A DNA stretch of 54,253 bases, filler included, from Hydrolagus affinis (lineage: Eukaryota): NCBI GenBank assembly GCA_012026655.1. It is 3 parts of 3 records of this genome, joined end to end, with 100 filler letters (N's around TTAATTAATTAA, not from the genome) between each part and the next. Parts side by side here need not be neighbours in the genome. Positions count along the whole stretch, not along the records: positions 1 to 16,999 come from JAAILG010016219.1; 2 more parts are not named here. One strand, 5' to 3'. A program made the translations under genes and the position numbers. Every line of letters starts with the position of its first letter. Position 1 is the first letter of the stretch. This document shows, piece after piece, positions 1 through 54,253 of this stretch. The notes under the pieces were generated by a model. That model was not told where the DNA came from. It saw only the letters and a list, made by a program, of their open reading frames with translations, and made no database searches.

Positions 1-249
1 GTTGTTGCTGTTGTACTTTACATTGGTGGATTTTGAAACTGTTTGTGAAATATCATGCTTTCCAACTTTAAAAAGCAGCAGAATAGTTCCCATATTTTTG
101 GTTGTGCTTTTACGGCAGTTTGGTCCTTTGCTTGTTCTTCAAATTGGCTTCTTTCTGTCCGTAAATGACTATGCGTTTCTCCTTCCTTCCCCTTTTTCAA
201 ATTATGCCTGATGACCTTCCTCTTTTTTGTGATTATTACCATTACCTAC

Positions 250-990
250 CCCTGGTTTAAAGTGGAGTTCCACCTCTGGTAAGCACTTTGAGATACTCCT
301 CTGCTTGAAGAGCAATATATAAATGTGCGTTTGTGACCTCTAGGCTCGACTATGGCAACTCCCTCCTCATAGGCCACCCCAATGCTTTTCTCCACAAACT
401 GTAGATCATCCTAAACTCTGCAGCTTGTGTTGTCTCCCACCCCAGGGAGATGACACAATCACCCCCACCATTACCCCCACCCTCACATTGGCTCCATGGG
501 CACCGCATTTCCACAGAGGATTGAAATCAAGATTCTTGTCCTCACTTTCAAGGTCCTCCATGGCCTTGACCCACCTACCTCTCTGACTCGCTGTTGCCCT
601 ATCAACCTGTCCACTCCCTCCATTCAGCCGGCTTTGGCCTGCTTCATGTGTCCCGCCCAACTTGCCTTAACATCAGAGGCCGGGCCTCAGCTTCCCTGCC
701 CCTACACTTTGGAACTCTGTCTCACAATCCCTTCACCATAATCCCTTCCTTGCCTCCTTGAAGGGCTGTCTCAATACCCTATTCTTCGACTGTGCCTTCA
801 GTCACCCTCCTACCTCTGTGTCCTCCTGCATGCCAACCATTACCCCCGACCCCCCACCCCCTTGTATCCGATCCCTGACTATTCAGCGCCTTGGGACGTG
901 CTCCCAACGTGAAAGGCAGATGTATTCTTACTATGTGAGGTGCTGTTGTACCTGTGCGAGTTTTGTGGGCGATAGCGTCAGTTTAATGCA
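250..990 (+). mobile_element. L2-type LINE 3' fragment
   Basis: Decayed ORF2 C-terminus (PQRIEIKILVLTFKVLHGLDPPT) and L2-like tail. Confidence 0.75.
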
Positions 991-1029
991 AACATTTTCC
1001 AAAAAATCTTTCAGTTGGATTAATTGAGG

Positions 1030-1830
1030 AAGGCACTTTCACATATCTGGCCTTGAAAGTGAGGACAAGGATTTTGAATTCGATCCTCTGGGGGATGGGG
1101 AGCCAATGGAACTGGGCGAGGGTGGGAGTGATGGGGTCGCGGAGTCTGGAGTGGGAGAGGACATGAGCTGCAGGGTTTTTGATGATATGCAGTTTGTGAA
1201 GGGCAGAACTGGTAAGGCCGACGGAAGGTGTTTCCATAGTCAAACCTTGATGTTATCAATGTATGGATAAGGGTTATGGCAGCCCGAGTGGTGAGGCAGT
1301 GGTGGAGTCTGTCAATGTTACACAGATGGTGGAAGGCAGTGTTGGTCATGGAGTGGATGTGTGGAGAAAGGACAGTTTAGGGTTATACAGGAAACCCTGA
1401 TTCCAGACTGGCTTCATGAGGTGGAGTGTGCAGCCGTGGATGCTGATGCTGCCAGCGCCTGAGGTGCGGAGGCGCTGACCCGAGCCAGTCACGTCAGCGA
1501 GGGGGAGCATGTCAGTAGGGGGAGCATAGAGAGTGTGAAGAGGAGGAAACTGAGGACAGAGCCCTAAGGAACGCTGCATGGGACAGTGCAGGGTTTGGAT
1601 GAAAAGCTGTTGGCAGACATGAAGTGGAGATGGTGTTAAAGATAGCACCTGAACCAGTCAAGGACAGAACCTTGAGGTGCGAGGAGAGGTGATGGAGGAG
1701 CATTGAATGGTCCACGGAATCCAAGACGGTGGATAGGTCAAGGAGGTCGAGGAGGCAGAGGGAGCCGTAGCCACAAATGACCAGGATATCATTTGTGACC
1801 TCAACAAGAGCAGAAATGGAAGAGACAGGG
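1030..1830 (-). mobile_element. L2/CR1-type LINE reverse transcriptase fragment
   Basis: ALVEVTNDIL..LLDLSTVLDSVDHSMLL (RT motif) and DPITPTLAQFHWLPIPQRIEFKIL; frameshifted. Confidence 0.8.
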
Positions 1831-2201
1831 TGATTAGAGGAGACTGGTTTATAAAACTTGCTTTTTATTGAAAGATTGCTTGAGCATATTGCATAACAGC
1901 TTCTAAAATTGTTGTAGTTAAACAACTATTTTTCATTCAAATAATTCAATCGTTACCGTTATGGATTCATCAGATTCACAGTGAATAAATACATTTTGGC
2001 AATTAAGCTTGCTTTTATGTGTACTGCAAGCAATATTTTCCAATAAATTTCCTGAGGACGTATAATGTAATAAAGTAATAAATGCAATTATGGTTGAAAC
2101 AGCTGCAAATAGAACAGCAGCCAGGATTAATATGCACATTATCCACTATGGTGGAAAACTGCATCTAATACACACCAATAGCAGTTTCTGTGACTGATGC
2201 A

Positions 2202-2345
2202 TTACTTAGATGTTGGTTCCCTGGAATCAGCGGCGGCTGCTTCTCCCTGGTTCCTCACGTGCAGTTCTTCGTACTCTGTATTCTTAACGTTAGTCAAATT
2301 TAGCATGGCATAAACCGCCGGGTCATTATCTGCTCCGTGCATAAT
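2202..2345 (-). CDS. Terminal cytoplasmic exon with two YxxL motifs
   Basis: [47 protein letters not shown]; acceptor ttttatag; candidate AATAAA at 1864-1869. Confidence 0.8.
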   Translation of the reverse strand: MMHGADNDPAVYAMLNLTNVKNTEYEELHVRNQGEAAAADSREPTSK

Positions 2346-5300
2346 CTATAAAACATAACATGATCACAACAACACATTGTATTTGTAGAGCATCTTTCAC
2401 GTCCCAGGGCGCTGAGAGATTGTTGTCTTCACTGTTCTGAAGATTGCTGTATAAGTATAAGCATCAGAAAGCCCATAAGTTGAAAACATTCGGTAAGAAA
2501 AGTGAACATTTTATCTGTTATCAATTATCAATTACATGACACCAGGTATTTGAATGATACATTTAGGAGGCAAAATTGAATGTAGGGAATGTATTTAAAA
2601 TGTTCTTATTTATTTATGATAAACAGTACTGTTTCATTACAACAAATCTGTTTTTAGATTAAACATCCGCTGAAATAATATTGGTAATTGTACCTTCTCT
2701 TGGCAATGTCTCCATCCCATCTGACTTCTGCGTGGGCCTTTGAAAGAAATTGAATAAATGCAGGATTTACTTTCGGTTATATTTTGATTTGACCAAGTGA
2801 AAAGCGTTTTGAAGATCATGAGCTGCCAAAGTCTGTTTTTCTACATATCTATATAAAGTTGTCTTCGACTCTAATGTAAACCCAGGTGATAGAGTTACAG
2901 AAATCAGACAAGCACTAATTCATAACCCATCTTGCACTCATATTACTTTCAATGCATTTCCATTCACCGTCCCTGCTCTCTGGAACTCCAATCTGGAGTC
3001 CTTCGAATTCTATCTTTCCTGCACAACCTTCGAGATCTTTGAACATATTAAATCTCGAACTTGGCTACTCCTAACCACTATTCCTTAATTCCTTCAGTTT
3101 TTCCTCAAAAGAGATTTGGTTGTTTCCTGGACTCTGGCCCTTGGTCTTTCTCCTGGGACTCTCAATAATAGAGATGGTCACAATTTCAATATAATGTGTA
3201 GCTGAATTCTAATACTGATAAACAGATACCTGGTGTGAGTCCCTATATGTGTTTGACGCCTTTCATCACTACAGTTACTTACAAATGCACATAACTCATC
3301 AGATTTTAAGCCAGTTGCAATATATTAAAATAAGATTTCAGACGCTATGTGTTAGGAAACTGAGAAATTCTAGGATACTAAGGTTCACTATGAGTAATTG
3401 TTACAGTACTGAATCTGTTGCAATAACTACACACGTAATTGTTATTGTATAACAGTAGCATCACAGAACTCCACCATCAAATTTGAAGGAAAAAAGCAAG
3501 TCACGTTTCCTCTTTACATTCATGCATCTTGAGATTTTATATCAACGTGTAATGTTTACAATTTTCTTACCATTTTCCTTTTTCAATTGGCATCGCTTCC
3601 CAATTATGATCAAAATCACCAGAAATGCGAACACAACCGCAGCACATACACCCCATGGTAAATAACAGGTTTCATTTCCACTCCCTGCAGAAATAGCACA
3701 CGCTGAGGTGAGACTGTACATTGTGTAGGGGAACGATTTATAGATTCAGTAGAATAGAAATGTTAGGCAGATCATTGATGAACTATATCTTGCAGTGATT
3801 TCAAGTAAGTATTAAGCACAGTTTCCAGTTTAAATATTATGTCTAAACTTAATCTGTGTATTTATTGAAATAAGAATAAAAATACAAGGAGACCATCACT
3901 GAAAACAGTTTGATATTGATGTATCTATCGACACCAGCTCTCGTTTACTTTGATTTTTGCTCTTGTTTTTATTACACAGATGAGGGTGACACAATACGGA
4001 AACGGAACATTGATTTTCAGAAGAACCCACACAAAATATAATCCATAAATTGTAGAATAAGACATCAGACGATAGCGACATCTGATCACATAGATGAAAC
4101 CTGCTCATTTCATATTAATAAAGGTGAGTGGGGTGGGTGGGGGTGGGGTGTGGGAGGGGCTGAGAATGATACACGATGGAATTGAAAGACATTTGGTGAT
4201 CAAGTGCCCTGAGCTAAAACTGAGGTTTTGAAAATTATACAGGTTTAGGATTTGTTGGTAATGTCCATAACCATTAAATAGATAATATCGGTTAGGTTTA
4301 ACAAAATCTTTGATGATTCACATCAAACGTTTCACATTCAATCGGTTTAATGTATATTATTACCAACATGCACAATCTCCTCAGCACCATTCTCAACACA
4401 TTTGTCTCCTGACAGCAATGGCATCGCTTCCTATCCTTGCGGGTCTCATGGGAGAGTCACATTCCATCCCTTAAGTCACAGGCAAGTGCTGCTGAACATT
4501 GACTGTTCCTCAGGGCTCTAACCTCGGCCTCTGCCTCTTCGCTATCTATATGCTCCCACTTGGCGACATCATCCGTCGACATAGTAATAATCCTTGTATT
4601 TGATATAGTGCTTTTCACATCTTCTAGACGTCTCAAAGCACTTCACAGAATATACTGTAAAGTGGATTGACTGTATATTTGTGGGCGAAACGCAGCAGCC
4701 AATTGTGCACAGCAGTGTCCCACAAACAGTCGTGGATTGAAATGACCAATTTTATTCTTGTTTTTTGGGGGACAGATTATTATTAGGCATGTGGAGTAAG
4801 GAAACTTGCCTTGTTTCACCCTGACCTGCCTGGATTTGAAACACAAGTCTCACGCTTGTAAGGCGAGTGTTCTAACCACTGAGCTACTGGACTCCACAGA
4901 GGGTCAACAACAAGATTTCACATCCACATGTATAACAATGAAACCCAAATCTTCCATCTTACCCCACAACAACATGAAGCTTTGACTTGATTACTGTCAA
5001 GCATCAAATCCTTCAATGAGCTCTGACTTTGTTCAGCTGAAAAATAATAATCTCTGCATTTTATATCATGATTTATATATTGAATGCAATGATTAATATT
5101 CTCATTATTGTCCTTTCAAATCGCTTCAGATTATTCACTTTATGAATCAATGCAACTAAACATCCCTATGAGAATTCGATTAACAACAGCTGACTTTTTA
5201 AAATTCACCTGCGTTAGGTTTAGGGTACAGTGATTATTGTTATGATTATTATTATTATCTCATTATTTCATCTCAAATCGCTTCAGACAATTCACCGAAT

Positions 5301-7587
5301 GGCGCTATACAAATGTAACTTTGTTGTTGATGTTGTTTACGAATCTATGCAGCTAAACATCCCTATGAGAATTGAAATAACTACAGTTGATTTTTAAAAC
5401 TCGTTCAGAATCTTACCTGTATAAGGTTTGAGGATGGTGTAGATGGCAATAGCTGAAGTCTTGAGGCTGACGTGAGACATCAGACAGGTATAAACAGACG
5501 CTATCTGGACAGACTGTGTGTCTTCAATAGAGCTAGAGACCTGATAGAGTTCCCCCGAGTTCTGCTTTTCTATAGCTACTGTCTCTTCCACCTTTATTCC
5601 CGATGTTGGTGTAATTTCGTTTCCATCTTTATACCATGTGAGGGTGAAATCCTTTGGGTAAAACGCAGTAGTTTCACACACAAGAGTCCGATGCTCAGTT
5701 GAATTCCTGGAGAAAATCCTCAGTGGAGTTGGGGGAACTGTAGAACAGATAATGGAGGAAAACCGTATTCATTTTTTTTATCAATCGGCGGGACAAACTT
5801 TATTTTGATTCATTTCTTTGCAACGTCCTGATTCCTGAGTGCAAATGCAGGTTTCTGTAGATTCACAAATATCCCCCTCACAGCAGGAGAAGCTTCCTCC
5901 TGCTTTAATTACTGTGTGTTTTTTAATCAATTAATGTTGATTCATAATCTTTATCTTTCATATTATTACTTAGGTGTTTGTTCAGCAGGTGAAATTGTTC
6001 GCTGCAAACTCTCGATCAGAGTAAATAAAGGATTCCTGACAGGTGTGTGCACACTGTTATTCTGGCTCAATTGGGTAGCATTCTCGCCTTTGAGTTAGAA
6101 AGAGATGGGATCAAGCTCCACGTCCAGACTTGGAATTCACATAGTCTATGTTGAAATGCCTGCTGTAATGCAGTTCTTAGGGTGCATAAAATGAAAGGAT
6201 TGTATTATCTCAGCCTTAAGAGATTTTGATCAGGTAAACAGGGAAACAGTAAGTCTGGAACAAGAGACCATAAGTTAGAATCATTACCATGATAGAAAGT
6301 TTAATTTTGATTTTACTGAGAGGCTCCTGGGTCCCAAACAAAATAAAGGCTGAAGCAGAATCCATAACAGCTATTTAACTGAATTTTACAGTCATATTTC
6401 CTTTGTCTTCTACATGGATTTTAGATTACGAATGCGAATAACATGGATCAATTCTGTATGTAACCTGTGTAACATTAGAATTTATAAAACTATTTGTTAA
6501 TTTGTGCTGAATTATATTATTTTGTGTTTTAGTTTGGCAGGGGTTACTTTTGATGTAATTTTCAAATACAGGTAGACCCCATTTAAAGTTGTTTTGGTCA
6601 ACGTTGTTTCACTATTACGTTTCGGATACAGAGGGAACACACATCCATTTAACGTTGTGATGTTCGCTATTACATCGTTCTCCAGCGGGTGCTGCATTGG
6701 TGAGCGTAAGATGGCGTTAGGGCCTGGCCGTCAACAGAGTGACGGGGAGGCTGGGAGTGAGCCAGCAGTGAGTGAGTGAGCCATACAGGCAGTCATGGAA
6801 TGAGTGAGTGAGCCGGGCAGGCAGTGAGACAGCGAGTGAGTAAGCCAGGCAGGCAGTCGGGGAGTGGGTATAATGTTTTTTTTAGAATTTTTTTAACGAA
6901 AAATGTCCAAGAACCTAACTCGAGTTTATACATTAATATAATGTGAAAAATGTAATCACTTAACGTCGTTTCGATTAAAGCCGCGCGTTTCAAGAACAAT
7001 CCTACGACATTAAGCGAGGAAAATCTTTACTTTCGCTGTTCGTTCACTCACCGCACACAGTTAAGCGTGATCCAGGTCCTGTTCCAATTACCGATCCCTG
7101 ACGGATCACTGAGCAGCGATAGACTCCAGAGTCCTGGAAACTCACATTCAGGAACTGGAAGAAGCCGCTTTGTTTGCCTTTCACACCAAATATTTTTCTG
7201 ATATCCGCCTGTGTGTCCAAGTAGCCGTCCTCACCCTCCTTCTCCCACTTCACCTCCTCTCCTGAATCTTGATGAGATAATGGAAAGATACAGTGGAAAG
7301 TGACGTTTGTCCCTCTGATGACAGTCACACGTTCGGGGATTTGAATCACTTTCTCTGAAGAATCCATAGCAACTGTCAGAAAATAAAGTCAAACACTGAT
7401 TTCTCAGACAATATGCCGTGGACAAAAGTAAGCGAGTAAATAGAGTAAAAAACGTATGTATAAATGATAAATGGCACAAGGAAACAAGCTGGCACATATT
7501 TCGTAGAAGAACTGAGTTGTAAAATAATCATATACCTGTTGAAATAATATGTAAGACAGCGAGGAACAGAAAGATGACACTCCCCAT
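2202..7587 (-). CDS. Ig-superfamily type I receptor, leader-V(J)-C1-TM-cytoplasmic, NKp30(NCR3)/SIRP-like, 331 aa
   Basis: Six GT-AG exons with matching phases: 7536-7587 (leader [17 protein letters not shown]), 7052-7372 (V), 5417-5737 (C1), 3571-3684 (TM), 2694-2737 (44 nt), 2202-2345 (last, TAA). Total 996 nt with no internal stop. Confidence 0.85.
3571..3684 (-). CDS. Stalk and uncharged TM exon
   Basis: [38 protein letters not shown]; acceptor tttctgcag, donor gtaag. Confidence 0.85.
4585..4897 (-). mobile_element. tRNA-headed SINE, full length (DeuSINE-like core, L2-like tail)
   Basis: A box TAGCTCAGTGG, B box, core GCTGTGCACAATTGGCTGC, tail ending in (ATT)n. Confidence 0.85.
5417..5737 (-). 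CDS. C1-set Ig exon
   Basis: [21 protein letters not shown]...[10 protein letters not shown], the C1-set signature; phase 1-1, 321 nt. Confidence 0.9.
6569..7025. mobile_element. TcMar-Tigger-like non-autonomous DNA transposon (MITE)
   Basis: TA followed by CAGGTAGACCCC..AACGTTGTTTC; far end GTCGTTTCGATTAAAG..CGACATTAAGCGAGG resembles MER82/MER47-type ends as recalled. Confidence 0.55.
7052..7372 (-). CDS. V-set Ig exon with germline J-like end
   Basis: VTFHC...VKW...DSGVYRC...[11 protein letters not shown], phase 1-1; the GTGxG-x-RLxV end resembles NKp30 as recalled (VGTGNGTRLVV). Confidence 0.9.
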
Positions 7588-8047
7588 GTTTGACGGTGGC
7601 TCTGATGAGCTGTAACACACGAACGTGCAGTATTTGATATAGAGTCGGCAGCTGTGACACTGACTTCCTGTTTCATTGAGTTCGTGAAATGTCGCTGTTG
7701 TGGTTGATGTGATTTAAAATCCACTTTTACAGTAAAACTGAAAATAATATGTTTTCCTGTTAATAGCAGAGAAAGGGTTAAACAAATATCAAAACATAAA
7801 CTCACAGTGTCCAGCATCACTATTGAGTCCTTGGTGCTTTCTCCAACCAGAAATATTGTTTTAAGCATCAACTCTCCTTGGAGTGTCAGATACAAGCCAA
7901 TCTGGTGGAATGTTTCTCCTGATAGTTCTCTCTGTCCCCTATTGATAGAAATTAACCTTTCCCTCTAAAGTGTTCGCCCACCCTCAAACATAACAAATTA
8001 TCGTTACCCTTCGTATCCAAAGTTGTAGAGATAGAATAATCATACAC

Positions 8048-8099
8048 CTGTTGAAATAATATGTAAGACAGACAGGTACAAAAGGATGACACTCTCCAT
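8048..8099 (-). CDS. Second (duplicated) leader exon
   Basis: MESVILLYLSVLHIIST+G, 52 nt, phase 1, donor gtgtat; near copy of 7536-7587. Confidence 0.7.
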
Positions 8100-8133
8100 G
8101 TCTGATTCTGGCTCTGATGGGCTGTAACATGTG

Positions 8134-8448
8134 AATAATAATAATCTTTGCATTTGCTATAGCGCTTTTCACATCTTATCGACATCTCAAAGTGTTTCAC
8201 AGAATATAACGTAAAGTGAACTGCCTATACCTATGGGCGAAACGCGGGAGCCAACCGCGCACAGCAGTGACCCACAAACAGCCGTGGATTGAAATGACCA
8301 ATTTTAATATTGTGTTTTTTTTGATGGATTATTATTCGGCGTGTGGAGTACGGAAACTTACCCAAGGCTTTGCCCTGATCTGCTTGGATTCGAACACAGG
8401 TCACGTGCTTTCAAGGCAAGTGCTCTAAACACTGAGCTATAGGAGCGC
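8134..8448 (-). mobile_element. tRNA-headed SINE
   Basis: Same family as 4585-4897. Confidence 0.8.
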
Positions 8449-11089
8449 CATGGTCTGATAATGCAGTATACCATTGCCTTGGTGTGTGCGCTTAAATTCC
8501 TGACATGAGGCTTTATCCTGTTAACTCTGCAAGCCAAAGCCCTAGCCTTTAGGATGATCCTAGCTGGACAACAAGCGGGAAAGCTCGCAGGACAGCAATA
8601 TCAATGGCAAACTATGTGATTTTAGCTGGTTAGACTCCAGCAATACCCAGAGACAGAGCTCTAAAATTCATTATAAATGGACGCATGTCTTATAACCCTT
8701 TTGCACCTCCTAATTTAGACTTATTATTCACCTTTTCCCTTCCGTATCTTATCCTCCAGAGCTACAAAGTCACAATGTGCTCTCCTGCTATTCTCAACCA
8801 TAAAACCACAATCTTTCGAGGCCAATGGAGACTAAACTAACGCTAGAAAGTAATTACGGAACTTGTCGCTTCAGTTAGTAATTTGGGAATGTGTGCAATA
8901 GGGGGAATGCTTGCAGCAACTGACTATTATGTGTGTGTATGCATGTGCACGAACGCATAACTACCTATATGATCATTTTAGTAACCATATCCTCATAAAA
9001 TTGCTCATAATTACTTCCTCATAAAGCTAAATGTGTTTTCTAATTTTATTGCAAAGCATCTATCATAACACTAATCTCTGAAAAGAAAGGAAATTGGTCA
9101 TTTCAATCCAAGACTGTTGGTGGGACACTATAGTGTGCAATTGCCTGCCTGCCTGCCTGCCTGCCCACCTGCCCGTCCGCCCTCCAAGACCACAATGCCT
9201 CTGCCTGCTTGTCCTCCAAATGTTCTACTGCTTTCAAAATAGTCCACTGTTGCGACTTGACGACTTCTCTTCCCTCATCCATCTCCTTGGGCTGCCTGGC
9301 CACCTGCCGTGTATCTAAGAACTGTATTCTTGTCCCCCTTACTTTTTCAACTCCATCCTCTTTCACTTGGTGATACTATCCACAGACAAGCGATTACGTT
9401 TCATATTGATGTGAATGAAAGGCAACTCAACCTCTACTGTCGATTCGAGATCTACTGGTGCAATATCCAATTCCGTGTCAAGACCTTGATGATCCCAGAT
9501 TTTCTGTAAATTACTATTGATGAATCCCATCCTCCTTGTCTTATGCAAATATTTCCTTTTTTCTAGAATTTACTGTAAAGTGAACTGACTGTATAAGTGT
9601 GGGAAACACACAGCTACCAATTGTGCACACCCAGGTGTCCCCACAAATAGGAATGGAGGTCACAATGTGCTAGCCTCAACCATAAAACCACAATTTTTCA
9701 AGGCCAATTGAAACTAAACTAAGGTTAGGAAGTATTTACGGAACTTGTCACTTCAGTTACTAGTTTTGGAATGTGTGCAGCAACTGTGTGTGTGTGTGCA
9801 CGTACACATAACTACCTACAGGATCATTTTAGGAACCATATCCATTACTTCCTCATAAAGCTAATATGTTTTCTAATTTTATTGCAAAGCATTTATCGTA
9901 ACACTAATCCCTGAAAAGAAAGTAAATTGTTCATTTCAATCCACGCCTGTTAGTGGGACATTATAGTGTGCAATTGATTGCTGTGCTTCATCTGCATATG
10001 TACAATCAATTCACCTTGCCTACAATATACAAAGTGCTTTGAGACATCTAGAAGACATGATATGCGCTAAATCAAATAATAGAATAATAATCATTATTAA
10101 AAATCATAAGTACATTGCTCAGGTCAGACCGCACCTTGAGTAATGCATAACAATGTGGTCACCTTGATGGTAAACATTAATGTCCTGTGCTCGATATATA
10201 ATCTGAGAGTGCAAGACTCTTGTAATTTAATTATCCTGTGACATTTACAAACATAGCAGGATGATTGAGGTTTTAACGCTTATTTATTTCATGTTAGGTA
10301 TATTGTTATACTATTAGATATATTGTAAGTAGATACACAAAATGTTGAATGCAAAGCTTCAACCATTTCACTGCATTTGACGAATTGCAACACATCTTGT
10401 TGCCTCCCCTCCTCTCTGTTAGTGGTTAATATCCTCTCCCCCACAACAAGCCCCAGTTCAGACGAAAGTATAGAATTAAATGGTTGTTCGGTTGCCTTCC
10501 TCGGTCTGTAGTCTTTGACTATGGTATTGAATAAGTAGGGATTTGATGAGAAACTGTCAAGTACAAATAGTTAAAGGAACATAAAGGGACAGAAGCAGTG
10601 AAAATCATATTTCCAATTGATATTCTGCCATCCACCAACATGAAAATATGTTACAGACCTGATTAGATTAATTCAACAAGAATTCCTACTTAAAGTACTA
10701 TTGATTAAAACATGTTGGGATTTGTTTGACACAAAGTCACAGGCCTGACTCGGATGGATTACAAGAAAGGTAAATTGTGGTTTACAACTAACAACTTAAT
10801 TCTGTCAAGGGGAATAAATAGGTTCGTAATTCTGGAGGAATCATGTTCAGTTCATAATCCAATTCAATTTAAGCGCTGTCTTGGTGTGGGTTGAGATTTG
10901 TCCGGTGTCCTGGCGAATGATAATCATGATAAATTGGTGACACACTTTATATGGTTATAGCAAATAGTCATTCCAAATACAATGATTCGCAGCCGTGAAG
11001 CATTTTAAAACGTTTGGAATTATAGGCTCCACAATGACAATTACTAAATTGGGATATTGATCACCCAACTGATTTGGTGATAAACTTAC

Positions 11090-12250
11090 CCGATCTTCCA
11101 GATTGCCCGATCGAGTCAGGTTTCCCTTTGATCCTAAATGTGAATAAAATTTCCTGAATTAAATATTTACTCAATTTTAATACTAAAATAATGTAATTAT
11201 CCTACATTTCGGGATGAGTGAAATACAAATATTCGCCTGGATTATTTAGTCTCCCCCTGAAACTCCATGTCACTCATACTTTCCGAAATCCTTAACATTG
11301 TAGGAATTTTTTCCTTTGAATATTTTGAATCCCAAACTTGGCGATGACTAACCACTATTCCTTAATTTTTTAGTTTTTCCTCTTAAGCAGCTTGTAAGTT
11401 TCCTGCACGCTGGGCCTTCGTTTTTCTCCTGGGACTCTCAATAATAAAAACATATTTTTAATGTCACAATTTCAATGTAGTATTTCGCTGAATTCCATTA
11501 CAACAACAAAATAACATTTGTATATTGCCATTCACGTCAGGAGGATGTTTACTGATAAACACACATCTGGCGCTAGTCCCTGCATTTGTTTGACACCATT
11601 CATCAGTACAGTTACTAACAAATGCACACAATTCATCGTATCATAAGGCAGTTGCAATACATTAAGTCAGATTTCTGACATTGAAGGTGGTTAAATGAGA
11701 AATTCTGGGATACTAACATTCACCATGTGAAATTGTTACAGTACTGAATCTGTTGCAATAACTACAAGTAATTTATAAGAGCATAAGAACATAAGAATTA
11801 GGAGCAGGAGTATGCCATTCGGCCCTTCGAACCTGCTCCGCCATTCAATAAGATCATGGCTGATCTTCTGACCTAACTCTGATTACCTGCCCTATCCCCA
11901 TATCCCCTAATCCCTCTATTTTTCAAAAATCTATCAGTTTCAGCCTTGAAAATGTTCAAAGACTGAGCATCTACAGCCTTCTGGGGTAGTGAATTCCATA
12001 AATTTACCAAGGGTGAATGTGGGTTGTGAAATGTGGCTGTTGTGATTGATGTGATTTGAAACCCACCTTTACAGTGAAATTGTGAAAATAATAATTCTTC
12101 CCATTAATAGCAGGGAAAGGTTAAACATGTATCTAAACATAAAATAATAGCGTTCAGCATTACTATTATGTTGGTGGTGCTTTCTCCATATTGAATTATT
12201 GTTTTAAGCATCAACTTTGCTTTGAGTCAGTAGTGTCAGAAAGAAGCCAT
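11090..12250 (-). pseudogene. Internally deleted relic of the VJ-C1 receptor
   Basis: 44-nt phase 1-0 exon at 11090-11133; about 11250-11770 is similar to intron 2960-3430; about 12030-12250 is similar to upstream region 7690-7900; no leader, V, C1 or TM in between. Confidence 0.6.
11780..12010 (-). mobile_element. CR1-type LINE 3' tail
   Basis: ATAAGAACATAAGAATTAGGAGCAGGAGT..GCCATTCGGCCCTTCGA, the reverse of a typical shark CR1 3' end. Confidence 0.7.
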
Positions 12251-12378
12251 CTCCACATCAGGCCACAGACATTTTTTATAAACCCACCAACTCCCACAGC
12301 TACCTTGACTACACCTCATCCCATAATTCAAAGTTGTTGTTTTATTTTACAATGAAGAGAAGAACCAGATGACAAAGA

Positions 12379-12600
12379 TTGAAGGAGGTGGGGAGAGAAG
12401 ATAGACTCAAAGCAAGTGTACAGAAATGCTACTTCAGTGAGCGAATAGTAAACTTATGGAACAGGCTTCAAAAGGAGATGATGAAAGCAGAAACTGTTTG
12501 TTTCAAGAAGTTAGATAGATTTTTCGCTAGAAAACACTTCATTGGGGTAAAGGGTGCAGTTAGGGACTAGTGTCAAGGGACTGCTAGATTGGTTGAAGGT
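12379..12600 (+). mobile_element. CR1-type LINE ORF2 tail fragment (similar pieces at about 15510-15700, 17630-17740, 31085-31365, 38500-38690)
   Basis: YFSERIVNLWNRL..FKKLDRF motif. Confidence 0.65.
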
Positions 12601-14242
12601 AATGTAGGTGTACCTTGGTCTTCTTTTTTGTAAGAATTTTTTATGATGTTAAGTTGTTGTTGTTGCTGATAACATAGATAAATCGCAATATATACAGCAT
12701 CTCAAAATCTATCTGAACAAAAAGATTGGAAAATCGTTTAATAGATTTCTGCATTTTCTGAATATTGCTTTCCCTTAGAAAATAGACATTCAATAAATGA
12801 CCAAATACCACATCGACTTTCCTTGAACATTTTATTTATTGCAATTCAAAATGAGGACTCAAAGCTGTTATGTTTAATTATCATGTACAGTAATGTACAA
12901 GCAACTTCATTTGAGATTTTAGGTGAATGGTATGACAGATATCACATAAAAATAGACTAAAATGTTTATTGATTGCAGTTTCATAGCCTCCACCCTTACA
13001 AAACATCAATAGCTGTATTTTAAAAGAATAAAATATATCATTTATGGGACTTGGTGATTTTTGAACATTTTTAAACAGCTGAAAAATGCAAATTGTTTAG
13101 GATGTTCTAGTGAAATAAAGCAAAAGGAATAAAGTTTGGAGAGTAAAAGGCTTCTGGGTCCTTTTGTGCAGAAATTTCTGTGTCTACATAAATTTTTAAA
13201 AACCATCAACACAATTTTCCATAGGGGTCAGAAAAATCAAAAGATGATCTACAATTGATGTTCAACTGGACTCCATGATTTGTCCCAAAATATTATTTAT
13301 AAAACAATAAAGTGGTGGCTTTGGATAATATAGTTTTGTAATTGTCAGTTTATTGGTGCCAAATTGTCCAAGCTGATGTGTAATTTTTTTTAAGAAAGTC
13401 TCTGAAGAAAGTCTGGGAAACTACAACAGCAACAAGAAAGTTGTACAGTGCCTTTCACGTTGGGAGGACATCCCAAGAAGCTGTGATATATAACTGCTAA
13501 TATATAATGAGTGAAAACAAATAAGATGTGGCTAATATTCCAGTTATTTTCCCACTCCTAAATAGTATAAATCAAAATTGATCAAATATGTTTGATATAG
13601 TATATCAGTTCATAATATAGAATCTTCTGTTTCTTCCAGTCACTGCATTTCCACCAGCAAAATTCAATCGCCTGTGATAATTTTTCACTTCATCTGTAAC
13701 TGAACAAGATATTATTTATACTGATTGTTACGTTCCACGCAAACAAGTTAATATTTCAATCTGAAATATTTACAACGACACTGTAAACATAATACATTTT
13801 AGTTTAATTGTAAACAGCGACTAAAGATATTCAGACAACACCATTGACATTGATATCCTGCCGATCACTCTGGAAGGGCATCTGAAAGCGCTTGGCACTG
13901 TTGGTTGGCCACTGGAGCTGGAAGCCGAGCCATCACATATGACTGTCTGATTTTATTTGTCTCTATCTAATATGATATAAATTTATTCTCAAACTGTAAA
14001 TATTTAAAGATTATCTTCAAGAATGGATGTAGAGCTTATGAATAGGGACACTAATGCTAACATTTATTATGACAACCCAGTAACAGATATGGAAGTCATT
14101 ACACTAATAATGTATATTATTGACTGTTGTTCCAGACGCCTGGAGGTTTGGAGGAGATATCTTTATATCCACTGATTATTAGAGAATCCTCCAATACAAC
14201 AAATGTTAATTCCCACAATCTAAACAGTCTGGTCCCAGTTAC

Positions 14243-15457
14243 CAGCGGTTTCCTGTTCATTGATAATTTTATGGGCTACGCTATCAATATAAATAATTGT
14301 CAATGAAACCACAATATTATTTTGAAACAAAGAATGCTTCCTTACCTTTCAAGCTGTGAGATTTTAACATGGTCAACAATGAAGATGGTCAACACTATCA
14401 CTACCAAGAAACAAGATATAAACCGTAAAATCATCATATTCTCCGACATTCCACCATAACCTAGAAAACAAACATCGAAATTTAAAATGTTTACATGAAA
14501 ATTTGCTGGATATCTAGGCTGTATTGGGAAAATACATACTTTCTTAATTAATTTCTATTGGAAGCTACAATGAGATGGAAATGATCAACTGTGAATTTAT
14601 GTGATTGAAAACAACAGAGAATTATTGTGAACATCAATGCACAGAGAGTTTGTTAATGATGTTATAGAGACAGAGTTATATATTATATGATAGCAGTTCC
14701 CCAGAGACGGTGTGCTTAACTTCAAATGTGCCAGAGAGAATTACTGTTTTTAAGAGCAGCAATTGTTGCTGTAAAGGAGAAGAAGCGAAAGATTTGCTCC
14801 AACAAGGCGTCAGAAAATGAAATGGTTTGAGGAAGGAATCTTATTTGTGTTTTATTTGTGAACATGTAAAGTCGAATTACTGATTTGAAAACGAATTGCA
14901 GGTGGAGCGCTCAGGACTATTGCACTTTAGGCAGGTTAACAAATAACAAAACATACATATTGAAGATGAGAAATTTAATAACAAAACAAGAAGTTACTCA
15001 GATTTGAAATATTCTGCCTTTCAAAGACTGAATATTTATATATATATCTTATATATATATGGCATTTGCAGTGGTAAACATTCTGCGTATGACTGTAAAT
15101 TTGTTGCTTAAATAAATGCAGATACAATTTCCGGTAACAAAGTGTTTAACAATAAAAGAAAGTGAGATAACTAGGCATCCTACCATCCAATCCTGTGTTG
15201 AATTTAGAAACTGTGTAGCTCGGAACAGCGGGAAGCTGGTGTCTGATGGCAGACAGGAATAAACAGCTCCGTTTTGTACAGTCTGTGTCTCTTCTATTTA
15301 GTCCGAAACTTCGTAAAATCCGTTTGAATTTTTTACTTTATTGAAATCTGTCCCCGATTTAACTGCCATCGTTATTCCCAATGAGGCCGACATCTCTCAA
15401 TATCAGTTTAGGGCACTAAACCTTTGGAGATAGACCAGACTGGGGGTAGGTTTGGGG
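14243..15457 (-). pseudogene. Paralogous C1-TM-cytoplasmic pseudogene with Arg in the TM
   Basis: Decayed C1 exon 15184-15457 (KVKNSNGFYEVSD*IEETQTVQNGAVYSC, with stops, shorter than 321 nt); open TM exon 14346-14460 (GYGGMSENMMILRFISCFLVVIVLTIFIVDHVKISQLE); 38-nt exon 14243-14280 (SVAHKIINEQETA). Confidence 0.7.
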
Positions 15458-16999
15458 CTAAAACAGTGCAGGATCCGTCCTTTTACAAGGTGAATGAAAC
15501 ATTCTTAAATTGTGCCTCTCAGAAGCCGTGTGGAATCTTTCTCTTCTCATGGAATATTGTGGAATTCCCTCAAATAAATAGCCTTTGATGCACATCCAAG
15601 TGGGATATTTGAAATGGAGATGGATAATAGGTTATGGGAATATGAAAAGTGGCGGAGAAATTGATTGAACTTCTGCCATCATTCTGGAGCAACAATCAGC
15701 TGCATTTATAAGTGTTTCCAGTCGGAGAGTGTCCCGAAGAAAACAGTGGAGATTACACTAAAATTAGACGGATGGAGTGATTTCTATATTGTTATTCTAA
15801 TAAAATATTTTGAAGGTCTTAATAATCCCTGTAATGTGAATTTGACTAACAACTGCGTTCCTACTTATTGCAAGAGATTCTGATTAATAATCATCCTAAC
15901 AGCAGCCAAATTTTCCACACAAAATGTACAGTACCATAAATAGTCATGAAGTGAATAACCAACTTTACCCGGGGGTTTCATTAGCCAGAACAAAGGAGGA
16001 AGAATCTTACTTCACTTTTCGAATAGTACCGCGACATCATTAATGTACACCTGAACATGCCATAAGGACCTCAGTTTAATGTCCCATCCAAATAGCGGGA
16101 AGCCACAGACTGCTCCCCTAGCATTACACTGGATTGTCAGTGACTTGGGACAATCTCGATACATGTGTTCAGAATAGATTAGTATATTACTAGACAGGGT
16201 AAACATTCTCGGTACGGAGGGATATAAATAGTTGAAAGCAATGTTAACTTTAGACATTCATGAAAATTCTTTTAATTTAAGTATTAAGCAAAATAACCAG
16301 TGTGAATATTACGTCTAGTCTCAATCTGTGAATATTATTGTGATCAGAATTAACAACAAAACAAAATTACACCTGCCGTCAGGAGGACGTACCAAGGCAC
16401 TGGACCCGAAATTAAAATTACAATGAACTCAGAACGTAAAACAGCTTGATAATATGTCATTTAAGGCAGATGTAGCTGATGATATGTGTTTGAGTTTATT
16501 TTTTAATCATTGCTCTTGACTTTATTACTCAGGCGAGGGTGACACACAGAATACGACAATGGACCATTGCTTTTCAGAGGAACCCTCACAAAATACAATC
16601 CATAAATTGTAGAGTAAGATGGCTTTACCTATTGACATCTGATCACAGTGATGAAACACGCTGATTTGTTTTTAGTAAAAGGGGGGAAATATGATGGAAT
16701 GAGAAGACATTTGATGCTGAAGTGTCCTGAGGCGTCCCGAGGTTTTAAAAATTATGCGGGTTTAGGATTCCACCACTTATCGGTTAGGTTTAACAAAATA
16801 TTTGATGATTCGCTTAAAATGTATCACCTTCAATTCAAATTGGATACTGTAGTTTATCACCATCGTGTACCACGCCCTTCTCACTAATCTCAACACATTT
16901 GTCTCCCATCAACTCTGGCATCGCTTCCTATCCTTCCTATATGCAGGTCTCCTGGGAGAGCAAGTCACATTCCATCCCTCAAGTCATCGGCAGGAGCTG

Positions 17000-17099
17000 N
17001 NNNNNNNNNNNNNNNNNNNNNNNNNNNNNNNNNNNNNNNNNNNTTAATTAATTAANNNNNNNNNNNNNNNNNNNNNNNNNNNNNNNNNNNNNNNNNNNN
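17000..17099. other. Artificial scaffold linker
   Basis: 44 N + TTAATTAATTAA + 44 N; palindromic, with stops in all six frames. Confidence 0.9.
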
Positions 17100-18000
17100 A
17101 ATATAAAGTAAATTTTTCAACAATTTTCTCCTTTCAAACCCACCCCCACCCTTCTCAAAAATACATTTCTGCCAGGCAAACTGTAATTCATAACTACGGA
17201 AGTAAATTAAGACAAAATAGTTTCCTTTCAATTAACTGTGCCGTAGCCTCCAGTAAGTAAGTATAATTCTATTTAATGAAAAAATTAAATTACTCTCTCC
17301 ACTTCATTGCCTTATAGTTGGTGCTCATTAAACGCTGGAATGAATTTATTTAATCCCCCCAAAAAGCCTTATTTGCCTGATTTTTTTTAATATAACAAAG
17401 GGACATTGGACTAATTGAATGTTCACTCGATTGATGTCAGGTTGATAGTCAAGCGGTTTAATGCAAAGGTATTGATATGAAATGCAGTCAACACCACCAA
17501 CATTAATAATCCCTGTTCCACAGTTTTGTTTCCTGCAGAAGTGTCATTTATCAAGCGACGTGAGGTTTCCGAGTGGGATTGAGGAACGTAAGAACCCGAA
17601 ACAACAAAAGTTCAGAAGCGTTGGGGGAACTCGGTAAGGAACGTCTTCACGCAGAGGATGGTGAGAGAGTGTGGCGCTCGTTTCCATAAGTGGGAGTTTC
17701 AAGTAGAACGCATTCAAAGTGTTCAAGAGGACATTTGACACGTCAATGTAACAACAATGACAACCCTCGCATTTGATCCCAAGCGCCTTATCACGTCTAC
17801 GGGACGGCCTCAAAGGCACTTCGCAGAATGCGAATTTGCAAAGCGAATTGACTGTACTGTATATTTTGCCAGGGAAATGAGGAAGACAAAGGGAAAAGAC
17901 AGTAGAGGGGTGTAGGAGAGGGGTGGGTGGGAGGCTTGTGTGCAGTATAAATGCCAGATTGGCTCATTTCCATGCCACTTAACGTTCTGTGTAGTTTCAG

Positions 18001-19174
18001 ATAATTCAAGGCAAGGCGACGGGAGCAATGGCGGCCAGCCTATCCACACCCCACGGAAAACCCGCGCCACTCTAGGTGAGTCTGTTTCTAATCTCATGTT
18101 TTGTTTCCAAACTTTTTCTTTCTTTCTTCCTTCCTTCCCCCGATTGGATATTTTCTCAATCTGTGGCAAAATGGTTTGGGTTTCTCCCTGGAGTTTGGTG
18201 GCTTCAAAATGCCCACACTTTTCACTTTTCCGCGACTTGGATGCGGAGAAAACAAAATAAACACAAAAATAATCCTTCCAATTGACGCAAAGCCTGATCC
18301 CGTTACAGAAATGTTTCAAAGTGCTTTCAAAATGTTTCACAGAACTTCAGTTTGATTGGTATTGACCATGAAGGCAAAATAGTTTATACAGAGTAACGTC
18401 CCACAAACAACCACAGAGTGAACTTCTTTTCAACGCGTGTGTGTGTGTGTATATGTATATAATATATATATTAAATATTTAAATAAAAGAAATACGGATG
18501 TCCCTCCCGTCTCCCTTTTAATTAAAAGAAGGGGAAATCCAGGATTGTGGAATACTGGGTGTTCGGGGAAAGAGAAACACAGTCACTTCCCGTTCCATCA
18601 GCAGAGTTTGAACTTTTCAAAGTGAGTAATCTATTAGCCACGGATTTATAGGCATTTATTAGGAACACGTGCTGAAGATTAATTTCCACTGAAGTATTAA
18701 GGTATTATGCGGTAATGAAAGACATGGGAAGCCTTCGCAATGTGGACGGACTATACTGTATCCAACAACTAATATAATTATGTAAGTCCTACGCTTTGGA
18801 ATTTAAATTGAACAATGTGCATTCTCATTTCGTTTTTAAACAGAACAAACTAAAACTGATCATTTATTTGTTGCACGGGATGATGTCGCGCGCACGAGAA
18901 AAACAGCTCCACCGTCCCGTCGGGCAGTTTGCTCGCTCTTTCCTGCTCCGCAAATCACCGACCACGAGAGGGGCAAAAATCCTCTCCTTCAGGTTCGACT
19001 CGGGGGAATCCTGAATGCCCGAGTGAGGAATTCTGTTCCGATTCCCGATCGGATCGCTGGCTGGCTCGCAGGGGCCTTCCGCTTCGGGACCGTCCGCAAA
19101 GCCGGTCTCGGGAAACAGTCGCTGAATTCAGCCTCGAAGCCGGAGGGAGTTTCTACTCGATCGTTAAAACCTGA
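18001..19174 (+). CDS. Orphan 3' exons of an unidentified gene, ending in an ITIM
   Basis: Exon 18001-18075 (tttcag / gtgagt, phase 1-1) joins exon 18993-19174 (ccttcag, phase 1) in frame: DNSRQGDGSNGGQPIHTPRKTRATLGSTRG...AGGSFYSIVKT*. Possible 21-nt exon at 17539-17559. Confidence 0.5.
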
Positions 19175-19982
19175 AACACAATAGTCCAAAGGCGAAGACT
19201 CGGAGATTCTGATTGCGAGAGAGGGAGGAGGGAATGGTGGTTGTGGGGAGAGTGGGGGTGGGGGGGTGCGGTGGTCACTAAATCGTGAGAACCCTACAGA
19301 TTTTACCTCTTCCCTAAAGTTTGTCTCTCGCTGTGTGGCTATTTGTGGAGACGTTGCTGCGTGCAAATTAGTTATTAGCCATTACGATCACCTACAGATA
19401 CACAGTCACTGCACTTTACAGTAAATCCCGCGAAGCACTTTGAGCCATGTTTCTGGACATGAAAGGGGCTATATCAAATTGCAAGGATCATTAGTATTAT
19501 CCCAGAGTATGGGGGGGAGGAGGGTTGGGGGGGAGGCGGGGAGGGAGGGCTGTGCTAAGCCCAAATTTAAAGCATTTATTTCTGTATACGAAAGCCACGT
19601 CTAAGCAAAGTTCTCACAGAAATTTCATGGGAGTGAAATTATCTTCAAATAAGTCCATGGCTGTGCGATTGAGTCTGGGTGCCAATTACCGAGCGTGAAA
19701 AAAATAAATAGTACAAATTTACCCCGAAAACCACGGAAAACCGATTAACATTAAGAGAAATTACCACTAACTGCGGTAATAGCTGCCTTTCCCTCAGTAT
19801 TTTTACGCTGCTATGTTGTTTGCATCTAAACTGGTGTCAGGTCTACCCACCCCCACCCACCCACCCCAACATCTTGTCCAGGAATAAGGACTTGTGCTTA
19901 ACTCATTACCAATCTCAGTGTAGCATTGCCCTCTGCTGGACACTTTCAATCACCGATACAAGCGCAGCCTTGCAGGAATAAG

Positions 19983-20700
19983 AATAATAATCCTTGCCTT
20001 TGATAATGCAGTGCTCTAGCGCTTTTCATGCATTCCAGACCTCTCAAAGCTCTTCACAGAAAATACTCTAAACTGAATTGGCTGTATATTTTGTGGGCGA
20101 AACGCGACAGTCCAATTGCGCACAGCAGCGTCCCCCACAAACAGTCGTGGATTGAATCGACCTATCTTTTTTTTTAGGGATTTTTATCAGGCGTGTGAAG
20201 TAAGGAAACTTTTGCCCAAGGTTTCACCCTGTCTGGAATTGAACCCAGTTTTCTTGCCTGTAAGGCAAATACTCTAACCACACAATGACAACAACAACAA
20301 CAACGAGTGCATTTTTGTAGCGCCCTTCAGGCCTGGCAGCTTCGCAGAGCGGCTTGTGATGGGCAGGTCGCCTGCCCAGGTTATCACATTGAAATCCAGA
20401 TCAAGCAGCTAACTAACTCATTACTACATATTAGTATATTAGTGGAGTCCTGTAGCTCAGTGGCTATGGCACTCATCACACAAGTGAAACACCTGGATTG
20501 GATTCCTGGACAAGGCGAAGAAATTTTGGGCAAGTTTCCTTACTCCAACACGCCTGATAATAATCCCTGAATCTATATATTTTAAAAAAAAATTGGTTGT
20601 TTCAATCCACGACTGTTTGTGGCGGACCCTGCTGTGCACAATTAGCTGCAGTGTTTCACCCACAAAATATACAGTCAATTCGCTTTACAGTTTCTTCTGC
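19983..20700. mobile_element. Two divergently oriented SINEs (about 19983-20282 minus, 20441-20700 plus)
   Basis: Family consensus on both strands. Confidence 0.75.
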
Positions 20701-21492
20701 TCTATATCAAATGCATGGATTGGAGGACTCTTTAACAAATGTGGATATACTTTGGGACTGGCCTAATAGCCTTTTCTGTGTTCCTGAGACTTTAAAGGAG
20801 GATACAAAATACTTTGTGAGCGACTGGGAGTAGGGAGGGGGTGGTGGTGGGTAAGGGCACTCTTACTCAGTCTCTCCTTTTCAGCTCAGCTCTCTATTCC
20901 ATGCTTAACATGAGCAACCAAGCCGATCTGAATTAATTGCATGCATACTAATGAATCCGGCCTTGAAATTCCTTGTAAGAAAAAATGATTAAGCTGCTAA
21001 TTAAAGCTGTTTAGAACTTGTTTCTCTGTTTCTAAGCCATCAGCAAACCCTGATAATTAACATGTAAATTACCCCAGAGGTGATGGGGTAGGCGGTGGGG
21101 GGGGAAAGAGAGAGCAAAGAAGGCACAAGGGACAGATACACACCCTGCTCTCTCTCTCTCTCTCTCTCGAGTCCGTATGGTAGCTTAATTATTGCCTGAA
21201 TACCGAAACATCACAATTATGAATAGTGGCGTTTGTTTTAGCGGCAATGAGGTAATTACCCAAATGGCACTTGGAGAGAATTTTCAGGACATTTGTCTTC
21301 GCTGCCTCTGGCAACGAGGTTGAGAATGATGAAGCTGCTTGATAAGCAAACATATTTAGCAAAATGATGTTTAAACGTGACACGACTATTAATTAGCCCG
21401 TGTTTATATACACTGTACTGTATATATTACATATGCATATGTATATTTATTCAGACAGTTTGTTTATTTCCTTATGCTCATTCAGACATGAG

Positions 21493-21824
21493 AATAATAA
21501 TAATAATAATCCTTGCGTTTGGTATAGCGCTTTTCATGTCTTCTAGACTGTGTCGCAAAGCGCTTCACGGAATATACTGTAAAGTGAATTGACTGTATAG
21601 TTGTGGGCGAAACGTGGCAGCCAATTGAGCACAGCGGCGTCCCCCACAAACTGTCGTGGATTGAAATGACCAATTTTATTATTGTGTGTTTTTTGGGGGG
21701 GAGGGATTATTATTAGGCGTGTGTGTGTGTGTATGTGGAGAAAGGATACTTGCACTAAGGTTTAGTCCTGACCTGCCTGAATTCAAAACACAGGTCTCTA
21801 ACCACTGAGCTACAGGAGCTCCAC
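21493..21824 (-). mobile_element. tRNA-headed SINE
   Basis: Family consensus; ends 15 bp before the candidate leader exon acceptor. Confidence 0.8.
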
Positions 21825-21846
21825 ACATCCTGGTTACAGCCCTGAA

Positions 21847-21903
21847 ATGGCCCTTGTTCCGTTGCTTTGGAGGAGTATCTTTCTGGGTTTATATCTCACC
21901 TCG
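21847..21903 (+). CDS. Candidate signal-peptide exon
   Basis: Acceptor ttacag at 21839, MALVPLLWRSIFLGLYLTS, strong donor gtaaga, phase 0. Confidence 0.45.
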
Positions 21904-23121
21904 GTAAGATATAGGCCTTCCTTCTCATGGAACTGGCTAGTGTGTAGCTGCCTGTAGCTGGCTATGGTTCCATGCCATTTGTGATACTCTAATGTACTGT
22001 GAGATCACAGTGTAGGAAGGCTAATTCTCAGTGATGGGACAATCTTAAGTCAGTGATCTCACAGAGACTGCGGTTCAATGTGGTAAAACAAGGCACTGAT
22101 TGGAGCGTCCCCAACAATGTGACCGTCACAAGAACTTGGGATCCTCTGGATCTCTCCCGTCAGTTGAGAGATCTTTGGCGGGAAACAGCATCTCCGAGAG
22201 GGACTTGTCGAGCTGGAATAAGCTGTCAACGCAATGTGCAGACCCAACCAATGCTTGGCAAGGATATTCAATTGGCTGCCGCGTTTCGCCCACAAAATAG
22301 ACAGTCAATTCTCTTTACAGTATATTCCGGTGAAGCGCTTTGAGACACAGTCTGGAAGACGTGAAAAGCGCTTTATCAAATGCAAGTATTATTATTGTTA
22401 TTCTTTGACTATTCGCGGCTGATAAGGTTAAGGATACAGAATAACAAAGTGCAGTAGACAACAGGGTGGAAAGTGCGACAATTCTGTCACGGATCCAATC
22501 TATTTATCGCATGAAATCCGTGGGGAGACGTCGCATTTTTCAACTCTAAACTGCAGTTCACACACAGTCATCTGAAAGGGCTTGGGAGAAGACTTAATAG
22601 TACACATCATTCACCCTCTTAAAGGGGCAATGGCTGACATTTCACCCACTGTATATTGTATATTCGCCCACAAATTCACAGTTAACTCACTTTACAGTAT
22701 ATTCTGTGAAGCGCTTTGGGACGTCGGTAAGATGTGAAAAGCCACTATATCAAATGCTAGAATTATTATTATTATCCAAGCAAATAAAAGTTGCGTTGCC
22801 CGAAAATCGGGGCAAAAATAACAATTATTATTTCCTGTGATGGTTTGACCCAATAATGATCCTTGCACGTCTTCTAGACTGTGTCTCAAAGCGCTTCACA
22901 GAATATACTGTAAAGCGAATTGACTGTATGTTTGTGGGCGAAACGTGGCAGCCAATTGCGCACAGCTGCGTCCCCCACAAACAATGCTGTGCAAACCTCT
23001 CGTGCCAAAAACAACACAGTAACTTTGGACCCAAACCCAACTATGCTTATTTTCAGGCCAACAGCACAAGCCGAGGAATAGTAAATTACTGGAGGTGGAA
23101 AGCAATCAGTGAAAGGTTAGA

Positions 23122-24516
23122 ATGAAACCACCAAAGTTTCCCTATCTGGGTTTTTTCTGCCTGTTCACCCGCCTAGAAAGCGTCACATTGGGGAAAACAG
23201 CCTGGAGAGCTGGTGAAGTAGCGGATACATCCGTGGGAATCCTGGCGGGGAGCAGGTTTAAGGCGGCTTGTGATTTCGGCCGGGTTAAGTCGCCTTGGGG
23301 AGTCTTTGAAATCGAATGGGAGCGTTCCTCTGGCGGAGAGGGGATGGAAAGGATCCTTCACCACTCCGTCACTCCCAACCAGGAGACAGTCCAATACCTG
23401 AGTGATTGGATCAAAGCCAGATTGCACGGTAGCTCCCTCAACTCCACCGTGTCCGTCTTGACCATTGACTCAATGGTCATCGAGGACACGGGCAAATACG
23501 TTTGCTACGTCAATGGAGTCAAACAGCGCGCGTTCAATGTCTTTGTCTGCGTCCCCTTCAGCAAGATGGTCATGGGTTTCGATCCAGAGAAGCCGGTGGA
23601 AGAGTCTCACATCCATATAACGTGTCGGGCAGGCATTGGGTTTCCCGAGCCCCTGGTCCAATGGTTCTCCGATGGGAATGACATCACCCACAAGGCCAAC
23701 ACTACCTTGGTGCGATCAATCGACCACAAGATCCTGGTGAGGACTTCCATAACGGTCAAAGCCAAGAGAGGGGTGAGGTACATGTGTAGCGTTTGGAACC
23801 AGTACATCGAAAACCTCCTGGTGGACTGGGTGGTCCCTGTGCCCGGCGTCACCGTGCGGACCCCAATCACGGATGTACTGGGGGTACGCGGGAAAAGCAT
23901 GCTGCTCATCTGCGACATCGACATCCCTGTCAACGATCCGGTCACCATCGCGGAGCTGGGCTTCTACTGGGTCATCAGGGACGTGGATTTGACCGAGCGC
24001 TTGGTCTACTCCTTCGTGAACGAGAGGCAAGACTTGGAAGAACAGGACCCGGCGTTCGCCGGCAGGGCCTCGCTTTCGTGGGAGAACTTCCTTCGCGGAT
24101 CGGTCGACCTGAGGCTGGCGAACGTGTCGATCGACGACATGGGCGACTACATCTGCCGGGTCAAGAAGGACAACGAGGTGATGGGCGAGGCCTTTCTGGA
24201 GCTTCGAGTGGCTTCGCCCTACAGCAAACCGACCATCGAATATTCTACTTACCCGGAAGTCCAGGAGCACAGTAGTGTGTCGCTCACTTGCTTGACCGAA
24301 GGCGGGTTTCCTCTGGGGAGTGTCCATTGGCGGACGAACAGTGACGAGGATCTCACCTCTCGCTCCAGGACGTCGGTCAAGCTGACGAACGGCCATTTCG
24401 ACATGTCCAGTGAGCTGACTGTTTCAGTGTCTCAAGGAGCTCGCTTCACTTGCTCCGTAGAGAACCCTTGGCTGGAGGCACGGCCTAGTTCCACTCTAGT
24501 CTTTGTTGACCAGTAA
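23122..24516 (+). CDS. B7-family (CD276/B7-H3- or VTCN1-like) protein with four Ig domains V-C-V-C in one ORF, no TM
   Basis: 464-aa ORF. V1: AAC..IEW..DTGKYVC. C1: ITCRAGIGFPEPLVQW..YMCSV. V2: QDPAFAGRASL..GSVDLRLANVSIDDMGDYIC. C2: SPYSKPTI..LTCLTEGGFPLGSVHW..FTCSVENP. The V2-C2 motifs are typical of B7-H3/B7-H4. Confidence 0.85.
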   Translation: MKPPKFPYLGFFCLFTRLESVTLGKTAWRAGEVADTSVGILAGSRFKAACDFGRVKSPWGVFEIEWERSSGGEGMERILHHSVTPNQETVQYLSDWIKARLHGSSLNSTVSVLTIDSMVIEDTGKYVCYVNGVKQRAFNVFVCVPFSKMVMGFDPEKPVEESHIHITCRAGIGFPEPLVQWFSDGNDITHKANTTLVRSIDHKILVRTSITVKAKRGVRYMCSVWNQYIENLLVDWVVPVPGVTVRTPITDVLGVRGKSMLLICDIDIPVNDPVTIAELGFYWVIRDVDLTERLVYSFVNERQDLEEQDPAFAGRASLSWENFLRGSVDLRLANVSIDDMGDYICRVKKDNEVMGEAFLELRVASPYSKPTIEYSTYPEVQEHSSVSLTCLTEGGFPLGSVHWRTNSDEDLTSRSRTSVKLTNGHFDMSSELTVSVSQGARFTCSVENPWLEARPSSTLVFVDQ

Positions 24517-25340
24517 GCGGTGGGGCTTGGGCCCTCAGCCGGTCGTTCGTGGATTCGTTCGTTCTTTCGTCCGTCCGTCGTCGAAGTATATATTCGGAAC
24601 TCTGTACAGTTTGCTATTTTTTGGATGGCTTATTCAGAAGAAAAAAATAATATATCAATACAGTATTTTGTTTCTCTCTCCTCCGAAAACAAGAGCAAGG
24701 CTTGTATCATATTTCAGCGAGCTTTTTTTTTGCATTAAAAATGAATGACGCATACAAAAAAGTTTGGGGCCATAGGATTGAAAGCAGCGTCCAAACAAGC
24801 AAAACACACGAGCAGCGTATCTATAAAAATAATATATTATTAATAATGCTCAGTACAACGCACTCGTTGCCACGCCTTGCACACCTCATTGGGGAACATG
24901 GCAAAGTGCTTCAACGGGATGCACTGTAAAGTGGAGTGACTGTATGTTTGGGGAGCGTCAGTCGGTTAGAAATTATTTAGAGTTTAACTTAATCTCGCCA
25001 AACACATTTGTTGGTGTCTCCTAGCGCGGAGGCCGTCGGTAGATTTTGATATTCGAAACCCAAACTCCGCTGAAACGGATCTTGGCTTTGCAAAGTCCCA
25101 GATAAAAAAAAAAGAGAGACGGTGACTTCATTCGGAGTTGACGCGACCGGAATCGTTTTAATTGGCAGTAAATGACAAAGGGGGTTGATTTCAGCTTTGC
25201 CTGCTCTCGTCGGTCTTTTCTTTGTGGGTTTGTGTGTGTGTTTGTGTGCCTATAGCTCTCTTTCAGCTTTCAATTGAATTGGTTGCATTAGCAAGCAAAG
25301 CGAGTGACCGGCAAAGAGAGGCTTTGGCTTCTCGAACGAA

Positions 25341-28300
25341 ATGTACGCATCAGGAATTATGGTGAGTTCATTTTTTTAATATATATATATGTATGTGTGT
25401 GTGTCTCCTTGGATTTGGTTTATAAAATATGGAGCATCAGACAAGATTAAATCTTCCTTGATGACTGACTGATTGACTGTCTCTCTCTCTCTGTCTCACA
25501 TACACACACACAAAAGAATTTGGCTCATAAGAGAAAGGGATGGATAGGATGAAGGGGAAGCCACCACTGGTGTTTCTCTGGAGCTATAGCAACAGGGGAA
25601 ACATGCAGAGCTGAAATTGACCAGAATCAACTGATTGTATTCAGGTGGCGGCCAGGAAGAAGTTGGCAAGAGTCGCTCAGGTGAGTGTTGTATGTGAGTG
25701 TGAGTGTGTTGTGTGACTGTGTGAGTGTGGGACTGTGTGACTGTGCATGTGTGTGTGTGAATAGAGCATTCTAGCTACAACAGCTTTCCCATCATGGGAT
25801 TCGGATCAGAACTTGGATTTAGGACAAATAAAAAAATGTTAACCAGAACAACAAGATCATTGTTTTTCCACCCACCACCACCCCCCACCCCCCCTTCCCA
25901 ACACACCCGTCTCTCTCGTTTAGACAAAGAGTGGGAGGGAGGGAAGGGAGGGGGGAAAAAGAGGGAAAGAGGGACAGTAGGGAGAGAGAGGAAGAGGGTG
26001 AAAGAGAGCGAGAGAAAGGTGGGAGGGACAGAAGGAGGCAGGAAGCTCTTTCACAACAAGTTAAAACATTTACAGGCAGCAGCTCTTTCTAGCTGCTGAT
26101 TTCTCTCATTATGTATGTGTGTGTGAGAGAGTGTGAGTGTGTGTGTGTGTGTAGGTGGCATCTTTACTATGAATAGAGGGGCATGAGCTTGAATTTGAAA
26201 TTCCACCCCCACCCCCCCAACACCACTTCCCTCCATCAAAAGGATACTCTTAATTAAACAGGACACAATTTGGTGAGAGTCTCAGGGAAGCAGCGGTGTG
26301 GAGGTGATCTGAGAATTGTGAGTTTCTGTTAAGTTTCTAAAATGTTTATTTTTTATTTGTTTTAAGGGGGTGCAATAATAATAATAATAATCCTTGCATT
26401 TGATATAGCGCTTTTCACGTCTTTTAGACGTCTCAAAGGGACAGACTGAAATAAACTGAATCGACTGTACATTTTGTGGGCGCATTCACGTAATCGCATG
26501 TGTGTGTGTGTGTGTGTGCACACGTCCGCAAACATATGCTCACATACATTCGTATATGTAGATGTAGCTTTATACACACACGCGCGCGCATGCTCAAATG
26601 CATGTGCAGGTTTGACACAAACATGTGCGCACACACACACACACACACCTGTACTAGTAACAGGTGCCGTTCACCCAGCACAATTGCACTCCCTGCCTCC
26701 CGGGGGGTTTCGTGAATATTTCATGTTTCATGAATAGATTGTGTTTAATTCATTGCTCGGCCAGTCTCCTCTATCCAGCCGTGCGGGTGAGCGTTACTGA
26801 GCACGGGGCCAAGTTACCTGGGAGCGTTCGGCGTCTTCGCTGTCGCCTCCACCCGCTGTCTAGTCTCTTGCTTTTCGCGTCGTCTCGTGAGTCCCGTAGC
26901 TCAGTGATTGGAGCACTCGCCTCGCAAGCGAATTGAACCTGGATTCAATTCCAGGCCAGGGCGAATCCTTGGGCAAGTTTCCTTACTCCGCATACGCGCC
27001 TAATAATAATCCCTCCAAAAAAACACACAATAATAAAATTGGTCATTTCAATGCACGACTGTTTGTGGGGGACGCTGCTGTGCGCAATTGGCCGCCGCGT
27101 TTCGCCCACAAATATATACACTCAATTCACTTTACAGTATATTCTGTGAATCGGTTTGAGACGTTGACAAGATGTAAAAAGTGCAAGGATCAAATAAGGA
27201 TTCTTATTATAATAATCCTTCCAAATCCCCCCAAAATTGGTCACTTCAATCCATGACTGTCTGTGGGGACACTGCTGTGAGTTCCACCCACCAGAGTATA
27301 CAGTGAATTCACTTTACAGTGTACTCTGTGAAGCACTTTGAAGACGTTTGCAATCAAAACAGAAGTCGCTGGGAAGGCACTGCAGGTCAGGCAGCATCTA
27401 TGGAGAGACAGAGAGAGAGGAAAATGAGTTGACATTTCAGGTTGACTCGGGACCTTTTCGACCTTTTCCCATTAGGCCCATCGATGGATCTGGTTCCCGG
27501 GGCTTGGGTGGGTCTTCAACCCAAAGTTCAACCCTATGTCTGTAGCAGTGACTGTCCCACGCTCTTGGGACGTCCTCCTGACGTGAAAGGCACTCTACAA
27601 GTGTAATTTTGGTGTTGTCGTACGTGCCTTTGTGAGGGGACTCAAACCGCTTTGCCTTGACAATTTGGACCGATGACGGTGTGCGTCTCTTCCTGCTATA
27701 CAAAGGTAGTGTTGTGGTTGTTGTTGTTGTTGTTGTCCCATCGTCGGGCGAAGAAAGGCATAGTTTTTATTGATGGAGATCAAATCTGCTCGTTTGCTTA
27801 CCCTTTCCATGTATGGCATCGCCTCCTTCGCCTTGTGGGTAGATTTGCATTGGCCTGGAGCCAGCGCCGGCGGCTGAGATGTGGAAGGAAGCCGGACTAG
27901 CCGTGCGGCTGGGCTCGGTGTCTGTATCCGGAGGATCTCCGGGTGTCCCCGGATCCTCGGCTGCCGTCGTCCAGCCAGGAACCGGGGCGAACGAGGACCG
28001 GAGGATGGCTTCGGAGACACCGCCGCCGCCAGTGAACATAGGGGTGGCAGCCGTCTTCCTCTCCGACGAGCCTCTCTCCTCCGCACTGGTAGTGGAAGCC
28101 CTGGTGAGGGACGGCCGGTACCAGGAAGCCATCGGACGCTGTGACGCCCTGTTGAACGCCCACCCCAGACACTCGCTCCACCTCCTGCTGACCCGGGCCT
28201 TGGCCTGGGTGCTGTCCGGCGGCCACGGCGGACACGGTGTGGTAGACTACCTCCTGGCCTTCGCCGACCGGCAGCAGGAAACGCTGGACTTCATCGCCAC

Positions 28301-31300
28301 CAGGCAGAGGGACTATTTGCCTCGCATCGTGGAGGCGTGCCGCGACTATCTCGCCCACCGTCACTGGGACCGGGAGGAGCCTCCCTCCGGTCACGTGCTG
28401 AGCGACTGCCAGCGCTTCCTGCGGGAAATAGCCCCCGGGGCCCGGCCCCTGCCTGAGCCCGGCAAAGCCGAGGCCCCGAGCGCCGAGGTCCTGGTGGAGC
28501 GAGCAGCGTTGCGTTACACGGCCGGCGCCGGGGAGGGCGACACCATCCTGGACCTGGCCTCGGCCTTCAACGTCTCACCAGCGCCAGCCGAGCGGAGGTT
28601 TCGGGAGCTCTTCCCGCCCGGGGACGCCGCCGCCATCTTGGATCAGGCCAAGCGCTCGGCGGAGTCGTGTTTCGCCAAGTACCGGGAGGCGGTGAGGTGC
28701 CGGGCGCAGCTACGCGGCGAGGGAGGGGCCGAGCTCCTGTCCCGGGTCTCCCTGGTGCTGGGGCTCGTCCTCCGGCTGCAGCCCGGCGAGAACCGGGACC
28801 TGCAGGTCCGGCTGGCCGACTGCGCCCTCCTGCGCGGCGACTCCGCCGGCTCCCTGGCCGCCTGCCACCGGCTGCTGGGCTCCGACCCGCAAACCTACCA
28901 CAACACCATCCTGGCCATCCGCGGATTCTGCCACCTCCGGGCACTCCGGACCCCCGAGGCCCTGGAGGACTTCCAGGCGGTGCTAGAGCACGGCTCCCCC
29001 CACCCCAGCAGCTGCGTGAAGGCTCTGTGCGGCCGGGCCGTGGCGAGAATGACGGCCGGCAGCACCTATCTCACCGCGCTGGACTACATCACCGCCTGCC
29101 GGCTCCGGCCGGATGAGACGGCCCTGGTGACCAAGTCCTACGTGCCCTGGAACCTCCGAGGTTTGCTCTACAAGGTGCTCCAGGAGGAAGGGCAGAAGAT
29201 CCTTCGAGGGAAAGCCACACAGCCACTGGCCAGCCCCCCGCACAGAGGGAAAAAGCGAGCTCAGCAAGGTTCCCAAGGCTCCTTCTTCAAAGAGGGGTAA
29301 GCTCTACACAGTGAAATAACAACAAATTGTGTTGACACAGTAGATTTGCACATCCCAAGACGCTCGCTGGACAGTTAGGGATTAAGACCCAAATTGGGGA
29401 TTGGGATCAGGTGAGTAAGGGTAGGGAGGGTGCCCAAAGGTGCGGGGGAAAAGGAGGGTCTTGAGGCTGGCCATGAAGGAGGGAAGGGAGGGAGACGAAG
29501 GGACTGTGGGATGGGGTTCCAGAGGATGGCGGAGGAGAGGCTGAAAGCCTAACCCCACATGTGGTGGACATGGCGCGGGCCACATCAACATAACACTGTA
29601 ATAATATATAAAAATCCTTGCGTTCGACAGGGCGCATTACCACATCTTCGAGACGTCTCAAAGCGCTTCACGGGATATACTGTAAAAAGTCAATTGACTG
29701 TACAATATGTGGGCCAAATGGGCTTCAACGGCCTGGTCTGTAACATTAGTTCGGGATTAAGACCCAAACTGGGAATCGGGGATAAGATGGGAAAGGGTAG
29801 GAGGGTGCCCAAAAGGTAAGGGGCGAAAAGGAAGGGTTTGAAATTGGCATGGCTTGATGGTTCTTTGGGAGTGGGGTGGGGGGGCGGTGGGGGAAACGGG
29901 CATTAAAACCTAGGACTAAAACCAGTGGTGGGGGTCTTTGCTTCCTCCAGGGACGCATTGGGGGTTCACTACTTGGCTTCGCTGCTGATGGAGTTGGATC
30001 CCTCGGACGATGAGTCTCGCATCTTGTCGGCGGACGCTCTGTACCAACTGGACCGCGTGGAGGAAGCTCACCAGGTCCTGCTGGTCTCTCTGAACGGCCC
30101 CGCGCACCGGCCTCCGGTTCTGGCTCGCCTTGCCCTGCTTCAGCTCAAGAAAGGGTTCCTCTACGATGCTAACCAGGTAGGTGTGTACTCTGCCCCCTCC
30201 CTCATCCCCCACCCCCCCACCCCCGAACAGGCCCTGTGTGTCCCAACGCAAAGAGAGTGAAGTCCGACCTAGAAGGAGAAGGTTCGAGTCTGTGGAGCTC
30301 CTGTAGCTCAATGGTTAGAGCACTCGCCTTACTCGCCTGTGTTCAAATCCAGGCAGATCGGAGCGAAATCTTGGGCAAGTTTCCTTACTCCACACACATA
30401 CACACGCGGCTAATAATAATCCATCCATCCGCAATAATAAAATTGGTCATTTCATTCCACGACTGTTTGTGGGGGGGACGCTGCTGTGTGCAATTGGCTG
30501 CCGCGTTTCGCCCACAAAATAGTCAATTCACTTTACAGTATATTCTGTGAAGCGCTTTGAGACGTCGATAAGATTGAAAAGCGCTGTATCAAATGCAAGG
30601 ATTATTATTATTCATGATTATTAATGTAACCAGACAAGATGGGGGCGGGTGAGGGAATTCTCCCGGCAGGTGAGACCTGTTTTACCGCGTTTTACCACAA
30701 GGCAGCGCTGTGACCACAGATTTCCCAAATCCGTACCTGTACCACCTGCACTCAGGTGTGTAACCACAAGGGGCCGCTCTAACCACGTAGCCGCCCAAGC
30801 TAGTGCGGCTCTCTATGTCTGCCACAGGAGGGCGATAAAACCCTAAACCAGGCAGCCACACACCAGGATTGCCTGGATACTGTAGACGCTGGATAATGAT
30901 AAGAATAATTCTTGCCTTATCATGTCCTCTAGACGTCTCGAAGCGCTTCACAGAGTATGCCGTCATGCTAATTGACTGTATATTCACGGGCGAAGCGCAC
31001 GAAACGGGCACAGCGGTGCCTCACAAACGGTCGTGGATTGAAATGACCGATTTATTGTTGGGCTTTTTTTCTGTGGAGGGATTATTGTGGAATTCTTTAG
31101 CCCCCAAAGGGCTGTTGATGCTCAGTCCTTTGAACATATTCAAGACTGAGATAGATAGATTTCTCTTTGGGACGTCCTCCAGACGTGAAAGGCGCTCTAT
31201 AAGTGCAATTTTGTTGTTATTTTGTTGTTGTTGTTCTCATTCATACAGAGATCGACGGGTATGGGGAATAAGGCAGGTAGCTGGTGTTAGAATGCAATAC

Positions 31301-34300
31301 CAGCCACGATTCAATGGCGTGTGCAGGCTCGATAGGCCGAATGGCCTACTCCTGCTCTATGTTCTTAGGTGTGTGAAGTAAGGAAACTCGCCAAGGGTTT
31401 CGCCCCCGATCGGGAATCGAACCTGGGTCTCCCTCGCTTTTCGAGGCGAGTGCTCGAAACCACTTCGACTACGGGACTCCAGGATTGGAGCGAAGTGAAG
31501 AGGGCAAAACGATTGGCTTTTTTCCTTTCAGCTGATCAAGAAAGTGATTCAGATCGGAGACACCGCCTGTCTCCTGCCCATCATGGACATCTTCAGATCG
31601 GAGGACCGTGAGCTGATGCAGATACATTGTCACTCCAACGCAACTTCAATCCTCCAGAACAAGGAAGGGGACACTTACGTCAAAGAGGCTGTGGCCTATC
31701 TCTCCCTTGCCATCATCTCTTCGGGTGAGGATCCGTCACTCAACCATAGTCTGTCTCCTGAAATAATAATAGAATAATAATATTAATAATAATCCTTGCA
31801 TTTGACGAGGCGCTTTTCACATCTTATCAACATCTCAAAAGCGCTTCACAGAATATACTGTAAAGTGAATCGACTGGATATTTTTGGGCGAAACGTGGCA
31901 GCCAATTGTGCACAGCAGCGTTCCCCCACAAACAGTCGTGGATTGAAAATTGCCGATTTTATTAGGCGTCTGTGTGTGAACGCGCATGTGTGTGGAGTAA
32001 GGAAACTTGCCCAAGGTTTCGCCCTGATCTGCCTGGATTCGAACACAGGTCTCATGCTTGTAAGGCAAGNNNNNNNNNNNNNNNNNNNNNNNNNNNNNNN
32101 NNNNNNNNNNNNNNNNNNNNNNNNNNNNNNNNNNNNNNNNNNNNNNNNNNNNNNNNNNNNNNNNNNNNNCCCCACCCACCACCCACACAGGGAGAAACTC
32201 ACTTCTGTTTCGAAACGGTGCCTTGGATCCGCTGTCTGCTCTGCTGCTCTCTTATTCTTGCTCAATGGGGTTTCACGACAGATCTCAACCAACGTGAAGG
32301 CTCCTCACAAGTGCCTCAGTTCTTCAGTCTTTGCCACCCACCCCCAATTCAAATTAATTTTGCCCCTCGCTCTCGCTCTTCCAACTTAGAGTAGATCCCT
32401 CAATCTCTCCTACCTCGTTCCTAGTCTCTCTCTCTCTCACCCTGACTCTCTCTCAAAAGGGACTCTCTCCCTTTGCCTTGCCCCTTCCTTCCCTTCTCTC
32501 AAATCCTGGCTGTGTCCACCAGGATTTGATCAGTCGCCATTACTCCCTGTCGTGCGTTGAAGAGCTTTGAGCCGTTTGTCTGATGTGGTGGCTGCTGTAC
32601 ACATTGTGTTTCAAGGCGGATGAGAGAAGGTCGGGAGAGGGGGAGAGGGAGAGAGAGAGAGAGAGGATAAACACGTATATTCTTCTGAAAGAAGAAGAGT
32701 TACATACGATCGCTTAATGCTCTATTTATCCCAACTTTGGAGCAATAAATCTCCAGGTCGGGCGTGACTGGAGCTCAGTCCATCCGTCAACTGAATGTGG
32801 CGATGGGATTGAGACCATTAATCAAGTCAAATGGGAGCCTGGTGAAGTGAAGAGGACATTAGGGAAAACGGTTCTGTTATCTGCAAGCTCGGGTGATTTT
32901 GGACTTGACTGATTTCATTGGGGCTGAAATGGGACATTTGGCTATATCTCGCTCTTTTCTCTCTCTCTCTCTCTGTGTCTCTCTGAGATGAATCTTTTGG
33001 ATAACAGGTTAAATTAACCCCTGCTGTGCCGTGCAGACAACGCCGCTCTCCCAAATCCGCCAGAAGATTGTCTTCATCGAAGCTTCGTCCTGTTGATAGC
33101 GGTCTCGCGTGTAGATCAGGAGGTGGTGGGGTCCATGCCTCCCCTCTAGGCTGATTCTCCAGTACCGTTCTAGGACATACAACGGCAACGACAACAATAC
33201 AATTGCACCAATAGAGCGCCTTTCATGTCGGGAGGACGTCCCAAAGCGCCGACAGAGGAATAGGAGTAGGCTATTCCATCCCATCAAGCCTATTCTGCCA
33301 TTCCATGAGATCTTTAATCGTGATAAGGGAAGCAATTTCGCCCATAAAATCAACCTACTTTACAGTATATTCTGCGAAGCGCTTTGAGATGTTTGAATCG
33401 TGCACAGGAAGGCACGATTATCAAACACAAGAATCATTATTATAAAATTCTTGCCAACTTTCTCCGACACTGAATCGCTCTCGCGCTCTCTCTCTCTCTC
33501 TCTCCCCGCTAGGAGGCTCTGCCTTGGATGCTCTCCTGACGAGAGCGCGATGTTATGCGCATCTCAACCAGAAGAAAACGGCCATCTTCGACTTCAGTTC
33601 CATTCTGAGGACCTGCCCAAGCCACGTACAGGCGCTCTGTGGTCGTGCGTTCACCTACGCTGTCCTTTGCAAACAGGAGGTACAGTCACCCACCCACCCA
33701 CCCACCCCCACCCACCCACCCACCCACTCACTCACAATAACAATAATAATAATCCTTGCATTTGATACATCGCTTTTCACATCTTATCGACGTCTCAAAG
33801 CACTTCACAGAATATACCGTCAAGTGAATTGACTGTATATTTTGTGGGCCAAACGCGGCAGCCGATTGCGCACAGCGGCGTCCCCCCCCACCACAAACAG
33901 CCGTGGATTGAAATGACCAATTTTATTATTGGCACATTATCATAAGTGAAACTCCTCTCTCCCAGAGTCTCTCCCTCACTCCTCCAGCAATCTTCTGAAT
34001 AAGTTCCACCCACCCTCCCCCGTCGACTCTCTGGATACACTCACACACTCTCTCTTTCTCTCGCTGCCTCTGTATTGCGTTTATGTAAGATCAAATTAAA
34101 AGCACTAAAAGCCTACCTCGTTTCCACTCCAGGGCTGCTGCTATTTACCAGGCAAGGCACTGAAATTTGAAACAAACAAGGTTACTGACGAGGCTTAAAA
34201 ACTAACAGCCCTTTTGTGTAGGGTTTTAAAGGAGGGACTATGCATGGTTTGAGCACTTGACTTCGGGGACTGAGTGTAAATGCTTCCAAAACCCCTTCAT

Positions 34301-35454
34301 TGAGCCAATTAACAAAAGCAATTTGAATTCGTTTGAATGGAAAATGTTTCTTCCTCCAGTTCCCCCACTTTTACACTCCCCCCCACCCCCCCCACTCCCC
34401 ACCCCCACCTTCCCTCAGCAACCACAAACCTAATTTAAGAAATCTACCTGAAAGCTCAGCCTTGTTTGTTACTAAACAATTTTGCTTTCAAAGCGTCGGT
34501 ACACATAAGAGCTTATTAACAACAGCCCAAAGCCACACAACATCTGAGTGTGTGCGAGAGAGAAATAATGAGACAGTGCATTGCCTGTTTGAGTGGACAG
34601 AGAGCAGCGTAATTACATGGTAATAGTTGCTCGTTCGATCCTTCCTCCTCTTGTTTTTTCCCCCCTTCCCTTTCACTCTCCTCTTTTCTCTCCCACCACC
34701 CTCCCCACCCCTGTTTCTTCCTCAATCCCTCCCTCCCTTTTATAATCTTTTCTTGTTGTGTTTCAGAAATCCTCGTTTTCTGTCTCTTTCTCTCCTTAAC
34801 TGCTCTCCATCACTCTCTCTCTCTCTCTTTCATCAACTTGAGGTGTTTCGGGAGTCTGGAGGCCCAACGCTGTGCGTGTGTGTGTGTGTGTGAAATCTGC
34901 CTAAAGTTTATCTTAATTGGTTTTTAATCCCTCGTGCCGTTTGAACATTGTTTTTCATTATGAATGATTAATGCTCGTGTTTCTCCCCAGAATTGAATAA
35001 TTCACGCTAAGCGGGGGATTTCGCAAGATTGCCTGTTTATTAAAAGCCATTTGAGTTGTTTGCAAGCCAGGAAAATGCTCCCTAAAGCGCTTCGCAGGAT
35101 GTGTGGTGACTTGTGTTTTGTAGGTGAATGCGGGGGAGGGTGGGGGGGGGCCCGATTCGACAAGAGTCCAACACTTAGGCGGCTATTTGTACATAGGAAA
35201 TGCTAGAAGAAATAAACACCCAAGGTCCATCTATAATAATACATTAATAATAATAATCCTTGCATTTGATATGGCGCTTTTCACGTCTTATCGACATCTC
35301 AAAGAGCCTCGCGGAATATACTGTAAAATGAATTGACTGCATAGTTTGTGACAGCCAATTGCGCACTGCGGCGTTCCCCCACAAACAGTCGCGGATTGAA
35401 AATGACCAATATTTATTATTGTGTTTTTGGGGGGGGAATGGATTATTATTAGGC

Positions 35455-35494
<40 letters not shown>

Positions 35495-36719
35495 AGTAAG
35501 GAAACTCCCGAGGGAGCCTGTTCCACAGGTTTGCTCACTTGCAATAAGTGGGGGGGGGGTTTTCTCCGGAGAATATTGGTTGTGAATTTTCCTTGCGTTT
35601 GGCCCGCAGGAAGCCGTTCAGGACATGGTCCTGGCTCTGAAGGCAAATCAGACACTGGCTCTCGTTGAGGTGCAGTGTCTGAGACCCGAGGCCCAGGCCC
35701 TGATCACAGGCTGGCTGCACGACCATTGCACTAGGAGCCTGACCAGGGCCCAAGAGGCTAACAGCGTGAGCCCAGAGGAGCTTCTCAGTCTTCAGGTGAT
35801 CACTCGATCTCTACTCGCCATCGATGGGAATAACTCAGCCTGGCATCTCTTGGCCGTCGATGTGTCGATTGCTAAAGGTGCGTTTGTGAACCACGAATAC
35901 ATCATCGCTTTTAACGTAAGCGTGGAGTCCCTGTAGCTCAGTGGGTTAGAGACACTCGCCTAACAAGCGTGAGACCTGAGTTCGAATCCAAGCAGGTCAG
36001 GTCAGGGCGAAACCTTCGGCAAATTTCCTTACTCCTCATACACATACAAACGCCTAATAATAATCCCTCTGTTAAAAAACACATAATAATAAAATTAATC
36101 ATTTCAATCCACGACTGTTTGTGGGGGACGCTGCTATGTGCAATTGGCTGCCGTGTTTCTCCCACAAACTATACAGTCAATTCACTTCACAGTATACTCT
36201 GCGAAGCGCTTTGAGACACAGTCTAAGAAGACGTGAAAAGCCGCTATATTCTAAATGCAATGATTATTATTATTATTACGCTGCTTTCGTCGAGCAGTTC
36301 TGACCTTCCTATATGCCTGCGATCCTGACCCGGCTCTGGATTCTCTACAGGAATGTACGAAGACGCTTTGAGAGACTTACAAGAGGCTTTCGGCGCGTCA
36401 CTCGGTAACGTGTGCGCCAAGGCCAGGTATGGCATCATTCAAGCCACCAAGGGTAATCTCCAGTTGGCCACCCAGCACCTCAGCCCACTGGCCGAGAGGG
36501 ACAACCAGGATTTGGAATTTCTCTTGGGATTCCTGGATAGCAACGTGCGTCGCCTCGTCGCCCAGGTAAGAGGGATCGTAGACTAGCGTGGAGCTCCCTG
36601 TCCTGTAGCTCAGTGGTTCGGTAGAGCACTCACTCGTCTTAACAAGCGTTGAGAGACCTGTGTTCGAATCCAGGCAGGTCAGGTCAGGATCAGGGCAAAA
36701 TCTTGGGCAAGTTTGCTCA

Positions 36720-36765
<46 letters not shown>

Positions 36766-39700
36766 CTGATAATAATACCTCCACATAAAAAAAATTGTTC
36801 ATTTCAACCCACGGCTGTTTGTGGGGGGACGCTGCTGTGCGCAATTGGCTGCCATGTTTCGCCCACAAATATACAGTCAATTTGCTTTACAGTACATTCT
36901 GTGAAGCGCTTTGAGATAGAGTCTAGAAGACGTGAAAAAGCGCTATATCCAATGCAAGGATGATTATTATTATTATTATAGGAACTCTGTTCCCTAACCC
37001 TCTCTGTAGATCTCTGTGCCATCATTCGACCATCTCCCGAACCGAGGTTGCTCGTTCTATCATTCATTCAGTAGAACCTGTCACCCTTTACTGTAAAGTG
37101 ACTGTGTATTTTGCGGGGGGGGCGGGGGGAATGCGGCGCGAATCTGCACACAGCAACGTCTCCACAAACAGCGGGGAAGTGAGTGACCAATTTTCTGTCC
37201 TCGGGATTGTCGGCAGGACACTTAAGAGAGAACAGGACCAAGGGATCTTTACCAAATGTGCATAAACACATTTGCACATTTGCACATTTGCAAGGATTAT
37301 TATAAACGAGTGTATTGGGTAGCGCGGGCGGGGGGAAAACTTCCGTTTAAAGACGCAATTTCCCTCCCCTTGCATTTGTTCTGTGTGTGTGTGTGTGTGT
37401 GTGTGTGTAGGCCTCAGCAGTTCATACTCAAAGTGCCACCATTCAGTATTTGGTTTCCCCCCCACCCTCTCTTTTTTCTCTCTCTCTCTCTCTGCATTAA
37501 AAGCGCCAGCTAATTAGTATAATGGACTGCTGTTTATTGAAGTGATTGATTTAAAAGTGGAGCTGGAGATGCGGTATGCGCTTTTTCAGCGAGAGAATTA
37601 ATGAGCAAAGTGACTATCCATAAGTGGTGCATTAAAGGCTCTCCCAACAATTTCTGAGTTTGCTCTCTCTCTCTCTCTCTCTCTGTCTCTCTGCACCTCC
37701 TCTCAGTCAACAACTAGAAGTGTCTGACTTTTGGTGACTTGTTCTGAAGAGTTTTGACGTGTTTATGGAGCTCCTTTCACGTCGGGAGGACGTCCCAAGG
37801 CGCTGAACAGTCCCGGACGGGACCCGAGCAAGGGAGAGGGGCAGGGTGGTGGGTGGGGTGGGGGAGTTCTAGTTGTCTCAAAGTGCTTCACAGAACATAC
37901 TGTAAAGTAAATTGACTGTATGTTTGTGGGCGAAACGCGGCAGCCAATTGCGCAATTGCGCAGCGTCCCCCACAAACAGCCGTGGATTGAAATGAACCAA
38001 TTTTTTATTATGGGTTGTTTTTGGACGGATTATATTATTAGGTGCGTGGAGTAAAGAAACTTGCCCAATTAGAATAGAGAAGCGAGTTTCTCTCCCGCTG
38101 TGTCAGCCCGCCAACCCTTCAGGAGAAAATGATCGATCTCTTCTTCAACAACAAAATGACGCTTTCACGTAGCGCATTTCACATCAGGAGAACGTCCCAA
38201 GCGCTCTGAGACGCCGTCCGGCGTGGAGGGCGCTATATAAATCAAAGTTGTTGTTGTTGTCCCAAGACCCGAGCTGGGGTCAGACTCGAGTAGTTGAGAT
38301 CGCGGGCCTGGTGGATGTCAGTCTTAGCCTTGCGTTTTCTATCACATTCCTGGCAATAAAACTCATGGCTGGAAAGTATAGGAACTGGGTCCTTGTTATC
38401 CTTATTTGGTTTGAAGCTCTCACCTCTCCGTAGTGACTCCCAGACTAACTGTAATTCAGAACATCTGACTCTCCCGAGTGTCTTTAACCCTGCGTTAATC
38501 AACAAGCAGAACAGGCATAGGATGAGGCCATTCAGCCCATCAAGTAAGTTCCACTACATTAGACCTTGGCAGATCTTTCATTCCAATGCCATACCTCTTC
38601 TGCTGAAGTCTCTGTAAGCTTCCTCATTAATTCTACTTCAAACAGTTTCCTATGTCAGAGCGTTCCACATCTTCACAGCCCTGCGCTAGAGGGAGTGAGT
38701 TCCACAGGTGAGGGGGAAGGAGGAACTGAGCTTTGGGTCCTGGATTGGGAAAGGCGGATGTTGCCGGGCAAACGGAGAGGCCATGGGTGGAACGTGTAAA
38801 TTGCACCAAAGTGCTGATCAAATGTGTGGGATTGACATGGAGCCAGAGGGTAAATACTGTCACTGGAAGCTTTCCAGGAAGTTCTGGGAGCTTGGCCAAA
38901 CACATCTTCTTGAAGCCTAGAATATCTAATGGGGTTTCCAAATTAGCCTGATTGACTCTCAATTGCTGAAACTTTTACTGGGGCCCATTTTTGGGGGAAA
39001 AAGCCCAGAGCCCTACTTTCTTCCTCAGCGTCCTTTTTGTGGACGTGTTTTTTAGTCTGTTCCTCTTTAGCAGGATCTTAGCTTGAGCAGCCTCCTGGCC
39101 CCATTATGTCACGTTGACCAGACCTGATACTCATTACTTAACTCCTGGTGCTTTTTTTAACATCAACTTGCACTTGTATAGAGCCCTTCACGCAAGATGC
39201 CAAGCATCACGCGAGGGCATAATGTCAAGATGGGGGGAGGGAGGAGGTGAGTGTCAGCACGGTCAAAGAGGGAGGTCCTCAGTCGCGATCAAAAAGAGGA
39301 CGAAGGAGGAGGCAAGATGGAGGGAGGGAAGAAATTTCTCAAGCTACGAGAGATGGGGCACTGGCTGAAAGGGCGGATGTGTTGGCAGTGGAGCAGGGGG
39401 TGCGAGGGACAAGCAGGAGGCCAGACTAATGTGAACTTAATAATTATAATAATAATCCTTGCATTATACATTTGTGGGTGAAACACAGCAGCCAATTGCG
39501 CAAGGCAGCGCCCCCCCCCACACAAACAGTCGTGGATTGAAAACGACCAATTTTGATTGGTGTGTATTTTTGTGGACGGATTATTATTTGTGTGTGTGGG
39601 TGTGTGCGCGCGTATGTGTGTGTGTGTGCGTGTGGGTGTGTGGGTGTGTGTGGAGTAAGGAAACTTGCCCGAGGTTTCGCCCTAAACCTGCCCGGATTCG

Positions 39701-40277
39701 AACGCGCAGCTCTCTGGCGCTTGTTAAGGGACCGCGCGCTCTAACTGGGTTCTTTTGGTTCGGGCAGGCGGCATCCCAGGAGGCGAAGGCCTTGGCCAGA
39801 GAGAGTCGCCAGGAGAAGGCTCTGCGTTGTCACACGGTGGCTGTGCTGGCCAGCGACTGTGCCGGGCATGTGCGGGCGCGGGCCGCGTGCCTGGCCAGGC
39901 TGAGGCAGTACGAGAGAGCGGTGGGCGACCTGAGCCGACTCATCGACCGGCGCGGCTCCCCCGAGCCGGTGGCGGACTACTGCGCCAGGGGCCACGTCAG
40001 GCTGCTGGCCCTCAGGGACCTCGAGGCTTGCCAGGACTACGCGGAGGCCCTGAGGCTCGACCAGCCGGCCGCCCTGGCCCTCATCGCCCGCAGGCCCGGT
40101 CGGTCCGCGCTGTCCCAGCGTTTCCACCGCGTGGCTCTCGGCCGCTTCGAGCGAGGGCTCTACCAGGAGGCCTGGAGACTGGTGGACAGTGGGATGGTGG
40201 TGGACGAGGCCAACGTTGAGCTCAGGAGACTGAAAGCCAGGATCAAGAGGGAGGATTCCAGCTGCGTGGTTCACTAG
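25341..40277 (+). CDS. TTC34: Tetratricopeptide repeat protein 34, about 1029 aa, 9 coding exons
   Basis: Exons 25341-25361, 25645-25680, 27843-29296, 29951-30176, 31532-31724, 33513-33679, 35610-35877, 36351-36565, 39768-40277; all GT-AG, phases consistent, 3090 nt. Motifs LTRALAWVLSG, ALDYITACRLRP, YVPWNLRGLL, LARLALLQLKKGFLYDANQ and LKARIKRE match TTC34 as recalled. The first two exons are less certain. Confidence 0.9.
26889..27340 (+). mobile_element. SINE plus partial tandem copy
   Basis: Family consensus. Confidence 0.75.
30292..30612 (+). mobile_element. tRNA-headed SINE
   Basis: Family consensus. Confidence 0.8.
31785..32069 (-). mobile_element. tRNA-headed SINE running into an N gap
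   Basis: Family consensus. Confidence 0.8.
35245..36977. mobile_element. Three SINEs around TTC34 exons 7-8 (about 35245-35500 minus, 35922-36278 plus, 36588-36977 plus)
   Basis: Family consensus; further copies at about 33750-33930, 37780-38070, 39440-39745, 44760-45100, 45235-45370, 46720-47040, 49870-50090 and 51905-52195. Confidence 0.75.
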
Positions 40278-42476
40278 CACGACCTCTCCCTCCCTCCCTC
40301 CCTCCCCATCCATCCCCCACCCAACCACCTCCCCTCCCCCCATCCCATCCCATCTCCTCACCTCCAACCCACCGCCCCTCAGCCCAGGACTCATGGAGAT
40401 TGGCAACGCCGTCAAACCCCATTGGGTCCCCTTTGGCAGAACAGACCGAGACTGATGGCCGGTGGGGTGTTTGGTGACGATCGAGCCCTGAGGGATCGAG
40501 CGGGTTCTGAACCACTGGAGCAAACCTCTGGCCTCGAGACCGATCGCACGGCAGCAGACGTCTCGATGCGAGCCGCAAGACAGGGTCACTCGGAAACGTT
40601 CAACTGTGCCTCTCGGTGACTTATTACGGGGCTAGTAAACTCCACCACCTCATGCACGCAACAAACACTCCCTCGATTTGACTCCCTGATGGCTAGAATG
40701 GGACTTTGTGGAAAAATGTCTGCCAGCCTTGTGTTAGGCGACGGACTCGATTGTCTGTTCGTGAGTGATAGAGGAATTCCACCTGGTGCGAGATTTTACT
40801 CTGTACATCGCCTTATTTTAAAAGCCCACCCCCCACCGCCCCCCCCCCCCCCCCCCCACCCCCCGCCCCTCACTCCAGATTCAGCAGAATTTTTGAATCC
40901 AGCTTTATTTAATTTCGAAGTCCGCTTTCCTGTGAAGGCACGCAGGCACAATCCACTTCAAAGCTAAAAGACCGAATCCAAGCCATTTGCCAAGTTCTCG
41001 ATGCTTCTCCAACGCCGGATTTGGATCCAGATGAGAATTTTCAATCCTGTAAATGTTCACGTTTTGATCTTTTAAATATCGTCTAATCCTGATGAATGTG
41101 TTTCGCCTGGAGTAAGCTTCTACAGCGTGCTGTCTCCCACCTAAATCAAACACACACACATACTCTCTTTGAAATTGACAATGCGCCTTAGCACGTCGCC
41201 GAAACACTGCTCTCTCTCTCTCTCTCCCTTTTTTTCTCTCTCTTTCTCTCTCACCCTCTCTTTCTCTCAGTCCTCTGAAGGTTCATTCAGTGATTTGAGC
41301 TTTGAGCACACGGGGTCTCACCAAATTAAAAATAAATTCAAACGCAAATATTACTCATGGATCGTTGTCGAGGGGCCTACCTACATATGCGCGCCCGCTA
41401 ATTATCAACCACAATCGTGTGGTTACAAATGTCTGGGCAATTGTAATGGGAGTTTGGGTCCACATGAGACAGCTCGGAATACAAAACCACCCATCCTCCC
41501 GCAAATGCCAGCTTGGTTCCTGCCCAGCTCGTTCCTGGCGATCTGCTTAGGAAACGTTGTGTAGGCAGTCGAGAGCCGATTGGGATGTACGACGGATCTG
41601 TGTTCCAAGTGTGTTAGTAAGAGAGAAGGTAGTGTGTGCTTAACGTGGGTCTCTCTGGCACGCTCGCTCGCTCACTCTTTCTTTCTGTCTCCTCACACCC
41701 CACCCCAAGATACAATAGATATACACACACACACGTGTGCGTGTAATGCCAGCTCCCCCACTCACTCACTCACTCACTCACTCACTCTCACTCTGTCTTT
41801 CTCTGGCACACACACACACACACAAAGCACTTTGCTGCATTTGTATGTTATTAGCAAGGTTACATCTTCTGGCTTGACTCAAGTCTTTTATTCGGCTGAC
41901 ACGAAGTCTTTTTGTTCGTGAATTTTTGTACCTGACAGAGATAGGTGAATCAAAGAATTTTCAAACACTTTGCAATCTTAAATACCTCGGTCAGAATCCC
42001 CCTCCCGCCCCCATAAACCCTCCCACACACACACACACACACGCAAACACACTTCACAAACCCAGCCACCTGATCACCTTGTTTCTGCGGACGACAATAT
42101 TGCATATTTGAATAACTGAAAACAAACGATCAAAGGAGTTTGTGAATCACGCTTTTGGGTTAGCAAACATGGATTGCTAATGAGTCGTTTTATATACAGT
42201 GTAAAGTGGGTGTCATGTGGCCATTGTAGTCAAATTGCCAGCTTGGGCGAAGTGTCTTTTCAGCTCCTTTTCCCGAGGTCTCTCGACAGATTGTGAAGAG
42301 CAGCAATAAGGTAAATAAATGATGGGGGTGTGCGGTTGTGGGGGAGTTAATGGTGGGTGATAGGGAAGTGGAAATTCATTTATTTAGTGCCACAAGTGGG
42401 TTATGGCCTCTGGATTTGTGGCAGCAAAAAAAAATTGTGGGCGGAGGGGGGTGGGTGGGGGGGGAGTGGGGCGAGG

Positions 42477-42576
42477 NNNNNNNNNNNNNNNNNNNNNNNN
42501 NNNNNNNNNNNNNNNNNNNNTTAATTAATTAANNNNNNNNNNNNNNNNNNNNNNNNNNNNNNNNNNNNNNNNNNNN
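42477..42576. other. Artificial scaffold linker
   Basis: Identical 44 N + TTAATTAATTAA + 44 N structure. Confidence 0.9.
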
Positions 42577-44342
42577 AAACAATTGAGGTGATGGAATGTC
42601 TGTCCAGTCACCAAGGAAACCCTTGATCTTGCTAGAGCAGAGAAATGGCATCATCACCGACCCTTGTTACAAACCGACTGGACCTCTGTTTGATGGTTCA
42701 ACAGGAGGACAGCTTCTCTGGCATTCTAGACAACCCCCAGGCCTGCACCCAGTGCATCAGTCCAGAATCAAATTTACCGTTTACTGTGCTCAATTAATTA
42801 GCTTCAGAATGCGGTCGGTTGTAAACGAACTAAAATGATCTTTGAATATTATATCTCCTAGCAACAATAATAATAAATGTTCCTTGCATTTTATAAAGCG
42901 ATGAGCTTTTAGACTTCGAGAATATTTGAAAATGTACTACATCATATAGGTGGAATACTATTGTTTTTGCGAATGCATTCAATTGTGTTATTGACGAATG
43001 CTTGTACTGTGCATCCCAGTCTAAAGCAGTATATATTTACTTTGTACCTTCAAGTCTTCACTATCTTTTTTTTAAAGCGAAAGCTGCTACAGCAAAGGCA
43101 GTTATCGTTACCAGTGTTATTACCAGAGCTGTACCCTTCCTTCGTTGGAATTGCATCCAAGGACATAAGCTGTTATCTATGATTTCTAAAATTAGTTAAA
43201 GTAAGTCAGTATTAAAAGTTTTCCAGAATTAAACCAATAAAAAAAACTGATTTTTGTTATCGATATCTAACACTTTGATCAAACCAATATGATCCACTAA
43301 AGGGCAGATGCTTGTTTGTGAGAAGCACAACAATATAGAAACAATCATAGAAAAATTGCTCCTTGATCAATCGAATGCGTTAATCAGGCTTTAGACAAAC
43401 CTTTGTAAATTTCAGCTGAGCCAGCGATAGTGTATAACAGGGAAACAGTGTCAACTGTAACAGGAAGCACCTGTTGTGGCTGCTATGTCAGTTGTTACAG
43501 AAAGCAACGTGGGAAGTTATGTCAGTCGCTGCTGATGTTGTAGGTGTGTTTACATCGCCAACTGTTGGTTGATTACAGCTATAACACGTGTACTGCAGAG
43601 ACAAATGCTTGCAAGTTGTTTTCGTCCCACCCTGTCTTTCCTGTTCATATGCTTTCCTTTGGATATAGATACCTTATTCTTATCTCGCTGCTCGTTTCTC
43701 ATATTGCGTATGCTTCACTGAGAAAATCGACTCCAACCTCATTGCGACGTGTCTCTCATTATACTTGACACGACCAATTTAATTTGATTCCTGATACATA
43801 TCTTGTACTTGGTAATGTTACATTTAGTAATGTTGACATTAAGAATTTACATTACAGAACCATCAGATTTACATGGGTATCTAATTATATTACATTGATA
43901 CAGCGCTAATCACAGTGATGTCTCAAGTTGCTGTATTGCCTTGAAGAGAAGTGAGAAATAATCTGGATAAATGTCACCTCTCTTCTCACACTATGGACCA
44001 ACGTTTATGGTGGTTGATAGTGTGGTTTGCTTCGAAGCGTTGATTTAGTTTGGTCTACATGTACACCCAGAAATGGGTTCAGCTATAGTCTCAGTCCTGT
44101 CAGTCGAGTTTTCCAAATACTGTGCTACAAGAGCTTATTGTAATCGCATAAGAAGCGGGTTCACACTTACAGCAAAGTAATCAGAGATGTGTGGAGTAAG
44201 GAAACTTGCCTAACTATAAACAATTGTAATTACATATCGCCTTCTACGCAGCTTAGAGTGTTTCTCCCTCAAAAGGAATTGAACCTAGGTCCTACCGCTG
44301 TTGAGTTGAGTGCTCTAACCAATATGGCACATAACGCCACAA

Positions 44343-44381
44343 GGATTTTTGAACGGGTGTCTCGTGGATGCCTTCGCTGTG
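44343..44381 (-). promoter_or_regulatory. Recombination signal sequence of V1
   Basis: Heptamer CACAGCG, 22-23 bp spacer, degenerate nonamer (TCAAAAATC or CAAAAATCC). Confidence 0.75.
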
Positions 44382-45516
44382 GGCCTCAGTGCACAAACAT
44401 AGGCAGCGCTGTCGCTGAACTGGAGGTTGTCGATCTTGAACTGGAAATGTTTCTTAGAGGAATCCAACAGGGCAGAGAAGCGTTGCTGACTGATATGCTT
44501 CCCGTAGGAATGCCTTCGGTTGAGGAAAGCGGGCCGTTCACTGCGGCGCTGGCGGTAGAGCAGCACTGAGATGCTGTCACTAGTCGTGGAGACATTACAG
44601 CTGATAGTCAGTGAGGCGATTTCCGAAAGCCAGGCTGCTTTCGGGCTCTGCCTCACCGAATCTCCATCACTGATTCCTACAGGATACAATTGTGTAATTC
44701 AGTGTTGAAACGATTAATACTAAGTTAGAAAACAAACGCTATTGTATGCCACATTATATGGAGTATATGTAGCTCCTGTGGCTCAATGGTTAGAGCACTC
44801 GCCTTACAAACGTGCGACCTTTGTTCATATTCAGGCAGATCAGGGAGAAACTTTGGACGAGTTTACTTACTCAACATGCGTGACTAATAATAATCCCTCC
44901 AAACAAACACAATAATGTGATGAAAACTGTTCATTTTCAATCCACAAATGTTCGTGGGAACGCTGATGTGTGCAATTGGCTGCCGCGTTTCGCCAACAAA
45001 TATACAGTCAATTCACTTTAAGGTATATTCTGTGAAGCGCATCGAGACGTCGATAAGTTGTGAAAAGCGCTATATCAAATCAACGATTACAATTACTATA
45101 TACTATGACACACTTTGAGACGCTTTGAGAATGTCGTCACCCACAGAGATAATTTGTTCGACAACACGAAAGTCTGTAAGAATTTTTCAGTCATTTGAAA
45201 ATTAAATTGGATCGATCTGCAAATGAAACACAATAACAATAATCATTGAATCTGATACAGCGCTTTTCACGTTTTCTAGACGTCACGAAGCTCTTCACAG
45301 AATATATTTTAAAGTGAATTAACTGCAGATTTGTGCCTGAAACTTGACCGTCAATTGTGCATAGCAATGTTAAGTAAACAGGGTTAAAGTAGACTCTGAT
45401 TAGACATGAGCCGTGGCACTAGCATTGACTGGATGCGCTGTCGGTAATGATAACTAGATTAACTAACCATATAGTGAGATTGCGATGGCTGCGGAGAGCA
45501 AATATCCCAACTGCAT
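44382..45516 (-). CDS. TCR alpha/delta-type V segment 1 (open frame, lacks the conserved Trp)
   Basis: Leader 45468-45516 (MQLGYLLSAAIAISLY, donor gttagt); V exon 44382-44676 (SLTISC..VLLYRQ..DSAAYVCALR); followed by an RSS. Confidence 0.75.
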
Positions 45517-46213
45517 TACGTTCAGACACCACAAACAGCATTTATGTCTCTGCTGCTCTTGACACCGTGTGACACTGAGGCCATAGATGTAGCTGAGAAT
45601 CCTTTGTGATGTTGTCTCTTATCTGTGCGTCACTGTCTCGTCCCTCTAGCTGCTGTGGGCGTGTGGCATTCCTCCTATCAGATTCACGCCTTAAACGTGC
45701 TCATTTGAATCTGAATATGCACACCCACAAAATATAGAGATAATTCAATTTACAGTATAGTCTGAGAAGCTCTTTGAGATATATTCATGGTAAGGCGGTT
45801 GATGAGATGGGAGCATGATTATAATAATCACTTATTTCCTCATCAAACGCTCTCTTCTTCAGTTTTCAATACAATTAATCCATTCCGTATTTATTGTAAT
45901 AGCAATATAACCGACCCGCCATTATATCTCAACAAAACCTGTAAAAGTTCGAAAATGCAAGAAGTATTTGTCTTTTGAATTCAGTTAGTAATTCATTATT
46001 AATTACAAACATATTTTGAAGGAATCATATCTACTGTAGATGAATTAATTCACCAGCAACTAAGAAGCGGGTTGCTACTTACTCCTGTCTAAACAGACAT
46101 ACACATAGATTAAGAAAACTTATCCAAAGTTTCGCACAGCACGTAGTCGCACCCAGATACTCTTGCTTGTGAAGCGACTGCTCTAACTTCTGAGCTAGAG
46201 GACACGGCATGAT

Positions 46214-46252
46214 AGTTTTTGTAGGGCGGAATCTCTGATCTGTGTCACTGTG
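46214..46252 (-). promoter_or_regulatory. 23-RSS of V2
   Basis: CACAGTG + 23 bp + ACAAAAACT. Confidence 0.92.
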
Positions 46253-47204
46253 GGGCTCAGTGCACAGTAATACACCGCCGAGTCTGTGGCTCTCACTTGG
46301 GATATATTTAACGGGACGGTTCTCGCCGCTTTATCCACTGTCGTTGAGAAACGTTCTTCTGTAAAGTCTGCGTATTTCTGCCTGTTCTTGGTTGATGTGC
46401 TGAGGATATATTCTGGTGTCTTATTGGGATATTGACGGTACCAGAACAGATGTGGATCGGTGCCGCCGCTTGTAGCTGTATAATTACACTGCAGATACAA
46501 ATTCTCCCCTTCCTTCACTGTCACAGTCGCTCGGAGCTGTGTCACCGTGTCTCCTCCACAATGTCCTGGGAAACACAAACACATCAGCGTTTAATACAGT
46601 AATAACGGAAACATACTTGTGTTTCATATAGCATCGGATAGAGTGATGTGCCATCTCCAAGCGCTTCGCAGTCAATACGGCAGGCAATTGAGTGAATCAT
46701 TGAAGTACAAACGGTCATGGAATAATTATAATAATCCTTGCATTGATATAGCGCTTTTCACTTCTTCGAGACGTCTCAAAGCGTTTCACAGTATAGACTA
46801 TAAAGTGACTTGTCTATATTTTCATTAGTAGCTGCAATTTTTGAAGGGATTTATACGATAGTAAAGTGATCAATCGACTCAATAGAACGCATACCTACAC
46901 ACTGATCGGTAAGCAGTTGTATATGTGAGTTTGTGGAAAAAGGACACTTGCAGTTTCACCCTGTCCCACCTGGAATCGAACTGCGATTTTCCCGCTTGCG
47001 AGGCGAGTGTCATATTCACTAGCTACGGGATACCAAGTACCCAGAAGAGCTATAGTGTATTGCTTATTCCATGCAATACAACTTTTTCTTTCGAGAACAT
47101 GTAAAGGGATTGTATACATATGGAAGAAGCTTGTGGTTACCTGCGAAGGTAATGAAGGCGGCTGCCACGTATATATACATTGTCATCTGTGTTAATGGCA
47201 CCAT
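46253..47204 (-). CDS. TCR alpha/delta-type V segment 2 (intact)
   Basis: Leader 47141-47204 (MVPLTQMTMYIYVAAAFITFA); V exon 46253-46565 (LYLQCNY..LFWYRQYP..DSAVYYCALS); near-consensus RSS. Confidence 0.9.
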
Positions 47205-47370
47205 GTGTTGAGAGAGTGCTGTTGGTGTCGATGAGAGTATTGGCTGGGAAGTAGTAGGATACCGTGAGCAGAGCTGAACATGAAATGACACATACACAAG
47301 TTGCCGCACAATCAGACCTAAGTGAGCAGGTCTGATTATTATTCACAAACCTTGCATGTCTGTCATTTTG

Positions 47371-47428
47371 CGTCACGCACTCTATGCTGCCATCTCGCTC
47401 CTCCATTGGTCCTCTTCCATCACTGACG
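47371..47428. promoter_or_regulatory. CRE half-sites upstream of the V2 leader (also 45628-45632 for V1)
   Basis: TGACG/CGTCA at 47371-47375 and 47424-47428; CRE-like elements are known in TCR V promoters. Confidence 0.35.
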
Positions 47429-48212
47429 TGCTTTCCTGTCAGCCGGGTGTCTGACACCTGCAGTAAACTTCACCCATATTGATTGTATTCCAAATAATAT
47501 AAACGAGTTAAACCTGTACGTGCCATTGAGCATGTCAATGTGGCTTGAGTAAGGAGGTTGGTCTTTCTCACTGGAGGGAGACTTCAGGATTAATTATTTT
47601 CCAATAGTTCTGGGCTCAGACTAGTGTGGGACAACACGAGAAGAGGTACTATCTACATTCTGATTACAGAATCATAACTTCTCTGTTAATATTAGTGTCC
47701 AGGCTGGATTACGCTAACTGTCTGCAGCTGCTTCCCCTCTATTCCATTCACAATCTATAGCCTGTGCAGAGATTTGAGTTCATATTAAGAATACAAACAA
47801 TCCTTGCTTGTGATATAGCGGTGGTCAATTGCATACATCAGTGTATAGCAATCAGTCCTGGAGAGTCGTCCATTTTATTAATAGAGTATTGATCCAGGAA
47901 AGGCTATCAGTCGGTAGACTAGCAGCCGGGTTCCCATATAATACTCTGCATTAATGTAATAAGTATAACCCATTGGATTGAAGGACCAATTTATTAATAT
48001 AATCAATATTCTGAACGAATTCTTACACCCGGAATAGCGAGTCACCAATCCACTAACTACAAAGTTCAGACTTACTGCAATGTAAAAAGCGACATATGTC
48101 GTTTTTGTACATGGCAGTAAGGAAGCTTGCCCCACATTTCGCTCAGCCGTGAATTCAAACCCTTGTATCTTGCCTGTGAGACGAATGCTTTAACCATTGT
48201 GCTCCACATGTC

Positions 48213-48251
48213 AGTTTTTGTAGGGCGGTAACGCTGATCTGTGTCTCAGTG
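48213..48251 (-). promoter_or_regulatory. 23-RSS of V3 with variant heptamer
   Basis: CACTGAG + 23 bp + ACAAAAACT. Confidence 0.85.
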
Positions 48252-49108
48252 GGGCTCATTGCACAGTAATACACCGCCGAGTCTGTAACTCTCACTTGAG
48301 ATATATTTAAAGGGACAGTCTTCCCCACGGTATCCACAACCGTTGAGAAATGTCCTTTGGCAAACTCTGCATATTGTGGATTGTTCCTAACGGATGTGCT
48401 GAGTATATATTCTGGAGCTGAATTTGGATAGTGGCGGTACCAGAATAGATATATATTGGTGTCTATTGCTGCTGTATAATTACACTGAAATATTGCATTC
48501 TCCCATTGATCTGCTGTCACAAAGGATTGGAGCTGTGTCACAGCGTCGCCTTCACAATGTCCTAGAAACAATACAAATGAAAAATTATCATATAAATAAT
48601 AATAATCACAAAAATATTGATGTAAGTAATCATTACATTTGCTACAGCGGCTTAGCCCGTATCTGCTACTGCACAAAGCGCTTCACGGAATGTAAATTAA
48701 GCACATTTTCTGGGAAAAACGTCAGAACCAATTGCGCGTATCAGTGTCCAAAAAAAAAAACGAGTTAATTGAGTGATTTATATCAGATTCCATTTTTGGA
48801 ATTCAATGCGTCAGAGATGCGATCAGTAAGTTTATCTACAGTAGAGTTCATATTTAAAATTACTGAAAAATGTACGCATGTGTGCAGCAAGTAAACTTGC
48901 CTGCAGAGTCGCCCTCCCTACTCACTGAGTTACAGGACGCGAAAGCTTTCCAAGTCCTGCAGTTTATTGGTCAATTCATGCAATAAGAAAAAATACTGAT
49001 TGGATTATATGTGTATGAATATATAGAGTGAGTGCGTGGCTTACCTGCGAAGATAACGATGGCTGCTGTCATATAAATATACATTGTGATTTGTGTGTTT
49101 AGTCGCAT
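48252..49108 (-). CDS. TCR alpha/delta-type V segment 3 (intact frame, paralog of V2)
   Basis: Leader 49045-49108 (MRLNTQITMYIYMTAAIVIFA); V exon 48252-48561 (FQCNY..LFWYRHYP..DSAVYYCAMS). Confidence 0.88.
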
Positions 49109-50229
49109 ATGGTGTTGAGGAAGCGTTGATGGTGGAGTTCCACACCGTTGGCTGGGAGGCAGGTAGATGCGGTGTGCAGGGCAGATCAAGATATGGCATT
49201 CAGAATTTACCACAGGCTATAAATGAACAGGCTATAAAATCACAACGAATGGGAGAAAAGGGGTTAAAACAAGGTCGAGGAGGTCAAACACTGTCCATGG
49301 GAGAAACGAGTAAAAGCTTGCTTTCGTTAAACAAAACCACGATATACTGTTAAATATGTACTTTGGTTCAAAGATAAAATACCAGGGAATGTTTTCCCCA
49401 ATGAAGAACACACTCAGCCCCGCTATCACAGCAGCAGCTGTTTTTTCGGTGCAATATTTAGTTTTCATTTGTTGGCAGCAAATGGCGACATATCGATCAA
49501 AGGTGAAAGCCACAGTTAGCCAGACAGAGATTGTCGGTGCTACATTACACAGAACAGCTAGCAGTGCGCAAACATGAGTGATGTTCACGAATGAATACGG
49601 GAAGTAGTAGAGAACAATGCGATAGAAAATCAACGAGAAAATTACCACCATCAGATCAGCCACTGACATGGCAAGCAGATAGTGAGAGACACATTTTGAG
49701 AGACCGCACCTTCCTCGGGAAAGAATCACAATGGCTACTAGGTTGGCTACAGAGAGAGAGAAAGAGAGAGAGGGAAATTAACCATTAAATTGTTTCATTT
49801 CTACAGTTGACTTGGTGCCAACAATCTTGCAACTGAGACTCAATTCCAGGGGGAGGGCTCGGTATAGCGTTGGGCAAATCTCCTTTATCCACACGCCTCA
49901 TAAGAATCCCTCAGAAACAAAACAATTATCAATTGGTCATTTAAATCAACGATTGTTTGTGCTACAGGCTGCTACGTTTGTCCCACAATAGTACAGACAA
50001 TTGAGTTAACAGTTTCATCTGAGAAACAATCTGAGACGCTTAGAGGACATTAAAAGTGCTACATCAAATGCTTTACTTATTATTAACGATAATACGACGA
50101 TTGGAAGTTCTGCTGGATTAACGATACTTCTTGTACTTCAGTTCTCAATATAAGGTGGCGATGATGCTACAACTGTCTCGTTGTCCATCGCCATTCGGCG
50201 TGGAGATACATACACCCAGCCCCAGACAG

Positions 50230-50800
50230 AGGGAGAGAGAGACATAGCGGAAGAGTGGGAGATAGACATACAAACAACAAGGAGATATATGAATGGAGGC
50301 GGCAAGACGAAGGGAGTGAAGGATGGAGGTCAATTGGCTGATGGCAAGGCCGCCAATGGTTGATCGGAGGATTCAGGAGACGAGGAGGAGGCAAGAACTG
50401 GTGGAGTTGTGGAATCCCGTGCAGATTCGTGGGGAGAGGAGGTCATAGATTTAGGAGGGTAAAAAGTAGTAGAGGGATTGCAATACAAGAATGAGGAGGT
50501 TGAAATAGATCCTCTACGGGACAGATTGCTAGTACAATCTGGCAAGGACTTGGCTAATCGAAGAGCGGAGTTTAGTACGTGTGAGAATGCCGGCGGTGGG
50601 GTTCTGTTTGAGCTGGATTTCATGAATGGTGGCGGAGGGGAGAACGGCGAGGATGGCATCTGAATAGTGCAGAAGTGATGTGACAAAGGCATGGACCAGT
50701 GTTTCGGCAGCTTTTGTCGTGAGATATTGGAGGAGAAGTGCGAATCGTAGCGTTGGAAATGTCGGTGCTGGCGAGGGACCGCACTTAGGATGGGAAGGAT
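50230..50800 (-). mobile_element. L2-type LINE fragment
   Basis: AAETLVHAFVTSLLHYSDAILAVLP..QNPTAGILTRTK motif. Confidence 0.7.
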
Positions 50801-51157
50801 CATTGGGGATCGAACCTGAAGTGAAAGTTGCGAAAGCAGAGAATGTCACACTTACATAGAGGGAAATAAATCGAGAGAGAGATTGATAGAGAGAGGAGAG
50901 CGAAAACGCACAGATAGTAATACAAACAGAGAAACAATTAGATACAGAGACATATACACTGAGTCGGAGAGAGACANNNNNNNNNNNNNNNNNNNNNNNN
51001 NNNNNNNNNNNNNNNNNNNNNNNNNNNNNNNNNNNNNNNNNNNNNNNNNNNNNNNNNNNNNNNNNNNNNNNNNNNNNNNNNNNNNNNNNNNNNNNNNNNN
51101 NNNNNNNNNNNNNNNNNNNNNNNNNNNNNNNNNNNNNNNNNNNNNNNNNNNNNNNNA

Positions 51158-51320
51158 AGCCAGCAAGAAAGCCAGCAAGAAAGCCAGCAAGAAAGCCAGC
51201 AAGAAAGCCAGCAAGAAAGCCAGCAAGAAAGCCAGCAAGAAAGCCAGCAAGAAAGCCAGCAAGAAAGCAAGCAAGAAAGCAAGCAAGAAAGCAAGCAAGA
51301 AAGCAAGAAAGCAAGAAAGC
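51158..51320. repeat. 12-bp minisatellite (AAGCCAGCAAGA)n decaying to AAGCAAGCAAGA and AAGCAAGA
   Basis: Read directly; abuts the 181-N gap at 50977-51157. Confidence 0.95.
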
Positions 51321-53399
51321 AAGACACACAGAGAGAGACAAAACAGAATAAGAGAAGGAGAGTTGGAGAGACACAAACAGACATGAAGGCACACAAATCC
51401 ACACACTGACAAATGGAGAGTACCACAAGGATACAAGGAGACAAATAGATAAAGACGCACAGACAGATCAAGGTTTTTTGTGCAGACTGAGAGAAAGAGT
51501 GAGAGAGAAACTAAATGATTTAGACAAAGCTACACATAGACGTTGATAGATGCTATCACAAACTTTGAGAGAAACAGCTAACACACACTGATACAGACAG
51601 AGAGACGGACACTGATAGAATTAGATACACATCGATATATAGATAGAAATACTCAGATGTATAGAGCGAATTGCACACAGATAGCGAAATGGAGAGATAC
51701 TCCGAAACACAGAGCGAGATGCATATAGAAAAATAGACACAAACTCAACCAGAGGGAGCGAGAGAGAAATATGCATAGACACGGAGAACAATAGCGATAT
51801 ACAAACAGAGAGAAAGAGTTACACAGGGCACAGAGAGAAAAGTTAGACACCGATCAACTGCAAGAGATACAAAGAAAGAGAGAGAAAGATGGAAACACTC
51901 AGAAAAATTAATAATAAAAAATCTTGCATTTGATATAGCGCTTTTCACGACTTCCAGAATTCTGAAAGTGCTTCACAGAATATCCTGAATATAAGTGAAT
52001 TGACTGAATATTTCTGAGCGAAACGGAGCAAATCAGTGTCACACAGATAGGGATGGATTGAAATCGACAATTGTTTTAGGGATTATTATGAGGCCTGTAG
52101 AGAAAGGAAACCCGCCCAAAGTTTCGCCTTAACCCGCCAATAATTGAACGCAGATCACTTGATAGTAAGTCCAGTGCTCTAGCCAATGAGATACAGTAGA
52201 TGGTGATGTACAGGAGATAGGGAATTACAAAGAATTGCAGAGACAGCGACAGATACACAGAGAGAAAAATTGAGATACTGAGAGAAATGGAAGCAGATAG
52301 GGAAAGGCAAATACACACTCACACACTCCCTCTCGTTTCAGGAGAGAAATTCACGCCTATATCTCTACAGAGAAAGAGAGAGAGAGACACACATACAGAG
52401 AGATGGAGTTACAGACAGTAGACGAAGAAAGTGCGTGATACACACAGACATAAAGACGTACACATGGAAGCAGAGTGACAGGTAAACACAAAATGAGAGA
52501 AAGATACACACAGACACAGAGGGAAATACATACCAACAGAGAGAGTCACATACACAAAGAGAAAGCAACACACACTTTCCTTACCGATGTAAACACAAAG
52601 ATACATACCAGACATATAGAAAGATGTACACATTGCTGGAGAACAAGGGACATACAGACAGAGAGAGAGCGAGAGAGAGACAGAGACCTACTCTAAGACA
52701 GAGTTATTGTTTTATCAGACCTGTTGTGCAACTAAAATGGATTGACCTGACCACTGTGAATCTTCCATCTCCTTGTGCTATACTTCATATAGAAAGATAC
52801 AGACAGAAGTTAATAATTACGTCCGTATTTTAAATGTCGCTCTTACATCAATATAATTAATCCCCACACACTTTATTTGATTGAAAGTCGCCAGTAGCTA
52901 TCCGTACATAGGGATAGAACTCGCAGCTTCCTGAATCAGAAGGGCTGAGTCGAGATGCAAGCCTTACTGCAAATTAATATAGAAAATAAATTTGGTAAAA
53001 CACTTGCCTGGAACACCAAACGCAGCGAGAGTCGGGTAGTAAATTTCTTCTATCCTATGAATAATCTGAATTGTCATCTTCAAATACGACGGTATTAAGT
53101 CTTCACTGGTCAGAGACAGTAACTGACGTCCAAATGAATGATACTGGAAAGTCTCAAACAGATTCTTACATAAATCAACAGGGAGCGCTTTGTTGAGCAA
53201 AGTTACCACGGTGTCGTCGATGAATTTGATCCGTGTGCAAAACAATTACACAACCTGTGTTATGTCATTTACCTGAAGGATTTAATTTTTTTTGGTTGGC
53301 GGATCTGGGGCTGCTCATTGTTTCATCATATCCCATGCCTGTGTAGTTACCCCGTGGCTCAGTGTTCGAATCCAGGCGGAGTTCGTATCTGTCTCTGTC

Positions 53400-53478
53400 T
53401 CAAACTGTCGCCCACAAATATACAGTCAACTCACTCCACAGTATATTCTGTGAAGCACTTTGAGATACAGTCACTCTC

Positions 53479-53524
<46 letters not shown>

Positions 53525-54035
53525 ACTCTCTGTGTCTCTCTCTGTCTCCTTCTCACCCTCTCCCCACAAATATACAGTAAATATACCTTCTATGGAGCGC
53601 TTTGAGACACAGTCTCTCTCTCTCTAACTCTCTCCCTATTTCTCTCTCTCTCTCTATCTCACTTTCTGTGTGTGTCTCTCTGTATCTGTCCCACTCTCTC
53701 GCCCACAAGTATACAATCGGTTTACTTTACAATATATTCTGTGAAGCGCTTTGATACACAGTCTCTCGCTCTCTAACTCTCTCTCTCCCTCTCTCTCTCT
53801 CTCACGCACACTTTCTGTGTGTCTATCTGTCTCTGTCTTACACTCTCGCCCACAATATACAGTCAATTCACTTTACTGTATATTCTGTGAAGCGCATTGA
53901 GACACAGTGCCTCTTTCTCTAACTCTTTCTCTCTCACACACACGCACTTGCTGTGTTTCTCTGTGTCTCTGTCTCACACTCTCTCCCACAAGTATAAAGT
54001 CAATTTACTTTACAGTATGTTCCGTGAAGCGCCGA
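53400..54035 (+). repeat. Tandem array of five SINE-core fragments separated by CT microsatellite
   Basis: Unit of about 140 bp: CCCACAAATATACAGTCAA..TTCTGTGAAGCGCTTTGAGACACAGTC(TC)n. Confidence 0.85.
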
Positions 54036-54039
54036 GAGA

Positions 54040-54253
54040 CTGGAGCCCGACGATATATCGACATATCGGTTATACACGATATAATTCTCAAAATGTTATA
54101 CAGACGGCGCAATATCGATATATCGATAAATCGGTATATCTACGAAACTCTGAGTGCGCGCGCACTGAACTACAAGACGCAGAATGCTCATCTCTATACA
54201 CAATGCAGAGACCGAGGTGCAAGCCGCCATACTGTATGCATAGACTTCGAATA
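54040..54253. mobile_element. Possible hAT-like DNA transposon end
   Basis: CpG-rich, with palindromic CGATATATCG at 54051-54060 and 54116-54125; resembles fish hAT termini as recalled. Confidence 0.35.

Follow-up and report, generated by a model that had tools for sequence, protein, structure and literature searches.

A germline-joined VJ-C1 receptor gene of Hydrolagus affinis, probably SIRP-like, with a fused cytoplasmic tail exon

The minus-strand gene at 7587-2202 of the window (the whole stretch of Hydrolagus affinis DNA analysed, 54,253 nucleotides with filler) is probably a SIRP-like, germline-joined VJ-C1 type I receptor of a cartilaginous-fish family, derived from an inhibitory form and carrying a tail shortened by an exon-fusing deletion. 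Apart from the fused tail, a minor peculiarity, it is a typical member of its family and not a new kind of receptor. The sequence features described in the original prediction are all present, and its reading of a germline VJ-C1-TM receptor with a C1 domain, an uncharged transmembrane segment (TM) and an ambiguous tail holds, whereas an NKp30-like V domain, an ancestor-like status and an ancestral ITAM spacing are not borne out.

Gene model and extracellular domains

As modelled, the gene is composed of six open exons separated by introns that are all GT-AG. The predicted spliced coding sequence of 996 nt encodes 331 residues with no internal stop, and the gene is apparently intact, as had been proposed. 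The encoded order is leader, V domain whose J-like strand lies in the same exon, one C1-set domain, Cys-bearing stalk, TM and tail. Exon 1 (7536..7587) contains the start codon and encodes the signal peptide in 17 codons plus 1 nt, with the donor GTATAT, and its leader is 76% identical in amino acids to that of Callorhinchus milii P0002. Exons 2 (7052..7372) and 3 (5417..5737), each 321 nt and of phase 1-1, harbor the V-set and C1-set domains. Exon 4 (3571..3684), which is 65% identical to the P0002 TM exon, encodes the stalk (SGNETC), the TM (3661-3599), which contains no charged residue, and the basic stop-transfer sequence KRCQLKKEN. The short cytoplasmic exon 5 (2694..2737; 15 residues) is 53% identical to the homologous exon of P0030/P0172, and its DNA is collinear with C. 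milii L002 16336-17057. Exon 6 (2202..2345) is the fused terminal cytoplasmic exon ending with a TAA stop, followed by a 3' UTR (1845..2201; AATAAA at 1869-1864) with 78.5% nucleotide identity to that of the P0172 gene. In addition, a duplicate leader exon on the same strand (8048..8099), which has an ATG, an open frame and a GT donor, is a first-exon candidate and possibly an alternative first exon.

The V-set domain of exon 2 (Pfam 2e-10, 41.3 bits, cut-off 26) gives an AlphaFold model with a pLDDT of 89.5 and is 70% identical in amino acids to the V exon of C. milii LOC103185896. The J-like strand is encoded within this exon (GPGSRLTV, 7079-7056), and its pattern, G-x-G-[ST]-x-L-x-V, is seen throughout the family alignment. 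No RSS-like heptamer or nonamer was found inside or adjoining the V exon. The V exon ends in a Cys, found in 8 of the 41 V domains of the family alignment, and these 8 all belong to the closest subfamily; this residue and the stalk cysteine are the extra cysteines noted previously, and they may form disulfide-linked dimers.

Exon 3, with the signature YTCLMSH, is a true C1-set domain (Pfam 2.6e-10, 41 bits, cut-off 21). Its phmmer matches in the PDB are IgM Cmu2, UrIg2 (3e-11), and SIRP-gamma and SIRP-alpha (6e-9 to 8e-9), and UrIg2 is also the second-best PDB match of the family C1 profile. Foldseek matches of the C1 model include IgD C, MHC II beta2, TAPBPR and B7-H6 C. The gene resembles the non-rearranging, antibody-like VJ-C1 molecules UrIg/UrIg2 of sharks in having a germline-joined V followed by C1 in cartilaginous fish. 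However, UrIg/UrIg2 are secreted, possess several C domains, are conserved and low-copy, and are reported in elasmobranchs only (PMC12227049), whereas the present gene is membrane-bound with one C1, fast-evolving, multicopy, and found also in holocephalans.

A V-C1 family of cartilaginous fish

The V domain matches 53 representative clusters at E<=1e-10, and every named single-V-domain relative looked up comes from cartilaginous fish. The gene is a member of a large multigene V-C1 family, here seen in cartilaginous fish only. Dozens of its genes are already present as automatic RefSeq/UniProt predictions, most commonly named 'tyrosine-protein phosphatase non-receptor type substrate 1-like', other RefSeq names being SIRP-alpha-like, SIRP-beta-like, tapasin-related and B7-H6-like. 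The C. milii members are located on one 18-Mb scaffold, spread over at least 0.5 Mb. The family has an inhibitory type, with an uncharged TM and an ITIM/ITSM-rich tail, and an activating type, with Arg/Asp in the TM and a short tail (for example P0166, P0171, P0032 and P0048, with R...IVDH TMs and tails of 8-35 residues). Over 233 ectodomain residues, P0171 and P0172 share 95% identity, yet they have opposite TM/tail types. Upstream of the gene, both the window and C. milii contain an activating-type TM exon. In the window this exon (14345..14455, minus strand; Arg in the TM, ..IVDH, frame open) is syntenic with L001 770-862, and the C1 pseudo-exon of the same paralogue (15232..15506, minus strand) contains in-frame stops.

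Positions 3039-7692 of the window are collinear with C. milii L001, introns included, at 73-81% nucleotide identity. The collinear counterpart is LOC103185896 (XP_042196354.1), which lies beside the copies XP_042196356.1, A0A4W3H538 and A0A4W3H256. In the maximum-likelihood tree, the window gene and three C. milii copies form a clade with an SH-aLRT of 100; by this sequence phylogeny, the gene is a co-ortholog of LOC103185896 and two close copies. They have in common the leader, the V-terminal Cys and the TM type, and the C1 domains are 63% identical in amino acids. Their tails differ: that of LOC103185896 spans three exons and bears three ITIM-type motifs, whereas the window tail resembles that of a different paralogue, the P0172 gene, shortened by exon fusion. 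The singular, ancestor-like find suggested originally is one of dozens of family genes with a collinear counterpart in C. milii. An ortholog exists, but as a predicted, uncharacterised protein and not as the characterised receptor that the original prediction had allowed for. The RefSeq model of LOC103185896 omits its own intact C1 exon.

The nearest V-C1 relative, P0001, has human SIRP-alpha d1-d2 as its best PDB match (E 2.3e-10; 43.6 bits, tied with IgM Cmu2), in an alignment that covers V strands F-G and d2 in collinear order. These scores, although weak, suggest that the family is SIRP-like. Similar to SIRP-alpha/PTPNS1, SIRP-beta and SIRP-gamma, it combines an N-terminal VJ-type V directly followed by a C1-set domain with inhibitory forms bearing ITIM-type tails and activating forms with charged TMs and short tails. 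The family nevertheless contains one C1 where SIRP has two, and all its members seen come from cartilaginous fish. Its activating forms carry Arg and Asp in the TM, whereas the SIRP-beta TM carries a single Lys. Moreover, the window gene has only a degenerate ITIM.

Two other affiliations were weighed. The lead of the original prediction, a cartilaginous-fish NKp30 (NCR3) that still carries C1, appears extremely unlikely. The V domain is VJ-type, as in NKp30, its G strand of the GTG-x-G-S/T-RL-x-V form presumably resembles that of NKp30, which we counted in favor, and NKp30 is a structural neighbor of the V model (Foldseek Swiss-Prot ranks 7-28, TM-score 0.72-0.79, 21-23% identity). However, the V domain has no phmmer match to NKp30 in the PDB at E<0.01, and CD79b, CD8-beta, IgNAR V, Ig/TCR V and SIRP-alpha V match its model equally or better; NKp30 is one among many V-set neighbors, and the NKp30 likeness of the V domain is not a specific one. 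The C1 domain, the uncharged TM and the Tyr-motif tail are all unlike NKp30, a single-copy gene with a charged TM and neither C1 nor Tyr motifs. In addition, shark NCR3 is described in the literature as an MHC-linked VJ gene (PMC12227049, PMC10751288), in contrast to the dozens of copies in this family. It is also very unlikely that the gene encodes a ligand of the B7 family, B7-H6-like in its V-C1-TM-tail layout, and not a receptor. RefSeq labels some members NCR3LG1-like or CD276 homolog, the PD-L1 V gives weak phmmer matches (E about 1e-3), and B7-H6 matches P0001 at 5e-6 and ranks 28 in Foldseek for the C1 model. Nevertheless, B7-H6 scores below SIRP-alpha for P0001, the J-like strand is present, and the structural neighbors of the V domain are of antigen-receptor type, with B7 V domains absent from the Foldseek top 50. 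The pairing of activating, charged-TM forms with inhibitory ones is moreover a receptor hallmark.

The fused cytoplasmic tail

The tail reads AVYAML-x9-YEEL. AVYAML (2301..2318, minus strand), with Ala at -2, is a degenerate ITIM homologous to VAYDSL/VAYVTL in relatives, while TEYEEL (2262..2279, minus strand) is an ITSM-like/Src-SH2-type terminal Tyr motif homologous to NTQYAEL, NTEYAEI and NSEYSEV at the relatives' tail ends. Neither AVYAML nor TEYEEL conforms to its consensus, ITIM and strict ITSM respectively; the motifs have no clean assignment to ITAM or ITIM/ITSM, in agreement with the ambiguity noted originally. The tail is odd because a deletion fused two tail exons. In its 5' part exon 6 corresponds to 'exon A' of the P0172 gene of C. 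milii, and in its 3' part to the last exon of that gene, up to the stop codon, where the C-terminus is conserved against ..HVRNHGGAAAAICREPKSK and the stop. The blastn blocks pair window 2309-3000 with L002 17057-16336 and window 1819-2292 with L002 18219-17753; relative to this gene, which is a paralogue and not the strict ortholog (the LOC103185896 tail differs), ~650-700 bp are missing. Alignments to exon A and the last exon place the junction approximately at 2290..2296 (minus strand), with a shared microhomology, GTTAAGAATAC, just 3' of it. The Tyr-Tyr spacing is 13, compared with a family mode of 23 (36 cases). Taken together, the blocks, the junction alignment and the family spacing indicate that the ITAM-like spacing arose secondarily, when a deletion fused exons of an inhibitory-type tail, and is not an ancestral design. 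A separate DNA contig differing by 1.9% also covers the fused exon; this second, diverged copy keeps the frame, both Tyr motifs and their spacing, and its tail ORF stays open with 8 nucleotide changes.

Family tails resemble the ITIM-ITSM tails of PD-1, CD31, CEACAM1 and SIRP-alpha, being built of (V/L)xYAxL(D/N)L ... (T/S)EYAE(I/V/L) units with Tyr-Tyr spacings of ~23 residues. The window gene retains the terminal TEYEEL, but carries Ala at -2 of its first motif, and its spacing overlaps the ITAM-like range. We favor an origin from an inhibitory-type gene, in which the deletion would have made the first ITIM exon run on, in frame, from its 5' part into the 3' end of the terminal exon, removing a canonical ITIM (LTYAxL) and a TVYAQ motif and leaving the degenerate AVYAML 13 residues, Tyr to Tyr, ahead of TEYEEL. 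The V domain would bind a putative ligand. Following Src-family phosphorylation, TEYEEL would most likely still recruit SH2 phosphatases or adaptors, phosphatase recruitment being read across from the relatives, and the resulting signal would be inhibitory, though weakened or of switch type, rather than that of a bona fide ITAM.

Alternatively, the fused tail may be a functional, Syk-family-recruiting ITAM-like module (YAML-x9-YEEL) that turned an inhibitory lineage into a self-signalling activating receptor. Both motifs are YxxL, both tyrosines are preceded by acidic residues, and tyrosines and spacing are retained in the diverged DNA copy; moreover, in this genome the adjoining activating-type paralogue has become a pseudogene. 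ITAM spacing is canonically 6-8, and 12 in Fc-gamma-RIIA; the spacing of 9 falls between the two but outside the canonical range. The deletion within ITIM/ITSM units already explains the arrangement, the protein outside the tail, TM included, is of the inhibitory type, and no sampled relative has this order and spacing, so we consider this reading unlikely. Unlikely, too, is that the gene has recently been disabled or is drifting, with open frames but unexpressed or unselected, and that the tail deletion was a loss of function. Loss of the canonical ITIM, the adjoining paralogue pseudo-exons and the weak constraint suggested by sequence comparison with C. milii are consistent with this: the dN/dS of V is 0.52 and that of C1 0.84 (0.52-0.91 across the C. 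milii copies), and exon identity (81-82%) is close to that of introns (73-81%). Also in keeping with it, three single-cell polyA RNA runs gave essentially no exon reads and no splice joints, but they represent a single sample that may carry a different species label. Paired immune receptors, however, normally show high dN/dS, and the tail ORF survives the changes in the diverged copy. Frame and canonical splice sites are kept in all six exons, together with the structural Cys/Trp and C1 signature residues.

Gene model and domain identity

The window gene is composed of six exons on the minus strand (7587-2202), modelled from the DNA and separated by canonical GT-AG introns. The leader exon (7587-7536) is followed by the V exon (7372-7052) and the C1 exon (5737-5417), both 321 nt long and in phase 1-1, the usual phase of Ig exons in Ig-superfamily genes. 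The remaining part contains a stalk and transmembrane (TM) exon (3684-3571), a short cytoplasmic exon (2737-2694) and a terminal exon (2345-2202) with TAA at its end. The spliced frame of 996 nt encodes 331 amino acids with zero internal stops, and an AATAAA (1869-1864) is located about 335 nt downstream of the stop. The J-like motif GPGSRLTV (7079-7056) lies inside the V exon (exon 2), the stalk reads SGNETC, the 21-residue TM (3661-3599) is uncharged, and the tail carries AVYAML (2318-2301) and TEYEEL (2279-2262), all on the minus strand. The gene model, Pfam and the motif positions bear out the features that the original prediction had described. The gene is intact in the sense of a predicted model with open frames and good splice sites, not of demonstrated function.

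The V exon is assigned to the V-set by Pfam (2e-10, above the cut-off), and the AlphaFold model of the domain, built on the family alignment, contains nine strands (pLDDT 89.5). The domain possesses the B- and F-strand Cys, the strand-C Trp and G-x-G-T/S-x-L-x-V in the same exon, which makes it a VJ-type V-set domain with V and J encoded in a single exon; C27, W42 and C86 are invariant across the family. No RSS-like signal was found within or adjoining the V exon. The C1 exon is assigned to the C1-set (2.6e-10, 41 bits against a cut-off of 21) and carries the signature YTCLMSH, with Met where Val is usual in the consensus Y-x-C-x-V-x-H. Its AlphaFold model, likewise built on the family alignment, reaches pLDDT 86.1. 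The exon matches IgM Cmu2 (6.5e-14, summed over domains), UrIg2 (3e-11) and SIRP-gamma/SIRP-alpha (6e-9 to 8e-9) in sequence, and the C domains of IgD, MHC class II beta2, HFE, TAPBPR and B7-H6 in structure. Taken over PDB and Swiss-Prot, its neighbours are IgM/IgD C, MHC II beta2, SIRP d2 and TAPBPR. With the Pfam score and these constant-domain neighbours, the domain is a genuine C1-set domain, as had been claimed.

The original prediction had also described the V domain as NKp30-like, which the comparisons do not support. The search queries were the separate exons and the nearest stored relatives. The structural neighbours of the V domain in Foldseek are antigen-receptor-type V domains generally (IgNAR V, VHH/VH, TCR V, CD79b and CD8-beta), with the SIRP-alpha V among them (TM-score 0.74). 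NKp30 aligns at TM-score 0.72-0.79 and 21-23% identity, at ranks 7-28 in Swiss-Prot and rank 42 in PDB. In phmmer against PDB, the V domain retrieves no NKp30 or SIRP V at E<0.01; weak sequence matches are to LRIG3, PD-L1 and pIgR, and an ESM Atlas look-up returns generic V-set clusters only (for example antigen receptor fragments, PD-1, CD22-like, TIGIT and CD200). Because NKp30 gives no sequence match at this threshold and many structural neighbours are equally good, the V domain is VJ-type but not specifically NKp30-like. Moreover, NKp30 (NCR3) has a single V without a C domain, an Arg in its TM for pairing with CD3-zeta/FcR-gamma and no Tyr motifs in its tail, whereas the window gene has a C1 exon, an uncharged TM and two tail Tyr motifs.

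A SIRP-like paired-receptor family of cartilaginous fish

With the V exon as query, an exhaustive HMMER search retrieves 154 representative proteins at E<=1e-3, 53 of them at E<=1e-10, and the best single-V-domain matches, from Callorhinchus milii, show 69-71% identity to the window V (E 1e-40). All named relatives that were looked up belong to cartilaginous fish (Callorhinchus, Heterodontus, Mustelus, Heptranchias, Scyliorhinus, Chiloscyllium, Hemiscyllium, Hemitrygon, Hypanus, Mobula and others). Their automatic names conflict, including SIRP-alpha-like, SIRP-beta-1-like, tapasin-related-like, Ig lambda-like, CD276 homolog, NCR3LG1-like and MHC II beta-like. A full-length family profile search, limited by the word index, adds one bird TAPBPL-like protein (2.7e-9) to the cartilaginous fish. 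Members of the family are marked by a leader, V(J), one C1, a TM with a Gly/Cys-rich start and a tail, and by strong similarity. They are clustered, the C. milii members lying on one 18-Mb scaffold, MU249845.1, and covering at least 15.22-15.74 Mb. The window gene's own protein is absent from the searched collection, but public protein sets already contain the family in the form of uncharacterised predictions. A literature search found no description of this V-C1 family; the main shark NKp30/B7H6 and UrIg papers, where it may be named, lay outside that search. The window gene is thus neither NKp30-like nor unique, being one member of a large family.

The closest copies are the three C. milii genes LOC103185896, A0A4W3H538 and A0A4W3H256. 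In a maximum-likelihood tree of 66 rows with ectodomain, the window gene groups with this trio (SH-aLRT 100), which forms its own clade at 97. Window 3039-7692 is collinear, introns included, with the LOC103185896 locus (L001) at 73-81% nucleotide identity, and upstream intergenic sequence is collinear as well (window 12823-15035 with L001 2469-52). The tree and the collinearity together identify the window gene as a co-ortholog of the trio and indicate that the window derives from a holocephalan distinct from C. milii. The RefSeq model of LOC103185896 (XP_042196354.1) joins V straight to TM, skipping an intact in-frame C1 exon (L001 11137-11463; 63% amino-acid identity). Since this exon sits in the intron, the public model probably misses it or represents a C1-skipping isoform.

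P0001, the nearest stored V-C1 relative, is 68% identical to the window ectodomain. Its best match among solved structures is human SIRP-alpha (E 2.3e-10, 43.6 bits), tied with IgM Cmu2, and a single alignment with SIRP-alpha starts in the V F-G strands, crosses the J-like strand and continues into the first C1 domain. Further matches are SIRP-gamma (4e-8), TAPBPR (1e-7), Ig light chains (1e-6) and B7-H6 (5e-6). In addition, the B-C strand region of the window C1 (24 residues) is close to a stretch of SIRP-alpha d2. Based on this top match and the C1 likeness, SIRPs are tentatively regarded as the closest known kind, by a small margin. In searches of PDB with V-family and C1-family profiles, multi-domain Ig proteins dominate, and SIRP, NKp30 and B7 are not separable by rank. 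SIRP family members have V plus two C1-set domains, whereas the window gene has one C1 exon between V and TM, and no further Ig-like exon was found in its introns.

In most family members the TM is uncharged and the tail is long, being made up of the repeated units (V/L)xYAxL(D/N)L ... TVYAQ ... LTYAxL ... (T/S)EYAE(I/V/L). Other members carry an Arg near the TM start, a TM ending in ..IVDH and tails of merely 8-35 residues; examples of this activating type are the stored relatives P0166, P0171, P0032, P0048, P0058, P0070, P0093 and P0116. The activating-type P0171 and the inhibitory-type P0172 are 95% identical over 233 ectodomain residues. Paired immunoreceptors such as SIRP-alpha/beta, KIR and PILR are typified by nearly identical ectodomains that carry signalling modules of opposite kinds, and SIRP-type pairing is found here at the family level, with ITIM and charged-TM members sharing similar ectodomains. 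The window gene is accordingly a member of a SIRP-like paired Ig receptor family. The coupling of near-identical ectodomains to opposite modules favours a receptor over a B7-like ligand. B7 family members and B7-H6 combine a V without a J-like strand with a C domain and are ligands without activating/inhibitory pairing, whereas in this family the J-like strand is present, no B7 V domain appears in the top 50 structural matches and charged-TM partners exist.

As C. milii predictions, P0171 and P0172 have identical leader and V and opposite TM/tail types. Splice variation of one gene as the source of the two types was ruled out, as no activating-type TM exon is present in the P0172 gene or in the introns of the window gene. 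P0171 and P0172 are therefore separate genes or assembly/model variants.

Other known non-rearranging VJ or VJ-C1 genes include NKp30, SIRP, PRARP, UrIg and UrIg2 (PMC10751288, PMC12227049, PMC11599192). V(J)-C1-TM is the layout proposed for the pre-RAG precursor of Ig/TCR, so non-rearranging examples from cartilaginous fish are of interest to comparative immunologists. Our analysis assigns the window gene to a SIRP-like paired-receptor family that is large and evolves fast, and whose members bear inconsistent names in public annotation.

Exon fusion and signalling potential of the tail

The C. milii P0172 gene (locus L002) has exons homologous to exon 5 and to the first part of exon 6. The final part of exon 6 aligns with the closing 30 codons of the P0172 terminal exon through the stop (27 window residues against KNTQYAELHVRNHGGAAAAICREPKSK and its stop). 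In DNA alignment, window 2309-3000 corresponds to L002 17057-16336 and window 1819-2292 to L002 18219-17753, which leaves about 650-700 bp of the C. milii gene unmatched in the window. Absent with this stretch are TVYTQ, in the 3' half of the first ITIM exon, and the canonical ITIM LTYASL, in the 5' half of the last exon, as well as the intron between them. The junction is at about 2290-2296, adjoining a GTTAAGAATAC stretch common to both parental exons. Holocephalans and elasmobranchs both have members with a long tail encoded by two exons, which makes the short fused exon derived. A deletion that joined two tail exons in frame accounts for the odd tail of the window gene with its ITAM-like spacing. 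A second contig from a DNA-type run, differing from the window at 1.9% of positions, spans the fused exon; it has eight substitutions there, yet keeps the frame, both Tyr and their spacing (YAMI ... TEYEEL), so the fusion is not an assembly artefact. The Tyr-Tyr spacing seen most often among 91 family tails is 23 residues (36 cases), compared with 13 in the window gene, and a spacing of 13 with an ITIM-like followed by an ITSM-like motif occurs in no other member. The exon-fusion origin of the ITAM-like spacing is the one new element of this analysis.

AVYAML departs from the ITIM consensus (S/I/V/L)-x-Y-x-x-(I/V/L) by Ala at -2; relatives carry VAYDSL, VAYVTL and LTYAAL. In TEYEEL, the Thr at -2 fits the ITSM T-x-Y-x-x-(V/I) and the Leu at +3 departs from it; homologous positions read TEYAEI, TEYAEV and TQYAEL. 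With an imperfect ITIM, a near-ITSM and a near-ITAM spacing, the label "ambiguous" given to the tail by the original prediction is fair. The way the tail arose, the lack of charge in the TM and the existence of separate activating-type partners all indicate an inhibitory lineage that has lost its strong ITIM. TEYEEL is also of a good Src-family SH2 ligand type (pYEEL/I). Residual inhibitory or switch-type signalling through TEYEEL is rated the most likely possibility.

The alternative that the fused tail is a working ITAM-like unit draws on its spacing, but YAML-(9 residues)-YEEL is off by one residue from the canonical ITAM (x6-8) and fits a looser 6-12 definition only; together with the marks of an inhibitory lineage, this makes the alternative improbable. 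Slightly less improbable, though still unlikely, is a gene that is drifting or unexpressed. Three single-cell polyA runs give near-zero depth and no splice joints on the window exons, and the reads at the locus fall on an intronic high-copy repeat. dN/dS is 0.52 (V) and 0.84 (C1) against LOC103185896 and 0.91 (V) against the neighbour C. milii copy, and the window exons are only slightly more conserved than the introns. High dN/dS and weak exon/intron contrast are compatible either with an immune receptor undergoing fast birth-and-death evolution or with relaxed constraint, and the frame of the fused exon is kept in the diverged second contig. The most far-reaching reading makes the family a membrane-bound VJ-C1 lineage branching near the SIRP/UrIg/antigen-receptor stem, a surviving receptor-type relative of the pre-RAG precursor, and treats the window gene as one whose exon-fusing deletion turned ITIM/ITSM modules into a working ITAM-like unit, an inhibitory-to-activating conversion in one gene. 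This reading appears highly improbable. Should the fused tail signal, a single deletion can re-tune or even invert immunoreceptor signalling; should it not, the window gene is one more birth-and-death product in such clusters.

Surroundings of the gene

Remains of an activating-type paralogue are located upstream of the window gene. The TM exon (14455-14345, minus strand) has an open frame with Arg in the TM and ends in ..IVDH, and the C1 exon (15506-15232, minus strand) contains in-frame stops. In both the window and C. milii (L001 770-862), the gene is preceded at a distance of 7-9 kb by an activating-type TM exon, and this synteny indicates that the order of activating-type gene followed by window gene is conserved. 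Other stretches upstream of the gene match LOC103185896: window 10481-11768 matches its TM-to-tail intron region (L001 12893-14517), window 16471-16999 matches its C1-to-TM intron (L001 11865-12372), and an exon-like piece at 11134-11090 (GSKGNLTRSGNLEDR) resembles its first cytoplasmic exon. These matches indicate that the window also contains scrambled fragments from one or more additional members of the family.

In the regions flanking the window gene, scans for tRNAs and against Rfam and Pfam gave no matches. The leader exon in use is preceded, at about 500 bp, by a second copy of itself (8048-8099, minus strand) with 87% DNA identity, which encodes MESVILLYLSVLHIIST with ATG, open frame and GT donor; this copy might serve as an alternative first exon or be left over from a local duplication. 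A high-copy SINE-like repeat occupies window 4581-4901 and 8134-8444, with fragments at 9091-9149, 9565-9657 and 9914-10099. It has many copies in the C. milii loci (77-90% identity) and enormous depth in DNA contigs and single-cell RNA, and ARAGORN and Rfam call no tRNA within it. Window 1-1800 looks like a degraded retroelement: its G+C is 0.48-0.52, compared with about 0.36-0.40 elsewhere, its strand skew is strong and each strand carries long open frames; Pfam is blank on the two ORFs tested there. Finally, intron 2 contains a run of imperfect GAGTGAGTGAGCC(A/G)..CAGGCAGTC repeats (6740-6870).

Follow-up and report, generated by a model that had tools for sequence, protein, structure and literature searches.

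We describe a gene of the chimaera Hydrolagus affinis which we take, with a probability of about 0.8, to be a functional and anciently conserved member of the B7/butyrophilin family: a paralog of CD276 (B7-H3) whose single coding exon specifies an anchorless and probably soluble product of four Ig domains in the order V-C-V-C. The gene lies on the forward strand of the window, i.e., the whole stretch of DNA that was analysed (54,253 nucleotides, filler included).

Coding sequence, domains and exon structure

Positions 23122-24516 (+) form one long intact open reading frame of 464 codons that begins with ATG and ends in SSTLVFVDQ followed by TAA (24514-24516), and an in-frame TGA (23110-23112) is located four codons upstream of the start. 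The start methionine aligns with one common to sharks and rays, and the stop, four residues past the last strand, is kept within ~1-2 residues in all orthologs. A frame of this length is far beyond chance, since it has stayed open in no fewer than 10 species whose lineages are more than 400 My apart.

The N-terminal region (residues 1-35; 23122-23226) consists of a signal-peptide-like MKPPK and a hydrophobic core, FPYLGFFCLF, with a Kyte-Doolittle 10-mer score of 1.8, followed by a fast-evolving spacer; residues 1-34 are disordered in the AF2 model. This model, based on a 24-sequence alignment, has a mean pLDDT of 85 (a model from 7 sequences reached 61 only) and folds into four beta-sandwich domains at approximately residues 36-144, 149-237, 244-365 and 371-460. 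Pfam recognizes a V-set domain at residues 251-363 and a C-type Ig domain at 369-453 (Ig_3, C2-set_3 and C1-set), with weaker Ig matches in the first half. All four canonical cysteine pairs are found and the eight domain cysteines are conserved across orthologs. The IgV-like domain 1 (residues 36-144; 23227-23553; Cys50-Cys128), delimited by the AF2 strands, is the divergent half, matching CD276 weakly, and carries the conserved sequon N107 as well as an extra cysteine, Cys143, at the V1/C1 junction. IgC domain 1 (residues 149-237; 23566-23832; Cys168-Cys222), supported by AF2 strands and a Pfam C-type Ig match, closes with the linker WN.YIENLLVDWV.P.PG (invariant columns 225-241) that, judging from the alignment, is the signature of the anchorless gene family. 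IgV domain 2 (residues 244-365; 23851-24216; Cys264-Cys345) is the half closest to CD276 (alignment over 239-454) and has the lowest omega, 0.30, and IgC domain 2 (residues 371-460; 24232-24501; Cys390-Cys444) completes the protein.

The preliminary description of this DNA had proposed V-C-V-C in one unbroken frame ending right after the last strand at TLVFVDQ, two "quite divergent" V-C pairs and the N-glycan sites NST, NTT and NVS. The 464-aa frame, Pfam, AF2 and the stop position agree with the first of these points and the V-C halves, which are 31% identical over 124 aa, with the second; all three sequons are present as written, at residues 107, 193 and 334. Chimaeras, sharks, rays, sturgeons (Acipenser) and the coelacanth all retain the sequon at N107, whereas Polyodon has KSS there. 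Cys143, the ninth cysteine, is invariant in cartilaginous fishes only (D or T in sturgeons and the coelacanth), where it may form an intermolecular disulfide, giving a linked dimer or joining a partner.

In all five other species checked, the span of the coding sequence equals its length: Chiloscyllium (1374 nt for 457 aa), Narcine (1455 nt for 484 aa), Rhinoraja (1392 nt for 463 aa), Scyliorhinus (1470 nt for 489 aa) and Polyodon (1392 nt for 463 aa). Counting the window, the coding part is uninterrupted in six species, and one Ig domain per exon, the organization expected of B7 genes, is found neither in the window nor in these five orthologs. As canonical shark CD276 genes span 6,993 nt in Cetorhinus (325 aa) and 52,901 nt in Scyliorhinus (299 aa), the one-exon coding sequence is a specific ancient trait and not the shark family norm. 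The preliminary description had named such a norm among chondrichthyans as a result that would overturn it; shark CD276, spanning 7-53 kb and possessing a transmembrane segment, speaks otherwise. Since Acipenseriformes and the coelacanth carry the gene, the single-coding-exon state is, by this comparison of sequences, at least as old as the crown jawed vertebrates.

The gene as a whole is a different matter. A candidate splice acceptor of a 5'UTR intron is located at 23045-23056 (+; gcttattttcAG, polypyrimidine followed by CAG/G, the slash marking the junction), 66 nt upstream of the ATG, and the motif aligns in Narcine (cactaacaaccacgtttaattgCAG/G) and Rhinoraja (cactaacaatcgtgtttatttaCAG/G), with a branch-point-like CTAAC. 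This suggests an intron in the 5'UTR and a gene that is not wholly intronless: a non-coding 5' exon would probably join the coding exon at this point, and the whole protein would still be made from one exon. The putative 5' leader inside the coding exon (23057-23121, +) is conserved to rays at the nucleotide level and contains the TGA at 23110-23112. As in-frame stops occur in the window and in Rhinoraja, the leader is read as non-coding, and the N-terminal extension of some shark and ray gene models (MVEKWEV...) was rejected as coding sequence. Thus, of the earlier single-exon claim, the whole coding sequence in one exon stands, whereas a fully intronless gene does not, and in view of the conserved acceptor-like motif "single coding exon" is the safer wording. 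With regard to the retroposition suggested in the preliminary description, the coding sequence is intronless and multi-exon relatives exist; the 3' flank examined showed no poly(A) tract, and neither such a tract nor target-site duplications would be expected to last for more than 400 My.

A conserved element further upstream (20905-21272) was considered as the first exon and rejected, as its candidate donor GAG/GTAATT reads CAG/ATTATT in Narcine; it looks like an enhancer-type element. A homeobox-motif-rich non-coding element beside the gene is deeply conserved in chimaera, ray and paddlefish, and the neighbouring gene, for which the preliminary description names TTC34, is a TPR-repeat gene (TPR-level evidence). 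A CpG-island gene body was also rejected: CpG o/e is 0.85 in the open reading frame and 0.6-0.8 in the flanks, so that the ratio characterizes the genome rather than the gene. Rfam gave no matches.

The C terminus and predicted secretion

No hydrophobic segment was found in the last 30 residues of the window protein (best 12-mer Kyte-Doolittle 0.72) or of ten orthologs (best 12-mer below 1), and the CD276 controls (shark, bird, snake and dog) show transmembrane segments scoring 2.6-3.0. The type I membrane anchor of the B7 family is therefore missing after the last Ig domain in 10 orthologs, and the claim that the protein lacks an anchor is upheld, the anchorless end being conserved in all orthologs. 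The ortholog C-termini (FVDQ, FISE, FINE, FIGD, FVDD, FVNKNR and FIVW) fall within ~1-2 residues of one alignment column, although the ortholog gene models are automatic predictions that may all stop at one end of an open reading frame for the same reason.

In one alternative the frame belongs to a membrane protein and is only the exon for its ectodomain: a donor at or near the stop (24513/24514) would join it to a downstream exon for the transmembrane and cytoplasmic parts, and the stop would be reached only in an intron-retaining soluble isoform. Soluble isoforms made by read-through are common in Ig-superfamily genes, the window stop overlaps a good GTAAG donor-like motif, and a hydrophobic stretch can be read in one frame at 25182-25250. 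However, the donor-like motif (CA/GTAAGC in the window) is missing in Narcine and differently placed in Rhinoraja, the stop contexts being CAG TAA GCG in the window, GAT TAA TGG in Narcine and GAT TAA GTC in Rhinoraja. As the motif is not kept in the two rays, the conserved stop is not a by-product of a splice site, and this explanation of the stop was rejected. A donor at the window stop would moreover be phase 2, and Ig-domain exons are usually phase 1, while the position of the stop itself is conserved across more than 400 My. The post-stop sequence of the two rays can be aligned for several hundred nt and carries ATTAAA, as a 3'UTR would, and when 24517-27878 was compared by tblastx with 10 kb of downstream sequence from three species, no meaningful conserved coding segment emerged. 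Given this null result, and as the lone hydrophobic read at 25182 sits in TG-microsatellite/repeat sequence, a downstream transmembrane exon was rejected. The few RNA reads at this end also run across the stop unspliced, and we consider a membrane-anchored main product very unlikely.

These reads come from three poly(A) single-cell runs of an organism that may not be the species of the window, in which the depth over the open reading frame is essentially zero and the flanking SINE-like repeats are covered massively. The handful of reads are confined to 24404-24737, cross the stop, reach ATTAAA and fade after it, which is compatible with a rare unspliced 3' end and proves nothing. The putative 3'UTR (24517-24760, +) has its poly(A) signal ATTAAA at 24734-24739 and a patchy similarity to the 3'UTR of the rays (tgtacaGtttgCtatt) that hints weakly at such a role.

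We thus return to the anchorless product. It would begin with an N-terminal signal sequence, continue with four disulfide-bonded Ig domains (V-C-V-C) and close after the last strand with neither a transmembrane segment nor a GPI signal, for which reason it would be released as a soluble N-glycosylated protein. The N-terminal hydrophobic cores are strong in the bony fish orthologs (Kyte-Doolittle 2.8-3.1) and modest and aromatic-rich in cartilaginous fishes (1.5-2.5). On the basis of the signal-like N-terminus, the N107 sequon of most orthologs (Polyodon being the one without) and the disulfide cysteines, we infer with fair confidence that the protein enters the secretory pathway and is released.

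Orthologs, age and relation to CD276

A word-based search yielded full-length relatives in Callorhinchus, in four sharks including Pristiophorus, Scyliorhinus and Chiloscyllium, and in the rays Narcine and Rhinoraja; protein searches of the same kind with V2-C2 alone or with the paddlefish protein yielded no further relatives, and the exact protein of the window is absent from the protein collection searched. Four further genera came from an exhaustive profile search of annotated proteins, which covered 1.84 billion representatives and was completed by looking up names: Polyodon, Acipenser and Huso, with proteins called "CD276 antigen-like" (463 aa), and Latimeria (LOC102356954, 474 aa). In this search no member from a teleost, holostean, bichir, lungfish or tetrapod scored. 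Identity to the window protein is 78% in the elephant shark (Callorhinchus), 43-50% in sharks and rays, and 34-35% in paddlefish/sturgeon and the coelacanth. Several candidates were set aside. Long teleost and lungfish "hemicentin-1-like" proteins (P0010, P0013 and P0023) were rejected as orthologs as their score is the sum of many Ig units, they have transmembrane segments and they fall in a BTN-like clade. A sturgeon-group Logan contig (L004) was rejected as a transcript, being collinear with the paddlefish genome including its 5' microsatellite, and is probably genomic. A viral origin was rejected, as a search of viral contigs found no relatives.

Maximum likelihood analysis of 56 V-C units grouped the first halves in a clade (VC1, 100/100) and the second halves in another (VC2, 100/98), and each clade reproduces chimaeras, sharks plus rays, and chondrosteans plus the coelacanth. 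As the clade of each half mirrors the species tree, V-C-V-C with already unlike halves predates the split of cartilaginous and bony fishes. Judged by these sequences, the gene dates to the first jawed vertebrates and survives in cartilaginous fishes, sturgeons and the coelacanth; on the same grounds it is neither lineage-specific, nor a chondrichthyan peculiarity, nor a recent retrocopy. The half-clades, together with the 31% identity, also bear out the earlier statement that no recent duplication of exons is involved. In the tree the halves group as sisters with weak support (63/44), as would agree with an internal duplication in the stem.

Sequence and fold both point to the B7 family, as had been proposed. 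IgV followed by IgC with intradomain disulfides, the arrangement of B7 and butyrophilin proteins, is found by Pfam, AF2 and the cysteine pairs. In a phmmer search of the PDB, CD276 ranked first (E 1.4e-43, ~30% identity over V2-C2), residues 239-460 aligning to each V-C unit of human 4Ig B7-H3, and was followed by BTNL8, BTN1A1, PD-L1, BTN3A and ICOSL; the first V-C half alone also matched CD276 best, weakly (E 2e-13). A Foldseek search with the pLDDT-85 model placed human 4Ig B7-H3 (9ly6_A) first, over 441 columns (E 2.2e-28), and gave two-domain matches to PD-L1, 2Ig B7-H3 and butyrophilins at TM 0.8-0.85. The closest relatives by phmmer and Foldseek are thus B7 members and not other IgSF proteins, and V2C2 falls in a CD276/BTN polytomy of the tree.

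Canonical CD276, shark sequences included, forms a separate clade (90/80) that excludes the anchorless family, and a grouping of V2C2 with CD276 is not rejected (p-AU 0.43). Scyliorhinus torazame has both the anchorless gene (P0003) and a canonical CD276 homolog (P0144). Since sharks also keep a canonical, multi-exon and membrane-anchored CD276, the anchorless gene is, on this sequence comparison, a paralog of CD276 and not its ortholog.

The human 4Ig (9ly5/9ly6) and 2Ig (4i0k/9lme) forms of CD276 are made of B7-type IgV-IgC units as is the anchorless protein, and mammalian 4Ig B7-H3, the best fold match over all four domains, shares its V-C-V-C layout. Canonical CD276 is, however, a multi-exon type I membrane protein, whereas the anchorless gene has one coding exon and no transmembrane segment. 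B7-H3 of fish, amphibians and birds is V-C, a tandem duplication of exons gave rise to the 4Ig form of mammals, whose halves are ~96% identical, and soluble B7-H3 is made by metalloprotease shedding (PMC3172298). The anchorless gene differs on all three counts, i.e., in its layout, in an origin older than the bony fishes with halves only 31% identical as against the recent mammalian duplication, and in that it encodes no anchor itself. Soluble B7-H3 and PD-L1, generated by shedding or alternative splicing, represent the same predicted end product, a B7 ectodomain in soluble form that can engage a receptor or block it, yet they are minor products of genes for membrane proteins, whereas here the soluble form would have been the sole product for more than 400 My.

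The gene appears in databases as "CD276 antigen-like", "butyrophilin-like protein 2" or "uncharacterized", the NCBI pipeline naming several orthologs butyrophilin-like 2 (BTNL2). BTNL2 belongs to the same B7/butyrophilin superfamily and shares the IgV-IgC-IgV-IgC ectodomain, but it is membrane-anchored and multi-exon, and the tree places the "BTNL2" units of mammals and teleosts in a BTN clade (99/91) apart from the anchorless gene. The BTNL2 name of the orthologs is a coincidence of domain architecture.

Selection and possible role

The gene is under purifying selection. A DNA contig from a relative ~2.4% divergent differs at no fewer than 34 sites in the open reading frame, at least 15 synonymous and at least 19 non-synonymous, and from these pN/pS is 0.38; none of the listed differences creates a stop and the frame is intact, the indels of the contig being unplaced. 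The comparison of Narcine with Rhinoraja gives an overall omega of 0.36 and values of 0.30-0.43 for the four Ig domains taken singly, and between the chimaera and the rays dS is saturated, with dN ~0.45-0.49. The preliminary description had named a lack of expression together with a dN/dS near 1 as a result that would refute it, and the observed dN/dS values are about 0.36-0.38.

It is against these values that a non-functional or unexpressed retrocopy, whose frame was preserved by chance, has to be weighed. The intronless coding sequence, the near absence of RNA reads in the three runs and the SINE-like repeats that abut the gene on both sides would all fit such a retrocopy. A chance-preserved frame, however, would not be intact in at least ten species of chimaeras, sharks, rays, chondrosteans and the coelacanth, would not show an omega of 0.36-0.38, and would not conserve its cysteines, a sequon and the positions of start and stop; conservation effectively refutes it.

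With respect to the role of the protein, we propose with modest confidence that it would act as a soluble ligand or competitor (decoy) at a B7-H3-type receptor on immune cells. Less probable is a reading in which the four-Ig protein is real and secreted but serves a non-immune function, e.g., in extracellular adhesion, matrix, reproduction or neural development, its B7 likeness reflecting ancestry only. The gene adjoins the homeobox-motif-rich conserved non-coding element, typical of developmental neighbourhoods, and lies outside the canonical CD276 clade. On the other hand, CD276, PD-L1 and butyrophilins, to which it is closest in sequence, fold and phylogeny, are all immune ligands, and an omega of 0.36-0.38 fits, in our judgement, an immune-type IgSF protein better than tightly constrained developmental genes. 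In addition, lineage loss with basal retention resembles the pattern of orphan CD28-family receptors, which were retained in basal jawed vertebrates and lost elsewhere (PMC11599192); the evolutionary pattern is similar, seen here on the ligand side and there on the receptor side. The anchorless gene, with its proposed immune role, would add a ligand-side case to the "diversify, then lose members" history reported for CD28 receptors (PMC11599192).

It is conceivable, and we put it forward as speculation that is more likely to fail than to hold, that the gene represents a founding B7 branch, a constitutively soluble V-C-V-C checkpoint ligand of the first jawed vertebrates that teleosts and tetrapods lost, independently of each other, along with its receptor. 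If so, its pattern of presence and absence (cartilaginous fishes, chondrosteans and the coelacanth) could be used to find the receptor among similarly retained orphan immune receptors, and this might provide a lead to the receptor of B7-H3; to our knowledge, canonical B7-H3 has no agreed receptor.

B7-family ligands are central immune checkpoints and B7-H3 is a major cancer target. Among the open-access literature searched, by database identifiers and for shark B7-H3, there was no paper on the gene, which is an undescribed, ancient, anchorless B7 branch with a single coding exon. Our results show that in early jawed vertebrates a distinct gene resembling B7-H3, devoted to an anchorless and presumably soluble protein of four domains, was already present; selection has maintained it for over 400 My in slowly evolving lineages, and it was not found among annotated teleost and tetrapod proteins. 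For comparative immunology the gene holds moderate interest, which would grow if a receptor were found through it, and its product could serve as bait for such a receptor in sharks or sturgeons.

Upstream start and overlapping reading frames

Several shark and ray models of the B7-like ortholog (protein models P0002, P0003 from Scyliorhinus torazame, and P0005; electric ray Narcine locus L001, 10001-10069) start at an upstream ATG, which adds ~25-30 residues ahead of the conserved MR(L/P)L start, and this extra stretch is similar between species. Reading it as an N-terminal extension of the protein was rejected, as stops close the stretch both in Rhinoraja and in the window, and its appearance is rather that of a conserved 5' leader in which a uORF may lie. 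Two other long ORFs overlap the gene itself (window 23122-24516, plus strand), one antisense (23716-24396, minus strand, 226 aa) and one in another sense frame (23793-24275, plus strand, 160 aa), and both most likely arise as by-products, given how GC-rich the coding sequence is (GC3 0.72).

Repeats and CpG content

SINE-like interspersed repeats lie on both sides of the B7-like gene (window ~22567-22990, 26241-26574 and 26909-27400), one copy stopping ~70-90 nt 5' of the candidate 5'UTR acceptor (23045-23056, plus strand). These repeats attract enormous read depth in DNA and RNA runs alike, and their inverted copies give rise to false 'joints'.

Across window 17100-42476, non-coding flanks included, CpG observed/expected is high at 0.6-0.85, whereas the same locus in two ray genomes (L001 and Rhinoraja, L002) gives 0.16-0.43, which suggests that CpG depletion is much weaker in the chimaera genome, or in this region of it.

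Neighbouring genes and a conserved non-coding element

Downstream of the B7-like gene and on the same plus strand lies a TPR-repeat gene (window 27879-29300, 29925-30260 and 39459-40277), whose first coding exon encodes ~470 aa and is very GC-rich (GC 0.71 at 28100-29099). The preliminary description had named this neighbour TTC34; the similarity holds at the level of the TPR repeats, and TTC34 itself is only a candidate name. An N run at ~31930-32040, seen as X in ORF translations and located in the intron region of this gene, is an assembly gap or a masked stretch. Within 10 kb of the B7-like ortholog this TPR-repeat gene was not found in Narcine, Rhinoraja or the paddlefish Polyodon; a mitofusin gene is the upstream neighbour in Polyodon.

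Non-coding sequence at window 20905-21076 and 21185-21272 forms a deeply conserved element, matching L001 4015-4323 and the paddlefish locus L003 12304-12413 (minus strand). Chimaera and electric ray are 81% (176 nt) and 85% (89 nt) identical here and the paddlefish identity is 74% over 129 nt, the B7-like ORF being well below the element at ~67%. The element (20905-21272) contains no ORF, an Rfam search returned no match, and TAATTA-type homeobox motifs are abundant in it. In all three species, chimaera, electric ray and paddlefish, it lies 1-6 kb from the B7-like gene, in paddlefish inverted and downstream. The element probably acts as a developmental enhancer; its presence supports the synteny of the B7-like locus.
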